Shown piece after piece: positions 1 through 64,000 of a DNA stretch of 64,000 nt. A program made the position numbers and the translations under genes. The stretch spans positions 134,354 to 198,353 of the forward strand of contig JAOUOD010000007.1 in the NCBI GenBank assembly GCA_029880545.1, read 5' to 3'. Below the pieces are notes generated by a model that saw nothing but the letters and a program-made list of their open reading frames with translations, did no database searches and had not been told where the DNA came from. The stretch comes from Gammaproteobacteria bacterium. GTDB taxonomy: Bacteria; Pseudomonadota; Gammaproteobacteria; Acidiferrobacterales; SZUA-150. How positions within the stretch are numbered: the stretch's first letter is position 1; every line of letters begins with the position of its first letter.

Positions 1-768
1 GATCGCATAGGATTTTGGGGTTCCAATGACTTGAGGGAATACCTTGATCAAATGCAATCATTTTCTGATGATAGCAATTTTCGGGAGTTTTATAAACAGA
101 ACGCGAAAACGTACCAAGATCAGATCACGTTTTATCGAGACACGGCAAACATAGCCGGGATGGTCGATTGGCTGGACAAAAACTTTCCCAATTCGAAGAG
201 TTATGACGCGTATAAGGTCATTTTTTCACCGTTGGTTTATGGTACCCAAAACGCTGCATGGTTCGAAAGCAATGGTTTCAAGGAGCTCCAGGCGCATGTC
301 AACTTTCCTTACCCTTGGGAACGCAAGGACAAGTCCGGCAGAAAGATTAAAATGAAAAAGAAAACCGATACACTTTTACGGACTGTAACGGTTTTCACAG
401 AAATTAATCACGGCTACATTAACCCGGAAGCCGAAAAATACACGGATCGCATTCTCGAGGCGGCTGCTGATCAAGACAAATGGGTGGATAGAAGTATCAA
501 TCCTTATTATAACGGCGGCATGGCGGTCTTTCTCGAATATATGAATTGGGGGCTGATTGATCTTCTCGCAAATGATCTTCTTCCTGCGGGAGACCATGGC
601 ATTGTGATGGATTCGATTAATAAGCAGATGGTCAAGGGGCGAGGTTTTCGTCAATTCAATGAATTTAGTAAAAATCTTCTGAAGTTGTACCGTAACCGGA
701 AACCGGGTCAGACGATTGCTGATTTATATCCGCAGATCATCGAATGGTTTGAAAACAATAAACCCTGA
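1..768 (+). CDS. hypothetical protein, C-terminal part (frame open to left window edge)
   Basis: Frame 1 has no stop from nt 1 to the stop at 766-768. The track ORF 31..768 starts at an internal TTG, so the gene probably begins upstream of the window. No family motif recognised with confidence. Confidence 0.6.
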   Translation, partial: DRIGFWGSNDLREYLDQMQSFSDDSNFREFYKQNAKTYQDQITFYRDTANIAGMVDWLDKNFPNSKSYDAYKVIFSPLVYGTQNAAWFESNGFKELQAHVNFPYPWERKDKSGRKIKMKKKTDTLLRTVTVFTEINHGYINPEAEKYTDRILEAAADQDKWVDRSINPYYNGGMAVFLEYMNWGLIDLLANDLLPAGDHGIVMDSINKQMVKGRGFRQFNEFSKNLLKLYRNRKPGQTIADLYPQIIEWFENNKP

Positions 769-879
769 TAAACCCATCCGCTAAAGGGGCCGGAGGGATA
801 AAAAAATAGGCAAAAACTGGTTGGTAGCGAGTAATGCGTAACCGCTTCTTCCCTGGAAAATCTGCCTGGTCTACAAGCA

Positions 880-1404
880 ATGACACGAATCAAAACAGAA
901 CGACTGACGCTTCGGCCATTTGTGCTTGCTGATGCCGCGACGGTACAGAGGCTGGCGGGTAATCCGAATGTGTCCAAAACCACGAGGAATATTCCTTATC
1001 CTTATGAGGATGGGATGGCGGAATCCTGGATTGGGGCGATTACCGCCGCCATTGCGCGGGGTGCCATGCTGAGCCTGGCGGTGGAGCGTAATCAAGATGG
1101 CAGTCTGCTGGGTTCGGTGGGTCTGATTTCGATCAAGGATTCGACTGCGGAGATCGGCTACTGGATTGGTGAGCCGTATTGGGGACGCGGCTATTGTACC
1201 GAGGCGGTGAAGGCGATCATCGATCATGCTTTTGATGAGCTTAATCTCATCACTATTATTGCCGAGCATTTAACCGCCAAGCCGGCGTCGGGCAGGGTGA
1301 TGATCAAGGCTGGTATGACCCATATGAAAACGGTGTTCATGGAGTGCCGGGATAGCGTGCGGGCATCGGTGGAGATTTACCAGATAGAGCGCCCCGTGCC
1401 ATAA
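880..1404 (+). CDS. GNAT family N-acetyltransferase (RimJ/RimL-like)
   Basis: 174 aa. The N-terminal TERLTLRPF and the core IGYWIGEPYWGRGYCTEAVKAII are typical of RimJ/RimL-type GNATs. Confidence 0.85.
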   Translation: MTRIKTERLTLRPFVLADAATVQRLAGNPNVSKTTRNIPYPYEDGMAESWIGAITAAIARGAMLSLAVERNQDGSLLGSVGLISIKDSTAEIGYWIGEPYWGRGYCTEAVKAIIDHAFDELNLITIIAEHLTAKPASGRVMIKAGMTHMKTVFMECRDSVRASVEIYQIERPVP

Positions 1405-1527
1405 CGGCTACGAATGCGTGCGCTGTGATCCAGTTCCCAATAAGGCGGATGGGACGGTTTCGCTGCTTGTTTCCCATAATATTCGTACTAATATTTGTGT
1501 GTTACGTACTGAATCGGGAAGGGTGAA

Positions 1528-3357
1528 ATGAATACCAGAAAGTTATCGATCGTAGCAGTATGGGGCGTGATTCTTGGCTATGCCTTTGGCTCGTTCTATT
1601 ACGCGTTTGCGTTCCCCAATTTCAATGCGTACTTGATGGATCTTGCTCAATACAATCAAGTAAACATGCTACCTGTATTTCCATCATTGCCAACACAGCT
1701 GAATGAGCCGATCATTTATCTATGTTGCGCGATACTTTGGTACTTTGGAGCGTTGCGTATCAACCCGGAATTGGGTGCGATCAGGTTCAATAATATCGCG
1801 CAACAGTGGAAGCCATCCCTTGTGCTTGTTTTGTCCGGGTTGGCAATTTTTCTGGCCATCGTGAATTACCCCGGCAGACCCAGTATTACAGGACTGTCCG
1901 AGTTTGTTTTAATGATAGTGATATGCTGGGTGCTGTTGGCCTCCGTACGGAAGGAGGCGCCCGAGTGGGGTGTTAACAAGTCTTCGTTCCTTTACCTGGG
2001 CAATACTGCGACTTTGGGAGTGTTATTCGCCGGGTTTTTGATTGGCGCAATTGCCGTAATTCAAAAAATTTCCGCGTTATACTTTACTGTTCTTGTTGAA
2101 GCTTTCGACAGCTCATTTGAAACCAGCCCGTTTGGCTGGAACGGCATCTATGTTGGTTTCATGCTCGTCTTCACCATATCCGTGGTTGTGGCGATCGAAT
2201 TTGCCGGTGTTTTCCGGCCGGGAGGCTATTCACTGCGTCAGCGCGGCCGGGAAGCGAAGTTTGGCTTGGCCGTTCTCGGCTTTATTGCTGTGTTAATGTT
2301 GGCGATATCGCCTTATGCCACCAGCACGCTTCATGTCTCCAGGGCGGATCTCGCGGAGGCGGCATCACTGGAAGAGACCAGGCCGATGGAATACACCTTG
2401 CTGCGGTTTTGTGGCGACGACGAGTGCTCGCAGCCATATGAATCCGGGCTCAAAACAAAAGGATCGGTGATCCAGACAGGTATGTGGACTCGCCACGTGG
2501 AGGGGGCAACCGGATTTGGTGTGAGAGCTCAACGCGCACCGCTGAATACCAGTGTACCTGCGCAACTTGAACAGTTTGTACTTAACGATGGCAGGCGTAG
2601 CATTTTTCGTAACAGCGCCATTGGCCTGGTTTCTGCCGTTCAACTGTCACTGTGGCAACCTTACGAGGCTTTTCATTCATTGGATAATCTTGAACGGAAG
2701 GGAGGGTTACCTTACGGGTTGCCGCTGTTTCTGCGTATGCAGCATGTGAGCTGGCTGGGCAAGGCGGCGCCGATCACCGACAAGAATCGCCAGGATGTCA
2801 TGGCGTTTTCTGATTCCAGCCGGTTTCATGTCGGTGGGGCTGGTGCAAAGCTGCTTGCTGACGCCTGGCTCAGGTTTGGCAACAAGGAGCGGGCAGCCGA
2901 GTTATACAATATCGCCCGTAACACGGCGAAGTATTCGTTGGAGATTTCCGACAATCCTGCGGTACCGGCGATGAACAACGGACAAATTCATGGAACGATC
3001 AGCGCCACTGACATGTTAGCGAAAGGCGTGCGTATTGGCTTGTTTGTTACTGGTCAAAAAAGACTGCGCAACGGCAAGAAAGCCGACTCCGAACCGGCCA
3101 AGCTAAAATCCGTAATACCTTATCCTGATATGTCCTCTCATCTTGTTGACAGCCAGGAGCTCGCGGAAGACGGCCGTTTCCGATTCACGCACCTGCCTGA
3201 AGGCAGCTACGCACTGGCGCTGCTGGTACCTGCCGATGTTCTGGCTTCAGACGCTGTTCTGGATGGCAACGTGCCCGGCATTATTCGCCTGGAAGCCAAA
3301 AGACCGGTTCTTGATCTTGGCGGCATGCGTTTGCAAAAAAGAAACCCGGATGACTAG
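1528..3357 (+). CDS. hypothetical polytopic membrane protein with large C-terminal soluble region
   Basis: 609 aa. The first ~270 aa contain several long hydrophobic segments. The C-terminus (GRFRFTHLPEGSYALALLVPAD) resembles a carboxypeptidase-regulatory-like beta-sandwich. There is a GAAGGG Shine-Dalgarno-like motif before the ATG. Confidence 0.65.
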   Translation: MNTRKLSIVAVWGVILGYAFGSFYYAFAFPNFNAYLMDLAQYNQVNMLPVFPSLPTQLNEPIIYLCCAILWYFGALRINPELGAIRFNNIAQQWKPSLVLVLSGLAIFLAIVNYPGRPSITGLSEFVLMIVICWVLLASVRKEAPEWGVNKSSFLYLGNTATLGVLFAGFLIGAIAVIQKISALYFTVLVEAFDSSFETSPFGWNGIYVGFMLVFTISVVVAIEFAGVFRPGGYSLRQRGREAKFGLAVLGFIAVLMLAISPYATSTLHVSRADLAEAASLEETRPMEYTLLRFCGDDECSQPYESGLKTKGSVIQTGMWTRHVEGATGFGVRAQRAPLNTSVPAQLEQFVLNDGRRSIFRNSAIGLVSAVQLSLWQPYEAFHSLDNLERKGGLPYGLPLFLRMQHVSWLGKAAPITDKNRQDVMAFSDSSRFHVGGAGAKLLADAWLRFGNKERAAELYNIARNTAKYSLEISDNPAVPAMNNGQIHGTISATDMLAKGVRIGLFVTGQKRLRNGKKADSEPAKLKSVIPYPDMSSHLVDSQELAEDGRFRFTHLPEGSYALALLVPADVLASDAVLDGNVPGIIRLEAKRPVLDLGGMRLQKRNPDD

Positions 3358-3391
3358 AATGTTTTCAAACACTGGAACAAGCGGGCTGAGC

Positions 3392-3437
3392 GGGTCGGAC
3401 CAGCGTAAGCTTATGTTTCTCTGTTTAAAACCATTCA
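3392..3437. repeat. solo left end (~46 bp) of the 277-bp TIR repeat family
   Basis: GGGTCGGACCAGCGTAAGCTTATGTTTCTCTGTTTAAAACCATTC matches the left ends of the copies at 5975 and 10987. The shared flank GCTGAGC precedes it, as in copy A. Similarity stops after ~46 bp. Confidence 0.7.
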
Positions 3438-3558
3438 ATTAAACAAACGGGGTCTAAACAATCGGGATCAGATCACAGTTTTCTCTAATGCAGGAGTTAT
3501 TTCTGATCCCAGACCGGTTTCGTGCAGCTGGTCGGTTTTTTCTGAGCGGAGGTGTTCA

Positions 3559-4047
3559 ATGAATGAATGGGGAAAATGGCAGTTAATCAAGGCCGGGTTC
3601 TGGCTTGGCATTGGTTTTATTGTTCCTTCAGCAGCGGTCCTGCTGGCGACCACTGTTGGCAGTGTGTGGATAATGCCGACAGCAATGGAGGCTTCCGGCT
3701 GGATGGGTGGTGAGGATGCAACGGATATGACCGAAGATTTTCGGTCACGATACGACAAGAGTGATCAAGTCAGGATTGTCTCCTATCGCGAGACCAGGAC
3801 CGGGAACCGCTTGCTGGTCTTGGGCGAGATTGAAAATGCAGGCAAGGGCAATGTGACGTCGGTCCACCTGGAAGCAGAGCTGAAGGACAAGAATGGAAAG
3901 TTTGTCTATGAGTGTTCGGACTACATCAACCGGAAGCTGGCGTCCGGTGATAAAGAGAACTTCCAGATCAGTTGTGGCTGTGGCAGTAACCCGTTACCTG
4001 AGTACGCGACAGTAGATGTTCGGGTGGTGAGTGCCAACAGTTTTTAG
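3559..4047 (+). CDS. hypothetical membrane-anchored protein
   Basis: 162 aa. GGAGG lies 6 nt upstream of the ATG. One N-terminal TM segment (LIKAGFWLGIGFIVPSAAVLLA) is followed by a ~100-aa beta-rich domain. Confidence 0.65.
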   Translation: MNEWGKWQLIKAGFWLGIGFIVPSAAVLLATTVGSVWIMPTAMEASGWMGGEDATDMTEDFRSRYDKSDQVRIVSYRETRTGNRLLVLGEIENAGKGNVTSVHLEAELKDKNGKFVYECSDYINRKLASGDKENFQISCGCGSNPLPEYATVDVRVVSANSF

Positions 4048-4169
4048 AAATAGTCTGGTCGATATATCAGCGGTATCCGACTGGTTCATTGGCCGTAATC
4101 CGGCCATGGAATATTTAATATATATTGGCTAATTTCATTATGAAAATAACAATGTTGAGAGGAGTGGGT

Positions 4170-4649
4170 ATGACCATGGGATTGCGAGTTATTTCATTGA
4201 TGGCCCTTCTATTTATTGGCGGAATGACTGCATCATGCAGTGAGAAAGACGATGTGGAGTATAATGGAGCGAAATACAATGTTGGTGTTTTATGGGATTT
4301 TTATAGCAATGATTTGATGATTCATATTATCCAAAGAGAGACTTATGAATGTTATAACTATCAAATACGTCACAATATTCGATCAAATGGCTCATTTTAC
4401 GAAATAGATCTTGGAGGATCGTATTTTTCGGGTGGTGCATGCTGGTTCATGATGGGGCCTGCGCACATAACGGTTCCACTGGGCCCATTACCGGATGGAG
4501 ACTATGTATTCCAGTTTACGAACAATGGATATGGAAATCCTTACTATATGGATACGTATCAGGTTAACATTCAGGGAGATACAATTACTACAACCCCTGC
4601 ATTCGGCGAATTTACATACGCGATGTATCCAGTCTTTGCCAGGCCGTAA
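4170..4649 (+). CDS. hypothetical lipoprotein
   Basis: Track ORF 4125..4649. The preferred start is the ATG at 4170, preceded by AGGAG. The signal peptide ends in the lipobox-like GGMTAS-C. The gene is visibly more AT-rich than its neighbours. Confidence 0.6.
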   Translation: MTMGLRVISLMALLFIGGMTASCSEKDDVEYNGAKYNVGVLWDFYSNDLMIHIIQRETYECYNYQIRHNIRSNGSFYEIDLGGSYFSGGACWFMMGPAHITVPLGPLPDGDYVFQFTNNGYGNPYYMDTYQVNIQGDTITTTPAFGEFTYAMYPVFARP

Positions 4650-5005
4650 TAAAAGGTAACGAATGGGGCGGGATTGGTGAATGGCGGGTATCAAACGTAA
4701 TAAAAAGGAACGGAGGGATTAAGCGTTAAGCAGCTGGAATGCTGCCCATTTTTTAATCCCGCCGTCCCCATTAGCTCCCCCATTAGTTTCGGGAGGCGCA
4801 CGAAACAGGCTCTCTTTTTATCCCCAGATAATCGCTAAAAAGCGCCATATTCCGCCACTTTTCCCTGAAATCGGCGTAAATCTGGAACATTTCCAGACGA
4901 ATCAAATAGTCGAGACAGCAAAATACATGCTGCTATACTCTGGGTTGTGCAACAGGGTTGTACCAAAAATTACATAAATTCAATAACTTGCTGAGGCTGG
5001 GTCAC

Positions 5006-5818
5006 ATGAGTAACCGTACCAAATATATCGCACTATCCATCGCCTGTGTTGTTGCAGGCCTGATCTACGCGGGCATGAGCTATATGCCCTCCGCTGAGCA
5101 GAAGGCTGCTGAAGCGCTATACGGGTCTGACCCCAACAAAATATTTGGCAAGGTGACAGAAATCATTGATGTTACCGGTTATACCTATGCCGAGATTGAT
5201 ACCGGCGATAACAAGGTATGGGCGGCAGGTCCGACTACGCCATTAAAAAAGGGTGACATTGTCGCCATTACAAAAGAAATGGTGATGGAAAATTATCAGA
5301 GTAAAACCCTGGGGCGCAGCTTTCCCATGATTTATTTTGTCGGCCAATACATTACTGATGCAAAGGCAGATGCAGGTACATCATCCGCACCAGCAGCTGC
5401 ACCAGCACCAGCACCAGCAGCAGCATCCGCAGCCGCAGCCGCAGCCGCAGCCGCAGCCGCAGCCGCACCGGCATCACCGCATGCCAATATCAATCAGCCG
5501 GCGACGACACCTGTTAAAGGCGTTAACAAGCTTGATGGCGGCCGTACTATTGCCGATATTATTGCTGGTAAAAAAGGTCTCAACGGTAAAACAGTACGCT
5601 TGCGTGGCAAGGTTACCAAGTTTTCTTCCAACATCATGGGCAAGAACTGGGTACACGTTCAGGACAGCAGTACCCTTGATGATTTGACTGTTACTACCAA
5701 AAACAACGTGACAGTAGGCGATGTTGTTATTGTTGAGGGAAAACTTGAGCTGGATAAGGATTATGGCTACGGTTACTTGTACCCGATTATTGTTGAGAAT
5801 GCAGTGATTACCAAGTAG
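5006..5818 (+). CDS. hypothetical membrane-anchored/secreted protein with two similar beta-rich domains joined by an Ala/Pro linker
   Basis: Track ORF 4958..5818. The likely start is the ATG at 5006 (MSNRTKYIALSIACVVAGLIY, an anchor or signal). Two domains flank a ~45-aa linker, APAAAPAPAPAAASAAAAAAAAAAAAAPASP. Confidence 0.7.
   Translation: MSNRTKYIALSIACVVAGLIYAGMSYMPSAEQKAAEALYGSDPNKIFGKVTEIIDVTGYTYAEIDTGDNKVWAAGPTTPLKKGDIVAITKEMVMENYQSKTLGRSFPMIYFVGQYITDAKADAGTSSAPAAAPAPAPAAASAAAAAAAAAAAAAPASPHANINQPATTPVKGVNKLDGGRTIADIIAGKKGLNGKTVRLRGKVTKFSSNIMGKNWVHVQDSSTLDDLTVTTKNNVTVGDVVIVEGKLELDKDYGYGYLYPIIVENAVITK
5427..5462 (+). repeat. perfect hexanucleotide tandem repeat (CCGCAG)x6 inside the Ala-rich linker
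   Basis: CCGCAG is repeated six times without interruption and is preceded by degenerate CACCAG/CAGCAG units. It is in frame and encodes poly-Ala. Confidence 0.9.
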
Positions 5819-5877
5819 TTGTTTTTGCATAACGCGCGCAAAAGGTGGCGGAGAGATTAAGTATTCAGAAAAGAGGT

Positions 5878-5908
5878 CAGCATCCTTTCTGTCACCGAAA
5901 GGATGCTG
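5878..5908 (+). terminator. strong hairpin downstream of 5006..5818 (possible terminator, no U-tract)
   Basis: CAGCATCCTTTC (loop TGTCACC) GAAAGGATGCTG forms a 12-bp perfect stem. It is not followed by a T-run, so intrinsic-terminator status is uncertain. Confidence 0.35.
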
Positions 5909-5936
5909 GCCCGATTCGCCAAGCGCTTAGTGCCGC

Positions 5937-6251
5937 TGAGCGCGCTGAGCGGGTCGGACCTGAGCGCGCTGAGCGGGTCGGACCGGCGCAAGCTCCTGTT
6001 TATCTGTTAAAAACCATTCCAAAACGAGCAATGTGTTGGCTTAAAAGGTGTGTTTCGTACACAAAATACCGCCTCTAAGCTGAACTTGGCTGTGCAGCGC
6101 TTCGGCAGGCGTGTCTGCAATCATGTTGAAAAATCCACCCCGGTAAGCCAGACCACCCATTTTGACGTTGAAATAGCACGTTTAAGCGGAAAATAGGCCA
6201 TGTTTTTTTCAAATAAATCATTTATATTAAGAAGTTAGACAGGTCCGACCC
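5937..6251 (+). repeat. 277-bp MITE-like intergenic repeat, copy A (5975-6251), plus a tandem 24-bp duplication of its left end (5937-5960)
   Basis: GGGTCGGACC at 5975-5984 and its reverse complement GGTCCGACCC at 6242-6251 bound 277 bp. The unit TGAGCGCGCTGAGCGGGTCGGACC occurs twice in tandem (5937-5960 and 5961-5984). By hand alignment it is ~87% identical to copy B, ungapped. Confidence 0.8.
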
Positions 6252-6356
6252 CACAAGACCCGCATTACTCACGTTTAGCACAGACATATAGTGATGCGGC
6301 TTCGTCGATAGATCGTTCAGATTAAATTCAGGTTAAAGAAGGCAGAATAGCAACCA

Positions 6357-7121
6357 ATGACTACAACCTACAACACCACGAAAGCCGCGCACGGGTATGA
6401 CAAGGCGCGCGCTATCCCTGCCGGCAGCATTAGGCAGTGGATGGATTTTCTGCTGGTGTCGATCAACAGGGATGCGGTTGATTCGGTGATTGACCTGGGT
6501 TGTGGCACCGGTCGGTTCAGTCGAAGCCTGGCGGAGTCATACCAGTGTCCGGTGCTGGCAATAGACCCGTCTGAGCCGATGCTGGAGCAAGGCAGGCAAT
6601 CAGCATCGGCCGGGCTGGATATTACCTGGTTGGCGGGCTCCACGGAGGCGATTCCTGCAAGTGATTATTCGACTGACCTCGTCTGGATGTCGCAGGTATT
6701 TCACCATATAGACAACACCGACACGGCTTTTGCCGAAATCAACCGGGTACTGACGCCAACGGGCTACCTGGCTATTCGAAATGGTGTGATTGATCACCTG
6801 GATGACATGCCTTGGTTTCAATGTTTCCCCGAGGCAGAGGCAATAGAGCGAAGTCGACTCATGACGCAGGAACAAATAGTCTCCCTGGTCTGTAGTTTTG
6901 GCTTCCGGCCTTGCTCCCGGGTACGACACTATCAATACTCGTCCAGTAATTACCGGGAACACGCCGACAAGATTAGCGCCAGGGGATTGTCGTCGTTGAT
7001 CGCCATTAGTGATGAGGCTTTCGAGCGCGGAGTTGAGCGATTGCGAGCCTGGGTAGCGGAACGACCCGAAACAGAGCCGGTATACGAGCCGGCGGATTTG
7101 CTGCTATTTCAGAAACTGTGA
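6357..7121 (+). CDS. class I SAM-dependent methyltransferase
   Basis: 254 aa. It has the SAM-binding motif I VIDLGCGTGRFS and the post-I acidic residue (LAIDPS). Confidence 0.85.
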   Translation: MTTTYNTTKAAHGYDKARAIPAGSIRQWMDFLLVSINRDAVDSVIDLGCGTGRFSRSLAESYQCPVLAIDPSEPMLEQGRQSASAGLDITWLAGSTEAIPASDYSTDLVWMSQVFHHIDNTDTAFAEINRVLTPTGYLAIRNGVIDHLDDMPWFQCFPEAEAIERSRLMTQEQIVSLVCSFGFRPCSRVRHYQYSSSNYREHADKISARGLSSLIAISDEAFERGVERLRAWVAERPETEPVYEPADLLLFQKL

Positions 7122-7252
7122 AGCTAACGAGCATTTGAAATCGTATTGTCGAGCAATACAGTCTGACGGCGATTGCCCTGAAACCGGAGGTTTCGGCTCC
7201 CAGGCATCGGTTATAGAATGTGCAAACGATTTCGTAATGGAGAAAAACAATA

Positions 7253-8122
7253 ATGCAACGGAAACCGGTTGAATTCACATCGGCAGATGAAACCATTGTC
7301 GGGGAGCTGTACCTGCCGGACGGCGAGGTGACTAATGCGCCCGCGATCGTGCTGTGTCACGGTTTTGCCGGGGTGAAGGAGTTGTTGTTGCCGGCGTTCG
7401 CGGAGTATTTCGCCAGCGCGGGTTTTGTGGCGCTGGCGTTTGATTACCGGGGCTTTGGCGGCAGTGGTGGTGAGCCAGGTCGGCTGGTGCCCGCGCTCCA
7501 GGTCGAAGACATCAGGAACGCGGTGTCGTTTGTTTCCGGCCTCGACGAGGTGGATGCCGGTCGCATCGGGCTTTGGGGTACATCATTTGGTGGCGCCAAC
7601 GCCATTGTTACCGCGGCCGAAGATGACCGCGTGAAGGCGTTGTCGGTGCAGCTGACCTTTGCCGATGGTGAGCGGGTGATTACATCGGCCATGAGTGAGG
7701 AAGAAAAAGCCAAGTTCCTGGCGATGATTGAAAAGATGGAGCAGAAGAAGCAGGCCACCGGCAAGGAAATGATGGTACCCATTGTCAAGGTTTTGAGCGA
7801 TGAGCAGTCCAGGGCATTCTATGATGAGTATGCCGGTCAGTTTGACGCGCTCAATATCAAGATACCGTTCCTGACGGTTGCCGAGACCCTGAAGCTGAAA
7901 CCGATCAATGCACTGCCTGACGTGAAGGTGCCAATCCTGGTTGTTGCAGCCACGGACGACAGTGTTAACCCGGTATCCGAATCGCACGCACTTTTTGAAG
8001 CGGCGAACGAGCCCAAGGAACTGCTTGAGTTGGCGGGTGCCACGCATTACGAAGTATACAAGGGCAAGCCGTTTGAGCAGGTTGCTGCCAGGCAGGTGGA
8101 GTGGTTCCGGACATATTTATAG
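7253..8122 (+). CDS. alpha/beta hydrolase (dienelactone-hydrolase-like)
   Basis: 289 aa. It has HGFAG, the nucleophile elbow GLWGTSFGG, and a C-terminal D...H (AATDDSV, GATHYEVY). Confidence 0.8.
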   Translation: MQRKPVEFTSADETIVGELYLPDGEVTNAPAIVLCHGFAGVKELLLPAFAEYFASAGFVALAFDYRGFGGSGGEPGRLVPALQVEDIRNAVSFVSGLDEVDAGRIGLWGTSFGGANAIVTAAEDDRVKALSVQLTFADGERVITSAMSEEEKAKFLAMIEKMEQKKQATGKEMMVPIVKVLSDEQSRAFYDEYAGQFDALNIKIPFLTVAETLKLKPINALPDVKVPILVVAATDDSVNPVSESHALFEAANEPKELLELAGATHYEVYKGKPFEQVAARQVEWFRTYL

Positions 8123-8179
8123 GATGCGCATAAGCAATGGCCGTCGCCTCGCAGGCAGTCCGGCACGCGGATTAACGAA

Positions 8180-8944
8180 TTGGACATGGACAAACATCGA
8201 CAGCCTTACCGTAACTACGATGCCTTCGCCCGTGTGTATAACACGCACTGGGGGCCGAGGTATGGTGATGCGGCGATGCCCGTGCTCGAGTGCTTGCTCG
8301 GTGATCGCCTCAAGGAAGGCAAAAACATACTTGATCCATGTTGTGGCACTGGCCATGTGAGTCAGCGCCTTATCGAAGCAGGTCATGCCGTGGTCGGGAT
8401 TGATGGTTCCGGCCAGCTGCTGGAGCTTGCCCGTGACAATGCGCCGACTGCTGATTTCCGTTGTGCGGATGCCAGGGATTTTTATCTCGATACACCCCAG
8501 GATATCGTGATCTGTCTTAATGACAGCTTAAACCACGTTTTATCCGTAACAGAGCTGGCGCAGGTTTTCCGGTGTGTGTTTGAGGCGTTGGCGCCGGGCG
8601 GATGTTTTCTTTTTGACCTCAACCTGGAACACAAGTACTTGTCGTGGCAGTGGAACCATTCCTTTGTCGAAGATGACCTGGTGTGCGTAATCCACGCCAA
8701 TGCGGACGTATCCGCAAGAGCCGCGTCGTTCAAGGCGATCGTATTCGAACGAGCAGCGGACAATGCCTGGAGTCGGCAGGATGTTGAGCTGGACCAGACC
8801 TGGTATGACCTTGACGAGGTGACCGCCTTGCTCGAGTCTGCCGGGTTCCGGAATGTTGAATGCCTGACCCATGAGGGCAAGCCCGTGAGTTTGGAGACAG
8901 GCAAGGCGTTCTTTAGCGCATTAAAACCTGGTTCGCATGACTAG
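8180..8944 (+). CDS. class I SAM-dependent methyltransferase
   Basis: 254 aa. Motif I is ILDPCCGTGHVS. The start could be the TTG at 8180 or the ATG at 8186. Confidence 0.85.
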   Translation: MDMDKHRQPYRNYDAFARVYNTHWGPRYGDAAMPVLECLLGDRLKEGKNILDPCCGTGHVSQRLIEAGHAVVGIDGSGQLLELARDNAPTADFRCADARDFYLDTPQDIVICLNDSLNHVLSVTELAQVFRCVFEALAPGGCFLFDLNLEHKYLSWQWNHSFVEDDLVCVIHANADVSARAASFKAIVFERAADNAWSRQDVELDQTWYDLDEVTALLESAGFRNVECLTHEGKPVSLETGKAFFSALKPGSHD

Positions 8945-9019
8945 AATGGAGATCATTATCCATAGTGGCGAAGTATCCGGGGGCTGGCCGATAGGATTAT
9001 TGCGCTAGATCGACAGAAC

Positions 9020-9571
9020 ATGATGCCTGTCATTGGTGAGGCTGAATTCATAAAGGTAGAGAACCTCCGCCGCAAAGGCCTGGCCAGTCACCCGACTATC
9101 ATTACAGCGTGGCAGGAGAGTGAACTTGCCGGGTATCTTGAATACTGTCGAAGCTGGGATAACAAACGGGATATCTACATCGCCTCGCTACAGATTCTGC
9201 CACCGTACCGGGGCGGATGCTTGCTGGTGAAGTTGTTGCGCCAGGCAAGAACGTTATTGATGTGCGAGTCATTTGATCGCCTGGTAACGGAAGTGCAGGC
9301 AACCAATCAACAGGCGCTACGGCTGTACCAAAAACTCGGGTTCTCGATGTGTACGGGTCACGAACAAAAGAAGACCCGAAAGATTGAGGCCACGCCCGCC
9401 ATATTGCAAAGCGCCCTGATTGACAGGCTTGTGGCCGGGTACGGACGCACTTGTTTGGGCCAGGAGCGCCAGTCCTGGTTTCCCGTTTCCTTTGTCCGTA
9501 CTATCATTCGCACCAGATTCAATATTTGTGATACCTGCCTCGCGGGTATTCCTGTCCAGTCATTTATGTGA
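9020..9571 (+). CDS. GNAT family N-acetyltransferase
   Basis: 183 aa. ASLQILPPYRGGCLLVKLLRQA...NQQALRLYQKLGF is a typical GNAT acetyl-CoA-binding core. The last ~50 aa are not recognisable. Confidence 0.7.
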   Translation: MMPVIGEAEFIKVENLRRKGLASHPTIITAWQESELAGYLEYCRSWDNKRDIYIASLQILPPYRGGCLLVKLLRQARTLLMCESFDRLVTEVQATNQQALRLYQKLGFSMCTGHEQKKTRKIEATPAILQSALIDRLVAGYGRTCLGQERQSWFPVSFVRTIIRTRFNICDTCLAGIPVQSFM

Positions 9572-9586
9572 GGTCGAAGCTTCTGT

Positions 9587-9937
9587 ATGAACCCGGTTCT
9601 GACATCGGTTGGTTTGCTGGTATGCAGCAATGTTTTCATGACGTTTGCCTGGTATGCACATCTTAAAGAGTTGAGCAGCAAGCCCTGGGTTGTCGCCGCG
9701 CTGGTCAGCTGGGGAATTGCCTTGTTTGAATACCTGTTCCAGGTTCCGGCCAACCGGATAGGCTACACCGCGCTCAGTGTCGGCCAGCTCAAGATTATGC
9801 AGGAGGTTATTACCTTGTCGGTGTTCGTACCGTTCTCGCTTTTCTATTTGCGCGAACCGCTGAAACTGGATTACCTGTGGGCGGGGCTGTGCCTGCTGGG
9901 AGCGGTATTTTTCATGTTTAGGGAGAAGCTGGCGTGA
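9587..9937 (+). CDS. DMT-superfamily small membrane protein (DUF486-like)
   Basis: 116 aa with four hydrophobic segments. FMTFAWYAHLK...ALFEYLFQVPANRIGY matches my memory of the DUF486 family. Confidence 0.75.
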   Translation: MNPVLTSVGLLVCSNVFMTFAWYAHLKELSSKPWVVAALVSWGIALFEYLFQVPANRIGYTALSVGQLKIMQEVITLSVFVPFSLFYLREPLKLDYLWAGLCLLGAVFFMFREKLA

Positions 9938-10095
9938 TGAGCGAGTCTCTTTCGAGACTGGAGAGATTCTTTGCTGCCAAATGCTTTTCCGGGAATCGTC
10001 CCGCTTTCTCAGATGTTTTTGGTGTAATTCGAAAAGCGATCGCAAAGGCAGGCCTGGTAAGTAATGCAGGGGGGTTTGGTGACAATATCGCCTAA
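9937..10095 (+). CDS. possible small ORF (52 aa) translationally coupled to the DMT gene
   Basis: Its ATG overlaps the upstream stop (GTGATGA at 9934-9940). It translates to MSESLSRLERFFAAKCFSGNRPAFSDVFGVIRKAIAKAGLVSNAGGFGDNIA. It is below the track length cut-off and no homology was recognised. Confidence 0.25.
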   Translation: MSESLSRLERFFAAKCFSGNRPAFSDVFGVIRKAIAKAGLVSNAGGFGDNIA

Positions 10096-10590
10096 GTACT
10101 GAAATCATATGCCGCATTTTTTGCAATTTGAAAACGCATTAAGTGTTCGTTCAGGCCCAACCCGTACATTCGTTGCGGACTGATAAACGGCACGCGAGTC
10201 ACTTGTACGGAAAACCGGTTTTCCAGAACACCAGGGTTGTGAGCGCTGCGGGATGCAGCGAATCGAGGCAACCACCGCTATACTGAAAAATATTCATTTA
10301 AAATAGACTGGCTAGTGATTCGCGTCCTGTTGGTGTTTGGTTCCCGTGTGTTGTAATTTCTGCAATTCGGGGTCGTCATGGTGCGATGTGTCGAACAGGA
10401 AATCTATGGATCCAGTTCGATCATTCTGATTGAAAAAGTGCAAGAATAGTTTTATTTACAATTATAAATAAAGCGGAAATAAGTGAAGGAGGAATATTGT
10501 TATAATTTGTAACAGACACCAATATGTATTATGCAGAAATTAGCAGGAGCTGTATAATTTTACGAGGTATCATGAAGTGGGTATTTTGGG

Positions 10591-10962
10591 GTGAAGGAAT
10601 ACAGAACTGATTTTTGCAGCTTTTTTCGTCACGACAACGGCATTCTGGAAATTGTTGTTGATGAAGGCATTGAGGTGGATGACAAAAAAACCCAGCAGTT
10701 TCTGGATACGATCGCCGCTATTGAACCCAAGGTCGAGCTGGCCCTGGTCAATCGAATTAACAAGTATTCCTATACATTTAAGGCCAATATGATGCTGGCT
10801 TCGGCCAGGGTCGTCCCCTACGTTGCAGTTGTTAATTACAAGAGACCTCCGTGGCCGTTGAGCGGTGTATTTTTCCCAAAATTCTATAACCTGGCGTTTT
10901 TCGGCAAGTACCAGGAAGCCGAGCAGTGGTTACTGGGAAAAACTCAAAGGAAAAGTGCCTGA
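10591..10962 (+). CDS. hypothetical protein
   Basis: 123 aa with a GTG start and a weak RBS. It lies in an AT-rich region after a 460-bp gene-free stretch. No motif was recognised. Confidence 0.5.
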   Translation: MKEYRTDFCSFFRHDNGILEIVVDEGIEVDDKKTQQFLDTIAAIEPKVELALVNRINKYSYTFKANMMLASARVVPYVAVVNYKRPPWPLSGVFFPKFYNLAFFGKYQEAEQWLLGKTQRKSA

Positions 10963-10986
10963 TTTGATCGGGATCGATCGGGTTCC

Positions 10987-11288
10987 GGGTCGGACCAGCG
11001 TAAGCTCCTGTTTTTCTGTTAAAAACCATTCCAAATCGAGCAGTGTGTCGGCTTAAAAGGCGTGTTTTGAGCACTAAATACCGCCTCTAAGCTGAACTTG
11101 TTTGTGCAGTGCTTCGGCATGCGTGTCTGCAATCATGCGGAAAATTTTACCCCGGTAAGTCAGACCACCCATTTTGACGTTGAAACGGCGTTTTTAAGAG
11201 GAAAATAAGCTGTATATTTTGGCTATAAATCATTTATATTAAGTAGTTAGACAGGTCCGACCCACAGGCTAGGCCATAGGTCCGACCC
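10987..11288 (+). repeat. 277-bp MITE-like intergenic repeat, copy B (10987-11263), plus a second copy of the right terminal motif at 11279-11288
   Basis: GGGTCGGACC lies at 10987-10996 and GGTCCGACCC at 11254-11263, with GGTCCGACCC again at 11279-11288. It has the same orientation and the same length as copy A. Confidence 0.8.
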
Positions 11289-11316
11289 GGCAAGTCACGG
11301 CAAGTCAGGAGGGGGA

Positions 11317-11832
11317 ATGAGAACGAAAACGATTCGGTTTCTAATTGGTTTAGCGGCTATTTTTCTGATGTCATGCAATGACAGCGACAATTCCGGCGTG
11401 GGCAATGGCGTGGGCAATATTGATCTGCCGGAGATTGCGTTTACGGTGGTGGAAGAAGGGTATTACAGTCAGTACGGAAACTCGGTGACTGCACCGATAT
11501 TGCTGGTCTACGATAATCAGCCGGACTTTGATGCGTTTTGGGCCATGCATAAGTCAGGAGTCTATCCACCCAGTCCGGCGCCGGCAGTCGATTTTTCAGT
11601 TGATAGGGTGCTGGTGGTGATGGACAGCATAGAAGGTTCCAGCGGCTACACTTTAACCATTCAGAGAATTGTCGATTCCGGCAGCATACTGTCAGTTTAC
11701 GCCAGCAAGGTCATTCCAGGCAGTGGTTGCTTTGCATTAACTATATTGACCCAGCCTTACCAGATAGTGACGATTCCGACAACCAGCCAGGCAATCAGTT
11801 TCAATCTGATCCAGACGATACGCAGCTGTTGA
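11317..11832 (+). CDS. hypothetical lipoprotein (possible PrcB-like C-terminal domain)
   Basis: 171 aa. GGAGGGGG lies before the ATG. The signal peptide has the lipobox FLMS-C. The C-terminal SGYTLTIQRIV...VYASKVIPGSGC loosely recalls PrcB_C. Confidence 0.65.
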   Translation: MRTKTIRFLIGLAAIFLMSCNDSDNSGVGNGVGNIDLPEIAFTVVEEGYYSQYGNSVTAPILLVYDNQPDFDAFWAMHKSGVYPPSPAPAVDFSVDRVLVVMDSIEGSSGYTLTIQRIVDSGSILSVYASKVIPGSGCFALTILTQPYQIVTIPTTSQAISFNLIQTIRSC

Positions 11833-11866
11833 CAGCTGGCACTGATGCTCAGCGGTAAGTTGCTTA

Positions 11867-12157
11867 ATGCCTGAACTTCGCGCCGTGCTGAAAGTCAAAG
11901 TCGTGCCGGGTTCATCAAAAGACGCCATAGTCGGCTGGATGGGCGATGAATTGCGCATCAAGGTGATGGCACCTCCCGAGAAGGGCAAGGCCAACCAGGC
12001 GGTTATCAGGTTGTTGGCCAAGGCGTTGAAGCTGTCGCGAGACAGCATACAAATTGTTTCCGGCGAAACATCGCCGCACAAGCAGGTTGAGATTACCGGC
12101 CTGTCATTGGACGCGGTTTTCCTGGCGCTCGGGACCGGGCCGGGAACTGATTCATAA
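11867..12157 (+). CDS. DUF167 (YggU) family protein
   Basis: 96 aa. KVKVVPGSSKDAIVGW...LRIKVMAPPEKGKANQAVIRLLAKAL is the conserved YggU/DUF167 core. Confidence 0.85.
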   Translation: MPELRAVLKVKVVPGSSKDAIVGWMGDELRIKVMAPPEKGKANQAVIRLLAKALKLSRDSIQIVSGETSPHKQVEITGLSLDAVFLALGTGPGTDS

Positions 12158-12177
12158 ACACAAGCCAGTGCTGCTGA

Positions 12178-12642
12178 TCAGGATCTGAAGATTTGTTTCG
12201 GCCCCCGCGGTTGTTTATTTGACCACTGTTCTTCGTAATCACCCTGGCTGAATTCATCAATAATGCGACGCCAGAAATGCTGTGCGGGCAGGTTCAGTTC
12301 CTGCTGGGCGATATGCCATTCGCCCGGAAACATGCGAAATAGTTGATGGGCGACTGCCCGGCCAGCACCACGTTTTCGGCAGCTTCTCACGATAAAGAAC
12401 TCGGCGATGGAGTAGCAGTCCGGACCCAGTTCCCGCACCAGCGCAAAGCCGGCAACCTTGCCGTTGATCAGCACGGTAAAGGGATGGCGGTCGGTATCCG
12501 TCCAGTAGCAATCGAAATACGGGTCCGTGCCAAAACGCCCCGAGTCATCCGGCATGGCGTCATCGAAGATACTCAAGTCATGGCGATACAATTCCACCAG
12601 GTTCCGCAGTACATGTTTTTTCGCTTCCGGGGTGATCTGCAC
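12178..12642 (-). CDS. GNAT family N-acetyltransferase
   Basis: 154 aa. FFIVRSCRKRGAGRAVAHQLF is a GNAT motif A (R/Q-x-x-G-x-G/A). Confidence 0.8.
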   Translation of the reverse strand: MQITPEAKKHVLRNLVELYRHDLSIFDDAMPDDSGRFGTDPYFDCYWTDTDRHPFTVLINGKVAGFALVRELGPDCYSIAEFFIVRSCRKRGAGRAVAHQLFRMFPGEWHIAQQELNLPAQHFWRRIIDEFSQGDYEEQWSNKQPRGPKQIFRS

Positions 12643-12897
12643 GTCGATGTTTATGGCATATTCCTTCCGGCTTTGCAGCTGCCCGGGTAACCGATATTCG
12701 CGATTTTCCGGTTCGGCATTGTAGCGGAAATAACCTACCCTGTGTGGCGACCAAAGGGTGACGAGCCTGGGTCACAGGATAAGTTGTCGCGTATCGAACG
12801 TTTGCCCGATGCATTCGGATGCCGAGCAAGGCAATCTCTCGATGGTTGCTGCACTATTGCAGCGGCACTGATCGTTCACCCGGGGATTGCTGCAGCC

Positions 12898-14148
12898 ATG
12901 ACGACCCTGAAACTTTTCCTGGCGATTCTCCTGGCCGTATTTGGGCAACTGGCTGTATTTGGCCTGGTGTTGCTGGTACGGCGCTGGCAGGTGTACCGTC
13001 AGCTGAAGCAGCAATGCTATGGCGCGGTTCCTGCTGCGACACTGGTATCAACAACGTCCTGGCAGGACTGGCGACCCCTGCGCGTGCAACGCAAGGTTTT
13101 TGAGGATGCGGCGCATTCAGTTTGTTCGTTCTATCTCGAGCCGGCAGATGACTATTCCTTGCCCGCCTATCGACCGGGGCAGTACCTGACCTTCCGGTTT
13201 TCCGTTGCTGTTCCGGCTGCAGGCTCTGTTGCAACTGAGATGCGCCCGGCCATACGCTGCTATTCGCTTTCTGACAAACCTGGTCAGCGCTACTACCGAA
13301 TCACGGTAAAGAAAGTTCAGCCCGCCGGCCTGGTGTCCGGCCATTTACACGACCAGGTCAGTGAAGGCGACATGCTCGAGGTAAAATCCCCGGCCGGGCA
13401 CTTTTACTGGTCACCGGAAGTGGAGGAGCCCATTGTGTTGATTGCAGGCGGCATTGGTATTACGCCGGTATTAAGCATGTTGTATTCGCTGCTGGAACAT
13501 GATCCGGATCATGAAACCTGGTTTTTTTATGGCGTGCGTAATGGTGCGGAGCACTTGTTCAAGTCGGAATTGCAGGATCTGGCTGTATCCCATCCCAGCC
13601 TGAAACTGAAAGTATGTTACAGCCGCGCTGATGAGACCGATGTGCGTGACCGGGATTATCAATTTGACGGGCGGGTGGACATCAGCTTGTTGCGCCAGGT
13701 GCTGCCACTGAAGTCATTCCGATTTTATATCTGTGGGCCGAAAGCAATGATGGAAAGCCTGGTGCCGGCCCTGGAAAGTTGGGGTGTGCCTGATCATCAA
13801 GTGCATTACGAGGCCTTTGGCCCGGCCACGATTAATCGACCATCCTCTACCCGGAGTATTGCCAGCAGTGTTGCTGCTGAAAAGGCCGGAAAAGCCCTGA
13901 CTGTCCGCTTCAGTCAATCCGGCAAGCTGGTGCAATGGGATGACCGTTATTCCAGCTTGCTTGAGTTGGCGGAGCGCAATGGCATCAAGCCGGATTTTGG
14001 TTGCCGTGCAGGAAGTTGTGGCAGTTGCCAGACAGTTATCGAATCCGGAGAAGTGCATTACAACCAGGAGCCTGATGCCGATGTACCGGCAGGCGCCTGC
14101 CTGTTATGCATCAGTCGACCGGAAACCGACCTGACGCTGGCGGGGTAG
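12898..14148 (+). CDS. membrane-anchored FNR-type FAD/NAD(P)H oxidoreductase with C-terminal 2Fe-2S ferredoxin domain
   Basis: Track ORF 12742..14148. The likely start is the ATG at 12898 (MTTLKLFLAILLAVFGQLAVFGLVLLV, one TM helix, then RRWQVYRQLK). Motifs are RCYSLSD (RxYS FAD motif), GGIGITPVLSM, FYICGP, and CRAGSCGSCQT...CLLC (plant-type 2Fe-2S). Confidence 0.85.
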   Translation: MTTLKLFLAILLAVFGQLAVFGLVLLVRRWQVYRQLKQQCYGAVPAATLVSTTSWQDWRPLRVQRKVFEDAAHSVCSFYLEPADDYSLPAYRPGQYLTFRFSVAVPAAGSVATEMRPAIRCYSLSDKPGQRYYRITVKKVQPAGLVSGHLHDQVSEGDMLEVKSPAGHFYWSPEVEEPIVLIAGGIGITPVLSMLYSLLEHDPDHETWFFYGVRNGAEHLFKSELQDLAVSHPSLKLKVCYSRADETDVRDRDYQFDGRVDISLLRQVLPLKSFRFYICGPKAMMESLVPALESWGVPDHQVHYEAFGPATINRPSSTRSIASSVAAEKAGKALTVRFSQSGKLVQWDDRYSSLLELAERNGIKPDFGCRAGSCGSCQTVIESGEVHYNQEPDADVPAGACLLCISRPETDLTLAG

Positions 14149-14152
14149 CAAC

Positions 14153-14731
14153 ATGATGCGCTCACTGATGCTTCGCGAAGTGCTGCCGTTCCTGTTCATG
14201 CTGAGCATGCTGTTTGTCGGTATTATCGCAGTTGATCAATTGTTGCATGTGCTGGACCTGGTCTGGGTGGGACGCTACCTGGGGATTCCAGGGGTGTTGC
14301 TGATCCTGTTGGCGTTTATGTATTCGTTGCGAAAACGACGCATCATAACGCTTGGCAAGGCATCATCATGGTTGCGCGCACACGAAGCCATGACCTGGAC
14401 CGGCTCATTGCTCATCCTGGTACATGCCGGCGTGCATTTCAACGCAGTACTGCCGTGGCTGGCAACCCTGGTCATGACCGTCAATGTCATCAGCGGTCTT
14501 GTTGGCAAGTTTCTTCTTGATCGTTCGCGACGCGAGCTGGAGGCCAGGAAGAGTGCGATGACAGGTCGTGGCATGAGTGAAGCGGATATTGAGCGCACGC
14601 TGTTCTGGGACGCGGTAACGCTCGAGCTGATGAAAAAATGGCGCGCCGTGCATTTCCCCATCACCCTGGCATTTGTGGTACTGGCGCTGGGTCACATCAT
14701 CAGTATCTTTCTGTTCTGGCAGTGGCGCTGA
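14153..14731 (+). CDS. His-rich ~4-TM membrane protein (possible haem-b relay)
   Basis: 192 aa, starting 4 nt after the upstream stop. It has about four hydrophobic segments. His residues lie in or next to these segments (LLHVLD, LVHAGVHF, AVHFPI, LGHIIS). Confidence 0.7.
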   Translation: MMRSLMLREVLPFLFMLSMLFVGIIAVDQLLHVLDLVWVGRYLGIPGVLLILLAFMYSLRKRRIITLGKASSWLRAHEAMTWTGSLLILVHAGVHFNAVLPWLATLVMTVNVISGLVGKFLLDRSRRELEARKSAMTGRGMSEADIERTLFWDAVTLELMKKWRAVHFPITLAFVVLALGHIISIFLFWQWR

Positions 14732-15753
14732 TGAAACCGGTAACCATAATTATCTGGCTCAATCTTGCTGCCATCGCGGTACTGGTGATGGTGTACCCGC
14801 AGTTGATGATCAGTCCCGGCGCATTGCTGGAGGGCCATGCTGATTTGACCGGGGACTGTTTTGCCTGTCATACACCGTTTCTGCGCAGCGCCCCGGAAAA
14901 CTGCATCGCCTGCCACAAGCTTGACGACATTGGTATACGGACAACGACAGGCAAAAAGATTGAGAAAAAACCAGGACAGGTACCGTTTCACCAGCGGCTG
15001 ATGGAATCGGATTGCGTTGCCTGTCACAGTGATCACCAGGGCGTGAAAGTGTATCGCTTGATCCACCGGTTCTCGCATGACCTGTTAAAGGAATCGGGAC
15101 GTGAGCAATGCAAGGCCTGTCATGACAAGCCCGATGATACCTTGCATCAGCCAATTACCATGAACTGTAATGCCTGCCATGAAACCGGAAAGTGGACACC
15201 GGCGGCATTTGATCATAACCGTTATTTCACGCAATCAGGGAGCCGTGATTGCCTGGATTGCCATAAACCGTATGATGATCGCCTGCACCGAAACAGTCGC
15301 GCTGCCTGTGACAGTTGCCACACTACACGCGAATGGGTGCCGGCAAAGTTTGATCATCGAAGTTACTTCAGTGCTACCAATGACAGGCTGTGTTCCGGTT
15401 GTCATGCCACGCTTGACGACAGGCTTCATCGTCAATTACGGGGAAGCTGCGACAGTTGTCATACTATCGAGGCATGGAAGCCGGCGACGTTCGACCACGA
15501 CGACTACTTCCGGTTTGACCGGCACCATGATACGGAGTGTGAAACCTGTCATACGGGTCACGATTACAGTAAATACACATGTTATGGCTGTCATGAGCAC
15601 AGTCCTGCCGGGGTGAGGGAGGAGCACATGGAGGAGGGTATTCGTGATTTTAGCCAGTGTACAGAATGTCATCGTAGTGGCGATGAGCATGAAGCGGAGC
15701 GAATCTGGAAGCAGAAGCGCGGCTTGTCCTCCGGAACAAAGTACGATGACTGA
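14731..15753 (+). CDS. dodecahaem c-type cytochrome (cytochrome c3-like family), N-terminally anchored
   Basis: The ATG at 14731 overlaps the upstream stop (TGATG). The N-terminal hydrophobic segment is VTIIIWLNLAAIAVLVMVY. There are 12 CXXCH motifs: CFACH, CIACH, CVACH, CKACH, CNACH, CLDCH, CDSCH, CSGCH, CDSCH, CETCH, CYGCH, CTECH. Confidence 0.9.
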   Translation: MKPVTIIIWLNLAAIAVLVMVYPQLMISPGALLEGHADLTGDCFACHTPFLRSAPENCIACHKLDDIGIRTTTGKKIEKKPGQVPFHQRLMESDCVACHSDHQGVKVYRLIHRFSHDLLKESGREQCKACHDKPDDTLHQPITMNCNACHETGKWTPAAFDHNRYFTQSGSRDCLDCHKPYDDRLHRNSRAACDSCHTTREWVPAKFDHRSYFSATNDRLCSGCHATLDDRLHRQLRGSCDSCHTIEAWKPATFDHDDYFRFDRHHDTECETCHTGHDYSKYTCYGCHEHSPAGVREEHMEEGIRDFSQCTECHRSGDEHEAERIWKQKRGLSSGTKYDD

Positions 15754-15797
15754 TGCCGGCTGACTGGTACCAGGAGCGTGGTCCCTGGCCCGGGATT

Positions 15798-16253
15798 TTA
15801 CCACTCAATAGTGATGACTATTTGATCATTGAACAGGCCCGGTATCGCTTTTTGTTCTGCCGGGATGATCCCGTAGACAGTGTGACGATTGATCATCTGG
15901 CCACTGACGCCGGACATGGCTGTGCTTCCGGATGTACCATCACCCCAGATACGTGTTCCGGCGGCATCCTGGTACAGGTTGTAGCGAAGAGTATCCTTGT
16001 CGCTCTTTAATGTGCGATTAAACCCGTTTGCGAACAGGCCGGCATCAAGTGATATGTTATAGGGAATACCGGGTACGTCACAGCTGACATTTATGAATGT
16101 AGTGGTGCGTAGTGGTGTCGGGCTTAATATGTCATAACTGCCAAAGCGGACCGGGGCGATGGCCATGTCGCAGTCCTGGGCCATGACGTTGGCAGCAAGG
16201 ATTGCCGGTAACAGTGCGATCAGGTTATTGTGCTTCACAGTACACCTCGTCAA
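15798..16253 (-). CDS. spore coat U (SCPU) domain pilus subunit, distal gene of the cluster
   Basis: 151 aa with a signal peptide. The end ...LFNDQIVITIEW and LRYNLYQDAAGTRIWGDG are typical of SCPU/Csu subunits. The gene overlaps the usher 3' end by 29 nt. Confidence 0.8.
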   Translation of the reverse strand: MTRCTVKHNNLIALLPAILAANVMAQDCDMAIAPVRFGSYDILSPTPLRTTTFINVSCDVPGIPYNISLDAGLFANGFNRTLKSDKDTLRYNLYQDAAGTRIWGDGTSGSTAMSGVSGQMINRHTVYGIIPAEQKAIPGLFNDQIVITIEW

Positions 16254-18576
16254 GATAGACCATCATTTCCTCTGATTCCGGAATGGCAAGCGAAAACCGG
16301 CATTCCCTGTTCTTGCTGTATAACCTGGCCTTGTATGTTCCAGGCGCAAGGTTCTCCATGTAGAACTCGCCACCCTTGCCAAGAATCGTTCGAATTACAG
16401 ACTGGTGAAGCGACAATTCAAGACCCCAGTATTCAGCCGGGGTTCGGCTCGCGCCTGAAAGTACATATGCGTGTCCTGTAAACCCCTGGATACGATTGAT
16501 AAAAAACGGTGCAATACCACCACCCCGGTATGGAACAAATACGTGTTGCTTGAGATTCTTGATGCTGTAATTGACCGGAATATCCCTGTCATTTATGGAA
16601 ATTTCGTTATGGTAGTAGGATATCAGCCCCGGTACGATGGCTTCGCCATCACGATTGGTAACAGCAACCGGCTGATTATTGTGCTTGATTCCAACACCGG
16701 GCAGTTTGCCTACGCGTACAAGGGCGAAGCTGTCGAGGATGGGGCGGCTAAGGTACAGTGATGAGTTGATCAGGGAAATGGCGCCGGCGATTCCGGCTTC
16801 ATGCCGTTTTTGCAGACCATCATCCTGGTAGCGCGCATTATATTCTGCGTGGCTGCCATGGTAGAACAGTTGTGCATTGTATTTATCCAGGCGATCCTGT
16901 TCCTCATCATCCAGGCGGTTGGCGCTGAGCCGGTAACCGATCCCGCTTCCCAGTGGCGTATTTTGATTTAGGTGTATTGCCCTGGCCCGGTTGCCTTCAG
17001 TTGACCCGTACTGCACTGCCCCGGTTTTTCCCGTGCCCAGGGAAAGAGTCAGGCCGGCGAATATTCCCCTTTCTATATCCGTAGACCGGGTTCGGGTGCT
17101 GCGCAGATGAAAAGACAATGATTTCGACAGCTTGCGTGTATAGAACACGGTCGTACGTGTGAAATCCTCGTCAATGTGCCGATCAACCGTGCCGCGGGTA
17201 ATGGCAATAGACCCGAGTGTGTCATTCCTGTAGCCAATCCCGATCAGTTTCTCCATGCGCGAACGGTCCCGGTTTTCATCCAGGCTTAACGTGACGTATT
17301 GCCGTGACATGCCCTTGGCAAACATCCTGAGACTCAGATTGTCATGAAACAGGCTGACACCCAGCGAAGCGGCCTGCCCGGAGCTATCTTCCTTGTCACT
17401 GATTGCCAGAGAGATGTCTGTTTCACCGGAGCTGCCAAGGAGAAACTTTGCATCAATGCCGACATTCACAATATCCCGATCGACTTCTGTTCGAAAGCCC
17501 GAGGTGAAGCGGTCTGAAATACCTGTGCGATGAAACGCAACAATGGCCGGGTCAGTGTATGTGGAATCTTCGTCACCAAAGTGCACACGCTTGTAGCCGA
17601 TATTGTAAGAGTATTCGTGAACCCCGGACTTGAGAAGACTGTAGGATGTATAGAAGGGTTCAGTGATAACGTGTTCACGGCCAAAGACATCACGAATCAC
17701 GATTGTGATTTCACCGGAACCGGCAGAGTTGGGTGGATTGACGAACTCAAATTCACCGGGAAGCAAATGCTCCCGTTTCATAAGCAACCCGTTTATATAC
17801 AGCTCGACTTCTGATGGCATTTTCAGGATTCCGGAAATACCCAGTTCCGGAGACTTGACGAAGTAAGGGTCAATTGAAAAATGTTTTGAAATACTCAGGC
17901 CACCGTACAAACCGCCGCCACCCAGTGCCCCTGAGTACGCACTGAAATCACCGAGAATAATTCGCCGCAGTTTGCCCGGGTTATCACGGGTAGCGTGGGT
18001 CATCAGTCTTATGGACTGGGTATCGTGTTCATTTTTCGCATGAAGGAATCCTGAATACAGAAATACGTTATCGAGATGTATGCCGATCTCCCAGGGCAGG
18101 GATGTGGCGGGCGCCATTCCTTCCTGCCCCAGGCTCTGAAAGCTGTAATTCAGAAACGCGCTGTTGTCATGTGTCTCGACAGGATTCAATTGCCTGGTAT
18201 GGGTGAGATTGATGGTCTGTTTTTTGAATAGACCGGGTTTCGCCGATAAAATCAGGATTGCCTGCTTATTATCGATTGAGTATGTCAGCTCTGGATGCAG
18301 CGAATCAAGAGCAACCAGGCCCTGCCGGTTTTCCTGTAACCCGGGCGGCAGGTTTTCTATACCAATCTGGCCAAACAGGTCCCGGGAAAAGGAAACCTTG
18401 CCCTTGTCACTGATGTCAAAAAAGTGTTCTCCCTTGTCGGTGGAGTTTAGCTGAATTTTCATCACCACGGTGTCCGCCAAAACAGGAACAGCAGGAAGCA
18501 TGGTCATCAAAAGCACATATGCAATGTTCGCCCACAGCTGAACAGTTATCCTGTGTATGGCTGTGTGGGGATACAT
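16225..18576 (-). CDS. fimbrial outer-membrane usher (CsuD-like)
   Basis: 783 aa. Its size, beta-rich composition and position between the chaperone and SCPU genes fit an usher. The exact start is uncertain. Confidence 0.8.
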   Translation of the reverse strand: MYPHTAIHRITVQLWANIAYVLLMTMLPAVPVLADTVVMKIQLNSTDKGEHFFDISDKGKVSFSRDLFGQIGIENLPPGLQENRQGLVALDSLHPELTYSIDNKQAILILSAKPGLFKKQTINLTHTRQLNPVETHDNSAFLNYSFQSLGQEGMAPATSLPWEIGIHLDNVFLYSGFLHAKNEHDTQSIRLMTHATRDNPGKLRRIILGDFSAYSGALGGGGLYGGLSISKHFSIDPYFVKSPELGISGILKMPSEVELYINGLLMKREHLLPGEFEFVNPPNSAGSGEITIVIRDVFGREHVITEPFYTSYSLLKSGVHEYSYNIGYKRVHFGDEDSTYTDPAIVAFHRTGISDRFTSGFRTEVDRDIVNVGIDAKFLLGSSGETDISLAISDKEDSSGQAASLGVSLFHDNLSLRMFAKGMSRQYVTLSLDENRDRSRMEKLIGIGYRNDTLGSIAITRGTVDRHIDEDFTRTTVFYTRKLSKSLSFHLRSTRTRSTDIERGIFAGLTLSLGTGKTGAVQYGSTEGNRARAIHLNQNTPLGSGIGYRLSANRLDDEEQDRLDKYNAQLFYHGSHAEYNARYQDDGLQKRHEAGIAGAISLINSSLYLSRPILDSFALVRVGKLPGVGIKHNNQPVAVTNRDGEAIVPGLISYYHNEISINDRDIPVNYSIKNLKQHVFVPYRGGGIAPFFINRIQGFTGHAYVLSGASRTPAEYWGLELSLHQSVIRTILGKGGEFYMENLAPGTYKARLYSKNRECRFSLAIPESEEMMVYLDEVYCEAQ

Positions 18577-18609
18577 GTCAGGAGACTCGCCGGCAATGTT
18601 ATGTTCGCA

Positions 18610-19515
18610 TCACCCTCCCGGTGTACTGGCGGTGGCCGGGTCGTGCTGCGGATCGACAGGAGCCGGGCTGATCGAAGGGGGTTTGGGCTTGACGGGGTGC
18701 GCCGGGATGGTCAAGTGTCCTCCTGGCGAGGCGATTGATGGTTTAATGGTCTTCCGTGCCGGCCAGCGACATTGTTCCGTACCGGGCATATTGACGCTAG
18801 CTTCAAGTTTTTGATCACCAGCTTCAACAGATGTCTTGATTAGCTTGCTCTTGCCGCATTGCTGTTCAGGCACCATGACGGCAAAGCTTCGGGTCTTGCC
18901 GGGCAGAACATACCAGCCTCGACCAACTGTCTCAAACATGCTCGATTGGCTGGCGTCCATGCCAGTCAGACGGATGTCACCTACTATAAAATGTGCAGTA
19001 CCGGTGTTTTGGACTGAAACCCTGACTGCGCCATCGGAAAGTGTGGTGCTGACCAGTGATGCCTCAGGCGCAGCGCCCCTTGCTTTTATGAAAACCGGGA
19101 CACCTATCTGCAGCGCCAGGATTAGTCTTGCTCCTTTTTCCGGGGCATCGTTTACCGGCAGTTCCGTCAGAAACAGGCGATATGAAGTTTCGACTTCCTG
19201 GTCCCTTTGTCCCTGGAATCCTACCCGTATTACCTGTTCTGAATGCTCTGCGATTGTAACGATCCTGGGAAAGAACAGGATGTCGCGGGTGTCCTCGTAA
19301 ATATCCTCCCCGGTCTTGTCCTGCAACCATTTTCTGGCGTTAACCTGTATTGTCACTGGACGATCTTCATTGTTGATTATTGTCAATATCGATGTTCGGG
19401 CATCGTTATCAAAAAACAGTCGTAGTGGCAGTACGCGGAAGGAGCCGGAGTGGACAGGAACGGAGATTGTCAATCCGATAAGGACTGTAGCGGCTATCAG
19501 GAGTGTTTTTTGCAT
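18610..19515 (-). CDS. periplasmic pilus chaperone (PapD/CsuC-like) with Pro-rich C-terminal tail
   Basis: 301 aa with a signal peptide. The chaperone hallmarks are RVLPLRLFF, RLFLTELP and LALQIGVPVFIK. The last ~60 aa are Pro-rich (PAHPVKPKPPSISPAPVDPQHDP). Confidence 0.8.
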   Translation of the reverse strand: MQKTLLIAATVLIGLTISVPVHSGSFRVLPLRLFFDNDARTSILTIINNEDRPVTIQVNARKWLQDKTGEDIYEDTRDILFFPRIVTIAEHSEQVIRVGFQGQRDQEVETSYRLFLTELPVNDAPEKGARLILALQIGVPVFIKARGAAPEASLVSTTLSDGAVRVSVQNTGTAHFIVGDIRLTGMDASQSSMFETVGRGWYVLPGKTRSFAVMVPEQQCGKSKLIKTSVEAGDQKLEASVNMPGTEQCRWPARKTIKPSIASPGGHLTIPAHPVKPKPPSISPAPVDPQHDPATASTPGG

Positions 19516-19601
19516 GGCTGCCCCCGTTATTATTCATTGTTCATGACTGCAGCCTGTGCAGAGTCTCTCTGCACAGGCCCTGGGTTACAGATTGTCAATG
19601 G

Positions 19602-20111
19602 CTAGTAGTGAACAGAAACCGTTACAGTGTCCTGATAGAAACCGGGAACCTGCATTGGCAGGAAGCTGTAGTTACTGTAGCCATAGACGATGCGAAGTTC
19701 ATCCACTCCTGTGCCAACACCGGCAATACTCGTACCTTTCGTGGTGGCTGCAAAATCCTGGTCACCCCAGAAGTCATTCCAGGTGCCGATCTTGTGCAGA
19801 CCGTAGATGATCAGATTGCCCAGGCCGTCGCCCATGCGGCGCTCCAGGGCATTGCTCACGTTCAACCCTCCATCCATGGCAATGTTGTAGGCAACCGTGG
19901 GTGAACAGGTCACTCTTATTGAGCCTTCAGCGGTGTTGACGGAATTGGTATGGATTCCGAAATCGACCGGGGTAGTGGATACAAGGCACAATGGCTCGAC
20001 CGTGGCACTAACATCAAGTGAGCCGGTGGCCGTTCCGGCTTGTGCCGGTCCGATCAGCGCCACGCCTGTCAAGGCGACGGCGCCGGTAAACAGATGTTTG
20101 GTTAATTTCAT
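19602..20111 (-). CDS. SCPU domain major pilin (CsuA/B-like)
   Basis: 169 aa. The signal peptide is ...LIGPAQA. GSLDVSATVEPLC and the terminal ...YQDTVTVSVHY are typical of the SCPU family. It is the first gene of the cluster. Confidence 0.8.
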   Translation of the reverse strand: MKLTKHLFTGAVALTGVALIGPAQAGTATGSLDVSATVEPLCLVSTTPVDFGIHTNSVNTAEGSIRVTCSPTVAYNIAMDGGLNVSNALERRMGDGLGNLIIYGLHKIGTWNDFWGDQDFAATTKGTSIAGVGTGVDELRIVYGYSNYSFLPMQVPGFYQDTVTVSVHY

Positions 20112-20327
20112 GTTGATCTCCTTGTCAAATAGGCATTGAGCATCCGGGTAGTCCCCCGCCTGGCGACAGCTGTCCTGAATTGATTCGTCGGAGGATGCGG
20201 TAATGCTACATGACCGGGAGTTACAGATTGGTTACCGATATCGGTGCGCGTTATTGTGATTCAGCGAATGAATAACAATCATCCAGGGGCAATAATCCGG
20301 TTATTCCTGGTAACGAATACGCTGTTT

Positions 20328-21365
20328 TCATGAAATACGATTAAATGATTTCTGTTTCGTGCCGGTGTTTCTGCATCGGAAGCAGAATTCATCCGCTTTT
20401 CCGGTATCGCCCCTGCGGAAACTGTCATAGAGTGCTCGCAGCTCCCGGGAAGGCGAAACTCCCAGGACCGTGAAAAGCGTTTCACGACAACGATGAAATA
20501 CTGCCAGCGCTTTTGCCCTGTCCCCGTTTCCCGCGTAACATAACATGAGTCCACGATACAACGATTCCGCCAGCCCGTCTGTTTCAAGTGCCGTCTCATA
20601 CGTGATGATCGATTGCTCGCAATTTCCCGTGTATCGATAGTAACGACCGAGAGCGTGCAATGCCCTGATATACTTGCTCCTGAGTCTTTCCCGCATCAAC
20701 AGGTCCCATGCCTGCGGTTCCTCAACCCCGAGGAACGGGCCTTTGTATAACTTGATGGCGCGTTCGAGCCTGTTAGCGACGTTCCAGTCGGAATGTTCTG
20801 TATTGAGGTTGATTGTATCTCCAATCAGGCGCTCAAATTGCCAACTGTCAATCCAGCAGAATTCCGGGCTCAGCGACAGTTTTGCATCACGGTGTTCAAG
20901 TGCGTTGATCTTGCGGAGCAGTTTCCTGAGCCGATGTAATGTTGTCGCGAGCGCCCTGTGCGCTGCGTCTCCGTCATGACCCGGCCACAGGGCATCCGAA
21001 AGGTGGGCTTCGCCCACTTCCCGGCCACCAAAAGCGACAAGTGCTTTCAACAGTTCCAGGGGTTTTTTCTTGGACTTGGTTGTGAAGTGAACCGGTTGAT
21101 TGTTCAGAACAAGAGAAAATCGTCCCAGGGTATAGATTCGAACATCAAATCCCGAGCCACTGTCAACATTCTTCGGGGGATCGTAATCATGAGTCAGTAC
21201 CGGTGCGAGCTTGCGATTACCGGTCAGCGGGAGACCCAAAATGACGATTTCATCGCCCGGGATGTACCTGGATTCCGGTGAGCCGTTTTTGCAGTGCTTG
21301 CGTTTTAGGGATCGTGTGGCCGAATGTCCCGGTCGGTGAGTATAATGCAAATGCGATTCAGTCAT
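20328..21365 (-). CDS. transcriptional regulator with winged-helix (OmpR/PhoB-type) DNA-binding domain and BTAD (SARP-like)
   Basis: 345 aa. RIYTLGRFSLVLNNQPV...KKPLELLKALVAFGG...HRALATTLHRLRKLL is the winged-helix part. LYKGPFLGVEEPQAWDLLMRERLRSKY is the BTAD part. The N-terminal ~75 aa are unassigned. Confidence 0.75.
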   Translation of the reverse strand: MTESHLHYTHRPGHSATRSLKRKHCKNGSPESRYIPGDEIVILGLPLTGNRKLAPVLTHDYDPPKNVDSGSGFDVRIYTLGRFSLVLNNQPVHFTTKSKKKPLELLKALVAFGGREVGEAHLSDALWPGHDGDAAHRALATTLHRLRKLLRKINALEHRDAKLSLSPEFCWIDSWQFERLIGDTINLNTEHSDWNVANRLERAIKLYKGPFLGVEEPQAWDLLMRERLRSKYIRALHALGRYYRYTGNCEQSIITYETALETDGLAESLYRGLMLCYAGNGDRAKALAVFHRCRETLFTVLGVSPSRELRALYDSFRRGDTGKADEFCFRCRNTGTKQKSFNRIS

Positions 21366-21629
21366 GCTGGTTGGCCCGTCTTGATTCCGGTTATTAAGGA
21401 CATCGTCGCGCCAATGTGTCGTTTTGGGGAATTCCTCGGCTTCCTGCTCAGGTAATTGCCGGGTACGCCGGTCAATACAGGTTATTATGGTACTTGTGGC
21501 AATGTGCGAGAAACGGTGTACTTAATTAACATGACGAGAGTGCATGTGCTTTGACCCTAGTCAAGGAATACACGGCGACGAGGTCGGTTTATTGTTGGTC
21601 GTGATGTTGCGGGCAAGTGGAGACGGCTT

Positions 21630-22133
21630 ATGAATAAACCGGTTGTTGCAACGCGCGCACCAGCTATCGGTGTCAGAATCCTGCAGCTATGGCAGCGGTT
21701 GTCGCCGCTACCAGGCGGTCGCTGGATGTTCAGTCGCCTGCTTGGCTGGATGGCTCCCTATACCGGAACCATAAACGCCCGTGTCCAGGATCTTGGCCCC
21801 GGGCACGCACGCGTTTCAATTGCGGACCGGCGCAAGCTACGGAACCACCTAAACAGTATTCATGCCATCGCGCTGATGAACGTTGGTGAAGTGACCACAG
21901 GGCTGGCGCTGATGGCCGGGTTGCCGGCCAATGTGCGTGCCATTATTACGGGATTATCAATGGATTATTTCAAAAAAGCGCGTGGCCCGCTGGTGGCCGA
22001 GGCGATCACGCGGCAACCTCCCGTTAACGACGAAATCGAACACGAAGTGATAGCCGATATACGTGATCAGTCGGGAGATGTCGTGGCGCGCTGCACCGCC
22101 CGGTGGCGATTGGGATTGATACCTGATGAATAA
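21630..22133 (+). CDS. hotdog-fold protein (DUF4442/PaaI-like thioesterase)
   Basis: 167 aa. NHLNSIHAIALMNVGEVTTGLAL resembles the hotdog central helix region. The gene overlaps the next gene by 8 nt. Confidence 0.6.
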   Translation: MNKPVVATRAPAIGVRILQLWQRLSPLPGGRWMFSRLLGWMAPYTGTINARVQDLGPGHARVSIADRRKLRNHLNSIHAIALMNVGEVTTGLALMAGLPANVRAIITGLSMDYFKKARGPLVAEAITRQPPVNDEIEHEVIADIRDQSGDVVARCTARWRLGLIPDE

Positions 22134-23109
22134 TAATGATCGTCAGACAGCGCTCACGCGTCATGCCGGGGTGCAGCTGCCGCTGATTTGTGGCCCCATG
22201 TATCCGTGCAGCAACCCGGAACTGGTTGCCGCAGTTTCCGAGGCCGGTGCGCTGGGTATTGTTCAGCCCATTTCATTGACCTTTGTTCATGGTTACGGGT
22301 TTCGTGATGGTTTGCGTTATATCCGGCGACTCACCGATAAGCCTGTCGGCATGAATGCATTGATCGAGAAAACATCAAAACGTTACCATGAGCGAATGCT
22401 GCAATGGGTGGATATTGCCCTGGAAGAGGGTGTGCGGTTTTTTATCACGTCTTTGGGCAAGCCGGACTGGGTAGTAGAGCGGGTACATGCAGTTGGCGGC
22501 ATCGTCTACCATGATGTAACTGAGCGCAAATGGGCTTTGAAAGGCTTGGACGGCGGCGCTGATGGATTGATTGCTGTCAACAGCCGTGCCGGAGGTCACG
22601 CTGGCGCCAGGTCAGCGGCGCAACTTTATGATGAGCTTGGCGACCTCGGGTTGCCACTGGTTTGCGCCGGTGGTATCGGTAACGAAACAGACTTTGCAGA
22701 GGCAGTGAGCCTGGGTTATGCCGGTGTGCAAATGGGGACGAGATTTATTGCCACTGTTGAATGCACGGCATCGGAAGTCTACAAGCAAGCCATAGTCCGG
22801 GCGACTGAAAACGATATTGTCCTGAGTGAGCGCGTTACCGGTGTACCTGTGGCAGTCATCAATACGCCCTTTATTAAAAAGACCGGCCTCAAGACCGGGC
22901 GACTGGCGGCGTGGCTGTTGCAAGGCAAGCGGACACGTTACCTGGTGCGCGCTGTGTATGCATTGAGATCATTGTATCGACTCAAGCATGCCTCCCTGGA
23001 CAAGCAAGGCAGCGTGGAATACTGGCAGGCCGGTAAAAGTGCCGGCCATGTGCAGACTGTTGAACCAGTTGCCCGTATTATTCAGCGCTTTGCCGCGTCA
23101 TGGAAATGA
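22126..23109 (+). CDS. nitronate monooxygenase / FabK-like FMN oxidoreductase
   Basis: 327 aa. Motifs are PLICGPMYPCSNPELVAAVSEAGALGI, AGGHAG and VCAGGIG. Confidence 0.8.
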   Translation: MNNNDRQTALTRHAGVQLPLICGPMYPCSNPELVAAVSEAGALGIVQPISLTFVHGYGFRDGLRYIRRLTDKPVGMNALIEKTSKRYHERMLQWVDIALEEGVRFFITSLGKPDWVVERVHAVGGIVYHDVTERKWALKGLDGGADGLIAVNSRAGGHAGARSAAQLYDELGDLGLPLVCAGGIGNETDFAEAVSLGYAGVQMGTRFIATVECTASEVYKQAIVRATENDIVLSERVTGVPVAVINTPFIKKTGLKTGRLAAWLLQGKRTRYLVRAVYALRSLYRLKHASLDKQGSVEYWQAGKSAGHVQTVEPVARIIQRFAASWK

Positions 23110-23223
23110 CTGAAACCGGGAAAACTGATTGCCGGGCGCCACCGTATTTGATTTAGTGGGCGCTGCACCGACAGCCAGCTGCCGGGCAAAGACAATCAAT
23201 AACAACATGGGACGGGGAGTAAC

Positions 23224-23490
23224 ATGAAAAACTATATTATGGCATCACTGTTGCATGCCAGCGGTGTCCTGGCGAGCGCGCTGGTTCTGCTCGGAGGCGG
23301 GATGGTTATCACCTACGAATCCGTTGCGGACCTGGCGCTGGGTATTGCCATACTGAGCGCGGGCTTTCCCATGTGGATTTCGGTAGTGGCCAATGCCAGG
23401 CGTTACCGGGTGTCCGAATGGTACAGCGCGCTGTCCCTGGCGGTGATGTTATTTGCCGCAACCATGACTGGCTGGTACTTTTATTCATAG
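23224..23490 (+). CDS. hypothetical small membrane protein
   Basis: 88 aa with three hydrophobic segments. GGAG lies before the ATG. Confidence 0.55.
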   Translation: MKNYIMASLLHASGVLASALVLLGGGMVITYESVADLALGIAILSAGFPMWISVVANARRYRVSEWYSALSLAVMLFAATMTGWYFYS

Positions 23491-23669
23491 CCGGGACGGC
23501 CTGTCTCAAGGAGTATTTTGGCAATAAAATATAGTATAAAACAATGAGTTAACTATTATTGATGACGAAGTGCCGGTTTTAAGCAAAAGAATAATTCCGT
23601 AAATATTGAAAATGAGAATCATTCTCAATAGACTCCGCTCCTCGATTCACTCGATCAGGATCTATAAGA

Positions 23670-24797
23670 ATGTTTTTCCGTGTTGTTCCGATGCTGTCCT
23701 TGGCAGTAACGATTTTTACTCCATTGTTCACGGCACAGGCTGCCGATCTGACACCGATCCAGGCGCTCGGCAAACAACTGTTTTTTGATGCGCGACTGTC
23801 ATCGCCGGCAGGGCAATCATGTGCTCACTGCCATTCGCCGCAGCATGGTTTCAGCGATCCCCGCTCAGATCGGTTGCCGGTATCTGAAGGCGTGCGCCCG
23901 GGACGATTTACGCCGCGCAACGCACCGACTGTGACTTACCTCGCGCGGGCGCCGGAGTTTCACTTCGACAAGAAACAAGCGCTGCATCGGGGCGGGTTCT
24001 TTATGGATGGCCGAGCCGCCACGCTGGAGCAGCAGGTGCTGGGTCCCGTGATGAGCCCGGTCGAAATGGCCAATACCGGCAAGGCCGATATCGTCAATCG
24101 ACTCAACAATTCCGGTTATACCAGTCAATTTCGCCACGTATTTGGCACGGAGGTATTGAGCCAGGAGCAAAGCGGAATTGATGCCCTGGCCCTGGCGTTG
24201 GCGGCATATGTTCGCAGTACCGAGCTAAACAGTTTCAGTTCAAAATATGATGCCTATCTCGCCGGCCAGGTCAGGCTGACCCAGCAGGAGCTTCGCGGGC
24301 TGAGATTGTTTGAGGATGAAAAGAAGGGTAATTGCGCCGCTTGTCATCCGAGCCGGCCGGACAATGGCGCGGCACCGCTGTTCACGGATTTCAGTTACGA
24401 CAATCTTGGTGTGCCGGCCAACCCTGCGAGCCCGTTCTATACCCAGGATCCGCAGTTTAATGCCGATGGTAAACGCTATATTGATACCGGGCTGGGCAAG
24501 ATCCTCAACGATGCTACCGGCAATGGCAAATTCAAGGTGCCAACGTTGCGAAATATTGCCCTGACTGCACCCTACATGCATAACGGTGTGTTCGGTTCCT
24601 TGCGCGAAGTAGTGGAGTTTTATAATGCACGCGATGTCAGTAGCAAATGGGCCGCAGCGGAAGTCAGGCGGAACATAAACAAGGATGAGCTGGGTGACCT
24701 GGGGCTGACCGACCAGGAGATAGATGACATTGTTGCGTTCATGAAAACACTGACTGACGGCTACAGCGCCGTTTCCCCTGTGAAATGTTGCGAGTAA
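23670..24797 (+). CDS. di-haem cytochrome c peroxidase (CCP/MauG family)
   Basis: 375 aa with a signal peptide. Motifs are LFFDARLSSPAGQSCAHCH, RNAPTVTY, GNCAACH, KVPTLRNI and YMHNGV. Confidence 0.9.
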   Translation: MFFRVVPMLSLAVTIFTPLFTAQAADLTPIQALGKQLFFDARLSSPAGQSCAHCHSPQHGFSDPRSDRLPVSEGVRPGRFTPRNAPTVTYLARAPEFHFDKKQALHRGGFFMDGRAATLEQQVLGPVMSPVEMANTGKADIVNRLNNSGYTSQFRHVFGTEVLSQEQSGIDALALALAAYVRSTELNSFSSKYDAYLAGQVRLTQQELRGLRLFEDEKKGNCAACHPSRPDNGAAPLFTDFSYDNLGVPANPASPFYTQDPQFNADGKRYIDTGLGKILNDATGNGKFKVPTLRNIALTAPYMHNGVFGSLREVVEFYNARDVSSKWAAAEVRRNINKDELGDLGLTDQEIDDIVAFMKTLTDGYSAVSPVKCCE

Positions 24798-25109
24798 GTG
24801 TTTATCAGCTTGTCTCGTGCCAGCCTGTCAGCGGAATTTCCCCTGATCAATAGGCGACAACATCTGCCACAGATGAGGGTCTCCAGGCCTGGACATCACC
24901 GAGCCCGGTATTACCGGAACGATTCCGGGTCAGACATGAAAGCTGTCGGCAAAAAACTGTGTCAATAATCATGGGTGCCGGTTATTGTCATCGCTGAAGA
25001 AAACCAGGCTGGGACCAACAGGCTTTAAAATACATGGCCATGAAAGGCTGGTTCCGGTTTCTGATATTTTGCACCAAATCGAACTATTGATCCGTATCCG
25101 GGAGTCAGT

Positions 25110-25889
25110 ATGGTGAGGTTTGTGATTGTGTTGGTGATACTGGTATTGATTGTATATATAGGCATATGCCTGTTGTTGTATTTCAATCAGCGTACCCTGA
25201 TGTATTACCCGGTAACCGGAAACCGGCCGGGAGTCGCTCAAACAATTCGACTGGAATTGCCGGCGGCCAGTCTGAACGTATGGGTGTTGAACCCCGGTCA
25301 CGTAGATGCCATTCTGTATTTTGGCGGCAACGCGGAATTCACCGGGCTGAACGGCCCGGAATTTACGCGCCTCTTTCCCGATCATACGGTTTACCTGACG
25401 GATTACCGGGGTTACGGTCAGAGCACCGGTCATCCGACGGAACGGCATTTATACGCAGATGCCCTGGCCTGGTATGACCGGGTAGCCGGGCAGCACAGGT
25501 CAGTTGCGGTTATTGGTCGGAGCCTGGGCGCATCAGTCGGCGCATGGTTGTCGGCTAACAGGCCGGTCTCGCGCCTGGTTTTGGTGACACCGTTTTCCAG
25601 TGTGGTATGTGTTGCCCGGCGTCATTACCCGCTGTTGCCGGTGCGATGGTTATTGCGGGATCGCTATGACTCCGCTTCGATTGCCAGCCGGATATTGGTA
25701 CCGGTGTTGCTGGTTATGGCAGGACATGATGAGGTAGTGCCGCGGCAATGCAGCCTGGCGCTATTGAGACAGCTGGATGCGCCTCGTGTTCAGTCGGCCA
25801 CTCTCGATCAGGCCGGCCACAACGATCTTTCAGATTATGCCGAATATGCTAATCTGTTGAGGAATTTTCTAAATGTCAGTGTTTTGTAA
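25110..25889 (+). CDS. alpha/beta hydrolase with N-terminal TM anchor
   Basis: 259 aa. Motifs are GGNAE, the nucleophile elbow GRSLGA, and AGHDEVV...AGHND. Confidence 0.8.
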   Translation: MVRFVIVLVILVLIVYIGICLLLYFNQRTLMYYPVTGNRPGVAQTIRLELPAASLNVWVLNPGHVDAILYFGGNAEFTGLNGPEFTRLFPDHTVYLTDYRGYGQSTGHPTERHLYADALAWYDRVAGQHRSVAVIGRSLGASVGAWLSANRPVSRLVLVTPFSSVVCVARRHYPLLPVRWLLRDRYDSASIASRILVPVLLVMAGHDEVVPRQCSLALLRQLDAPRVQSATLDQAGHNDLSDYAEYANLLRNFLNVSVL

Positions 25890-25936
25890 GGGGTAGTGCA
25901 GGACATTGACGCCACGTTGTCATGCGAAGGCGCAGC

Positions 25937-26434
25937 ATGGAGATAATGATAAGAAGAGTGCGCAAAGAGGATGCGGACGAGATTTGCGACGTTATTGAAT
26001 CGGTGGCGCTGGAGAAGGTTTTTCTTGCCACCCTGGATCGGCCGTCACTGGAATCCACGCAATCATTTATTCAGGATAACCTGGAAAAGGGTTATCCGCA
26101 TCTTGTTGCCGAACACAACAACAGGATTATCGCTTGGGGTGATATTACTTGCCCGTTTACCCGACCGCCTTATATGCACATAGGCCGCCTCGGCATGGGC
26201 GTGCTCAAGGAATACCGCGGCCAGGGAGTTGGCAATCGCCTGCTGACTCACCTGGTAGAGGCGGCCTGGGCGTATGGATTCAGACGCCTGGACCTGGAGG
26301 TGTTTGCCGGAAACGAGGCGGCGATCAATCTGTACCTGAAACATGGTTACGAGGTTGAAGGGCGCAAGAAATACCTGAGGTACCTCGATGGTGAGTTTGA
26401 GGATACCCTGGTGATGGCCCAGTATCGAATCTGA
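25937..26434 (+). CDS. GNAT family N-acetyltransferase
   Basis: Track ORF 25922..26434. The likely start is the ATG at 25937 or 25946. The motif is YRGQGVGNRLLTHLVEAA...NEAAINLYLKHGY. Confidence 0.85.
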   Translation: MEIMIRRVRKEDADEICDVIESVALEKVFLATLDRPSLESTQSFIQDNLEKGYPHLVAEHNNRIIAWGDITCPFTRPPYMHIGRLGMGVLKEYRGQGVGNRLLTHLVEAAWAYGFRRLDLEVFAGNEAAINLYLKHGYEVEGRKKYLRYLDGEFEDTLVMAQYRI

Positions 26435-26467
26435 CGGGTCGGCCGGGACGGGTCGGTTCGGGGCGCA

Positions 26468-26497
26468 ACAAAAAAGCCCCTCCATGGGGAGGGGCCG
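26468..26497 (-). terminator. rho-independent terminator of the small minus-strand gene
   Basis: GCCCCTCC-ATGG-GGAGGGGC lies at 26476-26495. On the minus strand the stem is followed by TTTTTT (A-run at 26470-26475 on the plus strand). Confidence 0.75.
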
Positions 26498-26525
26498 GAA
26501 TAGTGAAGCTCCGAGGAGCAGCGAC

Positions 26526-26723
26526 TTATTTGCCGCCCTTGGCTTCTGCAACACATTCCTTGATGAACGCGTCGCGCTCACCAGCATCAGTAATACCAGC
26601 ATCCTGCGCTTCTTTTGCGCAGTTTTCTTTTACTTCCTGATCAGCGTCTTCAGCCCAGGCTGGTGTTGCCAGCATGCCGGCGATCAGAGCAATCATACCC
26701 ATTTTTACAACAGAATTTGCCAT
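26526..26723 (-). CDS. small secreted protein (PsiF-like repeat?)
   Basis: The start at 26723 is preceded by GGAGG plus a 6-nt spacer. The signal peptide is MGMIALIAGMLATPAWA. Two Cys bracket a ...GITDAGERDAFIKEC... unit that resembles PsiF repeats. Confidence 0.6.
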   Translation of the reverse strand: MANSVVKMGMIALIAGMLATPAWAEDADQEVKENCAKEAQDAGITDAGERDAFIKECVAEAKGGK

Positions 26724-26842
26724 GGTTGGCCTCCCATAAGAGTCAATAGTGCGGGTTGCATAAAGGCCAGCCGACAGCGACACGCCCGTGTGCCTTCAGC
26801 GCTTGTATAGGGAAAAAAACCGGATGCGTACAGTGAAATTTT

Positions 26843-27754
26843 GTGATTACATCAATCGGTTTTTTCGATCAATCGAGGGCGCCAGGCTTGGATATAGAGG
26901 TTCTGAAAACGTTTCTGGAAGTAAAACGTACCCGGCATTTTGGCCGCGCCGCAGAGAATCTTTTTGTCAGCCAGTCAACCGTCAGCGCCCGCATCAGCCT
27001 GCTTGAACAGCTCGTCGGCAGCCCACTGTTTCTGCGAGTGCGAAACGACTTGCAGTTAACCCCGGCCGGTCGGCACCTGGTACCGTTTGCCGAAAGTATT
27101 TCTGCCACCTGGAGACGCGCGCGACAGGAAGTCGCAATCGGTGATCAGTTTGAACAGCTGCTGGTTGTCGGTGGCATGCCCAGCATGTGGGATATCGTGC
27201 TCAACCGGTGGCTGACCGGCCTGTTCGACCGGTTCCCGGAGCTGGCGGTAATCGGCGAGGTGAAACAAAGCTCGGAGTTGATGTCGGCATTGTTTGAGCG
27301 CGCCGTTGATATTGCCTTTATGTTTGAAGCGCCGCGACCGAGGGGCATTGTTGCGGTCGAGCTGGCGGCAACACCCCTGGTGCTGGTGTCGTCACGTCCG
27401 AACCAGGCCATGCAGCAGGCGGTGGCGCAGGATTATGTATACGTAGACTGGGGCGGCATGTTCGCGCGTCGCCACGCGGAACTGTTTCCGGAGATCCCCA
27501 GCCCGCGTTTGCGAATGGAGCAGGGCAGGTTGGCGCGAGATTTTGTTCTGCAGCGTGGCGGCAGTTGTTACCTGGCGCGCCCCATGGTGGAACAGGACCT
27601 GCTGGAAGGCCGCCTTTTCGAGGTGGAGGCGCCGGTAATTACGCGAAGCGCCTCGGCGCTGTTTCATGAAACCAGCGACAAACGTGACTTGATCATGCGG
27701 GCGCTATCCATGCTGCCTGTCGAAGACAGGCAGGCAGTTGGCAGTCCGGCCTGA
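26843..27754 (+). CDS. LysR family transcriptional regulator
   Basis: LDIEVLKTFLEVKRTRHFGRAAENLFVSQSTVSARISLLE is a canonical LysR HTH. The start is uncertain (GTG at 26843 or TTG at 26888). Confidence 0.85.
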   Translation: MITSIGFFDQSRAPGLDIEVLKTFLEVKRTRHFGRAAENLFVSQSTVSARISLLEQLVGSPLFLRVRNDLQLTPAGRHLVPFAESISATWRRARQEVAIGDQFEQLLVVGGMPSMWDIVLNRWLTGLFDRFPELAVIGEVKQSSELMSALFERAVDIAFMFEAPRPRGIVAVELAATPLVLVSSRPNQAMQQAVAQDYVYVDWGGMFARRHAELFPEIPSPRLRMEQGRLARDFVLQRGGSCYLARPMVEQDLLEGRLFEVEAPVITRSASALFHETSDKRDLIMRALSMLPVEDRQAVGSPA

Positions 27755-27770
27755 TCCCGGGCTGCTGGAG

Positions 27771-28004
27771 CTACAGTCCTATCAGTTCAGCGTGAAGCCC
27801 CTTGTTTTCGGCAATTCGGACAAACCGGGATGAATTAATCTTGTCCGGATCATACGCAATGGTCATGAGATGAGGTGTCTTCTCATCATAATCCGCAGCC
27901 ATTACGCCAACGTTGTGCAACAGGTCATCACGCAAGCTTTCGCGATCAGCGTGATTGGTGTTCTCATCAATATGCAGTGTGATATCAACCATTTTGTCGC
28001 TCAT
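27771..28004 (-). CDS. hypothetical small protein
   Basis: 77 aa, acidic, with no TM segment. It is convergent with the LysR gene. No motif was recognised. Confidence 0.5.
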   Translation of the reverse strand: MSDKMVDITLHIDENTNHADRESLRDDLLHNVGVMAADYDEKTPHLMTIAYDPDKINSSRFVRIAENKGLHAELIGL

Positions 28005-28193
28005 GGTTCAGCCCTCCGTCACCAATACACTCGGGAAATACTGCACCCCGTATCAGGCCACAAGCCGCCGTGCATTGCCTTGACAGCCATCAAGGAAGCC
28101 ATGCTGACATGATTACCTTGCCAGGTCATATTCCGGGCTCTGATTCGCTGAATTTTGCTGATACCATGCAAGCGTTTTCTGACCGAGGGCGGG

Positions 28194-28952
28194 ATGTTGG
28201 ACGTGTTGTCATTTGAAGTATTGGCATTGTTGTGTCTCGTCGCCGGACTGGCCGGGTTTGTTGATGCCATCGCCGGCGGCGGCGGCTTGCTTACCATACC
28301 TGCCCTGATCTGGGCCGGGTTGCCACCGGTCCAGGCTTTGGCCACCAACAAGCTGCAGGGAACCTTTGGTACCCTGTCATCGAGCATTACTTTTTTCCGG
28401 ATGGGTCGGATACAGTTACGGGAGATCAGCCTGGCGGTAGTGTTGACCTTTATTGGTTCGGCAACCGGAACCGTTCTGGTGCAGTACCTGCCCGCCGGCT
28501 TCCTGGTCAACATGATTCCCTGGTTGCTGGTACTGGTGGCGATCTATACGGTGTTTTCACCGCGCATGGGAGACGAGGACAGGCATCAACGAATAGGTCG
28601 CGCCAGTTTTGCTTTCGTGGTTGGTTTTAGTGTGGGCTTTTATGATGGATTTTTTGGGCCGGGAACCGGTTCATTTTTTGGCATCGCCTTTGTAGCGCTG
28701 CTGGGTTATAACCTGACCCGGGCAACGGCGCATGCCAAGGTACTTAATCTCACCAGTAACGCGGCATCGTTGTTGTTTTTTGCGCTTGGCGGAAAAGTGT
28801 TGTGGTCTGTTGGACTGGTGATGGGTGCGGGGCAAATGCTGGGTGCATGGCTGGGTTCACATATGGTGATTCGCAACGGCAGTCGTATTGTCAGGCCGAT
28901 CCTGTTCATAGTCAGTGTTGCCATGGCGATCAAGGTCTATGTCAGCAGTTGA
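28194..28952 (+). CDS. TauE/SafE (TSUP) family anion exporter
   Basis: Track ORF 28155..28952. The likely start is the ATG at 28194. The motif is GFVDAIAGGGGLLTIPALIWAGLPPVQALATNKLQG. Confidence 0.85.
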   Translation: MLDVLSFEVLALLCLVAGLAGFVDAIAGGGGLLTIPALIWAGLPPVQALATNKLQGTFGTLSSSITFFRMGRIQLREISLAVVLTFIGSATGTVLVQYLPAGFLVNMIPWLLVLVAIYTVFSPRMGDEDRHQRIGRASFAFVVGFSVGFYDGFFGPGTGSFFGIAFVALLGYNLTRATAHAKVLNLTSNAASLLFFALGGKVLWSVGLVMGAGQMLGAWLGSHMVIRNGSRIVRPILFIVSVAMAIKVYVSS

Positions 28953-29292
28953 TCAGCCGGTGCTGTTGCCCGGATCGCTGGCCGCCCGTGACAGTGACCG
29001 TTTTGCCGAGATATTGAAGGCCGAGTTACTCGAGCTCGAACCGGGAACGCTGCCTTTGCATCAATGCCTGGTGCACGGCAATCAGGTTGACGAATCGGAT
29101 ATTGCGATTTCAATATTGAAAACAACGCGCGAACCGGGTTCCCTGGCTGCCCGTATTGGCGTCATGTTTTCCGAAATTGACGCTGGCGGAAGTTGCGGAT
29201 TTGAACCCGCAGCCGGCAATGCATATTGCGAAATCCGGGTGATCATTGAACTGGATACGGCACGAGCGACATTTGCGGTCGTGCAGGATTGA
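28939..29292 (+). CDS. hypothetical protein
   Basis: The likely start is the ATG at 28939, overlapping the TauE gene end by 14 nt. 117 aa. No motif was recognised. Confidence 0.5.
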   Translation: MSAVDQPVLLPGSLAARDSDRFAEILKAELLELEPGTLPLHQCLVHGNQVDESDIAISILKTTREPGSLAARIGVMFSEIDAGGSCGFEPAAGNAYCEIRVIIELDTARATFAVVQD

Positions 29293-29318
29293 CCTGGCAA
29301 CGATGCAATGGAGATGTT

Positions 29319-29969
29319 ATGGCCTACACATTAATTATCGGAAACAAGAACTATTCATCGTGGTCGTTGCGTCCGTGGTTCTGGATGAAGCAGGCGGGTA
29401 TCGAATTCACGGAAAAGCGACTGGCGTTATTTACCGATGATTACCGGCAGCAGATCGTCCCGTATTTTTCCAATTACAAGGTCCCGGTTCTGCGGCATGA
29501 TGCGTTGAATGTCTGGGACACTATTGCCATTATGGAATACCTGGCCGAACTCCATCCGGAGGCGCCTGGCTGGCCGATCGATGCAGCAGCACGTGCGACG
29601 GCGCGTTCGGCCAGCGCCGAGATGCATTCCGGTTTTTCCGCGCTGCGCGCTGCTTTGCCCATGAACTGTCGGAAGCACTTTCCCGGCTACCCGATAACGA
29701 ACAGTGTTCAACGGGATATAGATCGAATTACCGCGTTGTGGGAGCACTGCAAACAAAACCATGGTACTGATGGAGACTGGTTGTTTGGCAGGTTCAGCAT
29801 AGCTGACGCCATGTACGCACCCGTGGTATTGCGACTGGCCGGATATGATGTCAGCCTGGCCGGTTTTGCCGCGGACTACGTCCGGCTTGTTTTGGGTAAT
29901 GAACACATCAAGAACTGGATTGATGCGGGCAAACAGGAAACCGAGATCATTCCTGAAGATGAAGTCTGA
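29319..29969 (+). CDS. glutathione S-transferase family protein
   Basis: The ATG at 29319 follows GGAG. MAYTLIIGNKNYSSWSLRPW plus VPVLRHD fit a GST N-terminal thioredoxin-like fold. Confidence 0.75.
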   Translation: MAYTLIIGNKNYSSWSLRPWFWMKQAGIEFTEKRLALFTDDYRQQIVPYFSNYKVPVLRHDALNVWDTIAIMEYLAELHPEAPGWPIDAAARATARSASAEMHSGFSALRAALPMNCRKHFPGYPITNSVQRDIDRITALWEHCKQNHGTDGDWLFGRFSIADAMYAPVVLRLAGYDVSLAGFAADYVRLVLGNEHIKNWIDAGKQETEIIPEDEV

Positions 29970-30066
29970 ACCCTGGGCAAAAAAATAGCCGAAGTACTTG
30001 TCTTCGGCTTCGCACAAACAGTGCGTGGGTGTATGTCACGCGTCTATTGTGCACCAACGAGGGTGT

Positions 30067-30579
30067 CTAGTGCTTCACTGTAACAGCATGGTTCATTGCG
30101 CGGCTTTCCGGTTTTTGTCCGCGCCCGTCGGATTCCTTCATAATGCTCGACTGGAAAATGGCCCGGTGAACGTCGCCCATACTGAGTATGCCGACCAGTT
30201 CACCGTTTTCATTGATAACCGGTATCCGGCGTATGCGGTTCACGCACATTACCGAGACGGCTTTTAATACCGGGTCAGAGTCACGTACCGTAATCACCGG
30301 CCTTGTCATGATATCGGAAACCCGCAGGGTGATGATGTCGTTGTATTCGGTTTCCAGGGTTTCAAAATCGATTCGACCGCGATCCATGACTTCATTTATA
30401 TCCGGGTACATCGCATGCAATATGTCTTTTTCGGATATCACGCCGGTGACCAGGTTGTTCTCGTCAACGACCGGGAGACCACTGATCCGGTCGAAGCACA
30501 TGGTGATAGCCACATCCCTTACCGGCGCTGCGGGCCGGGCAGATCGCACTGCTGTTGTCATAATGGTTTTTACCAGCAT
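30067..30579 (-). CDS. CBS domain pair protein
   Basis: 170 aa. Two CBS units are visible (ISGLPVVDENNLVTGVISEKDIL and IRRIPVINENGELVGILSMGDV). Confidence 0.85.
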   Translation of the reverse strand: MLVKTIMTTAVRSARPAAPVRDVAITMCFDRISGLPVVDENNLVTGVISEKDILHAMYPDINEVMDRGRIDFETLETEYNDIITLRVSDIMTRPVITVRDSDPVLKAVSVMCVNRIRRIPVINENGELVGILSMGDVHRAIFQSSIMKESDGRGQKPESRAMNHAVTVKH

Positions 30580-30651
30580 GATTCAGTCCCCCCTGGAGAA
30601 CGGTAGCGTTTGACTGGTTACGTCACAGTAGGAATAACGTTACTCTACCTC

Positions 30652-30670
30652 GACAATGAGAATAAGTATC
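30652..30670. promoter_or_regulatory. Fur-box-like site
   Basis: GACAATGAGAATAAGTATC matches the 19-bp Fur consensus GATAATGATAATCATTATC at 15 of 19 positions. It lies in an AT-rich divergent region with several AATATT palindromes. Confidence 0.4.
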
Positions 30671-30917
30671 ATTAATATTGTTTATACGGCGAATATCCGG
30701 GCAAATATTAAGTATAGGTAATATTTTAATATTGCCATCGTGCTGCAATAGCAGGGTATTTTCGTATGTCTGAAGTATGGGTCAGGGTTATTTTCTCGAT
30801 ATAGATGTTTTAAACATGGTTAGAACAATGCGGCAGTTGCATATTTTTCCAGCCAGGTTTGGTATCGGTATTGCCACCGGGAAAGATGCCTCAGGCATTG
30901 CGGAAAAGGAGGATCAA

Positions 30918-31247
30918 TTGACCTATGATGAAGGATTGGCGCAGAGGGTTCGTGAATACCTCGATGGCGATGTGAACGTTTATGAAAGAAGAATGTTCGG
31001 TGGAATTGTTTTCATGGTAAACGGGAACATGGCCGTCGGCATCGCAGGCTCTGACCTGATGGTACGGGTAGGACCCAAATACTATGGCCATGCCTTGAAG
31101 CAGGCGCATGTTCGGGAAATGGACTTTACCGGTAAACCCATGAAAGGGTTTGTCTTTGTCAGCTGGCAAGCCATTGAATCTGACGACAGACTGCAATACT
31201 GGGTAGATCAAGGTTACCGCTTTGCCGGTTCGTTAGAGCCGAAATAG
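30918..31247 (+). CDS. TfoX/Sxy N-terminal domain protein
   Basis: Track ORF 30777..31247. The preferred start is the TTG at 30918, 5 nt after AAGGAGG. The motif is YDEGLAQRVREYL...RRMFGGIVFMVNGNMAVGI. Confidence 0.7.
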   Translation: MTYDEGLAQRVREYLDGDVNVYERRMFGGIVFMVNGNMAVGIAGSDLMVRVGPKYYGHALKQAHVREMDFTGKPMKGFVFVSWQAIESDDRLQYWVDQGYRFAGSLEPK

Positions 31248-31423
31248 CCATTCCCGCCAGCCTGGTCTTCCGAAATATCCGCTGCGACAATATGTCGCGC
31301 GACATCGTGTCACATTTTCTCCACATCTTCAGGTCAATAGAATATCCCTGAAATAGCGACAGATTTCACGCAGTCACGCAAGCGAGGTATGCGCTGTCCT
31401 GTCGCCATTCCAGAGAGGGGAAA

Positions 31424-33502
31424 ATGAATACCAATAATTACATGACCCTGTTTTCCGCAGCACTGATTGCGCTGGCTTCGCAATCATCAATGGCAGCGGA
31501 AGCGGTCAGGCTTGATGAAGTAACGGTTACCGGTGAACGGGAAGGAAAGGCGCGTGCTCAGGAGGCGCTAACAGTCAACGGTGTCGATGGTGAAACCATA
31601 CGCGAGGTTTTGCCAACTCATCCTTCAGATATCATGAACCGGGTAGCGGGCGTACTGGTCAATATCACCCAGGGCGAGGGTCACATGGCAGCAATACGTC
31701 AACCGCTATCCACCAGCCCGGTTTATCTCTATCTTGAGGACGGCATTCCTGCCCGTTCCACCGGATTTTTCAATCATAATGCCCTGTATGAAACCAATAT
31801 GCCGCAATCCGATGGTGTTGAGGTATTAAAGGGCCCGGGTACAGCGTTGTACGGGTCCGATGCATTGGGCGGCATTGTAAATGTGTTGACCAGGCCAGCT
31901 CCCGAGACTGCCGAGGCCGGTCTGATCATCGAAGGCGGCAGTTCTGGCTACAGTCGCGTCCTGGTTAACGGCGGTAACGGCGATGGCAGCAACGGCTACC
32001 GGGTCAATGCACACGTGGCATCCATAGATGGCTGGCGTGACAATACCGAATATGATCGCGGCAGTGTCAGTATGCGTATGGACAATACACTCGAGGGTGG
32101 GGATACGGTAAAGACCATCCTGGGCTACTCGAAAATTGACCAGCAGACTGCCGGTGCATCAGCGTTATCATTGACCGACTACAAAACCGATCCGACCATC
32201 AACTACACACCCATTTCCTATCGCAATGTAACCGCGTTGCGGTTGTCGACAAGCTGGGATCGGGAAGGTGCTGGAACCCTGACCAGCATTACTCCATACC
32301 TGCGTCATAACGTGATGGATATCCTGCCCAACTGGTCGCTGTCCTACGATCCTGCTGTCTATACGACGTTTAATGATTCGCTGGGATTGTTGGTGAAACA
32401 CCGCGTCTATTTGCCCGACAAGGTGCGCTATATAATAGGTACAGATATTGATTACAGCCCGGGTGGTCGTGAGGAAACAGCCATTAGCCCGGTACGGGTT
32501 GGCAGTGTCTATGAGTCCTATGCGGAGGGGGCGTTGCTGTATGACTACAAAGTCAGCTTCGCGTCAGTTTCGCCTTATGTTCATGGCGAGATGATGCTTG
32601 GGCAGAACGGGTTGCTCAGCGCAGGGTTGCGTTATGACATGATGCAATATGAATACGATTCGGAACTGGCGCCGTTGGCTACGGGTAACCATCAGAGACC
32701 CGATGACACCACGGTGAAGTACCGTCATGCCAGCCCCAAGCTTGGCTACCTGTTTTCCATCAGCCCGAACCAGGAGCTGTTTGCCAGTTACCGCCACGGT
32801 TACCGTGCGCCATCTGAAGCGCAGCTGTTCCGGCAGGGATCCGCTGCCAACACGGTGGAACTGGAACCGGTGAAGCTGGACAGCTATGAGCTGGGATGGC
32901 GCTGGCGTCCGGGCAAGAAGGCGTCAACCGAATTGTCCTTGTACTCCATGACCAAGACCGATGACATTCTTGTCTTTAACAACCCGGTCTCCGGATTGAC
33001 CGAAGTGGTAAATGCCGGCGAGACCTCGCACAAGGGTGCGGAGCTGACCGTAGTCCTGCCTGTAACAGAACAGGTTCAACTGGATACGGCCTGGTCCTAC
33101 GCCGTACATACTTATGAAGACTGGGTGGTGCGGGCCGGTGCCGGAAATATTGATTACAGTGGCAACATTATGTCATCCGCCCCGAGAGTGATTGGTAATA
33201 CAACACTGCGATATGGTCGGCGGGGACAGTTTAATGCCGAACTGCAATGGACTCATCTCGGCGAGTACTGGATGGATGATGCCAATACGCACAAGTATAA
33301 CGGCCACGGTCTGCTGGGCATGATCATAAATATTCCACTGGCTGATCACTGGAGGTTCCGGTTGCGTGGCTATAACCTGGCAGATCGCCTGTATTCCGAA
33401 CGGGCCAGCTATACCGCGTTCCGTGGCGAGGAGTTTGCTCCCGGCGCCCCCCGTTTGATCCATGCCAGCATAGCCTGGCAGTGGCAGGGGGCTAGCCCAT
33501 GA
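31424..33502 (+). CDS. TonB-dependent receptor
   Basis: 692 aa with a signal peptide. It has a TonB-box-like VRLDEVTVTG, the plug motif GVEVLKGPGTALYGSDALGGIVNVLT, and a beta-barrel-type C-terminal region. Confidence 0.9.
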   Translation: MNTNNYMTLFSAALIALASQSSMAAEAVRLDEVTVTGEREGKARAQEALTVNGVDGETIREVLPTHPSDIMNRVAGVLVNITQGEGHMAAIRQPLSTSPVYLYLEDGIPARSTGFFNHNALYETNMPQSDGVEVLKGPGTALYGSDALGGIVNVLTRPAPETAEAGLIIEGGSSGYSRVLVNGGNGDGSNGYRVNAHVASIDGWRDNTEYDRGSVSMRMDNTLEGGDTVKTILGYSKIDQQTAGASALSLTDYKTDPTINYTPISYRNVTALRLSTSWDREGAGTLTSITPYLRHNVMDILPNWSLSYDPAVYTTFNDSLGLLVKHRVYLPDKVRYIIGTDIDYSPGGREETAISPVRVGSVYESYAEGALLYDYKVSFASVSPYVHGEMMLGQNGLLSAGLRYDMMQYEYDSELAPLATGNHQRPDDTTVKYRHASPKLGYLFSISPNQELFASYRHGYRAPSEAQLFRQGSAANTVELEPVKLDSYELGWRWRPGKKASTELSLYSMTKTDDILVFNNPVSGLTEVVNAGETSHKGAELTVVLPVTEQVQLDTAWSYAVHTYEDWVVRAGAGNIDYSGNIMSSAPRVIGNTTLRYGRRGQFNAELQWTHLGEYWMDDANTHKYNGHGLLGMIINIPLADHWRFRLRGYNLADRLYSERASYTAFRGEEFAPGAPRLIHASIAWQWQGASP

Positions 33503-34731
33503 GACCAGCGCTAGGTGCATTGATGTTTTGCCTGTTGTTGATATTGGCAGCAGGTGCCATGGCTGCTTCACAACATGATAGCCATGGTCGCGATATGCAA
33601 AAACGTGAGCGAATCTGGCAGAAAGTGCTGTCTCGACCAACGCTGGCGGTCACGATTGAGGCGGACCGACACGGAAAATTGTGGCGCGCACGAGTCAGTG
33701 AAGGCCGCATTTTCGTCAGCCAGTCAGCCAATGACGGCAAACAGTTTGGCGCGGAAGTCATTGTTAATCCGGATGCCGAGGCCATAGCCGCCAACGGCGA
33801 AAACCGCCCAAAGCTGGCGTTTGGCAGCAACAGCCAGGTATACGTGTCATGGACGCGACTGGGTAATGCCCCATTCAGTGGCGATATCCGCTTCAGTCGT
33901 TCCGCAGACGGTGGCAAGTCCTTCAGCAGGCCGGTCACGATCAATACCGATCACCAGGCAACGAGTCACCGCTTTGAAAGCATGCTTGTAGACAGTAATG
34001 GCCGGATCTGGCTGTTCTGGCTCGACAAGCGTGATCGTGTAAAAGCACGGTCGCGTGGTGAATCCTATGTCGGCGCGGCTGTGTACTACACCTGGTCAGA
34101 TAACGGTGGTAATGATTTTGTCGACAACAGGAAATTGCAGGATCACTCATGTGAATGTTGTCGAATCGCGCTGGCGGTCACCCCGGATGCAGAGCCGGTG
34201 GTATTGTGGCGACACATTTTTGATGGCGGCATACGTGACCACGCGATCCAGTTTGTTGGCGGGGAGCCCCTTATGCACCGGCTGTCCCGTGATAACTGGC
34301 AGGTGAACGCCTGTCCGCATCATGGCCCGTCGATAGCCGCGGACAACAACCGGGTGCACGCGGTGTGGTATACCGGTGCCACCGACAAGGCCGGGATTTA
34401 CTACGCCAGCGTGGAACGAAATGGTAACACGATCAATGTTTCTGCCCCGAGACAGGTAGGCAATACCCCGGCGCAAGCGGCGCATGCAGACATTGCGACT
34501 GCCAATGGTGCTGTTTATATAGTATGGAAAGAATTCCGGCTGGGCAGGAGTCATGCGCGTCTGCAGACATTCAGTGACAATCGCTGGTCAGCCGTGGAAA
34601 CACTTGCCCATACCGGTGGCGCATCGGATTACCCGATGTTGACAGTTGTTGGCAGCAGGGTTTTGCTGACCTGGCAAACACAGCAGGATGGCCTGCTAGT
34701 GATCCCTGTTGTTTCGGCTGCATCCCGGTAA
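33499..34731 (+). CDS. secreted BNR/Asp-box beta-propeller protein (sialidase-fold, function unknown)
   Basis: 410 aa with signal peptide ...AAGAMA. Asp-box-like motifs are SANDGKQF, SADGGKSF and SDNGGNDF. Cys/His clusters are HSCECCRIA and NACPHHGPS. Its start overlaps the receptor stop (ATGA). Confidence 0.7.
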   Translation: MRPALGALMFCLLLILAAGAMAASQHDSHGRDMQKRERIWQKVLSRPTLAVTIEADRHGKLWRARVSEGRIFVSQSANDGKQFGAEVIVNPDAEAIAANGENRPKLAFGSNSQVYVSWTRLGNAPFSGDIRFSRSADGGKSFSRPVTINTDHQATSHRFESMLVDSNGRIWLFWLDKRDRVKARSRGESYVGAAVYYTWSDNGGNDFVDNRKLQDHSCECCRIALAVTPDAEPVVLWRHIFDGGIRDHAIQFVGGEPLMHRLSRDNWQVNACPHHGPSIAADNNRVHAVWYTGATDKAGIYYASVERNGNTINVSAPRQVGNTPAQAAHADIATANGAVYIVWKEFRLGRSHARLQTFSDNRWSAVETLAHTGGASDYPMLTVVGSRVLLTWQTQQDGLLVIPVVSAASR

Positions 34732-35231
34732 TGTTGCACAGAAGTCTTGTCTTATTGCTGGTGGGTATGATGTGGTCGATGACCGCGTCAGCCGGTCCGC
34801 TGGAGTTTGTCTCCGGCACCATGCACAAGATTCGTGCGCACTATCACGGCAAGCCCTACGTGCTGGTCATATGGTCACTGGATTGCGCTTATTGTTTTGA
34901 CGAGCTGCGTGAACTGGGTGACATGTTGAAGCGGCAACCGGCTTTGCCGCTGGTGCTGTTATCTGTTGATGATATATCCCTGGGGAATAATGCTGCTGAA
35001 CTGCTGGCCAGGACAGGCCTGGCATCGTTGCCGGCCTATATGTTTGCCGATTCGTTTGTCGAGCGCCTGCGCTACGAAATCGATCCGTTATGGCACGGCG
35101 AGCTGCCGCGCAACTACCTGGTTTCTGCCAATGGCGAACGCACGGCTATCACCGGTCCACTAGGAGCTGACCGCCTGGTTCGCTGGTTGTCTGAACAGTC
35201 GGGTCATGAGAGGACTGCCTCGCCAAGGTAA
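34731..35231 (+). CDS. thioredoxin-fold (TlpA-like) protein
   Basis: 166 aa with a signal peptide. The CXXC is in YVLVIWSLDCAYCFDEL. Its start overlaps the upstream stop (TAATG). Confidence 0.65.
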   Translation: MLHRSLVLLLVGMMWSMTASAGPLEFVSGTMHKIRAHYHGKPYVLVIWSLDCAYCFDELRELGDMLKRQPALPLVLLSVDDISLGNNAAELLARTGLASLPAYMFADSFVERLRYEIDPLWHGELPRNYLVSANGERTAITGPLGADRLVRWLSEQSGHERTASPR

Positions 35232-35280
35232 TTCGCCAGCATCACTGCTATAATCAGGCATCCCTGTCTGGAGTGCTGCT

Positions 35281-35727
35281 GTGCAAATCTGGGTTGATGC
35301 TGACGCCTGCCCGAAAATTATCCGGGAGATACTGTTTCGTGCTGCCGAGCGCACGCAAACGCCGTTGACCCTGGTGGCCAACCAGCTAATCCCGACCCCG
35401 CCATCTCGCGTCATCCGGGCCTTGCAGGTACCGGCCGGTTTCGATGTTGCTGATAATGAAATAGTGAAGCGCGTCTGTGCCGATGACCTGGTAATAACCA
35501 GTGATATACCCCTGGCATCGGAGGTTATTGAAAAGGGCGCAGCTGCGCTCAGTCCTCGCGGCGAGCGCTTTACCCCGGAAAACATCAAGTCCCGCCTGTC
35601 CATGCGCGACTTCATGGACAGCTTTCGCGCCAGCGGCATCAATACCGGCGGACCGGCGGCCATGAGCCAGGCGGACCGACAGAATTTCGCCAATTATCTT
35701 GACAGCTGGCTGGCCAAGTCACGCTAG
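35281..35727 (+). CDS. yaiI: YaiI/YqxD family protein (UPF0178)
   Basis: 148 aa. [24 protein letters not shown]...[32 protein letters not shown] is near-colinear with my memory of E. coli YaiI. Confidence 0.9.
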
Positions 35728-35766
35728 CAGGCAGGAAATTTTTCTGTCATGCCATATACTTGTCGT

Positions 35767-36267
35767 ATGTTGCGTACTGACCGCCGTTTGCCGGCAACAA
35801 TAACCGGTTTTACCCTGATTGAGCTGATGGTGGTTCTGCTGGTCATGGCCATTCTTGCGGCTATGGCGATACCGATCAATTTGCCGTTGACCGGCCGCAA
35901 GCAGATTCATCATGCCTTGCAGATCCCGGAAGCCTACAAGGGTGCCATATACGCGTTTTACCGCAAGCATGGCCGGTTTCCCGGGACCAACGAAGAGCTG
36001 GATATACCCGGGCCGGATCAGTTGATCAGCACCACGGTCACCAGCATGACCCTGGAAAACGGGGCCATGCATGTGCAACTGGGTAACTCGGTGCTGAATG
36101 ACCTGAAGGGAAAAATTATTACTATCCAGCCCTTGGTGGTGACCGGCAGTCCGCGCAGTCCCGTTGACTGGTCCTGCGCCTACATGGTGCCACCACCGGG
36201 TATGGAGAAGGTAGGAGAAAACCGGACTGACGTGGATCGACGTTTTGTGCCTTCCGGGTGTCGATAG
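35767..36267 (+). CDS. type IV pilin (PilA/PilE-like), orphan
   Basis: The leader plus class III signal is MLRTDRRLPATITG/FTLIELMVVLLVMAILAAMAIP. There is a C-terminal Cys pair (WSCAY...PSGC). Confidence 0.85.
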   Translation: MLRTDRRLPATITGFTLIELMVVLLVMAILAAMAIPINLPLTGRKQIHHALQIPEAYKGAIYAFYRKHGRFPGTNEELDIPGPDQLISTTVTSMTLENGAMHVQLGNSVLNDLKGKIITIQPLVVTGSPRSPVDWSCAYMVPPPGMEKVGENRTDVDRRFVPSGCR

Positions 36268-36373
36268 GCCATTGCCGTGAACCGGAAGAATTTGCGAGAT
36301 TGCCAGCTATTATATAGAACCTGACCGGGAGACAGGCGGTATGCATAACAAAAGGTTTGCGGGGAATTGCTTC

Positions 36374-36811
36374 ATGAAGATCGGCTTGCCACTGTTGCTG
36401 GCGGTTATGCTTAACGCCTGCGTATTCACACCGGTAGTGGATGAACGGGTGGTGGATGGCTGCACGCTCAAGACCAAGCGCTGGACCATCAAGACCTGGT
36501 CCGCGGTAACCGAGCGCGATATCAAGGACCAGTGCCGGGGGGATGTCGCGAATGTATTGTGTGCCGTGGCTGCATTGGTAGGAACCGGCACGGCAGTGGT
36601 ATCCGGCATCGTCTCGGGGTCGGTCTACCTGGTTGGCAACAGCGTGCATTGGCTGGAAGCGCAGGGAAAGTGTGATGATGGCCTGCTAAACCGTGCGCGA
36701 AAATCTTTCGCCGATCCGCTCGAAGACGACGGCGCCATTGCAATAAATAATGATGAGCAGCTCAAAATGATTATTCGTGAGAAGTCGCAAACAGGATCTA
36801 TCAGTTTTTGA
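36374..36811 (+). CDS. hypothetical lipoprotein, paralogue 1 of a tandem pair
   Basis: The lipobox is LAVMLNA-C. There is an internal Gly-rich hydrophobic segment (VAALVGTGTAVVSGIVSGSVYLVGN) and the motif HWLEAQGKCDDG. Confidence 0.65.
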   Translation: MKIGLPLLLAVMLNACVFTPVVDERVVDGCTLKTKRWTIKTWSAVTERDIKDQCRGDVANVLCAVAALVGTGTAVVSGIVSGSVYLVGNSVHWLEAQGKCDDGLLNRARKSFADPLEDDGAIAINNDEQLKMIIREKSQTGSISF

Positions 36812-36846
36812 TCGCCCGTGACTGGCGAGCTGATGAAGGGGGAGGT

Positions 36847-37293
36847 ATGAGGGCTTATAGTCTGTTCCGGTATCGCGTGATGAACGTGATCGCGATGATT
36901 GTCCTGGCTGCGTTCTTGAGTGGCTGCCTGTTTGTGCCGGTATCCCAGGAACACCATAACCCTGGATGTGACCTGGTTACCAAGCGCTAGACTGTCGAGA
37001 TCCGTGAAGACGGAGGGCTTATTGGTTGCGGTGGCCACGAGTGTATTGCGGTTCTGCTGGGAGTGGCTGCAGTTTCCGGCGTCGTTTCCGGTTCCATTGC
37101 CCTGGTCGGCAACACCCTGCATTGGCTTGAGACCCAGGGAAAGTGTGATGACGGCATGCTTAAGCGTGCCGCCGATTCCTTTGTCAGGCCACTTAAAGAA
37201 GAGGGTGGCGTGGTCATTGATAGCGAAGAGCAGTTGAAAGAAATAATAAAGGAAAAATCGCCAGATCAGGGCGCGACCGTATCTATCGAATAA
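36847..37293 (+). pseudogene. paralogue 2 of the tandem lipoprotein pair, interrupted by an in-frame TAG
   Basis: The lipobox is AAFLSG-C. A TAG at 36988-36990 sits where paralogue 1 has Trp (TKRWT versus TKR*T). The same frame continues to 37293 and encodes VSGVVSGSIALVGNTLHWLETQGKCDDG, colinear with paralogue 1. Confidence 0.7.
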
Positions 37294-37351
37294 ACCCGGG
37301 AACCATCGTCCCTGCTTTGTGCCATATCATCGACCACGAAGCAGAACGACA

Positions 37352-38082
37352 ATGAACCTTCCCGGCGCATTGGTGCTGGCCGTGCTGTTGCTGCCTGTCA
37401 GTGTGTCGGTGCGGAACAGCAAGTCGGCACCCTGGTGCTGAAATCGGGAACCGGGCGGGGCTTTGTCGAGCTGTATACATCGGAAGGCCGCAGCAGTTGC
37501 CCGCCGGCGGAACGATTCCTGAACGTGTTTACCCGGCACAAGGATCTGTGGCGAACCTGTATTCCGCTGGCGTTTCATGCTGACTCCCGGAACCACCTCG
37601 GCTGGAAAGATGGTCCGCCAGCCCGGCCTGCAACAAACGCCAACGGCGCTATGCGTGCCGACATCCAACCAGTTTTGTTTATACACCGGCCTTTGTTGTC
37701 AACGGGAAGTCTTGGCGACCCGGCCGTTTCAAAACTTCGCCGGCTCCCGGTTCCGCTAACCCGGGATCGCGGAATGTCTCTGTCAGTGGCAAGAAACTTT
37801 CTGCCCGTCTCGATGGCCGCCACCAGGCATCGTCTGGCTGTTGCCATGCCGGGTTTTGACCCGCAATCCAGGACAACCGTTGGCGAGAACCGGGACAGCC
37901 TGGTTCGCCACGATTTTGTTGGTTTGGGCTCGAAGTCGGCAAACGCTGATATCCCAAGCTGGTCGGAGACGTTGCCCGAGTCCGGCATCGCCAACCGGGC
38001 AAGTTGGTTTGCCGCGGTCGCGTGGGTGTCGCGTCCGAATGAGTTGTCGCCGATCCAGCCGATTGCGGGGTACCTGCCGTAA
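37352..38082 (+). pseudogene. DUF1223-family thioredoxin-like gene, decayed by at least 3 frameshifts
   Basis: The signal peptide (37352-37441) is in one frame. FVELYTSEGRSSCPPAE...HLGWKD is in a second frame. ...KRQRRYA...VYTPAFVVNGKSW is in a third frame (from ~37611, stop at 37857-37859). GENRDSLVRHDFVGLG...AVAWV is back in the second frame. The first Cys of the usual GCSSCPP motif is Arg. Confidence 0.7.
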
Positions 38083-38125
38083 AAATGAGCATTTCCCCTG
38101 TTGTTTCTCTAGTAAATCTATATTG

Positions 38126-38268
38126 CTGTATCAAAGTTGTATAAGTATTTCCAAGTTTTTGGCAATCTGTACAATCTTTGTAAAACTATGTTATAAAGCA
38201 ATTTAGAGTATTTCAGCGCGAATCGTCTTGGTATATTGTACAAGTACTGTACAAGTTCTGTCCAAGAG
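38126..38268. promoter_or_regulatory. three clusters of phased 11-bp direct repeats (TGTACAAG core): candidate CarH operator(s) overlapping the operon promoter
   Basis: Cluster C (38236-38268) is TTGTACAAGTA|CTGTACAAGTT|CTGTCCAAGAG. Cluster B (38167-38199) is CTGTACAATCT|TTGTAAAACTA|TGTTATAAAGC. Cluster A (38126-38158) is CTGTATCAAAG|TTGTATAAGTA|TTTCCAAGTTT. An extended -10-like TGgTATATT lies at 38229-38237. Confidence 0.65.
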
Positions 38269-38277
38269 GTAAGTGTC

Positions 38278-39219
38278 ATGAAGCACAAAGACGTAATTAT
38301 TCGCGGCGGTATCGTTGTTTTTGCCTGGTTGTTGGCGGCCTGCGGTACGACAGCCAAATTGTCGGCCGGGATGGATCGGGGTGAAATCGTGCGTTGGCAG
38401 CAAAGCGCGGTAGAAGGAGACCTGAAGGTGACCATGCACTGGGTCATGCCGGTATTACCCGGACCGCACCCGACCCTGATCCTGAATCCCGGCAGGGGGC
38501 AAAACGCAGAGGATTTGCTTGGTGAAGCCGCTCGATTTGCCGGCAATGGCTACCTGGTTGTAGCGCTGGACTATGAGCGCAAGATCCACGGGCAGTTTAC
38601 TACCACCATGTTCCCGTGGCGGCAGCAGGATGACGCCCGCCTGGTGCTGGCGTTGATAAAATCCAACCCGATGGTGGACAGGGATCGCATTGCTGCGGTC
38701 GGCTATTCGCTAGGCGGTGCCCACGCGTTGTTGATGGCGGCCAGCACATCCGGTGATATCAAGGCAGTGGTGACGTATTACCCGATGACGGATTTTCCGG
38801 CATGGCGCGACGAAAAGGAAAAGAGCTGGATCTGGCGCGTGGTGTTCAGTTTCGTGCGTGAGAGCTACAACTCTGAATCGGAGCAGCATAATGATGCTAC
38901 GCACAATGCCTTGCTGGCGCGCTATTCGGCGATCAATTATGCTGATGTCATCCATTCACCGGTTTTGATAATTCATGGTGATGATGATGGTATTGCACCA
39001 CTGGAATATTCGCGCAGGTTGCACAACCGGTTGCGCAGTAACGGCCGCAGTGCAAGTGACCTGCTGGTAGTTAATGGTGGCGACCATGCATTCAATTTCA
39101 AGCCATCAGGCAACACGGAAGAGTCCTGGCGCATTGCGCTTGGCTGGCTTGACCGGCACCTCGAGCCATCGGTCATGGCCATGAATTCGGTTGCAGACAA
39201 GTCGCGCAAATCATTTTAA
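38278..39219 (+). CDS. lipoprotein alpha/beta hydrolase (dienelactone hydrolase / S9-like)
   Basis: The ATG at 38278 follows AGAGG. The signal is VVFAWLLAA-C. Motifs are the nucleophile elbow GYSLGG and IIHGDDDGIAP...GGDHAF. Confidence 0.8.
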   Translation: MKHKDVIIRGGIVVFAWLLAACGTTAKLSAGMDRGEIVRWQQSAVEGDLKVTMHWVMPVLPGPHPTLILNPGRGQNAEDLLGEAARFAGNGYLVVALDYERKIHGQFTTTMFPWRQQDDARLVLALIKSNPMVDRDRIAAVGYSLGGAHALLMAASTSGDIKAVVTYYPMTDFPAWRDEKEKSWIWRVVFSFVRESYNSESEQHNDATHNALLARYSAINYADVIHSPVLIIHGDDDGIAPLEYSRRLHNRLRSNGRSASDLLVVNGGDHAFNFKPSGNTEESWRIALGWLDRHLEPSVMAMNSVADKSRKSF

Positions 39220-39232
39220 CGGAGTATTGAAA

Positions 39233-40111
39233 GTGAGCCAGGAACTGTTTCCCATCCGCACCGTGTCAGAGCTGACCGGGGTCAACTCGGTTACCTTGCG
39301 GGCATGGGAGCGACGCTACGGCCTGATCAAGCCGGCACGAACAGAGTCCGGACATCGGCTGTACAGCGCGGCACATGTTGAACGTATTTTCGAAGTCCTC
39401 GCCTTGCTCGAGAAGGGTGTGTCCATCAGCCAGGTGAAACAGAGTTTCGACTCAAGGGAAGAAAAGCAGCAGGAGCTGGATGTGTTCGCCCGGACCCGGG
39501 ACAAAATGTTTGACGCCGTGACCCGGTTCGATGATGCGACACTGGAGGCGGTTTATACCGGGGCGCTGTCCGAATTTCCTGTCGACATGATTACAGCGAA
39601 CATTATTTTGCCATTGCTGGAACGCCTGGGTGAGCGCTGGCGTGAACAACCCGGTGGTATAGCTGAAGAGCATTTTTTCGGCTTTTATTTGCGCAACAAG
39701 CTGGGTGCCAGATTCCATCATCGCCAGTCACGCGCATCAGGCAAGATGCTGTTGATGAGTTGCCTGCCCGGAGAGCAGCATGATATTGGCCTGTTGCTAT
39801 TTGCCCTGGCTGCCCATGAAACGGGATACCGGGTGACCGTGCTGGGTGCTGACCTGCCACTGACTGAGTTAGAGGCCGCCGCCAGGCGAATTCAGTGTGA
39901 TGCGATAGTGGTGTCCGGTTCCGCAGGCCTGCCGGCCAGCGTCGTGGAGCAGTTGACGGAGTTGATCAGTCGCGTCCAGGTACCCTTGTTTGTCGGGGGT
40001 CGTTTTGCCGTAAGTCATCGCGATGCCATCACAGCAGCCGGCGCTGACGTGCTCGGAAATGACCTGGGTCGAGGACTGGCGATGCTGAGAAAACGGGTAC
40101 CGCCTGAATAG
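39233..40111 (+). CDS. carH: MerR-family, B12-binding light-responsive regulator (CarH/LitR type)
   Basis: The GTG at 39233 lies 8 nt after GGAG. The MerR HTH is IRTVSELTGVNSVTLRAWERRYGL. Wx9EH is WREQPGGIAEEH. The B12-binding ExHxxG is EQHDIG, followed by a Rossmann-like VTVLGADLP...DAIVVSGS. Confidence 0.8.
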   Translation: MSQELFPIRTVSELTGVNSVTLRAWERRYGLIKPARTESGHRLYSAAHVERIFEVLALLEKGVSISQVKQSFDSREEKQQELDVFARTRDKMFDAVTRFDDATLEAVYTGALSEFPVDMITANIILPLLERLGERWREQPGGIAEEHFFGFYLRNKLGARFHHRQSRASGKMLLMSCLPGEQHDIGLLLFALAAHETGYRVTVLGADLPLTELEAAARRIQCDAIVVSGSAGLPASVVEQLTELISRVQVPLFVGGRFAVSHRDAITAAGADVLGNDLGRGLAMLRKRVPPE

Positions 40112-40206
40112 AGTATGGCGGTACTTAAGCTTGCGCTGGCTCAAGAATCCACGCGCGCCAGCCAGATATAGTTTAGACTGGATATAACAACCCTAAAGGG
40201 CGATTT

Positions 40207-41631
40207 ATGGGGCAGGAAATCGCGCACAGTCATTTCCGCAAGCACGACTTTATGGAGTTCGATCAGCGCCTGCGCAAGGAAACCGCGTTGCTCGGAGACG
40301 TTTTCCGTGATCGCGCGTTTGGCGAGACGCATCCGGTAGCCGGGTTTGAAGTGGAGGCGTGGCTGGTGGATCGGAATGGCCTGGCAATTCCTGATAACCC
40401 TCGTTTTCTTGATGCTGTGCACAGCGACCTGGTAACACCGGAACTGGCACGCTTCAATGTCGAGCTCAATGGCATGCCCCTGGCGCTGGCGGGCAAAGCC
40501 CTGTCCGAAATGCAAAACGAATTGGAATGTACCTGGACCCGTTGCCAGCAGGTGGCGTGGCAGGAACTGGACGGCTGCTTGCTGGCGATCGGCATATTGC
40601 CAACTGTGCGTGAGCAATCCCTGGTTTTGGAGAACATGTCCACCATGACCCGTTACCGGGCATTGAATGAGTCGGTGCGCCGCATGCGCAAGGGTGAACC
40701 GATCAAGCTGGAGATACAGGGCAGGGAACTGCTTCGCACCTGGCATGAAGATGTCATGCTGGAGTCGGCGGCAACATCGTACCAGCTGCACTTGCAGGTT
40801 CCGCAGAACCAGGCGCTGCGCGCCTATAACGCGGCCATTATCCTGTCGGCGCCAATGGTGGCCATCAGCGCCAATTCACCCTACCTGTTTGCCCATGACC
40901 TTTGGGATGAAACCCGTATCCCGGTGTTTGAACAGGCTGTTTCGGTAAATACGGAAGACTATGCGCCGCGACAACGGGTTACCTTCGGCAGCGGTTATGC
41001 GAATAACTCCCTGTTCGAATGTTTCGAGGAAAACCTGGCGGAATACCCGATCCTGCTGCCGGAACATCTTGGCGACAATACAGGGGAGTTCCGCCACCTG
41101 CGTCTGCACAATGGCACCGTATGGCGCTGGAACCGGCCGTTAATCGGTTTTGATCGCGAGGGCGTGCCGCACTTGCGCATTGAGCACCGGGTTATGGCGG
41201 CAGGCCCGACCATTGTCGATATGTTTGCCAATGCCGCGCTGTTTTATGGTCTTGCGCAGAGCTTTATGACCATGCCGGCACCGCCGGAATCACGCATACC
41301 GTTCAGTCATGCGCGCACCAATTTTTACCGCGCTGCCCGCGATGGTCTGGATTCACGCTTGCGCTGGTTTGATGGCCATGAAATTTCCGCACCGGAACTG
41401 TTACGGGCGCTGATTCCGCTGGCGCGCGAAGGTATGCACCAGCTGGACATGGACCATGCCGATATAGAGTTGTACCTTGGCATTATCGAAGACCGGCTGG
41501 CGACCGGGCAAAATGGCTGCGCCTGGCAACGTCAGTACGTCTCACGACACGGGCTCGATATGGCCGCCCTGACGCTGGCCTACATGGAGCGGCAAAAGCA
41601 GGGTAGTCCCGTACACGAATGGACGATTTAG
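40207..41631 (+). CDS. glutamate-cysteine ligase family 2 (GCS2/YbdK-like) carboxylate-amine ligase
   Basis: 474 aa. GFEVEAWLVD...ELARFNVELN...SYQLHLQV...SANSPYLF...RIPVFEQ fit the GCS2 family signature blocks as I remember them. Confidence 0.75.
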   Translation: MGQEIAHSHFRKHDFMEFDQRLRKETALLGDVFRDRAFGETHPVAGFEVEAWLVDRNGLAIPDNPRFLDAVHSDLVTPELARFNVELNGMPLALAGKALSEMQNELECTWTRCQQVAWQELDGCLLAIGILPTVREQSLVLENMSTMTRYRALNESVRRMRKGEPIKLEIQGRELLRTWHEDVMLESAATSYQLHLQVPQNQALRAYNAAIILSAPMVAISANSPYLFAHDLWDETRIPVFEQAVSVNTEDYAPRQRVTFGSGYANNSLFECFEENLAEYPILLPEHLGDNTGEFRHLRLHNGTVWRWNRPLIGFDREGVPHLRIEHRVMAAGPTIVDMFANAALFYGLAQSFMTMPAPPESRIPFSHARTNFYRAARDGLDSRLRWFDGHEISAPELLRALIPLAREGMHQLDMDHADIELYLGIIEDRLATGQNGCAWQRQYVSRHGLDMAALTLAYMERQKQGSPVHEWTI

Positions 41632-41655
41632 CCGGATCTTGCAGAGTGAATTGCA

Positions 41656-42690
41656 ATGTTGACTGTTTATGAAAACTTGCCGGATGGGTTACTCGCCTGT
41701 GAAGCGCACGAGCTTCACCAGGTGTTGCCCGGGCCAAGCCTGGTTCATCTTGACGGCCAGCGCCAACAACCGCTGTACGTGTCGGTATTGCTGCATGGTA
41801 ACGAGGCAACCGGCTGGCAGGCGGTGCGCGAAGTACTGAAAAGGTATACAGACACGCAACTGCCGCGAGCGCTGAGTCTGTTCATTGGCAATGTCGAAGC
41901 AGCGGCACAGAACCAGCGCTTTCTTGATCACCAGATGGATTACAACCGCATCTGGAAAACGGTCGATATGGCAGACCAGACCGAAGAGCATAAAATGGCA
42001 CAGCAGGTACTCAAGGCCATGGCCTTGCGTAACCCGTTTGCCGCCATCGATATTCATAATAATACCGGCATCAATCCACATTACGGCTGCGTCAACCGGC
42101 TGGATCACCGGTTCTTGCACCTGGCAACACTGTTCAGTCGTACGGTAGTGTATTTCACGCAACCGGACACAGTGCATTCCCTGGCGTTTGCACCCTTGTG
42201 TCCCTCGGTGACCGTGGAGTGCGGCCAGGCCGGGCAGGCGCACGGTACCGAGCATGCGCGTGATTTTATTGATGCCTGCCTGCGCCTGTCGACAATACCG
42301 GATCACCCGGTGGCACAGCATGACATCGACCTGTTTCATACGGTCGCCATTGCCACGATCCCGGCCGGCATCAGTATTGGTTTTGGTGATGAAGAAAAGC
42401 CGTGCGATGTGCGATTTGTTCGCGACCTGGATCACCTGAATTTTCGTGAACTGCAGCGCGACACCCGTATCGGTTCGGTTGCCGAGGGCGTAAGTCATTG
42501 CGTTGCCGTACACGATGCCAATGGCCATGATGTGACCAATCGCTATTTTGACTGCAGTGATGGCGAGCTCAGGATTGTTACGCCGGTCATGCCGTCCATG
42601 CTGACAGTGAAGGAGAAAGCCATAAGGCAGGATTGTTTGTGTTATCTTATGGAGCGACATCCTGTAGTTAATGGAGTCTATTCCGGGTAG
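41656..42690 (+). CDS. succinylglutamate desuccinylase/aspartoacylase (AstE/AspA) family zinc deacylase
   Basis: 344 aa. LYVSVLLHGNEATGWQAV is the HxxE zinc motif. IDIHNNTG and TVECGQ are typical family blocks. Confidence 0.75.
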   Translation: MLTVYENLPDGLLACEAHELHQVLPGPSLVHLDGQRQQPLYVSVLLHGNEATGWQAVREVLKRYTDTQLPRALSLFIGNVEAAAQNQRFLDHQMDYNRIWKTVDMADQTEEHKMAQQVLKAMALRNPFAAIDIHNNTGINPHYGCVNRLDHRFLHLATLFSRTVVYFTQPDTVHSLAFAPLCPSVTVECGQAGQAHGTEHARDFIDACLRLSTIPDHPVAQHDIDLFHTVAIATIPAGISIGFGDEEKPCDVRFVRDLDHLNFRELQRDTRIGSVAEGVSHCVAVHDANGHDVTNRYFDCSDGELRIVTPVMPSMLTVKEKAIRQDCLCYLMERHPVVNGVYSG

Positions 42691-42835
42691 TGCGCTGCTG
42701 TTGCCGGCTGTTATGTGATTCGGCCGGCCTGTAGCAGCAGAATATTATCAGTGTATGTGAAGGCTATAACGCGCGCTGACAGGAACATCGGGTGTATCAG
42801 TACTTTTAAATAACTATTCTTGCATAGAGGTCAGT

Positions 42836-43393
42836 ATGAAGAAGGTCCTGCCGGTAGTGTTTTTCATGGTGTTCGGTACTGCAACTTTTGCAGCCGAAAA
42901 AGACAGGGATGATTACGAGGTAGCAGTTCAGGATGGGCAGATACATGCCTTGACCGAATCGCTTGATACCAGGGTAAGATTCTCCTACAAGCTGTTGGAG
43001 TCGCTTGAGAAGTCCAAGGGCAAGGATGTCAACGCAGCAAGAGCCGCACTGATTGACAATATCAACAGCAGCCTGTTCACCCTGGGGAATATTATTCAGG
43101 ACATCGAGGAGAAACGTGCCATATCCGATAAACTGATTCCGTATCTGAAAAAGGAAAATGAACGTGGAGACCGTGCATTCGAAAAGATTCTCGGAAAAGA
43201 GAAACACAGGGATATGCATAACAAGGTTGTCACCAGGCAGAAGAAGTTCTGGAGCGATCTGAAAGCGGCGCGGGAAAAGAATCGCTGGAACGAAGCATAT
43301 CTTGACGCCAAGACCAGGGAAGTGATGGAACCCCGGGTCACCGTGGCGCTGGAGGTGCTGGAAAAATATGGCAATATATTCAGGGTTGAGTGA
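42836..43393 (+). CDS. hypothetical secreted helical protein
   Basis: 185 aa. The signal peptide is MKKVLPVVFFMVFGTATFA. The protein is Lys/Glu-rich with coiled-coil-like composition. The region is AT-rich. The antisense ORF 42806..43432 is judged spurious. Confidence 0.6.
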   Translation: MKKVLPVVFFMVFGTATFAAEKDRDDYEVAVQDGQIHALTESLDTRVRFSYKLLESLEKSKGKDVNAARAALIDNINSSLFTLGNIIQDIEEKRAISDKLIPYLKKENERGDRAFEKILGKEKHRDMHNKVVTRQKKFWSDLKAAREKNRWNEAYLDAKTREVMEPRVTVALEVLEKYGNIFRVE

Positions 43394-43440
43394 GTTCCAC
43401 CAGGGAAAATACAACAACAGGGCAATTAACAAGAGGATTT

Positions 43441-43632
43441 ATGGACGGAGAAGTCATCATTCATAGCGGCGGGTATTTTGTCGGCTGGGGCACGCTGGCG
43501 CTGATCAACGCCGTGCTGGCACAAGGCAAGAACCGCAGTGGTCTTGTATGGTTCCTGGTATCGTTGTTCATCGGCCCCTTTGCCACGTTGATTCTTGCGC
43601 TGCTGGACAAGGCTGAGCCGGACAGGAGCTAG
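43441..43632 (+). CDS. hypothetical small membrane protein
   Basis: The ATG at 43441 follows AGAGGA. 63 aa with two hydrophobic segments. Confidence 0.5.
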   Translation: MDGEVIIHSGGYFVGWGTLALINAVLAQGKNRSGLVWFLVSLFIGPFATLILALLDKAEPDRS

Positions 43633-43694
43633 ATTAAATGCAAACCGGTTCTCGCCACTGTATTACAAAGACATAACATAAACGGAGGAGATGC

Positions 43695-43910
43695 ATGGGT
43701 AAAAAATCCAGACAACAGAATTCAATAGCTGGAATCGTACTGATGGTGGTTGGCGGTGGCCTTGCGTTTCTGGGTTACCAGAAATCCGGCGGTCTGCGCT
43801 CGCAATTATCCAGCGCCTTTACCGGCTCGCCCACTGACAAGGTCATGGCACTGTACATTGCCGGCGCCGCGTGTTTCGCCGTGGGTATATACCTGTTTGC
43901 ACGCAAATAA
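43695..43910 (+). CDS. DUF3185 family small membrane protein
   Basis: 71 aa. GGAGG precedes the ATG. IAGIVLMVVGGGLAFLGYQKS...FTGSPTDKVMALYIAGAACFAVGIYLF matches my memory of DUF3185. Confidence 0.8.
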   Translation: MGKKSRQQNSIAGIVLMVVGGGLAFLGYQKSGGLRSQLSSAFTGSPTDKVMALYIAGAACFAVGIYLFARK

Positions 43911-43967
43911 ACCGAACCGGGTCACAAGAGTTGGAACGCCAGGTCGGGCAACCAAAGGAGGGGCAGG

Positions 43968-44366
43968 ATGCTGAAGAAAGCCAAGCGCAGGACCGCCAAA
44001 AAACCACTGTTGACTGCATCGGGCAAGAAGCAGCCAAAAGCCAGGAAAAAGGCTGCAAAAAAGACAGCCAAAACCTTGGGCAAAAAAACAGCGGGAGGCA
44101 AAACCGGATTTATCCTGGCCGAGAATGGCTTGCTTGTTCCGACCAGTACCGCCGCGCCGGTACCGGCCAGCAAGTTGCGGGAAGGCTTCAAAAAAGCCAG
44201 CAAGGAGATCGACGCCATTGTTGAAGAAATCACCGGTAGCATGACTCATGATTTCAGTATCAGCGAGATTGAGTTATCAGCCAGCTTCAGTGCCGACGGC
44301 AAGTTCCTGGGTATCGGTGTCGGCGGCGCGGCGACGATTCGGATAAAAATCAAACCATCCGCGTAA
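43968..44366 (+). CDS. Lys/Ala-rich (histone H1-like tail) protein with small C-terminal beta-rich domain
   Basis: 132 aa. GGAGGGG precedes the ATG. The N-terminal ~50 aa are KKAKRRTAKK...KKQPKARKKAAKKTAKTLGKK. The C-terminus is FSISEIELSASFSADGKFLGIGVGGAATIRIKIKP. Confidence 0.65.
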   Translation: MLKKAKRRTAKKPLLTASGKKQPKARKKAAKKTAKTLGKKTAGGKTGFILAENGLLVPTSTAAPVPASKLREGFKKASKEIDAIVEEITGSMTHDFSISEIELSASFSADGKFLGIGVGGAATIRIKIKPSA

Positions 44367-44404
44367 ACAAACGCTCACAGTTCAATTATTTAATTAATAC
44401 TCTT

Positions 44405-44905
44405 TTGATGGATGACTCGTTGGAAAGAATGCAAGGAAAGGCTGTATTTCATCCCGCAAATCTCGATCGCGATCTTGAGTTATGCGTGGAATTCAGGCGC
44501 GACTCGTTTCGCTCCAGTTTCCCGGGGTCGGACCAGTGGCAGCAATACTGGAACGAGCAGGACTACAGGCAGTTTATCGTCAGTCATGCGGAGCGTTTCC
44601 CCGATGGTCTGCTGCACCTTTGGCAGGAGCAGAAAATCATTGGCCAGCTGGAATTTGCCTATATCGGCGACAATGGTCATGTGAACCTGTTTTACCTGCT
44701 GCCGGAATACCGGGGCAAGGGTTACGGCGATTTATTGCATGACAGGGCGGTTACCGTGTTACGCGAGAAAGGTTGTACCACGGCCAGCCTGCGCGTAGCA
44801 CCGTCCAATGCGCGCGCCATTGGTTTTTACAAAAAATATGGCTGGCAGAATCAGGGCATCGATCAGCACTATGATTTTGTGCACATGTTCATATTGAACT
44901 TGTAG
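44405..44905 (+). CDS. GNAT family N-acetyltransferase
   Basis: 166 aa. The motif is LLPEYRGKGYGDLLHDRAV...NARAIGFYKKYGW. Confidence 0.85.
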   Translation: MMDDSLERMQGKAVFHPANLDRDLELCVEFRRDSFRSSFPGSDQWQQYWNEQDYRQFIVSHAERFPDGLLHLWQEQKIIGQLEFAYIGDNGHVNLFYLLPEYRGKGYGDLLHDRAVTVLREKGCTTASLRVAPSNARAIGFYKKYGWQNQGIDQHYDFVHMFILNL

Positions 44906-44930
44906 TCTATCGAACGCGACTGGAGCGGAT

Positions 44931-45410
44931 ATGAAGCCATTTCTGAATATCGATGAACTTGATGATTTCGAGACGCACGAAAGAGACGGCTTTGCCGAGA
45001 GGTGCGCGAGTATTGGCGACAAGATCGGTTCCGTGAAGCTGGGTTACAGTATCAGCATTGTTCCGCCGGGCAAGAAAGTCTGCCCGTTTCACAATCATCG
45101 CATTAACGAGGAAATGTTCCTGGTACTGGAAGGTGAGGGCACCTTGCGATTCGGTGACAAGGAGTACGCCATCAGGAAACACGATATTATTGCCTGTCCT
45201 CCGGGTGGGCGGGATGTGGCGCACCAGATAATCAATACCAGTAACAGCGATATCAGGTATTTGTGTCTAAGTACCAATGAACCTCATGATATTTGTGAGT
45301 ACCCGGATTCCAACAAGATGTTGGCGATGACGGGAAAGCCGGGTAATCGTGACTTTAGTCATATATGCGATATGAGCCAGCAAGCAGATTATTTTGATGG
45401 TGAATCCTGA
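44931..45410 (+). CDS. cupin domain protein
   Basis: 159 aa. The cupin motifs are PFHNHRINEEMFLVLEGEG and HDIIACPPGG..AHQIIN. Confidence 0.8.
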   Translation: MKPFLNIDELDDFETHERDGFAERCASIGDKIGSVKLGYSISIVPPGKKVCPFHNHRINEEMFLVLEGEGTLRFGDKEYAIRKHDIIACPPGGRDVAHQIINTSNSDIRYLCLSTNEPHDICEYPDSNKMLAMTGKPGNRDFSHICDMSQQADYFDGES

Positions 45411-45413
45411 ACG

Positions 45414-45764
45414 ATGAAAGTGATTGTGACCAGGGCACACCGGTCCAGTTACCCGGAGCCAGTTTCATTTGCAGAAGGTGACAGGATCAGGGTTGGGCGT
45501 GAGGACACGGAATTCCCGGGCTGGGTGTGGATTACTGACAGCACGGACCGAGAAGGCTGGGCACCACTGGATTACTTGCAAATCAATAATACCGATGGCG
45601 AAGCCATCGCATTGGCGAACTACGATGCCACCGAGTTGAATACGGTTGAGGGTGAAGAATTGCATGTGCACCAGGAATTGAATCAGTGGTATCGGGCGGA
45701 GAATGCCCGCGGCGGTTGTGGCTGGGTGCCGGTGAACACAACAGTACCCAGGCAAGACAAGTAG
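45414..45764 (+). CDS. SH3-like domain protein
   Basis: 116 aa. Two SH3-like units are visible (FAEGDRIRVG...GWVWITD..GWAPLDYL and GEELHVHQELNQWYRAENARGGCGWVP). Confidence 0.6.
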   Translation: MKVIVTRAHRSSYPEPVSFAEGDRIRVGREDTEFPGWVWITDSTDREGWAPLDYLQINNTDGEAIALANYDATELNTVEGEELHVHQELNQWYRAENARGGCGWVPVNTTVPRQDK

Positions 45765-45791
45765 ATTATTCTGAGGATTGCCGCTCACGCT

Positions 45792-46631
45792 GTGGAGCAA
45801 AAGATGATTGGTGAAATCAACCATAACAAGGTGGAAAACCTGTTGCGCGAAGCGGCGGCTGAAGAAATCATGCCGCGCTGGAAGAATCTGCGTGATCATG
45901 AGGTAGAGCAAAAGGCGCAAAATGATGTGGTCACCGCCGCGGATCATGGCTGTGAAAAGTTCCTGGCTGCGCGGTTGCCGGATGTATTGCCGGGTTCAGT
46001 GGTGATTGGCGAGGAGAGTGTACACGCCAACCCGGACCTGGTGCATATATTGAGAACCGACATGCCGGTGTGGGTGGTGGACCCGCTCGACGGCACGCGG
46101 AACTTTGTTGCTGGTAAACCAACGTTTGCCATCATGTTGTGCCTGATGCATGAGGGTGAAACCCGTGGCGCCTGGATTTATCAACCGGTTGCCGATGTGC
46201 TGGTGTCGGCGGAATCGGCAAGTGGCTGTTATCTTGGTGACAAGCGATTGCAGATAAGTGACGCGATGTTGCCCCTTGATGAAATGGAAGGCGCGTTACT
46301 GACCGGGTTCCTGCCCGATGATTTGCGACCGGCTGCCGAGTCCGGCGCGGCCAGCCTCAAGGCTACTCACCGGTCGTTCTGTGCCGGTCATGATTATACC
46401 GCCATGGTGATGGGTCAGCTTCAGTTCCTGTTTTATTACCGAACGCTCATTTGGGATCACGCGCCGGGTGCCTTGATGGTGCAGGAAGCCGGTGGCATTG
46501 CTGCGCACTTTGATGGCTTGCCTTATCGGCCTGTTGATGAGCGCAAAGGCCTGTTATGCACAAGTAACCGGGAGAACTGGATGCAATTGCAGCAATTACT
46601 GGTGCCGTCGGTGAAACTGGTCAATGCTTAA
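45792..46631 (+). CDS. inositol monophosphatase family protein
   Basis: 279 aa. VIGEES...WVVDPLDGTRNF is the IMPase metal-binding signature. WDHAPG lies near the C-terminus. The start may be the ATG at 45804. Confidence 0.85.
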   Translation: MEQKMIGEINHNKVENLLREAAAEEIMPRWKNLRDHEVEQKAQNDVVTAADHGCEKFLAARLPDVLPGSVVIGEESVHANPDLVHILRTDMPVWVVDPLDGTRNFVAGKPTFAIMLCLMHEGETRGAWIYQPVADVLVSAESASGCYLGDKRLQISDAMLPLDEMEGALLTGFLPDDLRPAAESGAASLKATHRSFCAGHDYTAMVMGQLQFLFYYRTLIWDHAPGALMVQEAGGIAAHFDGLPYRPVDERKGLLCTSNRENWMQLQQLLVPSVKLVNA

Positions 46632-46649
46632 TAAAGGGCGGATAAAAAC

Positions 46650-47129
46650 ATGACAGTGCTGGTGCCGATGGAACAACATGAATTCGAGGACTTTCGCCGG
46701 AGTTCCGTTAACCAGTTCGCCCGGTCCAGCATCAAAGCGGGGCTGTGCGATGATGACGATGCGCTATCGTTTGCCGAAAACCAGTTTTCACGATTGCTGC
46801 CTAATGGCATCGATACGCCCGGGCATTATATCAGCAACATTGTCTGCCCGGATAATGGAGATGCTGTCGGCGTGATGTGGTTTGCCGTAGAACCCCAGGG
46901 CAGGAACGGCTGCGCCTATGTATACGATATTTCGGTATCGGAAAAGCATCGTCGACAGGGCTATGCGCAACAGGCGTTTGCGGAGATGGAGTCTATTGTT
47001 CGCACACTCGGCATGAACAGGATTGATCTGCATGTGTTTGCCTGGAACGCGGGAGCCATCGAGCTGTATAAAAAGATGGGCTTTGAAGTTACCGGTATGA
47101 ATATGACCCGAAGACTGGACAAGCCATAG
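46650..47129 (+). CDS. GNAT family N-acetyltransferase
   Basis: 159 aa. The motif is ISVSEKHRRQGYAQQAFAEME...NAGAIELYKKMGF. Confidence 0.85.
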   Translation: MTVLVPMEQHEFEDFRRSSVNQFARSSIKAGLCDDDDALSFAENQFSRLLPNGIDTPGHYISNIVCPDNGDAVGVMWFAVEPQGRNGCAYVYDISVSEKHRRQGYAQQAFAEMESIVRTLGMNRIDLHVFAWNAGAIELYKKMGFEVTGMNMTRRLDKP

Positions 47130-47173
47130 TTGGCAGCCGGGGAAGGTGTTGCGCGTCGGCGCGGGGTAGTTAC

Positions 47174-47965
47174 CTATCCGGCAGGCAAATAGATTGCGCC
47201 CTGGTCAGTATTCAGCTGTTCGAATTTGCAGCCATAAAGTCTTGCCAGTGTTTCCGTGTCCAGGCAACCAGGTAACGTACCGGTTTCAATATGTCCATTC
47301 TCGAATATCATCAGTGCATGACTGCAATAGCGCAATGCCAGGTTGATATCGTGCAGAATAAACAGGTTCAGGTGCCCCGGCGTTTTTGCCCGCGTAGCGA
47401 AGCGTTCCAGCACCGAAACCTGGTGGCGAAGGTCCAGGTCATTGGTGGCTTCATCAAGCATGCAGATGGGCGCATCCTGTGCCAGCAAGGTGGCGATGTC
47501 GGCGCGCCGTCTTTCACCGCCTGACAGGCTGGTAATGTCGCGATCAACCATGTGATCAAGTGCCATGTGCCTGATCGCATCCATGGCCAGTTGCCGGTCA
47601 GTATCGGACTCCATTGGCAGGAACCGTTGCCAGCCATGATCCGGTGCATGGGGATGGCGACCGGCCAGCGCAGTTTCCAGCACGGTTGCCGGAAAGATTT
47701 CCATGTCCTGGAACAGTACGCCGATGTTGCGAGCGCGTTGTTTTGGCGCATAACTCGACAGCCGCACATCGTTGAGCAATACATCGCCGGCATCGGCCGG
47801 GCGCAACCCGGCCAGCGTGTGCAACAACCGGGTTTTGCCGCTGCCATTGGCGCCCAGGATGGCCCAGTTCTGGCCGGCTTCAAATTCAACGTTCAGGTTA
47901 TCGCACAGGCAACGACTGTTGTTGCCATGAGCATAAAGCGCCAGGTTGCGGGCTGCCAGTTTCAT
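47174..47965 (-). CDS. ABC transporter ATP-binding protein (FecE/BtuD-type)
   Basis: Walker A is GANGSGKT, the signature is LSGGERRR and Walker B is ICMLDEATNDLD. The gene overlaps the permease gene by 4 nt. Confidence 0.9.
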   Translation of the reverse strand: MKLAARNLALYAHGNNSRCLCDNLNVEFEAGQNWAILGANGSGKTRLLHTLAGLRPADAGDVLLNDVRLSSYAPKQRARNIGVLFQDMEIFPATVLETALAGRHPHAPDHGWQRFLPMESDTDRQLAMDAIRHMALDHMVDRDITSLSGGERRRADIATLLAQDAPICMLDEATNDLDLRHQVSVLERFATRAKTPGHLNLFILHDINLALRYCSHALMIFENGHIETGTLPGCLDTETLARLYGCKFEQLNTDQGAIYLPAG

Positions 47966-48942
47966 GATCGGTTGCCCGGCTTGCGACTCATCAAGTAGAG
48001 AAACACCGGCACACCGATCAACGCGGTAATCACACCTACCGGCAATTGCACAGGCGCAACCACGGTGCGTGACAGTGTATCGGCGAGCACCAGGAAACTG
48101 CCGCCAAGCAATACCGATTGCGGCAACAGGATGCGATGATCGGTGCTGCCGACAAGTCTCAACATGTGCGGAATAATCAAGCCAACAAAGCCGATACTGC
48201 CGGCAACGGTAATGGCGCTGGCAGTGAGTAGCGATGCCAGCACATAGACCTGCATGCGCAGGCGCACCGGGTTTTCACCGAGTGCCGCCGCTGCCAGTTC
48301 ACCGCGCGCCAGTCGATTCAGTGAGCCACCCAGTGGCCAGCTCAATATGAAACCTGTGGCCAATATAACCAGTGCGAGGTAGGGCTGGCTGCTTCCGGCG
48401 AGGTCACCCATGAGCCAGAACAACATGCCGTGCAGGTTGTGGCCGGGTGCGACGGCGAGAATAAAACTGATTACCGCGCCCCAGCCGGCGGCAACGATCA
48501 CGCCGGTGAGCAACAACCGTGTGGGCGTCCAGCTTTGTTGTCGATGCAACAGTCCGAATACCAGGAACATGGACAACAAGGCGCCGCCAAACGCCAGTGA
48601 ATGCAACACCAGTCCGGCCACGCCGGCGAGCATGCCCAGCAAGGTGGCCACGGCGGCGCCGCCGGATATACCTAATATATATGGGTCGGCAAGCGGGTTG
48701 CGCAGCAGTACCTGCAGCAATGCGCCGGACAGTGCCAGCAGGCCACCGACGGCAAATGCCGACAGTGCCCGCGGCAGGCGCAAGTCATAGATAATGGCAT
48801 CATGCGCGGTGGCGGCCGTAATACTGTGCCAGATGCCGGTCCAGCCAATGTCGACACTGCCCATTCGCAAGGCCAGCAACAGCACAACCGGTATGGCTGC
48901 CAGCAGGACCAGGGTAATGGCAAGGCTGCGGCGCGTAATCAT
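47962..48942 (-). CDS. FecCD-family ABC permease (BtuC-like)
   Basis: Track ORF 47962..49020. The likely start is the ATG at 48942 (MITRRSLAITLVLL). ~326 aa, polytopic, with GPIGFVGLIIPH-type block SIGFVGLIIPHMLR. Confidence 0.85.
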   Translation of the reverse strand: MITRRSLAITLVLLAAIPVVLLLALRMGSVDIGWTGIWHSITAATAHDAIIYDLRLPRALSAFAVGGLLALSGALLQVLLRNPLADPYILGISGGAAVATLLGMLAGVAGLVLHSLAFGGALLSMFLVFGLLHRQQSWTPTRLLLTGVIVAAGWGAVISFILAVAPGHNLHGMLFWLMGDLAGSSQPYLALVILATGFILSWPLGGSLNRLARGELAAAALGENPVRLRMQVYVLASLLTASAITVAGSIGFVGLIIPHMLRLVGSTDHRILLPQSVLLGGSFLVLADTLSRTVVAPVQLPVGVITALIGVPVFLYLMSRKPGNRS

Positions 48943-48949
48943 GACCGAA

Positions 48950-49615
48950 CTATTCGCCCTGCGGGTGCAGTTGCAGGATCGGCCAGCCAGCCGCTTCGGC
49001 GTGGCTGCGCAAGGTGGCATCGGGATTGACGGCTACCGGGTGGCTGACTTCCTTGAGCAAGGGCAGATCGTTATGTGAGTCACTGTAAAACCAACTGCCA
49101 TCCAGCGTAGCGTCGTGTTCATCCAGCCAGGCATGCAAGCGTTCAACCTTGCCGTGCTGAAAACACGGAATGCCGCTGACCCGGCCGGTGTAGCGTCCAT
49201 CCTGCTGTTCCGGCTCGGTGGCCAGCAGGTATTCAATACCCAACTCACGGGCAATGGGTTCGGTGACAAAGCGGTTGGTGGCGGTAATGATCATCAAGGT
49301 GTCACCTTGTTGCCGGTGGCGATTAACCAGCGCCCTCGCATCATCAGTAATCATGGGCAGGATGTCGTCAGTCATAAACTGTGCATGCAAAACATTCAAT
49401 CGCTCCGGCGCCAGCTCCGAAAGTGGCTTCAGGGCAAAAGCCAGGAACTCCATGATATCCAGTGTGCCGTCTTTGTATTGTTCATAGTAGCGCTGGTTTT
49501 CACGGGCATAATAGTCGCCGTCAACGATGTTATTGCTCACAAGAAACTGCCCCCAGGCGACGTCGCTGTCTCCTGCCAGCAGGGTGTTGTCCAGATCAAA
49601 AATTGCCAAAGCCAA
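48950..49615 (-). CDS. HAD-IB family hydrolase
   Basis: 221 aa. Motif I is IFDLDNTLL. The other motifs are IITATN and YSDSHNDLPLL. It is divergent from rppH. Confidence 0.85.
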   Translation of the reverse strand: MALAIFDLDNTLLAGDSDVAWGQFLVSNNIVDGDYYARENQRYYEQYKDGTLDIMEFLAFALKPLSELAPERLNVLHAQFMTDDILPMITDDARALVNRHRQQGDTLMIITATNRFVTEPIARELGIEYLLATEPEQQDGRYTGRVSGIPCFQHGKVERLHAWLDEHDATLDGSWFYSDSHNDLPLLKEVSHPVAVNPDATLRSHAEAAGWPILQLHPQGE

Positions 49616-49773
49616 AGTCGGTTCTCCATTGATCGCAAAAGCTGCACAAGCATAGTGGGCTTTGGCGGATTAGGCAAAAAGCCCTGCCGGACAAAGTCGT
49701 CGCACGTTGCAGCCGGGTACGTATCATGAAAAAATTGCGTGAAACTAATGAGTTGTGGTCGAGTGCGACGAAT

Positions 49774-50295
49774 ATGGCAGTAATTGACCGGAAGGGATAC
49801 CGACCGAACGTGGGTATTGTCCTTTGTAATAGCGCCCGCGAGGTTTTCTGGGCGTGTCGAATCGGGCGTACGGGTTGGCAGTTTCCCCAGGGCGGTATCG
49901 ACGAAAACGAAGACCCGGAGCAGGCCATGTACCGGGAACTGTACGAAGAGATCGGGCTGCAGCCTGATCACATTGAAATCATTGGCCGCACTCGTGACTG
50001 GCTGTACTATGATCTGCCGGAACAATTCCTGCGTCGGCCGCGTTCTGGCAGGCAGGGAAAGCCGCGCCCGGGTCGGCAACATGATCCGCGTTTTCGGGGT
50101 CAGAAACAGGTGTGGTTCCTGTTGAAGCTGGTTTGCGAGGAAACCGAGGTCTGCCTGTCGCGCAGCAAGAAGCCGGAGTTCGAAGATTGGCAGTGGGTTC
50201 ACTACTGGCAACCGGTAGAGCAGGTGATCGAATTCAAACGCGATGTGTATCACAGGGCGCTGGAGGAACTGGAGCCCTTTCTTGAGCATATATAA
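49774..50295 (+). CDS. rppH: RNA pyrophosphohydrolase RppH (NudH)
   Basis: The likely start is the ATG at 49774. GYRPNVGIVLCN...WQFPQGGIDENEDPEQAMYRELYEEIGL (Nudix box) and GQKQVWFLL...FKRDVY are colinear with E. coli RppH. Confidence 0.9.
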   Translation: MAVIDRKGYRPNVGIVLCNSAREVFWACRIGRTGWQFPQGGIDENEDPEQAMYRELYEEIGLQPDHIEIIGRTRDWLYYDLPEQFLRRPRSGRQGKPRPGRQHDPRFRGQKQVWFLLKLVCEETEVCLSRSKKPEFEDWQWVHYWQPVEQVIEFKRDVYHRALEELEPFLEHI

Positions 50296-51468
50296 ATGAT
50301 AAATCACTTCTGCGGGCTGGGCAGGGTTGCCCGCATTCTGGCAATCGCGCTGATGCCTGTTTTGCTGGCAGGGTTGAACGCTTGCTCGGATTCCAACAAG
50401 GGTAAAACCCGCGCCGATGGCAAGCCGCACCTGGTCGAGGTGTCGGCGGCCCGGTTTGAGCGTCTTGGTCAGACGGCGGAGCGCACCGGCAGCCTTCGCG
50501 CCCTGCAAAGTGCCAAACTGTTTAACCAGGAAGAAGGGCGGGTTACCGAAGTCCGCGTCCGCGAAGGCGACGTGGTCCAGCGCAACGACATCCTGGCGAC
50601 TCTCGATGACCGGCTGCTCAGCGCCGAGTACAACAAGGCCGACGCCGGCCTGCGCCAGGCACGGCAGGACCTCCATCGACTGGAGCAGCTCAAGGAGAAA
50701 CAGCTGGTTTCGGAAGAGGCGTTGAGCCGGGCACGAACCGCTTTCGATGTCGCATCAGCCGAGTACAAGGTGCTGAAAACACGGCTTGACTACACCCGGG
50801 TACGTGCGCCGTTTGACGGTACCATAGCCCAGAGGCTGGTGGAGCCGGGTGATGTGGCGCCCAAGCATACGCACATGCTGACACTGGTTGATCCTTCATT
50901 GTTGATCACCGATGTGCCGGTATCCGAGCTGGAGCTGCCCTCGGTCAGCGTTGGCGGGAACGCCTTTGTCAGTATTGATGCGCTGGGCAAGCAGTCGTTC
51001 AAAGGCAAGGTGCTGCGTATCCATCCCACGATTGACCCGGCAACACGTCTTGGTCGTATTGAGGTGGCGCTGGACCCGGTTCCGCAAGGTGCGCGTGCCG
51101 GACAGTTTTGTCGCGTCAGTCTTGAAACCAGCGCCGAGCAGCGCTTGCTGGTGCCGTTCGCAGCTTTGCGTCGGGACCAGGATGGAGAATTCATTTATGT
51201 TGTCGGCAAGGACAGCAAGATTCAGAAGCGTATGGTCATAAGCGGCGTTCGCATGACTGACAAGGTGGAAGTTCGCAGCGGCCTTCAGCCGGGTGACCAG
51301 GCGGTAACACGCGGGTTCCTCGGCCTGGATGAAGGCAAGACAGTCAAGGTAGTAGGACAGGCAAGCACGGCGGACACGGAAAAGGCGCCGCAACAGCAAA
51401 ACGAAAACAAGACACCGGAAGGGAAGTCGTCCAAACCCGAACAAGGCAAACTCGACAAACATGCGTAA
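50296..51468 (+). CDS. RND efflux periplasmic adaptor (MFP) lipoprotein
   Basis: 390 aa. The lipobox is LAGLNA-C. It has a coiled-coil hairpin region and a YTRVRAPFDGTIAQRLVEPGDVV-type lipoyl motif. The C-terminal tail is Lys/Glu-rich. Confidence 0.9.
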   Translation: MINHFCGLGRVARILAIALMPVLLAGLNACSDSNKGKTRADGKPHLVEVSAARFERLGQTAERTGSLRALQSAKLFNQEEGRVTEVRVREGDVVQRNDILATLDDRLLSAEYNKADAGLRQARQDLHRLEQLKEKQLVSEEALSRARTAFDVASAEYKVLKTRLDYTRVRAPFDGTIAQRLVEPGDVAPKHTHMLTLVDPSLLITDVPVSELELPSVSVGGNAFVSIDALGKQSFKGKVLRIHPTIDPATRLGRIEVALDPVPQGARAGQFCRVSLETSAEQRLLVPFAALRRDQDGEFIYVVGKDSKIQKRMVISGVRMTDKVEVRSGLQPGDQAVTRGFLGLDEGKTVKVVGQASTADTEKAPQQQNENKTPEGKSSKPEQGKLDKHA

Positions 51469-54400
51469 AGGCGGACTGGCCAGCTGGTCAATTCATCACC
51501 CGGTAAGCACCGTGATGCTTACGCTCACCGCCATTGTTCTTGGCGCGTTTTCGCTCGGACAGCTTTCTACTGACCTGTTGCCCAAGCTGGTGTACCCGCA
51601 AATCGGTGTTCGTATCAATGATCCCGGTGTGTCCGCGCGTATCATGGAAGACCGGGTAACGCGACAACTGGAAGAGCAGCTCTCTATTGTTGAAGATGCC
51701 ATTGGTGTTGAAACCCAGACTGGCGAAGGCAGCGTCTGGTTGAGCCTGCATTTTGAGTATGGCAAGGATGTCGATGTTGCCTTGCGCGACGCCAGCACCC
51801 GGCTTGATCGTGCACGCCGGTTCCTGCCCGATACCATAGACCCGCCGGTAATATTCAAGTACGACCCGTCACAAATTCCGGTTCTGGAATTTGTTGTCAG
51901 TTCATCCTTGCGTGACACGGTACAGCTGCGCAGCTGGGCCGATTACGATTTTGGTCGCCGCTTTATTAACCTGCCTGGTGTTGCCGCGGCAGAGATCGGT
52001 GGCGGGCTGGAGCGCGAAATCCACGTGATGCCGGACCAGCGTCGGTTGGCCGGTCTTGGTTTGTCTATCGAGCATGTCATTAACGCCATCCGTGAAGGCA
52101 ATCGTGATGAGCCGTCCGGACGCCTGTTGATGTCGCGGCAGGAGTTTGGCAGCCGTACCTCGGGGCGCCTCAGCAGTATCGAGGCCATTGCCGCGCTGCC
52201 CTTGCGCATTGCTGATGGCCAGAGCATACCGCTGTCAGAAGTGGCGCAGGTTGTCGATACCCACCAGGATGAGCGCTTGCGGGTTCGCTATAACGGTCAG
52301 CCCGGAATCAAGATGTCGATCCAGAAGCAGCCGGAAGCCAATACCATTGACGTGGCGCAACTGGTGAAGTCACGCATGGCCTGGATGGATGCCAACGGCA
52401 TGATCCCGGAAGATATACAGGTGCATACGGTTACGGATCAGTCATTGTATGTACAACGTGCGTTGAGCAATGCCGTCATGGCCGCGTTAAGCGGTGCCGT
52501 GCTGGCCATGATTGTTGTCTATCTTTTCCTTGGTAATATTCGCGGTACCCTGATTATCGGCAGCGCCATTCCGATTTCCATCATGCTGACTTTTGTGCTG
52601 ATGTCACTGGGCGGCCTTACTTTTAATATTATGACGCTTGGTGGCCTGGCGCTGGGTGTCGGTATGCTGATCGACAATACCATAGTCATGCTGGAGAACA
52701 TTGCCCGGCACAAGAAAGAAAAACATATTGATACGGAAAATGTTGCCAGCCCCAGGTCAGCGGACCTTGAGCGTGCACGCGAGGTGTCTACCGAGGCAGC
52801 ATCTGAAGTAAACAGCGCCATTGTTGCCGCGACAACCACCAATCTTGCCGCGGTCCTGCCGTTCCTGTTTGTCGGCGGCCTTGTCGGGCTATTGTTCAAG
52901 GAGCTGATTTTCACTATCTCTGCCGCTATCGTTGGGTCGCTGGTGGTGGCATTGACCCTGGTACCCAGTCTCGCTGCACGCATGCGCAATTACGAAGGCA
53001 ATGTTCTGTACCGCAAGGTGGATTCAATGGTGGCTCGCACCGCGACGGTTTATAGCGGGTTTATCAGGAAGTGCCTGGACTGGCCGGTCCGGATATTGCT
53101 GGGCTCCTCGGTGTTGTTGTTTGTTATTTTGCTGTTCATGTTTAACCCGAACAAGCAGGATTTTCTGCCCAGCATGGATGATGGCAACATTGTAATTGAC
53201 GTTACCCTTGATACCGGTATTGCGTTTGAAGAAATGGATCGGCGCACCCGCGAGCTCGAAGACCTGGTGCACAAGCAAGGCGATGTTGAGGGTGTCTTTA
53301 CCCTGGCCGGTGGCCGGATTTTTGGTCGCAGCGAACGTTATATCAGCAACAGTTCGACATTGAACGTGCAGCTGGTTCCGCTGGCCCAGCGTGATATCAG
53401 CGCCGAAGACTGGATCAAGAAATTCCAGGGCGCGGTGGCCAAGGCGCAACTGGCCGGTGTGCGCCTGCGTCCGCAAGTGCGCGGTGTTCGCGGCCTGCGT
53501 ACGTCGAGCCGTGGCGAAGACGACGTCAGTGTCCGGGTTGAAGGGCCGGACCTGGACACGTTGACGAGCATTGGCGACCAGTTGATCAAGCTGCTTGATG
53601 GTGTTGCCGGAACCCGTAACGTCAGGCACTCGGCGGAAGACCGGCTGCAGGAGTTTGCCATCAATATTGATCGTAACCGCGCTGTTGAACTGGATATCGA
53701 TGTAGCCGATGTAGCGCGCGCACTGCAGGTGGCGCTTGAAGGTCTGGTGATCAGCGAATACCTTGAGGGTGATCGCAGCTACGATATTCGCGTGCGCTTG
53801 CCACGTGCCGAGATCAACAGCCCGGATTCGGTCGGCAATATCCTGTTGTTCGGTGAAACGGGCAAGCGCCCGGCCATCTACCTGCGCGACGTGGCCCGCG
53901 CCGAACTGGTACCGGTGCCATCATCTATCAAGCGCGAGAACCAGGTGCGTATTGTAGAAGTCAGTGCTTCGCTGACCAAGGACCGGCCGTTGGGCGAGGT
54001 AATGGCCGAGGTTGAGAAACGGGTTTCAGGCTATACCGTGCCTGCAGGTTATTCGCTTTATTTCAGTGGCTCTGACCAGACGCTGAAACAGGGCAAGTCC
54101 ATGGCCTACATTCTCCTTGGCCTGGCACTGTTCCTGGTATTCGTGGTCATGGCGGTGCAGTATGAATCGCTGCGCAATCCTGCCGTAATCCTGGTTTGTG
54201 CGCCGTATTCACTGGTAGGCGTATTTTTTGCACTGTTTATTACCCGAACCGACCTATCGATGCCGGTATGGCTCGGCATTATCATGCTTGTCGGTATAGT
54301 CGTGAACAATGCCATCGTGCTGGTGGAATACATTGAGATGTCGCGCCAGAAGGGGCTTGCCACAATCGAGGCTATTGTCATGGCCGGGCGCTTGCGTTTG

Positions 54401-54625
54401 CGACCAATCCTGATGACGACGCTGACCACGGTTGTTGGCATGTTGCCGCTGGCAATTGGTATTGGCGAGGGCGCCGAAATGCTCAGGCCGTTGGCGATTT
54501 CAATAGTAGGCGGTTTGTCATTTTCGGTCCTGGTAACGCTGGTGCTGGTTCCGGTGACCTACCTGTTAACCCATGGGCGTCATGATCAGTCCACACAAGT
54601 TACACGGCTGTCGACGGTAGCTTGA
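51461..54625 (+). CDS. RND efflux transporter permease (AcrB/HAE family)
   Basis: 1054 aa with a 12-TM architecture and two large periplasmic loops. The start overlaps the MFP gene by 8 nt. No outer-membrane factor gene is adjacent. Confidence 0.9.
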   Translation: MRKGGLASWSIHHPVSTVMLTLTAIVLGAFSLGQLSTDLLPKLVYPQIGVRINDPGVSARIMEDRVTRQLEEQLSIVEDAIGVETQTGEGSVWLSLHFEYGKDVDVALRDASTRLDRARRFLPDTIDPPVIFKYDPSQIPVLEFVVSSSLRDTVQLRSWADYDFGRRFINLPGVAAAEIGGGLEREIHVMPDQRRLAGLGLSIEHVINAIREGNRDEPSGRLLMSRQEFGSRTSGRLSSIEAIAALPLRIADGQSIPLSEVAQVVDTHQDERLRVRYNGQPGIKMSIQKQPEANTIDVAQLVKSRMAWMDANGMIPEDIQVHTVTDQSLYVQRALSNAVMAALSGAVLAMIVVYLFLGNIRGTLIIGSAIPISIMLTFVLMSLGGLTFNIMTLGGLALGVGMLIDNTIVMLENIARHKKEKHIDTENVASPRSADLERAREVSTEAASEVNSAIVAATTTNLAAVLPFLFVGGLVGLLFKELIFTISAAIVGSLVVALTLVPSLAARMRNYEGNVLYRKVDSMVARTATVYSGFIRKCLDWPVRILLGSSVLLFVILLFMFNPNKQDFLPSMDDGNIVIDVTLDTGIAFEEMDRRTRELEDLVHKQGDVEGVFTLAGGRIFGRSERYISNSSTLNVQLVPLAQRDISAEDWIKKFQGAVAKAQLAGVRLRPQVRGVRGLRTSSRGEDDVSVRVEGPDLDTLTSIGDQLIKLLDGVAGTRNVRHSAEDRLQEFAINIDRNRAVELDIDVADVARALQVALEGLVISEYLEGDRSYDIRVRLPRAEINSPDSVGNILLFGETGKRPAIYLRDVARAELVPVPSSIKRENQVRIVEVSASLTKDRPLGEVMAEVEKRVSGYTVPAGYSLYFSGSDQTLKQGKSMAYILLGLALFLVFVVMAVQYESLRNPAVILVCAPYSLVGVFFALFITRTDLSMPVWLGIIMLVGIVVNNAIVLVEYIEMSRQKGLATIEAIVMAGRLRLRPILMTTLTTVVGMLPLAIGIGEGAEMLRPLAISIVGGLSFSVLVTLVLVPVTYLLTHGRHDQSTQVTRLSTVA

Positions 54626-54683
54626 GGCTTAACTTGTATCGGACTATTGATTCACCGTGATCCTTCCAGTATAAAACACGTAT

Positions 54684-55232
54684 ATGAAATATTACTTTAG
54701 TCGTATGCGCGGCCATTCACGGCCATCACCGCGTAAACCGCTGACCAAGATCGCCTGGTCCTGGCTTGCCGCTTTTGTCGGTATCTACCTGGTCTCGTAT
54801 ATCAGCCAGGCATTGAGCACCAGTACAACTGACAACATGTTCCTGATCGGGTCTTTTGGCGCATCCGCTGTATTGTTGTACGGCACGCCTCAAGCCGAGT
54901 ACGCGCAGCCGCGTAACCTGATTGGCGGCCACCTGTTATCGGCGCTGATTGGAATAACGATATACAAACTGGTGCCGCAGGACGTCATGCTTGCCAGTGC
55001 ATTGGCGGTATCGCTCGCCATTGTTGTGATGCACTTTACCGTTACCCTGCATCCGCCCGGCGGCGCGACTGCGTTGATTGCAGTCATCGGCAGCGACCAG
55101 GTTCATTCGCTCGGATACTTGTTTGTATTGTTCCCGGTGCTGCTTGGCGCGGCAGTGTTGCTGGTCGTTGCCTTGCTGGTCAATAACCTGTCCGCCAATC
55201 CCAAGCGGCACTACCCGACATTCTGGTGGTAG
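54684..55232 (+). CDS. HPP family membrane protein
   Basis: 182 aa. The eponymous motif is present (TVTLHPPGGATALIAV), along with four or five hydrophobic segments. Confidence 0.85.
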   Translation: MKYYFSRMRGHSRPSPRKPLTKIAWSWLAAFVGIYLVSYISQALSTSTTDNMFLIGSFGASAVLLYGTPQAEYAQPRNLIGGHLLSALIGITIYKLVPQDVMLASALAVSLAIVVMHFTVTLHPPGGATALIAVIGSDQVHSLGYLFVLFPVLLGAAVLLVVALLVNNLSANPKRHYPTFWW

Positions 55233-55579
55233 AGCAGGCTGGAGATATTCCAGTCAGACGACAGTCTGACTATATCCTTTCAATGCCGGGTTCCCGGTTA
55301 CATATCCGATAAAATCGGCCACTGGTCAGCCGCTTTTCCACGTCTTGCACGGTGCGTATATCGCATTCAAATGTTGGATTGCCCGGATCTTCGCGAAAAT
55401 GCGGGGGTATTGCCGGGAAACTGAAGAATGGTGCCAAGTCTAGTGAGAATTTGACTCTTTCTAAATGCTGTCTATCTTTTAAAACTATGGAAATAATCCA
55501 GGTGAAGAGCACCCGCATCCAAAGCGGCAGGAGTCACCGAAAACAATAAGTATGACTGCTCGGTTAAGGGGTTTGAATT

Positions 55580-58354
55580 ATGAGCAAGAAGTTTCGTCAT
55601 TGGCAATTGGTTTCGCTGTTTTCGGTTTTAGTGGCTTCCGCCCTGCCGACCCAGGCTGCCGACTCCTACACCTTGTTCGAATCCGGGCAGGTCAGGCCGT
55701 TGACCATGTCGGAAAATGGCAAACTGTTGTTTGCTGCCAACACACCGGATAGTCGCGTCGAGATCTACCGTATTGCCGGTTCCGGCCTGCGCCATTGCGG
55801 ATCGGTTACCACCGGGCTTGAACCGGTCGCCCTGGCATTGCGAAATGATCGTGAACTGTGGGTGGTCAACCACCTGTCAGACAGCGTCAGTGTTGTCGAA
55901 ATCAATGCAGCCGCCTGCGATAACGGCAAGCATGACAACAACACCCCGGTTGCCAGGGTGGTGCGTACCTTGCTTGTCGGTGATGAGCCGCGAGATATCG
56001 TTTTTGCCGGGCCGGATCGCAGTCGTGCCTTTATTACCACGGCTCATCGCGGACAGAACAACAAGCGTGATCCCCAGTTAACCACACCCGGTGTTGGTCG
56101 TGCCGATGTCTGGGTGTTTGATGCCAACGGTGGTGATGACGAATTGACCGTGATTACCCTGTTTACCGACACGCCGCGCGCGCTGGCGGTATCGGCAGAC
56201 GGCAAGAAAGTCTACGCGGCCGGTTTCTATACCGGTAACCAGACCACAACCGTACCGATGTCAGTTGTGGCCTATAATGGCGGGCTGCCGGCACCACTTA
56301 CCAATTTTACCGGCGAATTGCAGCCACCAACCGGGCTGATTGTGCAATACACCGGTGATCAATGGCTCGACGAAATGGGCCGCAGCTGGAATGACTTTGT
56401 AAAATTCACGCTGCCTGATCGCGACGTGTTCGAGATTGATGCCATGGCCAACCCGCCGGCACCGGTTGCGGGTGGGTCCTGGTCCGGTGTTGGTACGGTA
56501 TTGTTCAACATGGCCGTGAATCCGCAGAACGGCGCGATTTATGTCAGCAATACACAGGCCAATAACCATATTCGATTTGAAGGCCCGGGCATCTTTGCCA
56601 ACAGCACTAACCGTGGCCAGATTGCCAAGAGCCATATTACCGTGCTGAAAGGTAACGACGTCATACCGCGCCATATCAACAAGCATATCAATTACGATCA
56701 GTGCTGCGACATGATTCCCAACGAGGAAAACAATCGCAGCCTGGCATTCCCGGTTGATATGACCGTCAGTTCCGATGGTCGCACCTTGTATGTGGCTGCC
56801 TACGGTTCCGCCAAGGTGGGTATTTTTGATACCCGCGCACTGGAGAACGACAGTTTTGTTCCTGATGATGGCAATCATGTTGAACTGAGTGGCGGCGGTC
56901 CGGCCGGCGTGGTGCTGGATGAACAGCGCAATCGCCTGTACGTGCTGACCCGGTTCAATAACTCGGTATCCGTGGTCGATCTCAAGAAGCGTCGCGAACT
57001 GACCAGTGTCGCCATGTATAACCCGGAACCTGAACATATCGTCAAGGGTCGCCGATTCCTCTACGATGCACGCTTTACCTCGAGTCACGGTGATTCCGCC
57101 TGCGCCAGCTGCCACATCTTTGGCGACATGGATTCGCTGGCCTGGGACCTGGGTAATCCGGATGCCACGACGATGCTGAACCCTAGCCCGTTGGTCGTTC
57201 ATCCTGATGATGTCGGCATGAACCACATCTCGATTCATTTCCGTCCCATGAAAGGACCCATGACCACGCAGAGTTTTCGCGGCATGGCCAATCACGGCTC
57301 CATGCACTGGCGTGGTGACCGCAATGGCGGATTCCTGGAACCTAACCAGCAGCCCGACAGTGGTGTCTACAATGAAGCTGAAGCGTTCCGTCAGTTCAAC
57401 CCGGCGTTCTTCGGCCTGGTAGGACGGTTCGCGCCATTGTCACCGGAAGATATGCAGGCGTTCACTGATTTTGCGCTCGAGATCATGTATCCGCCCAACC
57501 CGATCCGCAACCTGGATAACAGCCTGACTGCTGATCAGCAGGCTGGTCATGATTTCTTCTTTGGTGGCCTGTCCGATCCGTTTGCGGCCTGTAATGGCTG
57601 TCACGTGGTTGACCCGGATGGCAATGCCGAGTTTGGTGTCGACAAGCCTGGCTTCTATGGCGCCGATGGTCGCGCGACATTCGAACTGGGTCCGCAGATC
57701 ATGAAAGTGCCGCACTTGCGCAACCTGTACCAGAAGGTGGGCATGTTTGGCATGGCGCGGTCACCGGACGGATTTATCCTGTCAGAGTCAGAAGATCCAG
57801 CTGTGCCCAATGCCCACACGGGTGAGCAGGTTCGTGGATTCGGTTTCTTCCATGATGGCAGTATCGACACGGTATTCCGGTTCCTGCGCACCATCGCGTT
57901 CCAGCATTCTGACGGTGGCCCGTTCCCGAACCCGGGTGGTTTTGACATAGGTCCGGCGGGTGATGACCAGCGGCGCCAGGTCGAGCAGTTTGTGATGGCG
58001 TTCCCGAGCAACCTGGCCCCGGTCGTCGGTCAGCAGGTGACTATAGCAGGCGGCAATGTTGCGGGGCTGTCGCGCCTGCAATTGCTGACGGCGCGTGCCG
58101 ATGTCGGCGAGTGCGATCTTATTGCCAAGCGTCAGCGTGGCAACCGTGAGCAAGGCTATCTCTATACCGGCAATGCCAGTTTCCGTACTGATCGCAGTAA
58201 CGAGGACAGTGTGCACCTGGTTCGCCTGGTCATGTCTGCCGGAAAAAACAACCCGGTTACCTTTACCTGCACGCCTCCTGGATCCGGTGTTCGCATGGGT
58301 ATAGACCGAAATGAGGACGGTGTACTGGATGGTGACCGTCGCCATCGACATTAA
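55580..58354 (+). CDS. secreted beta-propeller (YVTN/lactonase-like) fused to a CCP/MauG-like di-haem domain
   Basis: 924 aa with signal peptide ...ALPTQA. Repeated blade motifs include RVEIYRI, SVSVVEI, KVGIFDT and SVSVVDL. The CCP-like blocks are FLYDARFTSSHGDSACASCH, FAACNGCH, KVPHLRNL and FGFFHDGS. Confidence 0.8.
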   Translation: MSKKFRHWQLVSLFSVLVASALPTQAADSYTLFESGQVRPLTMSENGKLLFAANTPDSRVEIYRIAGSGLRHCGSVTTGLEPVALALRNDRELWVVNHLSDSVSVVEINAAACDNGKHDNNTPVARVVRTLLVGDEPRDIVFAGPDRSRAFITTAHRGQNNKRDPQLTTPGVGRADVWVFDANGGDDELTVITLFTDTPRALAVSADGKKVYAAGFYTGNQTTTVPMSVVAYNGGLPAPLTNFTGELQPPTGLIVQYTGDQWLDEMGRSWNDFVKFTLPDRDVFEIDAMANPPAPVAGGSWSGVGTVLFNMAVNPQNGAIYVSNTQANNHIRFEGPGIFANSTNRGQIAKSHITVLKGNDVIPRHINKHINYDQCCDMIPNEENNRSLAFPVDMTVSSDGRTLYVAAYGSAKVGIFDTRALENDSFVPDDGNHVELSGGGPAGVVLDEQRNRLYVLTRFNNSVSVVDLKKRRELTSVAMYNPEPEHIVKGRRFLYDARFTSSHGDSACASCHIFGDMDSLAWDLGNPDATTMLNPSPLVVHPDDVGMNHISIHFRPMKGPMTTQSFRGMANHGSMHWRGDRNGGFLEPNQQPDSGVYNEAEAFRQFNPAFFGLVGRFAPLSPEDMQAFTDFALEIMYPPNPIRNLDNSLTADQQAGHDFFFGGLSDPFAACNGCHVVDPDGNAEFGVDKPGFYGADGRATFELGPQIMKVPHLRNLYQKVGMFGMARSPDGFILSESEDPAVPNAHTGEQVRGFGFFHDGSIDTVFRFLRTIAFQHSDGGPFPNPGGFDIGPAGDDQRRQVEQFVMAFPSNLAPVVGQQVTIAGGNVAGLSRLQLLTARADVGECDLIAKRQRGNREQGYLYTGNASFRTDRSNEDSVHLVRLVMSAGKNNPVTFTCTPPGSGVRMGIDRNEDGVLDGDRRHRH

Positions 58355-58375
58355 CTCGCCAGATCGTTGTAGTTG

Positions 58376-58406
58376 AAAAAGGCCGGTAATACCGGCCTTT
58401 TTCTTT
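58376..58406 (+). terminator. rho-independent terminator
   Basis: AAAAAGGCCGGT-AAT-ACCGGCCTTTTTCTTT lies directly after the 924-aa gene. Confidence 0.85.
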
Positions 58407-58600
58407 GGTCGGCCCGGAATGTGAACGCCTCTCAATCGGAATACGGGATTTTTGGTTTATGTATTGAGCCGGGTCATGGCATTGACGGAAATTGTTGTTT
58501 TAACTGGGTGTTGACGAAATCTTTATGAAACCTTTATGAAAATTTAACCTGTTGGCGACCGGAAACAGATACGGTGCATGTAGACGAGGGAGGGGGTGTC

Positions 58601-58954
58601 ATGAGAATACTCGCAGGATTGTTCTTGTTGCTGGCCGGGATTGCTGTTGCCGATGACCGGGTACAGGTGCACCCGGTAATCGATACCGAGCGCCTGGTAG
58701 ACATCTATTGGCTTGCAGTGGACAAGGGTGAATTGAGGATCGGAGACAAGGCGTTGTCTCGAGTCATGATCAGGCCGGTGCAGGTCAATTACGCCTATCC
58801 GCTGGATGGTACGACGGCAACTGTTACCGTGAGATCGGTGATGCAAGTCCGGATGCTGTGCCCGATTACACGGGAATATTTCGTCGAGTCAGTGACGGCG
58901 CAGCTGAACGCAGACGGCAACATTGTCGATACCTGGTACGAAGTCAAACCCTGA
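58601..58954 (+). CDS. hypothetical secreted protein
   Basis: The ATG at 58601 follows GGGAGGGGG. The signal peptide is MRILAGLFLLLAGIAVA. 117 aa. Confidence 0.6.
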   Translation: MRILAGLFLLLAGIAVADDRVQVHPVIDTERLVDIYWLAVDKGELRIGDKALSRVMIRPVQVNYAYPLDGTTATVTVRSVMQVRMLCPITREYFVESVTAQLNADGNIVDTWYEVKP

Positions 58955-59073
58955 GCGAATCTGTATCACCGGCAGTAAATCCCGGATCACATGTTCGGGC
59001 CGGGGCTGTTTTTTCGGTGCAGACTATTTATACTCCCCTTGTCTGAATACATCATTCGAAATGGAGGAGCGCT

Positions 59074-59601
59074 GTGAACAGGACAGTGTCGCGATTATCA
59101 GTTGTGTTGCTGGCGGTATTTCTGACCAGCTGCAGTGGTGGCATGGCATTGCGGGTCAAGTCCGGCAGCAGCATGCTGTATGGTTATGTTGACGGGGGTG
59201 AGCTTGGCCCGACGTTGAGCGCCAAGTTCCGCGTTGGTTCACCCACGGGAAGTACCATGCGCGGCCGTGGTACCGGCAAGGCCTTTTATATTCTTAACGC
59301 CATGCCCGATGACTACTATGTAGAAAGCATCAACCTCGGTGTACGCAGTGTCGATATCGACCGGATGAGAACGTCTGCCCAGGATCCAGGCAGACCCTGG
59401 GGCGTACGCATTCATCGTGCCGGGTTCCATTATATTGGTGCCATCGAAATGGTTGAAACCGGCGGCAAGCTTATCGCGCGACCCATCAAGGGGCCGGGGC
59501 GTTATGCGGTATTGGCCGAGATATACGACAAGCTGGAAAAAACTCCCTGGGGCGAGGAGATCGGCAAGGAGCTGGAGCGCCTGGAGAAATCCGGGTACTG
59601 A
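59074..59601 (+). CDS. hypothetical lipoprotein
   Basis: The GTG start follows GGAGGA. The lipobox is VFLTS-C. 175 aa. Confidence 0.6.
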   Translation: MNRTVSRLSVVLLAVFLTSCSGGMALRVKSGSSMLYGYVDGGELGPTLSAKFRVGSPTGSTMRGRGTGKAFYILNAMPDDYYVESINLGVRSVDIDRMRTSAQDPGRPWGVRIHRAGFHYIGAIEMVETGGKLIARPIKGPGRYAVLAEIYDKLEKTPWGEEIGKELERLEKSGY

Positions 59602-59643
59602 TTGAGCGCGGCACATGCGGCCACGCAGTATAATGCCAAAAAC

Positions 59644-59674
59644 AAAAAGCCCCGGTCGATGCCGGGGCTTTTTG
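59644..59674. terminator. bidirectional rho-independent terminator between convergent genes
   Basis: AAAAAGCCCCGG-TCGATG-CCGGGGCTTTTTG has an A-run on one side and a T-run on the other. Confidence 0.85.
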
Positions 59675-59693
59675 TTGACAAGGCTGGAAATGG

Positions 59694-60212
59694 CTAGCGC
59701 ATCTTGTGACGGAAGAAGTTCTTCATCGCCGGCATTTCGCCGGTTGCGGCTCCTGCTTCCATGGCGAATTTCTCGCCAAATCTCTGTACCAATCCCACCA
59801 GTCGGCGAGTCGGCGGCTTGGTCTTGCCGCTGCCACCACGACTGATCTGAATGCCAAAGCGACCTAACTGCTTGCTCTTGTCCTTTATTACAACCTGGCC
59901 ATCGAGCACATCCTTGCCGCTGAAGCCCCAATATCCGGCGGCACCACCACGCAGGCGGAAGCTGGTAATTTCCACCTCGGCACGGGAAATCCCGGAATAG
60001 GTTTGCAACTGGCCTTCCAGTTCCTTTTTCAGACGATCCATCACCTCGTAGCGCTTGATGACATCAACCTTTTTTTCGTCAGCGCGAATTTCTTTCGACA
60101 GTGTGATTTTGAGTTTCTTGGTGGAAACGGACAAGTCATTCTTTCCGGCCTGCACATTCAGCGACAGCGCCAGCAACAGCGTTGCCAGCAGCGCACCCCA
60201 TACATTCTTCAT
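59694..60212 (-). CDS. hypothetical secreted protein
   Basis: The start at 60212 is preceded by AGGAGG. The signal peptide is MKNVWGALLATLLLALSLNVQA. 172 aa. Confidence 0.6.
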   Translation of the reverse strand: MKNVWGALLATLLLALSLNVQAGKNDLSVSTKKLKITLSKEIRADEKKVDVIKRYEVMDRLKKELEGQLQTYSGISRAEVEITSFRLRGGAAGYWGFSGKDVLDGQVVIKDKSKQLGRFGIQISRGGSGKTKPPTRRLVGLVQRFGEKFAMEAGAATGEMPAMKNFFRHKMR

Positions 60213-60409
60213 ATTATCCTCCTGCATCCATCTATAGATTTGCTAGCCCCGGAAATACAGGCTAATTAACATTTATTATGGATGTTGGTTCCGGCCCAGT
60301 CCAGAGCAAAACCCTGTGGCTTCGTCATTATGTGGCCTGGGTCACAGATAGCCTGGCTACTGGTACTTTGGTATGAGCCGGGCCCGGAAATTGCAGTGCT
60401 TAAATGAGA

Positions 60410-63400
60410 TTAGAGCAGTATGCGCTCGATACCGCCGGCCTTGAGCCTGTCGACAAATTTCTGCTGCCAGTGTTCACCGAGCAGCTTGCGTGCCAGCTCA
60501 ACAACGATGTAATCAGTATCAATACCGGTATCGTCGGCATAACGTGACAGCCCCTGCTGGCAGGCCGGGCACGAGGTCAGCATTTTCACATTGCCGTTTT
60601 TGACGTTCTTGTGGCCGGTGAGTTGCTTGATACCCTTGTGCAATTCTTCACGTTTGCGATACCGCAACTGGTTGGCAATATCCGGGCGTGACAGCGAGAA
60701 CGTGCCGGCCTCGGCGCAACAGCGCTCGGACAGCAGCACCGGCTGGCCCATCAGCGTCGTCGCAACCTGGGTCGGGTTGTATCGCTTCATCGGTGTATGG
60801 CAGGGATCGTGATACAGGTACTGCACACCCGCTTCAGGCTTCAGGCTGATTCCCTGTTCCATCAGGTATTCATGGATATCGAGCAGACGGCAGCCGGGGA
60901 AGATCTGCTCAAACTGGTACTTCTGCAACTGGTCCATGCAGGTACCGCAGGAAACAATCACCGTCTTGATATCAAGATAGTTGAGCGTATTGGCAACGCG
61001 ATGAAACAGAACCTGGTTGTTCACCGATATCTGCTTGCCACGGGCGGCGTCACCACCGGCTGTTTGCGGGTAGCCGCAGCACAGGTAGCCCGGCGGCAAC
61101 ACGGTTTGTGTACCGGATTCATAAAGCATGGCCAGCGTTGCCAGGCCGACCTGGCTGAACAGGCGTTCCGAGCCGCAACCAGGGAAATAAAACACCGCAT
61201 CGGTATCATCGGTCACCTTGGTCGCATCGCGCAGGATCGGCACAACCTTGTTGTCTTCGAGCCCAAGCGTTGCGCGCATTGTTGTCGATGGCAGCGCCGA
61301 TGGCATCGGTTTCCTGACCAGGTTGACGATCTGCGTTGTTGTTTGCGGTTTGCCGGCAGTAGCCGCCGGTTGCATGCGCTTGCCTGACAGCCCGGCCATC
61401 CTCGCCAGTCGATAGGCCAGGCGCTGCGCACGATAACCCCACTGGATCATCAGCGTGTACATTATCCGTATGGTTGTCGGGTCGGTAATATTGAGATAGG
61501 CCATGGACAGCCGTGTCATCAGCGTCGTGCGCTTCTTGCCCTGTGCCCGCAAAATGGAACGCATACGAATGGAGACATCGCCGAAATCAATATTCACCGG
61601 GCACGGGCTCAGGCACTTGTGGCAGACGGTGCAGTGGTCGGCAACATCGTTCATTTCATCAAAGTGACGAATGGAAATACCGCGCCGGGTCTGTTCCTCG
61701 TACAGGAACGCCTCAACAATCAGGCCGCTGGCGAGTATCTTGTTGCGTGGTGAATACAGAAGATTGGCCCGCGGAATATGGGTGTTGCAGACACTCTTGC
61801 ACTTGCCGCAACGCAGGCAGTCTTTCACCTGGTCATTAAGATCGCCCAGTTCGCTGGCTTCGAGTATCAACGCTTCCTGCTGTACCAGTCGCAACGATGG
61901 CGTATAGGCATTGTGCAGGCCGGAACCGGCAATGAGCTTGCCGGGATTGAATATATTGTCCGGGTCAGTCTGCTGCTTGTACTTGCTGAAACTTTCCACC
62001 ACTTCCGGTTCCAGGAACTGCATCTTGGTAATGCCGATGCCGTGTTCACCGGAGATGACACCGCCCAGCGCACGCGCCAGCGCCATGATACGTTCGACCA
62101 CCTTGTCGGCCTGGTGCAGCATGGCATAGTCATTGGAGTTGACCGGTATATTGGTATGCACGTTGCCGTCACCGGCATGCATGTGCGTGGCAATAAACAG
62201 CCGGCTGGATCGTATGCCGGCATGAATCGCGTCGAGCTTGTTGCGCACGCCTTCAAACTCGTGGCCGATAAAGATTTCCTTTAATGGCCGTTCAATGCTG
62301 CCGCGGTAGGAGACACGCAGCAGTCGTCGTTGCAGCAACGAGAACAGCGTTTCACCCGGTTGCAGCAACTCCGGCGCGATATTGCCCAGCAGCTCAGGAT
62401 GGTTGTCGGCAGCATCATCGATATTGTCGATCAGCGTGGTCCAGTGTTGCTGGATGGTGCGCAACTGCTGTCGCGCCAGGTCTACCTTGGCCGCGAGTAT
62501 GGATGTGCTTTCTTCGCTGGTGGTCAGCTCCCGTGACTGCCCGGCCACCAGCGGAAACAGTTCCGGCAAGTCGGTATCAAGGTATTGCAACACCGCCTCG
62601 ATCATCCTGAGCTTGTTGTCTGTCGACAGCTCAATATTGAAGCGCTCGATACCGTCGTTGTAGTCCGCCAGACGATCCAGCGGAATCACCACGTCTTCAT
62701 TGATCTTGAAGGCATTGGTATGGGCGGCAATGGCCGCCGTGCGGGCGCGGTCGAGCCAGAACTGGCGTCGTGCTTCCGGGCTGACAGCAACAAAACCTTC
62801 GGCATCGCGGGCATTGGCCATGCGCACCACGGTTGACGCCGCTTCGGCGACGACAGCGTCATCATCGCCGGCGATGTCCACCAGCAGCACCATCTTCGGT
62901 CGTTCCGGCCGCGTGGCCTTGGTGGAGTACCTGACTGCGCGCACGTAGCGTTCGTCCAGGTGTTCCATACCGGCGAGATGAACGCCATCAAGACCATCAA
63001 GATAGTCCTTGGTCTCGACTATGGCCGGTACTGCCCGGCGCAGGTCAGCGCCGAAGAACTCCAGGCACACGGTGCGAATGTGTTTCGGCATGCGATGCAG
63101 GATAAATACCGCTGATGTCACCAGGCCATCGCAGCCTTCCTTCTGGATGCCGGGCAGGCCGCCGAGGAACTTGTTGGTGACATCCTTGCCCAGGCCAAGC
63201 TTGCGCAACTGGTTGCCCGGGATGGCGAGGATCTCCGGTTCGCCAATCAGGGTGGTGCCATCAGCCTCGTAGCGACTGACGCGGAATTCCGCCTGCTTTT
63301 GTTCGTGAATCTTGCCGAGGTTGTGGTTCAGCCGTTCCACTTCCAGCCACTGGGCTTGCGGCGTCACCATGCGCCAGGACACCAGGTTGTCCAGGGTCGT

Positions 63401-64000
63401 GCCCCACAGCACCGCCTTCTTGCCACCGGCATTCATGGCGATATTGCCGCCTATGCACGACGCATCCTGGGAGGTGGGGTCGACCGCGAAGACATAACCG
63501 GCCGCTTCGGCGCGCTCGGCCACGCGCACGGTGACGACGCCGGCGCCGGTAGTCACGGTCGGGACTGGCTGGGCGACGCCGGGCAGGGTGCGCAGTTCCA
63601 CCTGTCCGAGCTGGTCCAGCTTTTCGGTATTAATGACCACGGTGTCCGGTCGCAGTGGCACGGCACCGCCGGTATACCCGGTGCCACCTCCGCGGGGAAT
63701 AATGCTCAGGCCCAGCCTGGCTGCTGTTGCCACCATGGCCCGGACCTCGGCCTCGGAATCCGGGTGCAGCACCGCCAGCGGCAACTCCACGCGCCAGTCC
63801 GAGGCGTCGGTGACGTGGGAAACCCGCGCCAGGCCGCTGAAATCTATATTGTCGCGCCGGGTCTGCCCGGCCAGCTGTTTGCGCAATTGCTGGCGCAGCT
63901 GCAACTGCCGCGGAAACCAGGCCTCGAAATCGGATACAGCCTTGCGCGCCGCCGCAGCCAGTTCCTGGGCCTGGGCATTGTCCGTGGCCCGGGCGTCGAT
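60410..64000 (-). CDS. FAD-linked oxidase fused to Fe-S/CCG domains (GlcD-GlpC fusion, YdiJ-like), 5' end outside window
   Basis: The frame is open to nt 64000. It has an FAD-binding PCMH-type region ([16 protein letters not shown]), two 4Fe-4S motifs ([11 protein letters not shown] and [11 protein letters not shown]) and C-terminal cysteine-rich CCG-like repeats. Confidence 0.85.

Follow-up and report, generated by a model that had tools for sequence, protein, structure and literature searches.

The route that carries electrons from the cytoplasm across the inner membrane to periplasmic multihaem cytochromes is, to our knowledge, known only for quinol-linked enzymes (such as CymA, ImcH and CbcL), of which CbcL joins a b-type membrane domain to c haems. 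A transmembrane path that starts from cytoplasmic NAD(P)H is found in NOX and the ferric reductases and in the Fre-MsrQ-MsrP chain, where electrons pass to the outside through a flavin and then two b haems, whose ligands are histidine pairs of the third and fifth transmembrane (TM) helices.

Clusters that combine a small inner-membrane protein (IMP), a redox protein and a multihaem cytochrome c (MHC) have been catalogued, with no function given, by He et al. 2017 (Front Microbiol 8:1584, PMC5566968; section 'Other multiheme cytochrome c' and Supplementary Table 6) in Gallionella ES-2, Dechloromonas agitata is5 and Leptothrix cholodnii SP-6. In these clusters the IMP is 192 aa long and has two HX13H motifs and five TM helices, the redox protein has 412-425 aa, the MHC has 8-10 haems in 247-288 aa, and there is no porin. 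The authors considered the clusters 'less likely involved in EET' and guessed the IMP to be quinone-active; their main text leaves the redox protein undescribed and spells out no NAD(P)H-driven path. The IMPs of the candidate porin-cytochrome c complexes (PCC) PCC3 and PCC4, which the same authors draw as inward conduits, are larger (270-300 aa), likewise with five TM helices, and carry W-x3-H-x13-H on TM3 and TM5 and SGxxG on TM4; over their whole length they do not significantly resemble the proteins of 192 aa (He et al. 2017, PMC5566968).

In the window, the whole 64,000-nucleotide stretch of DNA analysed here, three co-directional genes form a cluster of this type (Table 1). Re-reading the sequence confirmed the coordinates, the 4-nt gap and the TGATG overlap given in the initial annotation, as well as the flanking GNAT gene and convergent pilus cluster. 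Gene 2 and gene 1 match the lengths in Table S6 (192 and 416 aa), the redox gene lies 4 nt upstream of gene 2, the multihaem gene overlaps its end, and gene 2 has the five TM helices and the two HX13H motifs on TM3 and TM5 that define the 192-aa IMP class; the window differs in having 12 haems in 340 aa versus 8-10. The module is therefore not unrecorded, its copy in the window being a 12-haem member of the cluster type of He et al. 2017, and the earlier remark that no system of this composition has been characterised holds with the qualification that the cluster type was already listed (PMC5566968). Gene 2 also carries the SGxxG on TM4 and the W-x3-H of the PCC3/PCC4 IMPs, but those clusters include a porin, several more cytochromes and a cNMP-binding 4Fe-4S protein. 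No porin gene adjoins the three genes in the window, where the sole nearby outer-membrane barrel, the pilus usher, is encoded on the opposite strand, and membership of a porin-cytochrome complex (Mtr/Mto, PCC3, PCC4) was rejected on this ground. On balance, we regard it as probable that the three genes make up a single operon, which encodes an inner-membrane chain of three subunits for electron export.

Table 1. Features of the three-gene locus and its flanks, in window positions.
Feature	Position	Strand	Remark
GNAT gene (flank)	12178-12642	minus	
Gene 1	12898-14148	+	putative NAD(P)H-FAD reductase, membrane-anchored; plant-type [2Fe-2S] ferredoxin domain at the C-terminus; 416 aa; TAG stop 14146-14148
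Gene 1 TM anchor	12922-12978	+	aa 9-27; Kyte-Doolittle 2.67; RRWQVYRQLK next
Gene 1 FAD/NAD(P)H motifs	13255-13740	+	RCYS aa 120-123, GGIGITP aa 184-190, CGP aa 279-281
Gene 1 2Fe-2S ligands	14002-14109	+	C369-x4-C374-x2-C377...C404
Gene 1/gene 2 spacer	14149-14152	+	4 nt, 'caac'
Gene 2	14153-14731	+	five-TM inner-membrane protein, putative di-haem b relay, 192 aa; ATG at 14153, TGA at 14729-14731
Gene 2 TM3 pair H77-x13-H91	14381-14425	+	H77 invariant, H91 at least 90% conserved
Gene 2 TM4 SGLVG (SGxxG)	14492-14506	+	S114, G115 at least 90% conserved
Gene 2 TM5 W163-x3-H167-x13-H181	14639-14695	+	W163, H167 invariant; H181 at least 90% conserved
Gene 2/gene 3 TGATG overlap	14729-14733	+	stop/start; gene 3 ATG at 14731-14733
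Gene 3	14731-15753	+	dodecahaem cytochrome c
Gene 3 hydrophobic anchor	14740-14796	+	aa 4-22; Kyte-Doolittle 2.48
Gene 3 tandem dihaem modules	15109-15531	+	three of 47 aa (141 nt), aa 127-267; from protein alignment and DNA repeats
Gene 3 C-terminal Asp-Asp	15745-15750	+	Asp run typical of family tails
SCPU/usher/PapD pilus cluster (convergent flank)	15798-20111	minus	

The gene 1 product exceeds the Pfam gathering cut-offs for FAD_binding_6 (25.9 bits against 21.1; E 1.3e-5), NAD_binding_1 (78.4 against 22; E 7.8e-22) and Fer2 (41.0 against 21; E 1.9e-10), and these profiles together with the cofactor motifs identify it as an FNR-like flavoprotein with a plant-type ferredoxin domain, bearing out the initial description of one TM helix, an FNR-type FAD/NAD(P)H module and a plant-type 2Fe-2S motif. 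GenBank starts the gene at GTG 12742 (468 aa); the N-termini of homologues favour ATG 12898 (416 aa). Among 49 trio-linked homologues, RCYS, GGIGITP and CGP are kept in 46-49, the 2Fe-2S ligand motif in all and the TM anchor in 48, with K/R enriched on the C-terminal side of the helix (4.2 in the 15 residues after it versus 0.3 before). Because the anchor is followed by this K/R-rich stretch, the catalytic part is placed in the cytoplasm and not in the periplasm, in agreement with the topology first proposed.

Among PDB entries gene 1 is closest to flavohaemoprotein 1cqx, through its reductase module (E 8e-48); the FAD/NAD module of Hmp/FHP, the nearest relative of that of gene 1, natively reduces a b haem. 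The corresponding NCBIfam profile, NF009805, aligns through its reductase part (profile positions 149-396) to aa 53-311 with 254 bits, below its cut-off of 432. Gene 1 is thus not an Hmp: in place of the globin domain, which it lacks, it carries a TM anchor and, at the C-terminus, a 2Fe-2S domain. NqrF of Na+-NQR is likewise TM-anchored, combines a 2Fe-2S ferredoxin with an FAD/NADH module and feeds membrane-embedded carriers, but its order is TM-Fer2-FAD-NAD versus TM-FAD-NAD-Fer2 in gene 1, its similarity is weak (PDB matches at E 1e-12 to 1e-7), and the partner subunits of Nqr are absent here.

For gene 2, the AF2 model (pLDDT 93; helices 2-33, 44-61, 70-92, 99-137 and 158-187) and the charge distribution indicate five TM helices, replacing the approximately four hydrophobic segments of the initial annotation. 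The protein contains W-x3-H-x13-H twice and one SGxxG (S114-G115-x-x-G118). In an alignment of 39 relatives, down to 23% identity, H77, H91, H167 and H181 are either invariant or conserved to 90% or more; W73 occurs in the window's protein but is not a conserved residue of the family. The expectation of conserved histidines within the membrane was therefore upheld by the four residues on TM3 and TM5 with their HX13H spacing, although the histidines originally singled out in or beside the membrane segments included two that are not conserved (H32 in LLHVLD and H95, the second in LVHAGVHF) and omitted the conserved H77 (RAHEAM). Judged by the K/R-rich loops 59-76 and 121-165, H77 and H167 lie towards the cytoplasm, whereas H91 and H181 lie towards the periplasm, an arrangement in which the histidines appear placed to hold two haems, presumably of b type. 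As a di-haem relay, the 192-aa protein would be among the smallest transmembrane ones.

The fold itself stands apart from known families. Gene 2 has no match in NCBIfam, or in Pfam to E up to 1, including the ferric-reductase-like models that had been suggested for it; its alignment found nothing in the PDB with hmmsearch and reached a probability of 0.7% in hhalign against a Ferric_reduct protein from locus L001, and Foldseek matched the model to the solved ferric-reductase-domain (FRD) fold, the NOX5 TM domain, only at E 2.4. Neither sequence nor fold thus places gene 2 in the ferric reductase superfamily (PF01794; NOX, FRE, MsrQ), and no relation to any solved haem protein was detectable by either. 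What gene 2 does share with the FRD proteins is the position and spacing of the bis-His pairs, 12-13 residues apart on TM3 and TM5; such pairs on two TM helices are the classical way in which cytochrome b and ferric-reductase domains hold two haems (Zhang et al. 2013, as cited by He et al. 2017).

The 340-aa gene 3 product contains exactly 12 CXXCH motifs, one haem per 26.5 aa, and an N-terminal hydrophobic anchor, as annotated. Its 17 further histidines suffice for bis-His ligation of all 12 haems. Scores above the Pfam cut-offs for Cytochrom_c3_2 (59.9 bits versus 25), Cytochrom_CIII, Cytochrome_C7 and Paired_CXXCH_1, together with the CXXCH motifs and these histidines, assign it to the class III/c7-type multihaem cytochromes c. 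The anchor is conserved in all homologues and is followed by a P-x-L-M-x-x-P-G motif. The internal repeats noted earlier are real, but their unit, present in three copies, is 47 aa and not ~44 aa, with the consensus CxxCH-x7-LH-x(6-7)-CxxCH-x4-W-x-PA-x-FDH-xxYF and DNA repeats 141 nt apart at 65-71% identity. Eight-haem relatives have one such module, ten-haem relatives two and the window's 12-haem copy three; across the family the haem count ranges from 8 to 17. The C-terminal residue is Asp in 116 of the best 120 homologues.

The order and strand of genes 1, 2 and 3 are kept, with minimal or overlapping gaps, in most of 57 genomic loci and in 19 metagenomic loci, a recurrence that makes the trio more than chance and that, by spanning Gamma- and Betaproteobacteria, bears out its expected co-localisation in related genomes. 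Hosts include Chromatiaceae, Thiodiazotropha (animal symbionts), Sedimenticola, Thiohalomonas, Noviherbaspirillum and the giant sulfur bacteria (Thiomargarita), and the gene family extends to iron oxidisers and magnetotactic bacteria; most hosts of the module are sulfur- and iron-oxidising autotrophs. Gene 1 is not adjacent at five close loci among the 57 (L029, L032, L035, L059 and L062) and is missing from divergent gene 2-gene 3 pairs. The pair is the universal core, and its occurrence without gene 1 means that the membrane protein must accept electrons from another source as well. Across 81 loci no terminal enzyme or acceptor is conserved beside the module, which extends the earlier observation that none is encoded next to the trio; cytochrome b561 genes are frequent neighbours.

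Related combinations occur elsewhere. TM-anchored paralogues of gene 1 (39-46% identical to the window's protein) are found in PCC4-like clusters, which also encode a 270-aa five-TM W-x3-H-x13-H/SGxxG protein and multihaem cytochromes, and other cytoplasmic redox proteins, 4Fe-4S proteins included, pair with the same kind of membrane protein and a cytochrome; such varied cytoplasmic partners fit a relay between cytoplasm and periplasm. One example, the nonahaem cluster of Ferrigenium straubiae (bioRxiv 10.64898/2026.01.22.701106, section 6.3.2), corresponds to the 9-haem, 308-aa and about 800-aa rows of Table S6 of He et al. 2017 and likewise joins an anchored multihaem cytochrome, a five-TM protein outside any family and a cytoplasmic Fe-S protein, but the latter is a 4Fe-4S protein and not an FNR-ferredoxin, and the cytochrome has a cytosolic FHA domain. 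The preprint does not identify the five-TM protein as one that binds haem.

From these features we infer the following path. Gene 1, at the cytoplasmic face on its single TM helix, would oxidise NAD(P)H on FAD and pass single electrons to its own [2Fe-2S] domain, from which they would enter gene 2 at a cytoplasmic-side b haem (ligands H77 and H167), cross the membrane to a periplasmic-side b haem (H91 and H181) and move on to the bis-His c haems of gene 3. The cytochrome, tethered beside gene 2 by its uncleaved N-terminal helix, would serve as a wire, longer or shorter according to how many 47-aa dihaem modules it has, and candidate acceptors are soluble periplasmic cytochromes (the DHC/DUF1924/cytochrome b561 set), a di-haem cytochrome c peroxidase or a metal that the poly-Asp tail binds. 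Flow should be outward, because that direction is downhill in redox potential from NAD(P)H (-320 mV) and is aided by the membrane potential; by established bioenergetics, electron transfer in the opposite sense, towards the negative side of a membrane, is paid for from the membrane potential.

The histidine conservation, the co-localisation and the topology all support this path, which the initial annotation had outlined from NAD(P)H through FAD, 2Fe-2S and two b haems to a c-haem wire. Electron export is further supported by the kept gene order with minimal or overlapping gaps, by the conserved HX13H pairs on parallel TM3 and TM5 in a confident AF2 model, by the motifs and anchor of gene 1 with a flavin module nearest to a natively b-haem-reducing flavohaemoprotein, by the second, independent association of gene 1 paralogues in PCC4-like clusters, and by the haem density and spare histidines of gene 3. 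It is weakened by the loci that miss gene 1, by the lack of a solved haem-protein relative of gene 2 and by the lack of a conserved acceptor nearby. In this proposal the three subunits would contact one another and the chain would work independently of quinone. In its full form the proposal is more tentative, though plausible: a quinone-independent, NOX-like chain may spend cytoplasmic NAD(P)H to charge an adjustable periplasmic wire (8 to 17 haems, added in dihaem modules), with the poly-Asp tail docking a metal ion or a basic redox partner and the same relay principle operating in PCC3/PCC4. Such a chain would follow the logic of the NOX/ferric reductase and Fre-MsrQ-MsrP systems, resembling the latter in having its flavin reductase as a separate polypeptide, but with five TM helices in place of six, an extra 2Fe-2S step and a multihaem c wire as output instead of O2, an Fe(III) chelate or a molybdoenzyme.

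Less probable, though deserving weight, is that gene 2 is a quinone-reactive di-haem cytochrome b, so that genes 2 and 3 form a quinol:multihaem-cytochrome oxidoreductase functionally like CymA, NapC or CbcL; gene 1 would then just contribute an input without pumping, either NAD(P)H:quinone or NAD(P)H:haem. A quinol donor would account for the gene 2-gene 3 core occurring without gene 1 in divergent and some close lineages and for the b561 genes that often adjoin it, and a quinone link was favoured for this IMP class by He et al. 2017; yet no quinone-site motif was found in gene 2, nor any homology with the quinone-reactive cytochromes b that are known, its translation in the window's clade is coupled to that of a dedicated anchored reductase, and the different cytoplasmic Fe-S protein that replaces gene 1 elsewhere would be needless with quinol as the donor. 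CymA/NapC/NrfH, CbcL and ImcH resemble the module in tethering a multihaem c domain to the inner membrane to serve periplasmic partners, but their electrons come from the quinol pool and not from an NAD(P)H reductase subunit, which they lack, and no sequence relation of gene 2 or gene 3 to them was detected. The lack of a protein-family or solved-structure match for gene 2 would also suit a non-redox scaffold or anchor, an idea raised in the Ferrigenium preprint for the five-TM neighbour of the nonahaem cytochrome (bioRxiv 10.64898/2026.01.22.701106), or a metal-binding or transport protein, with gene 1 serving an unrelated membrane enzyme; this is made improbable by the HX13H pairs on the parallel helices TM3 and TM5, whose four histidines are invariant or nearly so and follow the classical bis-haem pattern, and by a gene 1 linkage that recurs in two different cluster architectures. 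About as improbable is inward uptake from periplasmic or extracellular donors such as Fe(II), reduced sulfur or cathodes through the cytochrome and gene 2 to gene 1 as a ferredoxin:NAD(P)+ reductase supplying CO2 fixation, which would suit the mostly sulfur- and iron-oxidising autotrophic hosts and the inward direction drawn for PCC3/PCC4, but which would pay the cost in membrane potential on top of the uphill step to -320 mV in an operon that has no ion-translocating or bifurcating subunit.

Direct NAD(P)H input into such a chain, if correct, would constitute a new kind of module for feeding electrons into periplasmic and extracellular transfer and a bacterial counterpart of NOX assembled from separate parts, and would give sulfur- and iron-oxidising bacteria an NAD(P)H-powered periplasmic reductant, for example for peroxide removal, reduction of Fe(III) or stored sulfur, or redox balancing. 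As a small putative di-haem relay, gene 2 is attractive for structural work and engineering, and since the same type of membrane protein occurs in PCC3 and PCC4, which have been proposed for iron oxidation, solving the three-gene version would aid their interpretation. The gene 2 family is very common, its homologues forming 4192 clusters at 90% identity.

Alignment of 39 full-length relatives of gene 2 (alignment A1), the 192-residue membrane protein of the three-gene redox module, with identity down to 23%, revealed that His77, His167, Trp163, Gly44, Gly47, Tyr57 and Gly84 are invariant, and that His91, His181, Lys61, Arg164, Ser114 and Gly115 are at least 90% conserved. The conserved histidines constitute two HX13H pairs located inside the membrane, in TM3 and TM5. 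The initial annotation had counted about four hydrophobic segments bearing histidines in or beside them; a confident AF2 model (pLDDT 93) instead contains five long helices (residues 2-33, 44-61, 70-92, 99-137 and 158-187). Among the histidines then listed, His91, His167 and His181 are conserved in A1, but His32 and His95 are not and are thereby ruled out as haem ligands, and His77 had been overlooked. The Lys/Arg-rich segments of the protein (the N-terminus, 59-76 and 121-165), together with the placement of an acidic loop (28-40), argue for an N-in, C-out topology, so that TM3 and TM5 run parallel. Given this topology, His77 and His167 lie near the cytoplasmic face and His91 and His181 near the periplasmic face, which is the geometry predicted for two stacked bis-His b haems.

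Gene 2 is proposed to work like the haem core of the NOX/ferric reductases, yet every homology test available fails. Pfam and NCBIfam returned no usable match to gene 2, and its family profile matched none of the PDB sequences by hmmsearch at E up to 10. Aligned by hhalign with the Ferric_reduct/FAD_binding_8 protein of the Thiohalomonas denitrificans locus L001, the profile gave a probability of 0.7%, and a Foldseek search of the PDB with the confident model yielded nothing below E 0.7, the top matches being BAR domains and helical bundles. The family itself is large: homologues fall into 4192 clusters at E<1e-3, and 814 relatives emerged when 1.8 billion representatives were searched exhaustively. 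A typical homologue has 192 residues and ~60% identity, all carry the label "hypothetical", and hosts include Thiohalomonas, Thioalbus, Sedimenticola, Thiodiazotropha, Parabeggiatoa/Thiomargarita, Chromatiaceae, Gallionellaceae and Noviherbaspirillum. One homologue, P0122 (252 aa), carries a 60-residue N-terminal extension resembling the TM anchor and Arg-rich linker of gene 1; this resembles the outcome of losing the reductase domains and joining the anchor to gene 2, but could also be an assembly artefact.

Gene 1 encodes the FNR-type flavin module and 2Fe-2S domain expected of it, with Pfam FAD_binding_6, NAD_binding_1 and Fer2 all above gathering scores and the motifs RCYS, GGIGITP, CGP and C-x4-C-x2-C...C present. 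The flavin module is closest to the reductase half of flavohaemoproteins (NCBIfam NF009805, 254 bits over profile positions 149-396; PDB 1cqx, E 8e-48). Membership in the flavohaemoprotein (Hmp) family is ruled out because the globin domain is missing, and the score lies below the cut-off. Of 49 homologues that belong to a trio, 46-49 keep the motifs for FAD, NAD and 2Fe-2S, and 48 have a hydrophobic N-terminal helix; the 15 residues past this helix contain 4.2 Lys/Arg, versus 0.3 ahead of it. This concentration of basic residues C-terminal to the helix bears out the cytoplasmic placement of the catalytic domains proposed initially. The GenBank entry for gene 1 (MDH5633295.1, 468 aa) begins at a GTG at 12742, 52 codons 5' of the ATG at 12898; the latter, just before the TM helix, is the start in other sources and in all homologues, and the GenBank start is probably over-extended (window 12742-12897).

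Gene 3 has exactly the 12 CXXCH motifs originally counted. Eight haems are the family core, found in 56 of 64 genomic relatives, which rules out "dodecahaem" as a family trait. Internal repeats are present as first described, with a unit of 47 rather than ~44 residues: the window protein contains three tandem 47-residue dihaem modules (aa 127-267, window 15109-15531, 141-nt spacing), eight-haem proteins contain one and ten-haem proteins two. Haem counts among the best 120 matches are mostly even (8, 10, 12, 14 or 16), with a few of 9, 11, 13 or 17; haem number thus shifts mostly in steps of two, through gain or loss of this module. The three copies share no more than 65-71% DNA identity, which marks the expansion as old. 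Besides its 12 proximal histidines the protein has 17 more, and its 26.5 residues per haem lie within the range that He et al. 2017 (PMC5566968) tie to haem wires. The N-terminal hydrophobic helix and a downstream P-x-L-M-x-x-P-G...H motif are conserved, and because no obvious cleavage site follows the helix, gene 3 is likely membrane-tethered. The C-terminal residue is Asp in 116 of the best 120 matches, often as a run of 3-20 Asp (also in homologues in L001-L062 and P0305-P0423), and the window protein ends in ...GTKYDD (15700-15753); this could be a metal-binding or docking tail. No PDB sequence relative of gene 3 was found, and its weak AF2 model (pLDDT 68.5) gave no Foldseek match.

The ORF listing and a direct reading of the junctions agree with the initial description of three co-directional genes, with a 4-nt gap (caac, 14149-14152) between genes 1 and 2 and a TGATG stop/start overlap (14729-14733) between genes 2 and 3.

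Coordinates of the redox module, neighbouring window features and related clusters (window positions unless a locus is named)
Feature	Position	Strand	Remark
Gene 1	12898-14148	+	ORF listing
Gene 2	14153-14731	+	ORF listing
Gene 3	14731-15753	+	ORF listing
SCPU-type chaperone-usher pilus cluster	15798-21365	-	complete
Di-haem cytochrome c peroxidase (CCP_MauG + cytochrome c domain)	23670-24797	+	8 kb downstream of module
Secreted protein, 924 aa	55580-58354	+	two CXXCH motifs
PCC4-like cluster	L104:3890-9238		TM-anchored gene 1 paralogue
PCC4-like cluster	L105:3782-9069		TM-anchored gene 1 paralogue
PCC4-like cluster	L136:3779-8840		TM-anchored gene 1 paralogue
PepSY, NOX-like and cytochrome b561 genes	L001:4068-6712		Thiohalomonas denitrificans, directly before module

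Three isolate genomes contain the trio in identical order. Scanning a single genome for each species yielded 57 loci, and BLAST comparison of their ORFs showed genes 1, 2 and 3 co-directional and in this order in most of them. In five loci (L029, L032, L035, L059 and L062, the last with only a partial gene 2 match) genes 2 and 3 follow unrelated upstream genes (SMC/ZipA/LigA and others), and the L061 contig stops inside gene 2 and so says nothing on gene 1. Conversely, when metagenome contigs were scanned with gene 1, a copy matching at the N-terminus turned up in 19 loci; each of the 19 has gene 2 immediately downstream, and gene 3 too where the contig reaches. Co-occurrence of the three genes, which the initial annotation had proposed to check, is therefore upheld in both the genomic and the metagenomic loci. 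The module is present two or three times in some genomes: in L024 two copies stand in tandem with a cytochrome b561 gene between them, and L008, L011 and L062 all belong to one MAG, MFD09779.bin.2.196. In seven loci (L013, L014 and L038-L042) a small hydrophobic protein (~94-109 aa) is encoded just after gene 3; it is missing from the window.

Cytochrome clusters of this kind have been catalogued before. He et al. 2017 (PMC5566968) described five-TM inner-membrane proteins of the PCC3/PCC4 porin-cytochrome c clusters that bear W-x3-H-x13-H on both TM3 and TM5, and SGxxG on TM4, likened them to cytochrome b and the ferric-reductase domain, and proposed that they bind two b haems and connect with quinone; gene 2 has all the listed features of this class. 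The same paper ("Other multiheme cytochrome c" and Suppl. Table 6) lists porin-less clusters from Gallionella ES-2, Dechloromonas agitata and Leptothrix cholodnii that combine a multihaem cytochrome c, a 192-residue five-TM HX13H protein and a 412-425-residue "redox protein", and judges them "less likely" in EET (PMC5566968). The window's module is of this cluster type, a 12-haem member of a type catalogued in 2017 and never characterised. A 2026 Ferrigenium preprint (bioRxiv 10.64898/2026.01.22.701106) contains a 9-haem/five-TM/4Fe-4S variant of unknown function, whose membrane protein was not recognised as a haem protein. Our literature search found no experimental work on this module, no characterised NAD(P)H-multihaem system and no follow-up on PCC4.

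The composition of the module, its conserved cofactor motifs, its topology signals and its conserved linkage are established here, and we regard the assignment of cofactors and topology as highly probable. Electrons would pass from NAD(P)H to FAD and [2Fe-2S] in gene 1 at the cytoplasmic face, then to a haem b at His77/His167 and a second at His91/His181 of gene 2, and from there to the c haems of gene 3. This mechanistic reading, offered initially, is the best supported one, and the finding is real. Established bioenergetics argues for the outward direction: electrons leaving NAD(P)H (-320 mV) run redox-downhill with help from the membrane potential; reducing NAD(P)+ by inward transfer would mean working against the redox gap and the membrane potential alike, and the operon encodes no energy-coupling subunit. 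Interpretation of the module as a porin-cytochrome complex is ruled out, as there is no porin gene. Electron exchange between gene 2 and quinone is the main competing explanation, consistent with the gene 2-gene 3 pairs that stand without gene 1. Among divergent gene 2 relatives (23-38% identity), a multihaem cytochrome gene is always immediately downstream and gene 1 never present, which makes the gene 2-gene 3 pair the core and gene 1 an accessory of the window's clade. Quinone exchange agrees less well with the varied cytoplasmic redox proteins (FNR-ferredoxin, 4Fe-4S proteins) attached to this type of membrane protein, and we lean towards a quinone-independent path from NAD(P)H to the periplasm.

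Gene 1-like genes without genes 2 and 3 downstream still have the N-terminal TM anchor. Three loci with such anchored paralogues (L104, L105 and L136) encode a cNMP-binding 4Fe-4S protein (PF13247, 570-580 aa) and a 270-residue membrane protein with W-x3-H-x13-H twice, to which SGxxG is added in L104 and L136. A tetrahaem c554-like cytochrome is found in the L104 and L136 clusters, and the L105 cluster continues with another multihaem cytochrome, Cys-rich at its N-terminus. These clusters match the published description of PCC4 subgroup II; no porin was seen in the stretches covered. Two architectures thus tie an anchored NAD(P)H reductase to an HX13H membrane protein and multihaem cytochromes, and NAD(P)H may also feed, or be fed by, PCC4-like candidate conduits. 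In L001, PepSY, NOX-like Ferric_reduct/FAD_binding_8 and cytochrome b561 genes directly precede the module, so that two different cytoplasm-to-periplasm haem systems adjoin. PepSY and cytochrome b561 likewise directly precede the gene 1-less pair in L067.

Beyond the trio, no neighbour recurs in more than ~1/5 of the loci, which rules out a conserved terminal enzyme beside the module, and since no neighbour is conserved enough, no acceptor can be named; confidence in any specific one is low. The neighbours loosely suggest redox or oxidative-stress chemistry in the periplasm: a DUF1924/di-haem cytochrome DHC/cytochrome b561 set adjoins the module in ~7 independent loci, a di-haem cytochrome c peroxidase in 4 of 81, and OmpR-type two-component systems in about a dozen. 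Peroxidase genes lie 1-5 kb from the module in L004/L051, L015, L025 and L062. Scanning the surroundings of the operon for promoters and terminators gave results no better than chance, and consensus boxes for FNR/CRP, Fur, NsrR and OxyR showed no enrichment over shuffles upstream of gene 1 in 43 loci, with none in the window.

The flanks are those first reported, a GNAT gene on one side and a convergent SCPU/usher/PapD pilus cluster on the other, whose nearest gene lies 44 nt past gene 3. This cluster comprises two SCPU subunits, an usher and a PapD-like chaperone, with a BTAD/OmpR-family activator gene upstream. Elsewhere in the window, the 924-residue secreted protein shows beta-propeller matches (lactonase, NHL) and is possibly a haem-containing propeller enzyme.

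Follow-up and report, generated by a model that had tools for sequence, protein, structure and literature searches.

Operators of the CarH type consist of tandem 11-bp repeats of the consensus nAnnTnnACAn that overlap the promoter at its -35 or its -10 element; Thermus has three such repeats, B. megaterium four, and Myxococcus five (PMC8156234, PMC9304148). The Thermus CarH operator structures (5C8D/E/F) are those of Jost et al. (2015), as summarized in PMC8156234 and PMC9304148. The operators of Bacillus megaterium and Myxococcales CarH/CarA are plastic in that their three to five repeats mix direct repeats (DRs) with degenerate units (dr), and even one or two DRs flanked by dr units are bound (PMC9304148). 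The class II LitR proteins of Pseudomonas (PplR1 and PmlR2), which are without a Rossmann B12 domain and need a LOV partner, use inverted TRTACA-N12-TGTAYA sites, two per promoter, one over the -35 element and the other between the transcription start and the ATG (PMC9758184). Light-responsive operons are known to include genes for photolyase, a CMAS/UfaM-like methyltransferase, and RudS (PMC11417400).

Here we describe a gammaproteobacterial locus in which a gene for a CarH-type regulator follows a gene for an α/β-hydrolase and in which three clusters of 11-bp repeats (A, B, and C) precede the pair. The locus was analyzed within a 64,000-nucleotide stretch of DNA, hereafter the window, which is part of a 199-kb contig, and the features considered are listed in Table 1. 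The regulator has its domain order and its Wx9EH and ExHxxG motifs in common with Thermus thermophilus CarH, cluster C resembles the Thermus operator in consisting of three tandem nAnnTnnACAn units, and the context appears to be autoregulatory in both cases. The two proteins are, however, only about 35-40% identical, and whereas the Thermus operator is one block of three DRs over the -35 element, the window has three separate blocks across approximately 145 bp, with the motif on the antisense strand and lying over or after a candidate -10 element. The cargo differs as well, being carotenoid genes in Thermus and a lipoprotein hydrolase here. The mixture of DRs and dr units in Bacillus and Myxococcales fits the DR-DR-dr modules of the window, but those operators are contiguous, whereas the modules of the window are split by conserved gaps. 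Thus, CarH with direct-repeat operators is known; what is unusual here is the conserved three-module layout and the hydrolase cargo.

The two-site arrangement of Pseudomonas class II LitR is comparable to clusters B and C, and the TRTACA hexamer is common to both systems. In both, too, the regulator is not encoded by the first gene of the operon (it comes after RudS in Pseudomonas and after the hydrolase in the window), and it is this first gene that the sites precede. A search for TRTACA-N12-TGTAYA gave no match in the window, and the same search recovered paired sites in seven Pseudomonas loci. In six loci (L067, L071, L074, L076, L078, and L079, at approximately 3850-3990) two such sites lie 50 bp apart upstream of RudS. 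In the Pseudomonas RudS-LitR-photolyase operons the first N12 site contains a TTGACT -35 element, which reproduces the published class II architecture. Another gammaproteobacterial MerR/B12 regulator is PhrR of Halomonas, which Romine et al. reportedly described in PNAS in 2017 as a B12-dependent light regulator linked to photolyase. The Halomonas homologues in our set (L059-L080) are carH-photolyase pairs, and these PhrR-type proteins are only 35-40% identical to that of the window.

Table 1. Features of the hydrolase-carH locus and of related loci. Positions are those of the window unless a locus is named.
Feature	Position	Strand	Basis and remarks
Intergenic region, regulatory	38083-38277	.	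AT-rich, 195 bp, between DUF1223 gene and hydrolase gene
Cluster A	38126-38158	-	A1 38126-38136, 3/5; A2 38137-38147, 5/5; A3 38148-38158, degenerate
Sigma-70-like TTTCCA-16-TACAAT	38148-38175	+	consensus scan; overlaps A3 and B1
Cluster B	38167-38199	-	B1 38167-38177 and B2 38178-38188, core-perfect DR pair; degenerate third unit
dr0, degenerate pseudo-repeat	38225-38235	-	fourth in-phase unit upstream of C1; TATACCAAGAC (bottom strand)
Candidate -10, TGgTATATT	38229-38237	+	window only; read from sequence
Candidate -10, TATTGT	38234-38239	+	three-way comparison
Cluster C	38236-38268	-	C1 38236-38246, 5/5; C2 38247-38257, 5/5; C3 38258-38268, 4/5
Ribosome-binding site AAGAGG	38264-38269	+	8 nt before ATG (38278); kept in L081 and L082
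α/β-Hydrolase, DLH / Peptidase_S9-like	38278-39219	+	Pfam; lipoprotein-type N-terminus (LLAAC)
CarH/LitR class I-type regulator	39233-40111	+	MerR HTH, four-helix bundle, Rossmann B12 domain (Pfam)
GCS2/YbdK-like ligase	40207-41631	+	Pfam and NCBIfam; 95-bp gap after carH
AstE/AspA-like deacylase	41656-42690	+	Pfam and NCBIfam
Hydrolase homologue, L016	2657-3616		
Hydrolase homologue, L082	1288-2214		
Hydrolase homologue, L088	3501-4454		
TGT-units from ATG, window	A -152, -141; B -111, -100, -90; C -42, -31, -20		
TGT-units from ATG, L081	A -153, -142, -131; B -112, -101, -91; C -43, -32		
TGT-units from ATG, L082/L083	A -151, -140; B -111, -100, -90; C -42, -31		

The regulator and its neighbors

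The regulator gene begins 13 bp past the stop codon of the hydrolase gene at its annotated start (39233), an alternative being a TTG at 39191. The Pfam domains of its product are MerR_1, B12-binding_2, and B12-binding. A MerR-type winged helix is recognized by PF13411 and PF00376 at residues 21-87, the segment LRxWERRYG...RTxxGHRLY is conserved in the alignment to the DNA-binding domain of Thermus CarH, and the recognition helix and wing of the two proteins are nearly identical. A four-helix bundle is recognized by PF02607 and carries the Wx9EH motif (W-REQPGGIAE-EH), which aligns with that of Thermus; its residues W136, E146, and H147 do not vary among 30 homologues. The Rossmann B12-binding domain is recognized by PF02310 and holds the lower-axial histidine of the E/DxHxxG motif (GEQHDIG), in which E181, H183, and G186 are likewise invariant in the 30 homologues. 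Of the relatives with solved structures, Thermus CarH (5C8D/E/F, 3WHP) is the best match, 5C8D aligning over the full length with an E-value of 3e-33. The top-scoring NCBIfam model is NF052513 (TransRegCarH), but its score, 130 bits, lies below the equivalog cut-off of 400; for this reason we class the protein as a divergent member of the class I CarH/LitR family and not as a strict equivalog. With the CarH domain layout and the cofactor motifs in place, the assignment of the second gene of the operon to the CarH type in the preliminary description holds.

We identified orthologous loci elsewhere. In one locus (L081) the hydrolase is 96% identical and the upstream gene context is shared with the window; in another lineage (L082/L083) the hydrolase is 61% and CarH 54% identical, and carH again comes after the hydrolase gene. 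In the window a DUF188 (YaiI/YqxD) gene is located 2.5 kb upstream of the operon (35281-35727), whereas in L082 it is directly downstream of carH (3393-3848); the hydrolase-carH core has thus stayed constant while the neighborhood was rearranged. The DUF1223 gene on the other side of the intergenic region (37435-38082) matches its Pfam model over the first approximately 50 residues only; its product is 52% identical to the L081 copy, though the adjacent DNA is about 84% identical, and the gene may be fast-evolving or decaying.

It is uncertain whether the ligase and deacylase genes (40207-42690) are members of the operon. The gap that separates them from carH contains two hairpins without T-tracts, one (GGTACCGCC...GGCGGTAC) spanning the carH stop codon and the other formed by GCTGGC...GCCAGC, and it holds no operator. 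Neither a GCS2-like nor an AstE-like gene was found near carH in any of 80 loci with regulator homologues, and the pair is also absent from L082. Given this absence of synteny, the two genes cannot be tied to the regulon. A photolyase, CMAS, or RudS gene was likewise not found in the 64-kb window.

The hydrolase is another matter. Lipoprotein-type α/β-hydrolases, with the lipobox LLAAC or LLVGC, recur in distant genomes in linkage with CarH-type operators or with carH itself. In L016 a 43% identical homologue is part of a divergent string of genes (Sel1-like, glutathione peroxidase, hydrolase) that begins 24-56 bp beyond the distal operator. In L088 a 47% identical homologue lies behind TTGACA-17-TAGATT with a DR pair directly after it and a second DR pair approximately 118 bp upstream, and there is no carH on the contig. 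DR pairs were not found at four loci with more distant hydrolase homologues (L084-L087). These linkages suggest that the lipoprotein hydrolase is a conserved member of a light regulon.

Three clusters of 11-bp repeats upstream of the hydrolase gene

The intergenic region has a GC content of 33%, as against 54% across the window, and is the only stretch of the window with at least three TRTACA/TGTAYA hexamers per 200 bp. Cluster C matches the pattern TGTnnAnnTnn in triplicate with no mismatch; it is the sole such match in the 64 kb, where shuffles lead one to expect 0.01. On the bottom strand it scores 14/15 against three copies of nAnnTnnACAn, the unique top score among about 128,000 positions. 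Core-perfect pairs (T..ACA twice, 11 bp apart) were sought on both strands of the window and occur in clusters B and C only. The whole intergenic region holds three of them, a number reached by none of 5,000 local dinucleotide shuffles; in shuffles of the local composition of 38083-38235, against which the pair of cluster B was judged, a core-perfect pair appeared in 72 of 5,000. Cluster A alone has no significance within the window in the local shuffle test. The only other three-unit match to the consensus at 12/15 is at 20099-20131 on the minus strand (TATTTGACAAG, GAGATCAACAT, and GAAATTAACCA), and it contains no core-perfect pair. A riboswitch or small RNA as the explanation for the region was ruled out by an Rfam search, which found no RNA family in the window.

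All nine 11-mers that the preliminary description had quoted from these clusters are present at the coordinates it gave, and the four that it had named as exact fits to the CarH consensus each score 5/5. The consensus that it gave for the Thermus repeats agrees with the published one (PMC8156234, PMC9304148). Its account of three clusters of three contiguous units with a TGTA(C/T)AAG core needs correction, however: the clusters are real, but the exact core is found in only three of the nine units, A1, A3, and B3 are degenerate, and B3 follows at an offset of 10 bp in place of 11. A2 (TACTTATACAA on the bottom strand) is the sole perfect unit of cluster A in the window. The third unit of B is better read at the 10-bp offset as ATGTTATAAAG (38188-38198), and C3 is mainly the ribosome-binding site. 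Each region has at its base a tandem pair of 11-bp DRs (wAnTTRTACAw on the bottom strand) with a degenerate third unit. Upstream of C1, dr0 holds most of a candidate -10 element. Tandem nAnnTnnACAn repeats in which one or two good DRs or more are joined by dr units, the hallmark of a CarH-type operator, are therefore present.

Conservation of the clusters among relatives

Clusters A, B, and C are kept within 1 bp of position in all three lineages (window, L081, and L082/L083; Table 1). B1 and C1 are 69 bp apart in each of them, and A1 and B1 are 41, 41, and 40 bp apart, respectively. Between the window and L081, identity is 86% in A1-A2, 100% in B1-B2, 90% in B3, and 95% in C1-C2 (cluster B as a whole being identical at 32 of 33 positions), as compared with 37-45% in the flanks and linker and 69% in the B-C spacer. 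Between the window and L082, C1-C2 is 90% identical and the spacers are 35-47% identical. In place of the degenerate A3 of the window, L081 has a perfect DR amid surroundings that are about 40% identical, and hence two perfect DRs in cluster A. The unusual B2 variant TTGTAAAA is retained in all three lineages. C3 is without TGT in L081 and L082 and is conserved there as the ribosome-binding site. Since the three clusters stand at fixed distances from the ATG while the spacers between them have diverged, the repeat phasing upstream of orthologous operons, on which the preliminary description had staked its reading, is conserved in L081 and L082/L083. Its count of three candidate operators rather than one agrees with this result as well.

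Nucleotide identity between the window and L081 is 83.6% over 35530-38031 and 95.7% from 38167 to 39250, and the jump begins at 38167, the first base of B1. The step has the appearance of a junction, mosaic or recombinational, within the regulatory region, and part of the conservation in L081 therefore reflects mosaicism or recent exchange. The comparison with L082 is independent of this junction.

A metagenome scan for the B...C geometry (TGTACAAN3TTGTAAAA-N49-53-TGTACAAN4TGTACAA) returned two hits, L089 and L090, neither of them a promoter. Both were rejected as unrelated satellite-like tandem arrays: they are long 11-bp arrays of the GTCTTGTA(A/C)AA type (L089, 1-260; L090, approximately 2018-2290, reverse complement), are without carH context, and are probably satellite DNA. 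Arrays of this kind mimic the CarH repeat phase and are possible false positives in pattern-based searches for operators.

The three-way comparison also bears on the promoter. The extended -10 element TGgTATATT that the preliminary description had reported is present but specific to the window, its counterparts being TGGACTATT in L081 and TGAACTATT in L082; TATTGT is the sole -10-like hexamer conserved in all three promoters. The sigma-70-like match at A3/B1 is a weak candidate, as it is not kept in L081 or L082, and a positionally conserved sigma-70 consensus promoter, sought across the window, L081, and L082, was not found. Cluster B overlaps the sigma-70-like match, as C1 does the candidate -10 elements TATATT and TATTGT, but promoter occlusion is conjectural, given that no sigma-70 consensus is conserved and that the extended -10 is peculiar to the window. 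A promoter-like TGGACA-18-TACAAT lies on the minus strand inside cluster C (38264-38235), pointing antisense toward the DUF1223 gene. It was rejected as an antisense promoter: the orthologues have spacers of 19-20 bp and poorer hexamers, and we take the match to arise incidentally from the sequence of the repeats.

To place the clusters in a wider context, we turn to the 80 loci with regulator homologues, which are 35-54% identical. In dozens of these loci, three-unit matches of at least 12/15 are concentrated in the 300 bp that precede carH, mostly in the same orientation as in the window. Perfect units occur at 5.6 per kb between -100 and 0 of carH against a background of approximately 0.5 per kb, an enrichment of about 10-fold. 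Among bottom-strand TnnACA cores, 56 pairs are spaced by exactly 11 bp, as compared with two to three pairs at other offsets; offsets of 22 and 33 bp are weak. This pattern identifies the conserved module as a DR pair with a weak third unit, and the unit consensus of the clade is wAnTTRTACAw. The 11-bp-phased CarH-type motif of the preliminary description is thus enriched upstream of carH homologues, and operators of this type are both linked to carH and conserved in related genomes.

The proximal operators of five loci (L013, L016, L018, L024, and L042) have one common layout, which cluster C matches: a TTGACA -35 element, a -10 element within the first unit, two strong DRs, and a ribosome-binding site in the last unit. 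In this layout the ATG comes only a few bases after the ...CAAGAG with which the last repeat ends, an ending noted in L013 and L016 in particular. The family's carH genes adjoin light-stress genes, namely those for photolyase, a CMAS/UfaM-like methyltransferase, and RudS. In some loci a second operator serves a divergent gene (photolyase in L013 and L018; the Sel1/GPx/hydrolase string in L016), and L007 and L024 have two operators without a divergent gene. A spacing of 106-117 bp between two operator pairs is seen repeatedly in the family, with a divergent gene in some cases and without one in others.

Within approximately -330 to 0 of carH in loci L004-L057, the distances between distal and proximal DR pairs cluster at 43, 55, 106-108, and 116-117 bp. 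These distances are helically phased (Rayleigh p ~0.001 at 10.3-10.5 bp for n = 14 from lineages that are not fully independent), a hint that binding at those loci may be cooperative or involve looping. The window's distances of 69 and 110 bp fall outside the family phase, B to C being about 6.5 helical turns, and a simple same-face looping model taken over from the relatives is therefore not supported for the window.

Repression by CarH and other readings of the clusters

We consider it probable, at roughly 0.78, that the intergenic region of the hydrolase-carH operon contains three regions bound by the CarH-type repressor that the operon encodes. As the repeats match the CarH binding site, the promoter is very probably self-regulated and switched by light. 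The mechanism that we infer, which takes in binding, its dependence on B12 and light, the position of the promoter, and stoichiometry, is modeled on CarH of Thermus, Bacillus, and Myxococcales. In the dark, AdoCbl-CarH would occupy C, and probably also B and A, and would prevent transcription of the hydrolase gene and carH. Site C would span the candidate -10 element, the start region, and the 5' leader as far as the ribosome-binding site, such that bound repressor would block RNA polymerase; sites A and B might provide extra occupancy or cover upstream promoter activity. In the light, the Co-C bond of AdoCbl would be photolyzed, the oligomer would dissociate, and the hydrolase and CarH would be expressed. 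Production of CarH from the operon that it represses would amount to negative autoregulation.

It is unlikely that cluster C is the only working CarH operator and that A and B are nonfunctional remnants (left by duplications, for example, or by a divergent promoter that was lost) or chance matches in AT-rich DNA. This reading would account for the insignificance of A in the window, the nominal significance of B, and the degenerate third units of both; it also draws on the relatives, in which the second operator often serves a divergent gene, there being none in the window, and on the 96%-identity block starting at B1, which confounds the conservation seen in L081. But L082/L083, with spacers only 35-47% identical, keep the DR pairs at -151/-140 and -111/-100 and the exact 69 bp between B and C, and remnants would not be expected to retain the odd B2 variant in three lineages or to acquire a perfect DR in place of A3, as in L081, when the surrounding sequence has drifted to about 40% identity. 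Nor does a second operator depend on a divergent gene, as L007 and L024 illustrate.

Two further readings concern what the repeats are for. That the encoded regulator or a paralogue binds the TRTACA repeats but is switched by something other than AdoCbl photolysis, being a B12-independent repressor like CarA or a LitR under a partner photoreceptor such as LOV, is very unlikely in light of the complete Rossmann B12 domain, the invariance in the clade of Wx9EH and ExHxxG, and an operon without a LOV or antirepressor gene. The layout, too, is that of the 11-bp direct repeats of AdoCbl-CarH, with no class II N12 pattern in the window, even though the TRTACA hexamer is also used by the B12-independent, LOV-controlled PplR1 and PmlR2 (PMC9758184) and the Pseudomonas loci yielded class II N12 sites. 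The unmet NCBIfam equivalog cut-off and the case of Myxococcus CarA, which has the B12 motif yet does not need B12, speak for this reading. Scarcely probable at all is the proposal that the TGTAYAA elements are mainly promoter elements (-10-like boxes or UP-like DNA of tandem promoters) and not repressor sites. What is conserved is T5 and A8-C9-A10 of the CarH consensus in strict 11-bp phase, not TAnnnT, and the motif tracks carH genes across the 80 loci; the top-strand -10-like hexamers TACAAT (38170-38175) and TATAAG (38140-38145), the sigma-70-like match over A3 and B1, and the placement of a -10 element inside a repeat unit in relatives would favor the proposal, but the promoter-like matches are not kept in the orthologues.

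Returning to three binding regions for CarH, we also entertain, as a rather doubtful extension, the idea that the three DR-pair modules assemble a higher-order CarH-DNA complex, which would be a mode of repression not described for CarH, with light-controlled output of the hydrolase. Such a complex could consist of several tetramers, or of tetramers bridging two repeat pairs, with the DNA wrapped or looped. The geometry of the modules (41 bp from A1 to B1, 69 bp from B1 to C1, and 110 bp from A to C) is conserved within 1 bp; it differs from that of the family, being lineage-specific and yet strictly conserved, and hence leaves room for a stereospecific higher-order complex. If this idea were true, it would mean tighter repression in the dark and a sharper light switch, and light would control a new product, namely a lipoprotein hydrolase of the periplasm or the outer membrane.

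Finally, the locus extends the direct-repeat operator logic of CarH, as defined by structures, to an uncultured gammaproteobacterial clade and provides a clade-specific consensus (wAnTTRTACAw, a DR pair with a dr unit) backed by about 80 loci. It nominates an uncharacterized lipoprotein α/β-hydrolase family as a recurrent member of the light regulon, beside photolyase, CMAS/UfaM-like enzymes, and RudS. That separate operator modules can be conserved at fixed spacing matters, moreover, for the question of how DNA is read by a tetramer with four heads and for designing optogenetic promoters based on CarH.
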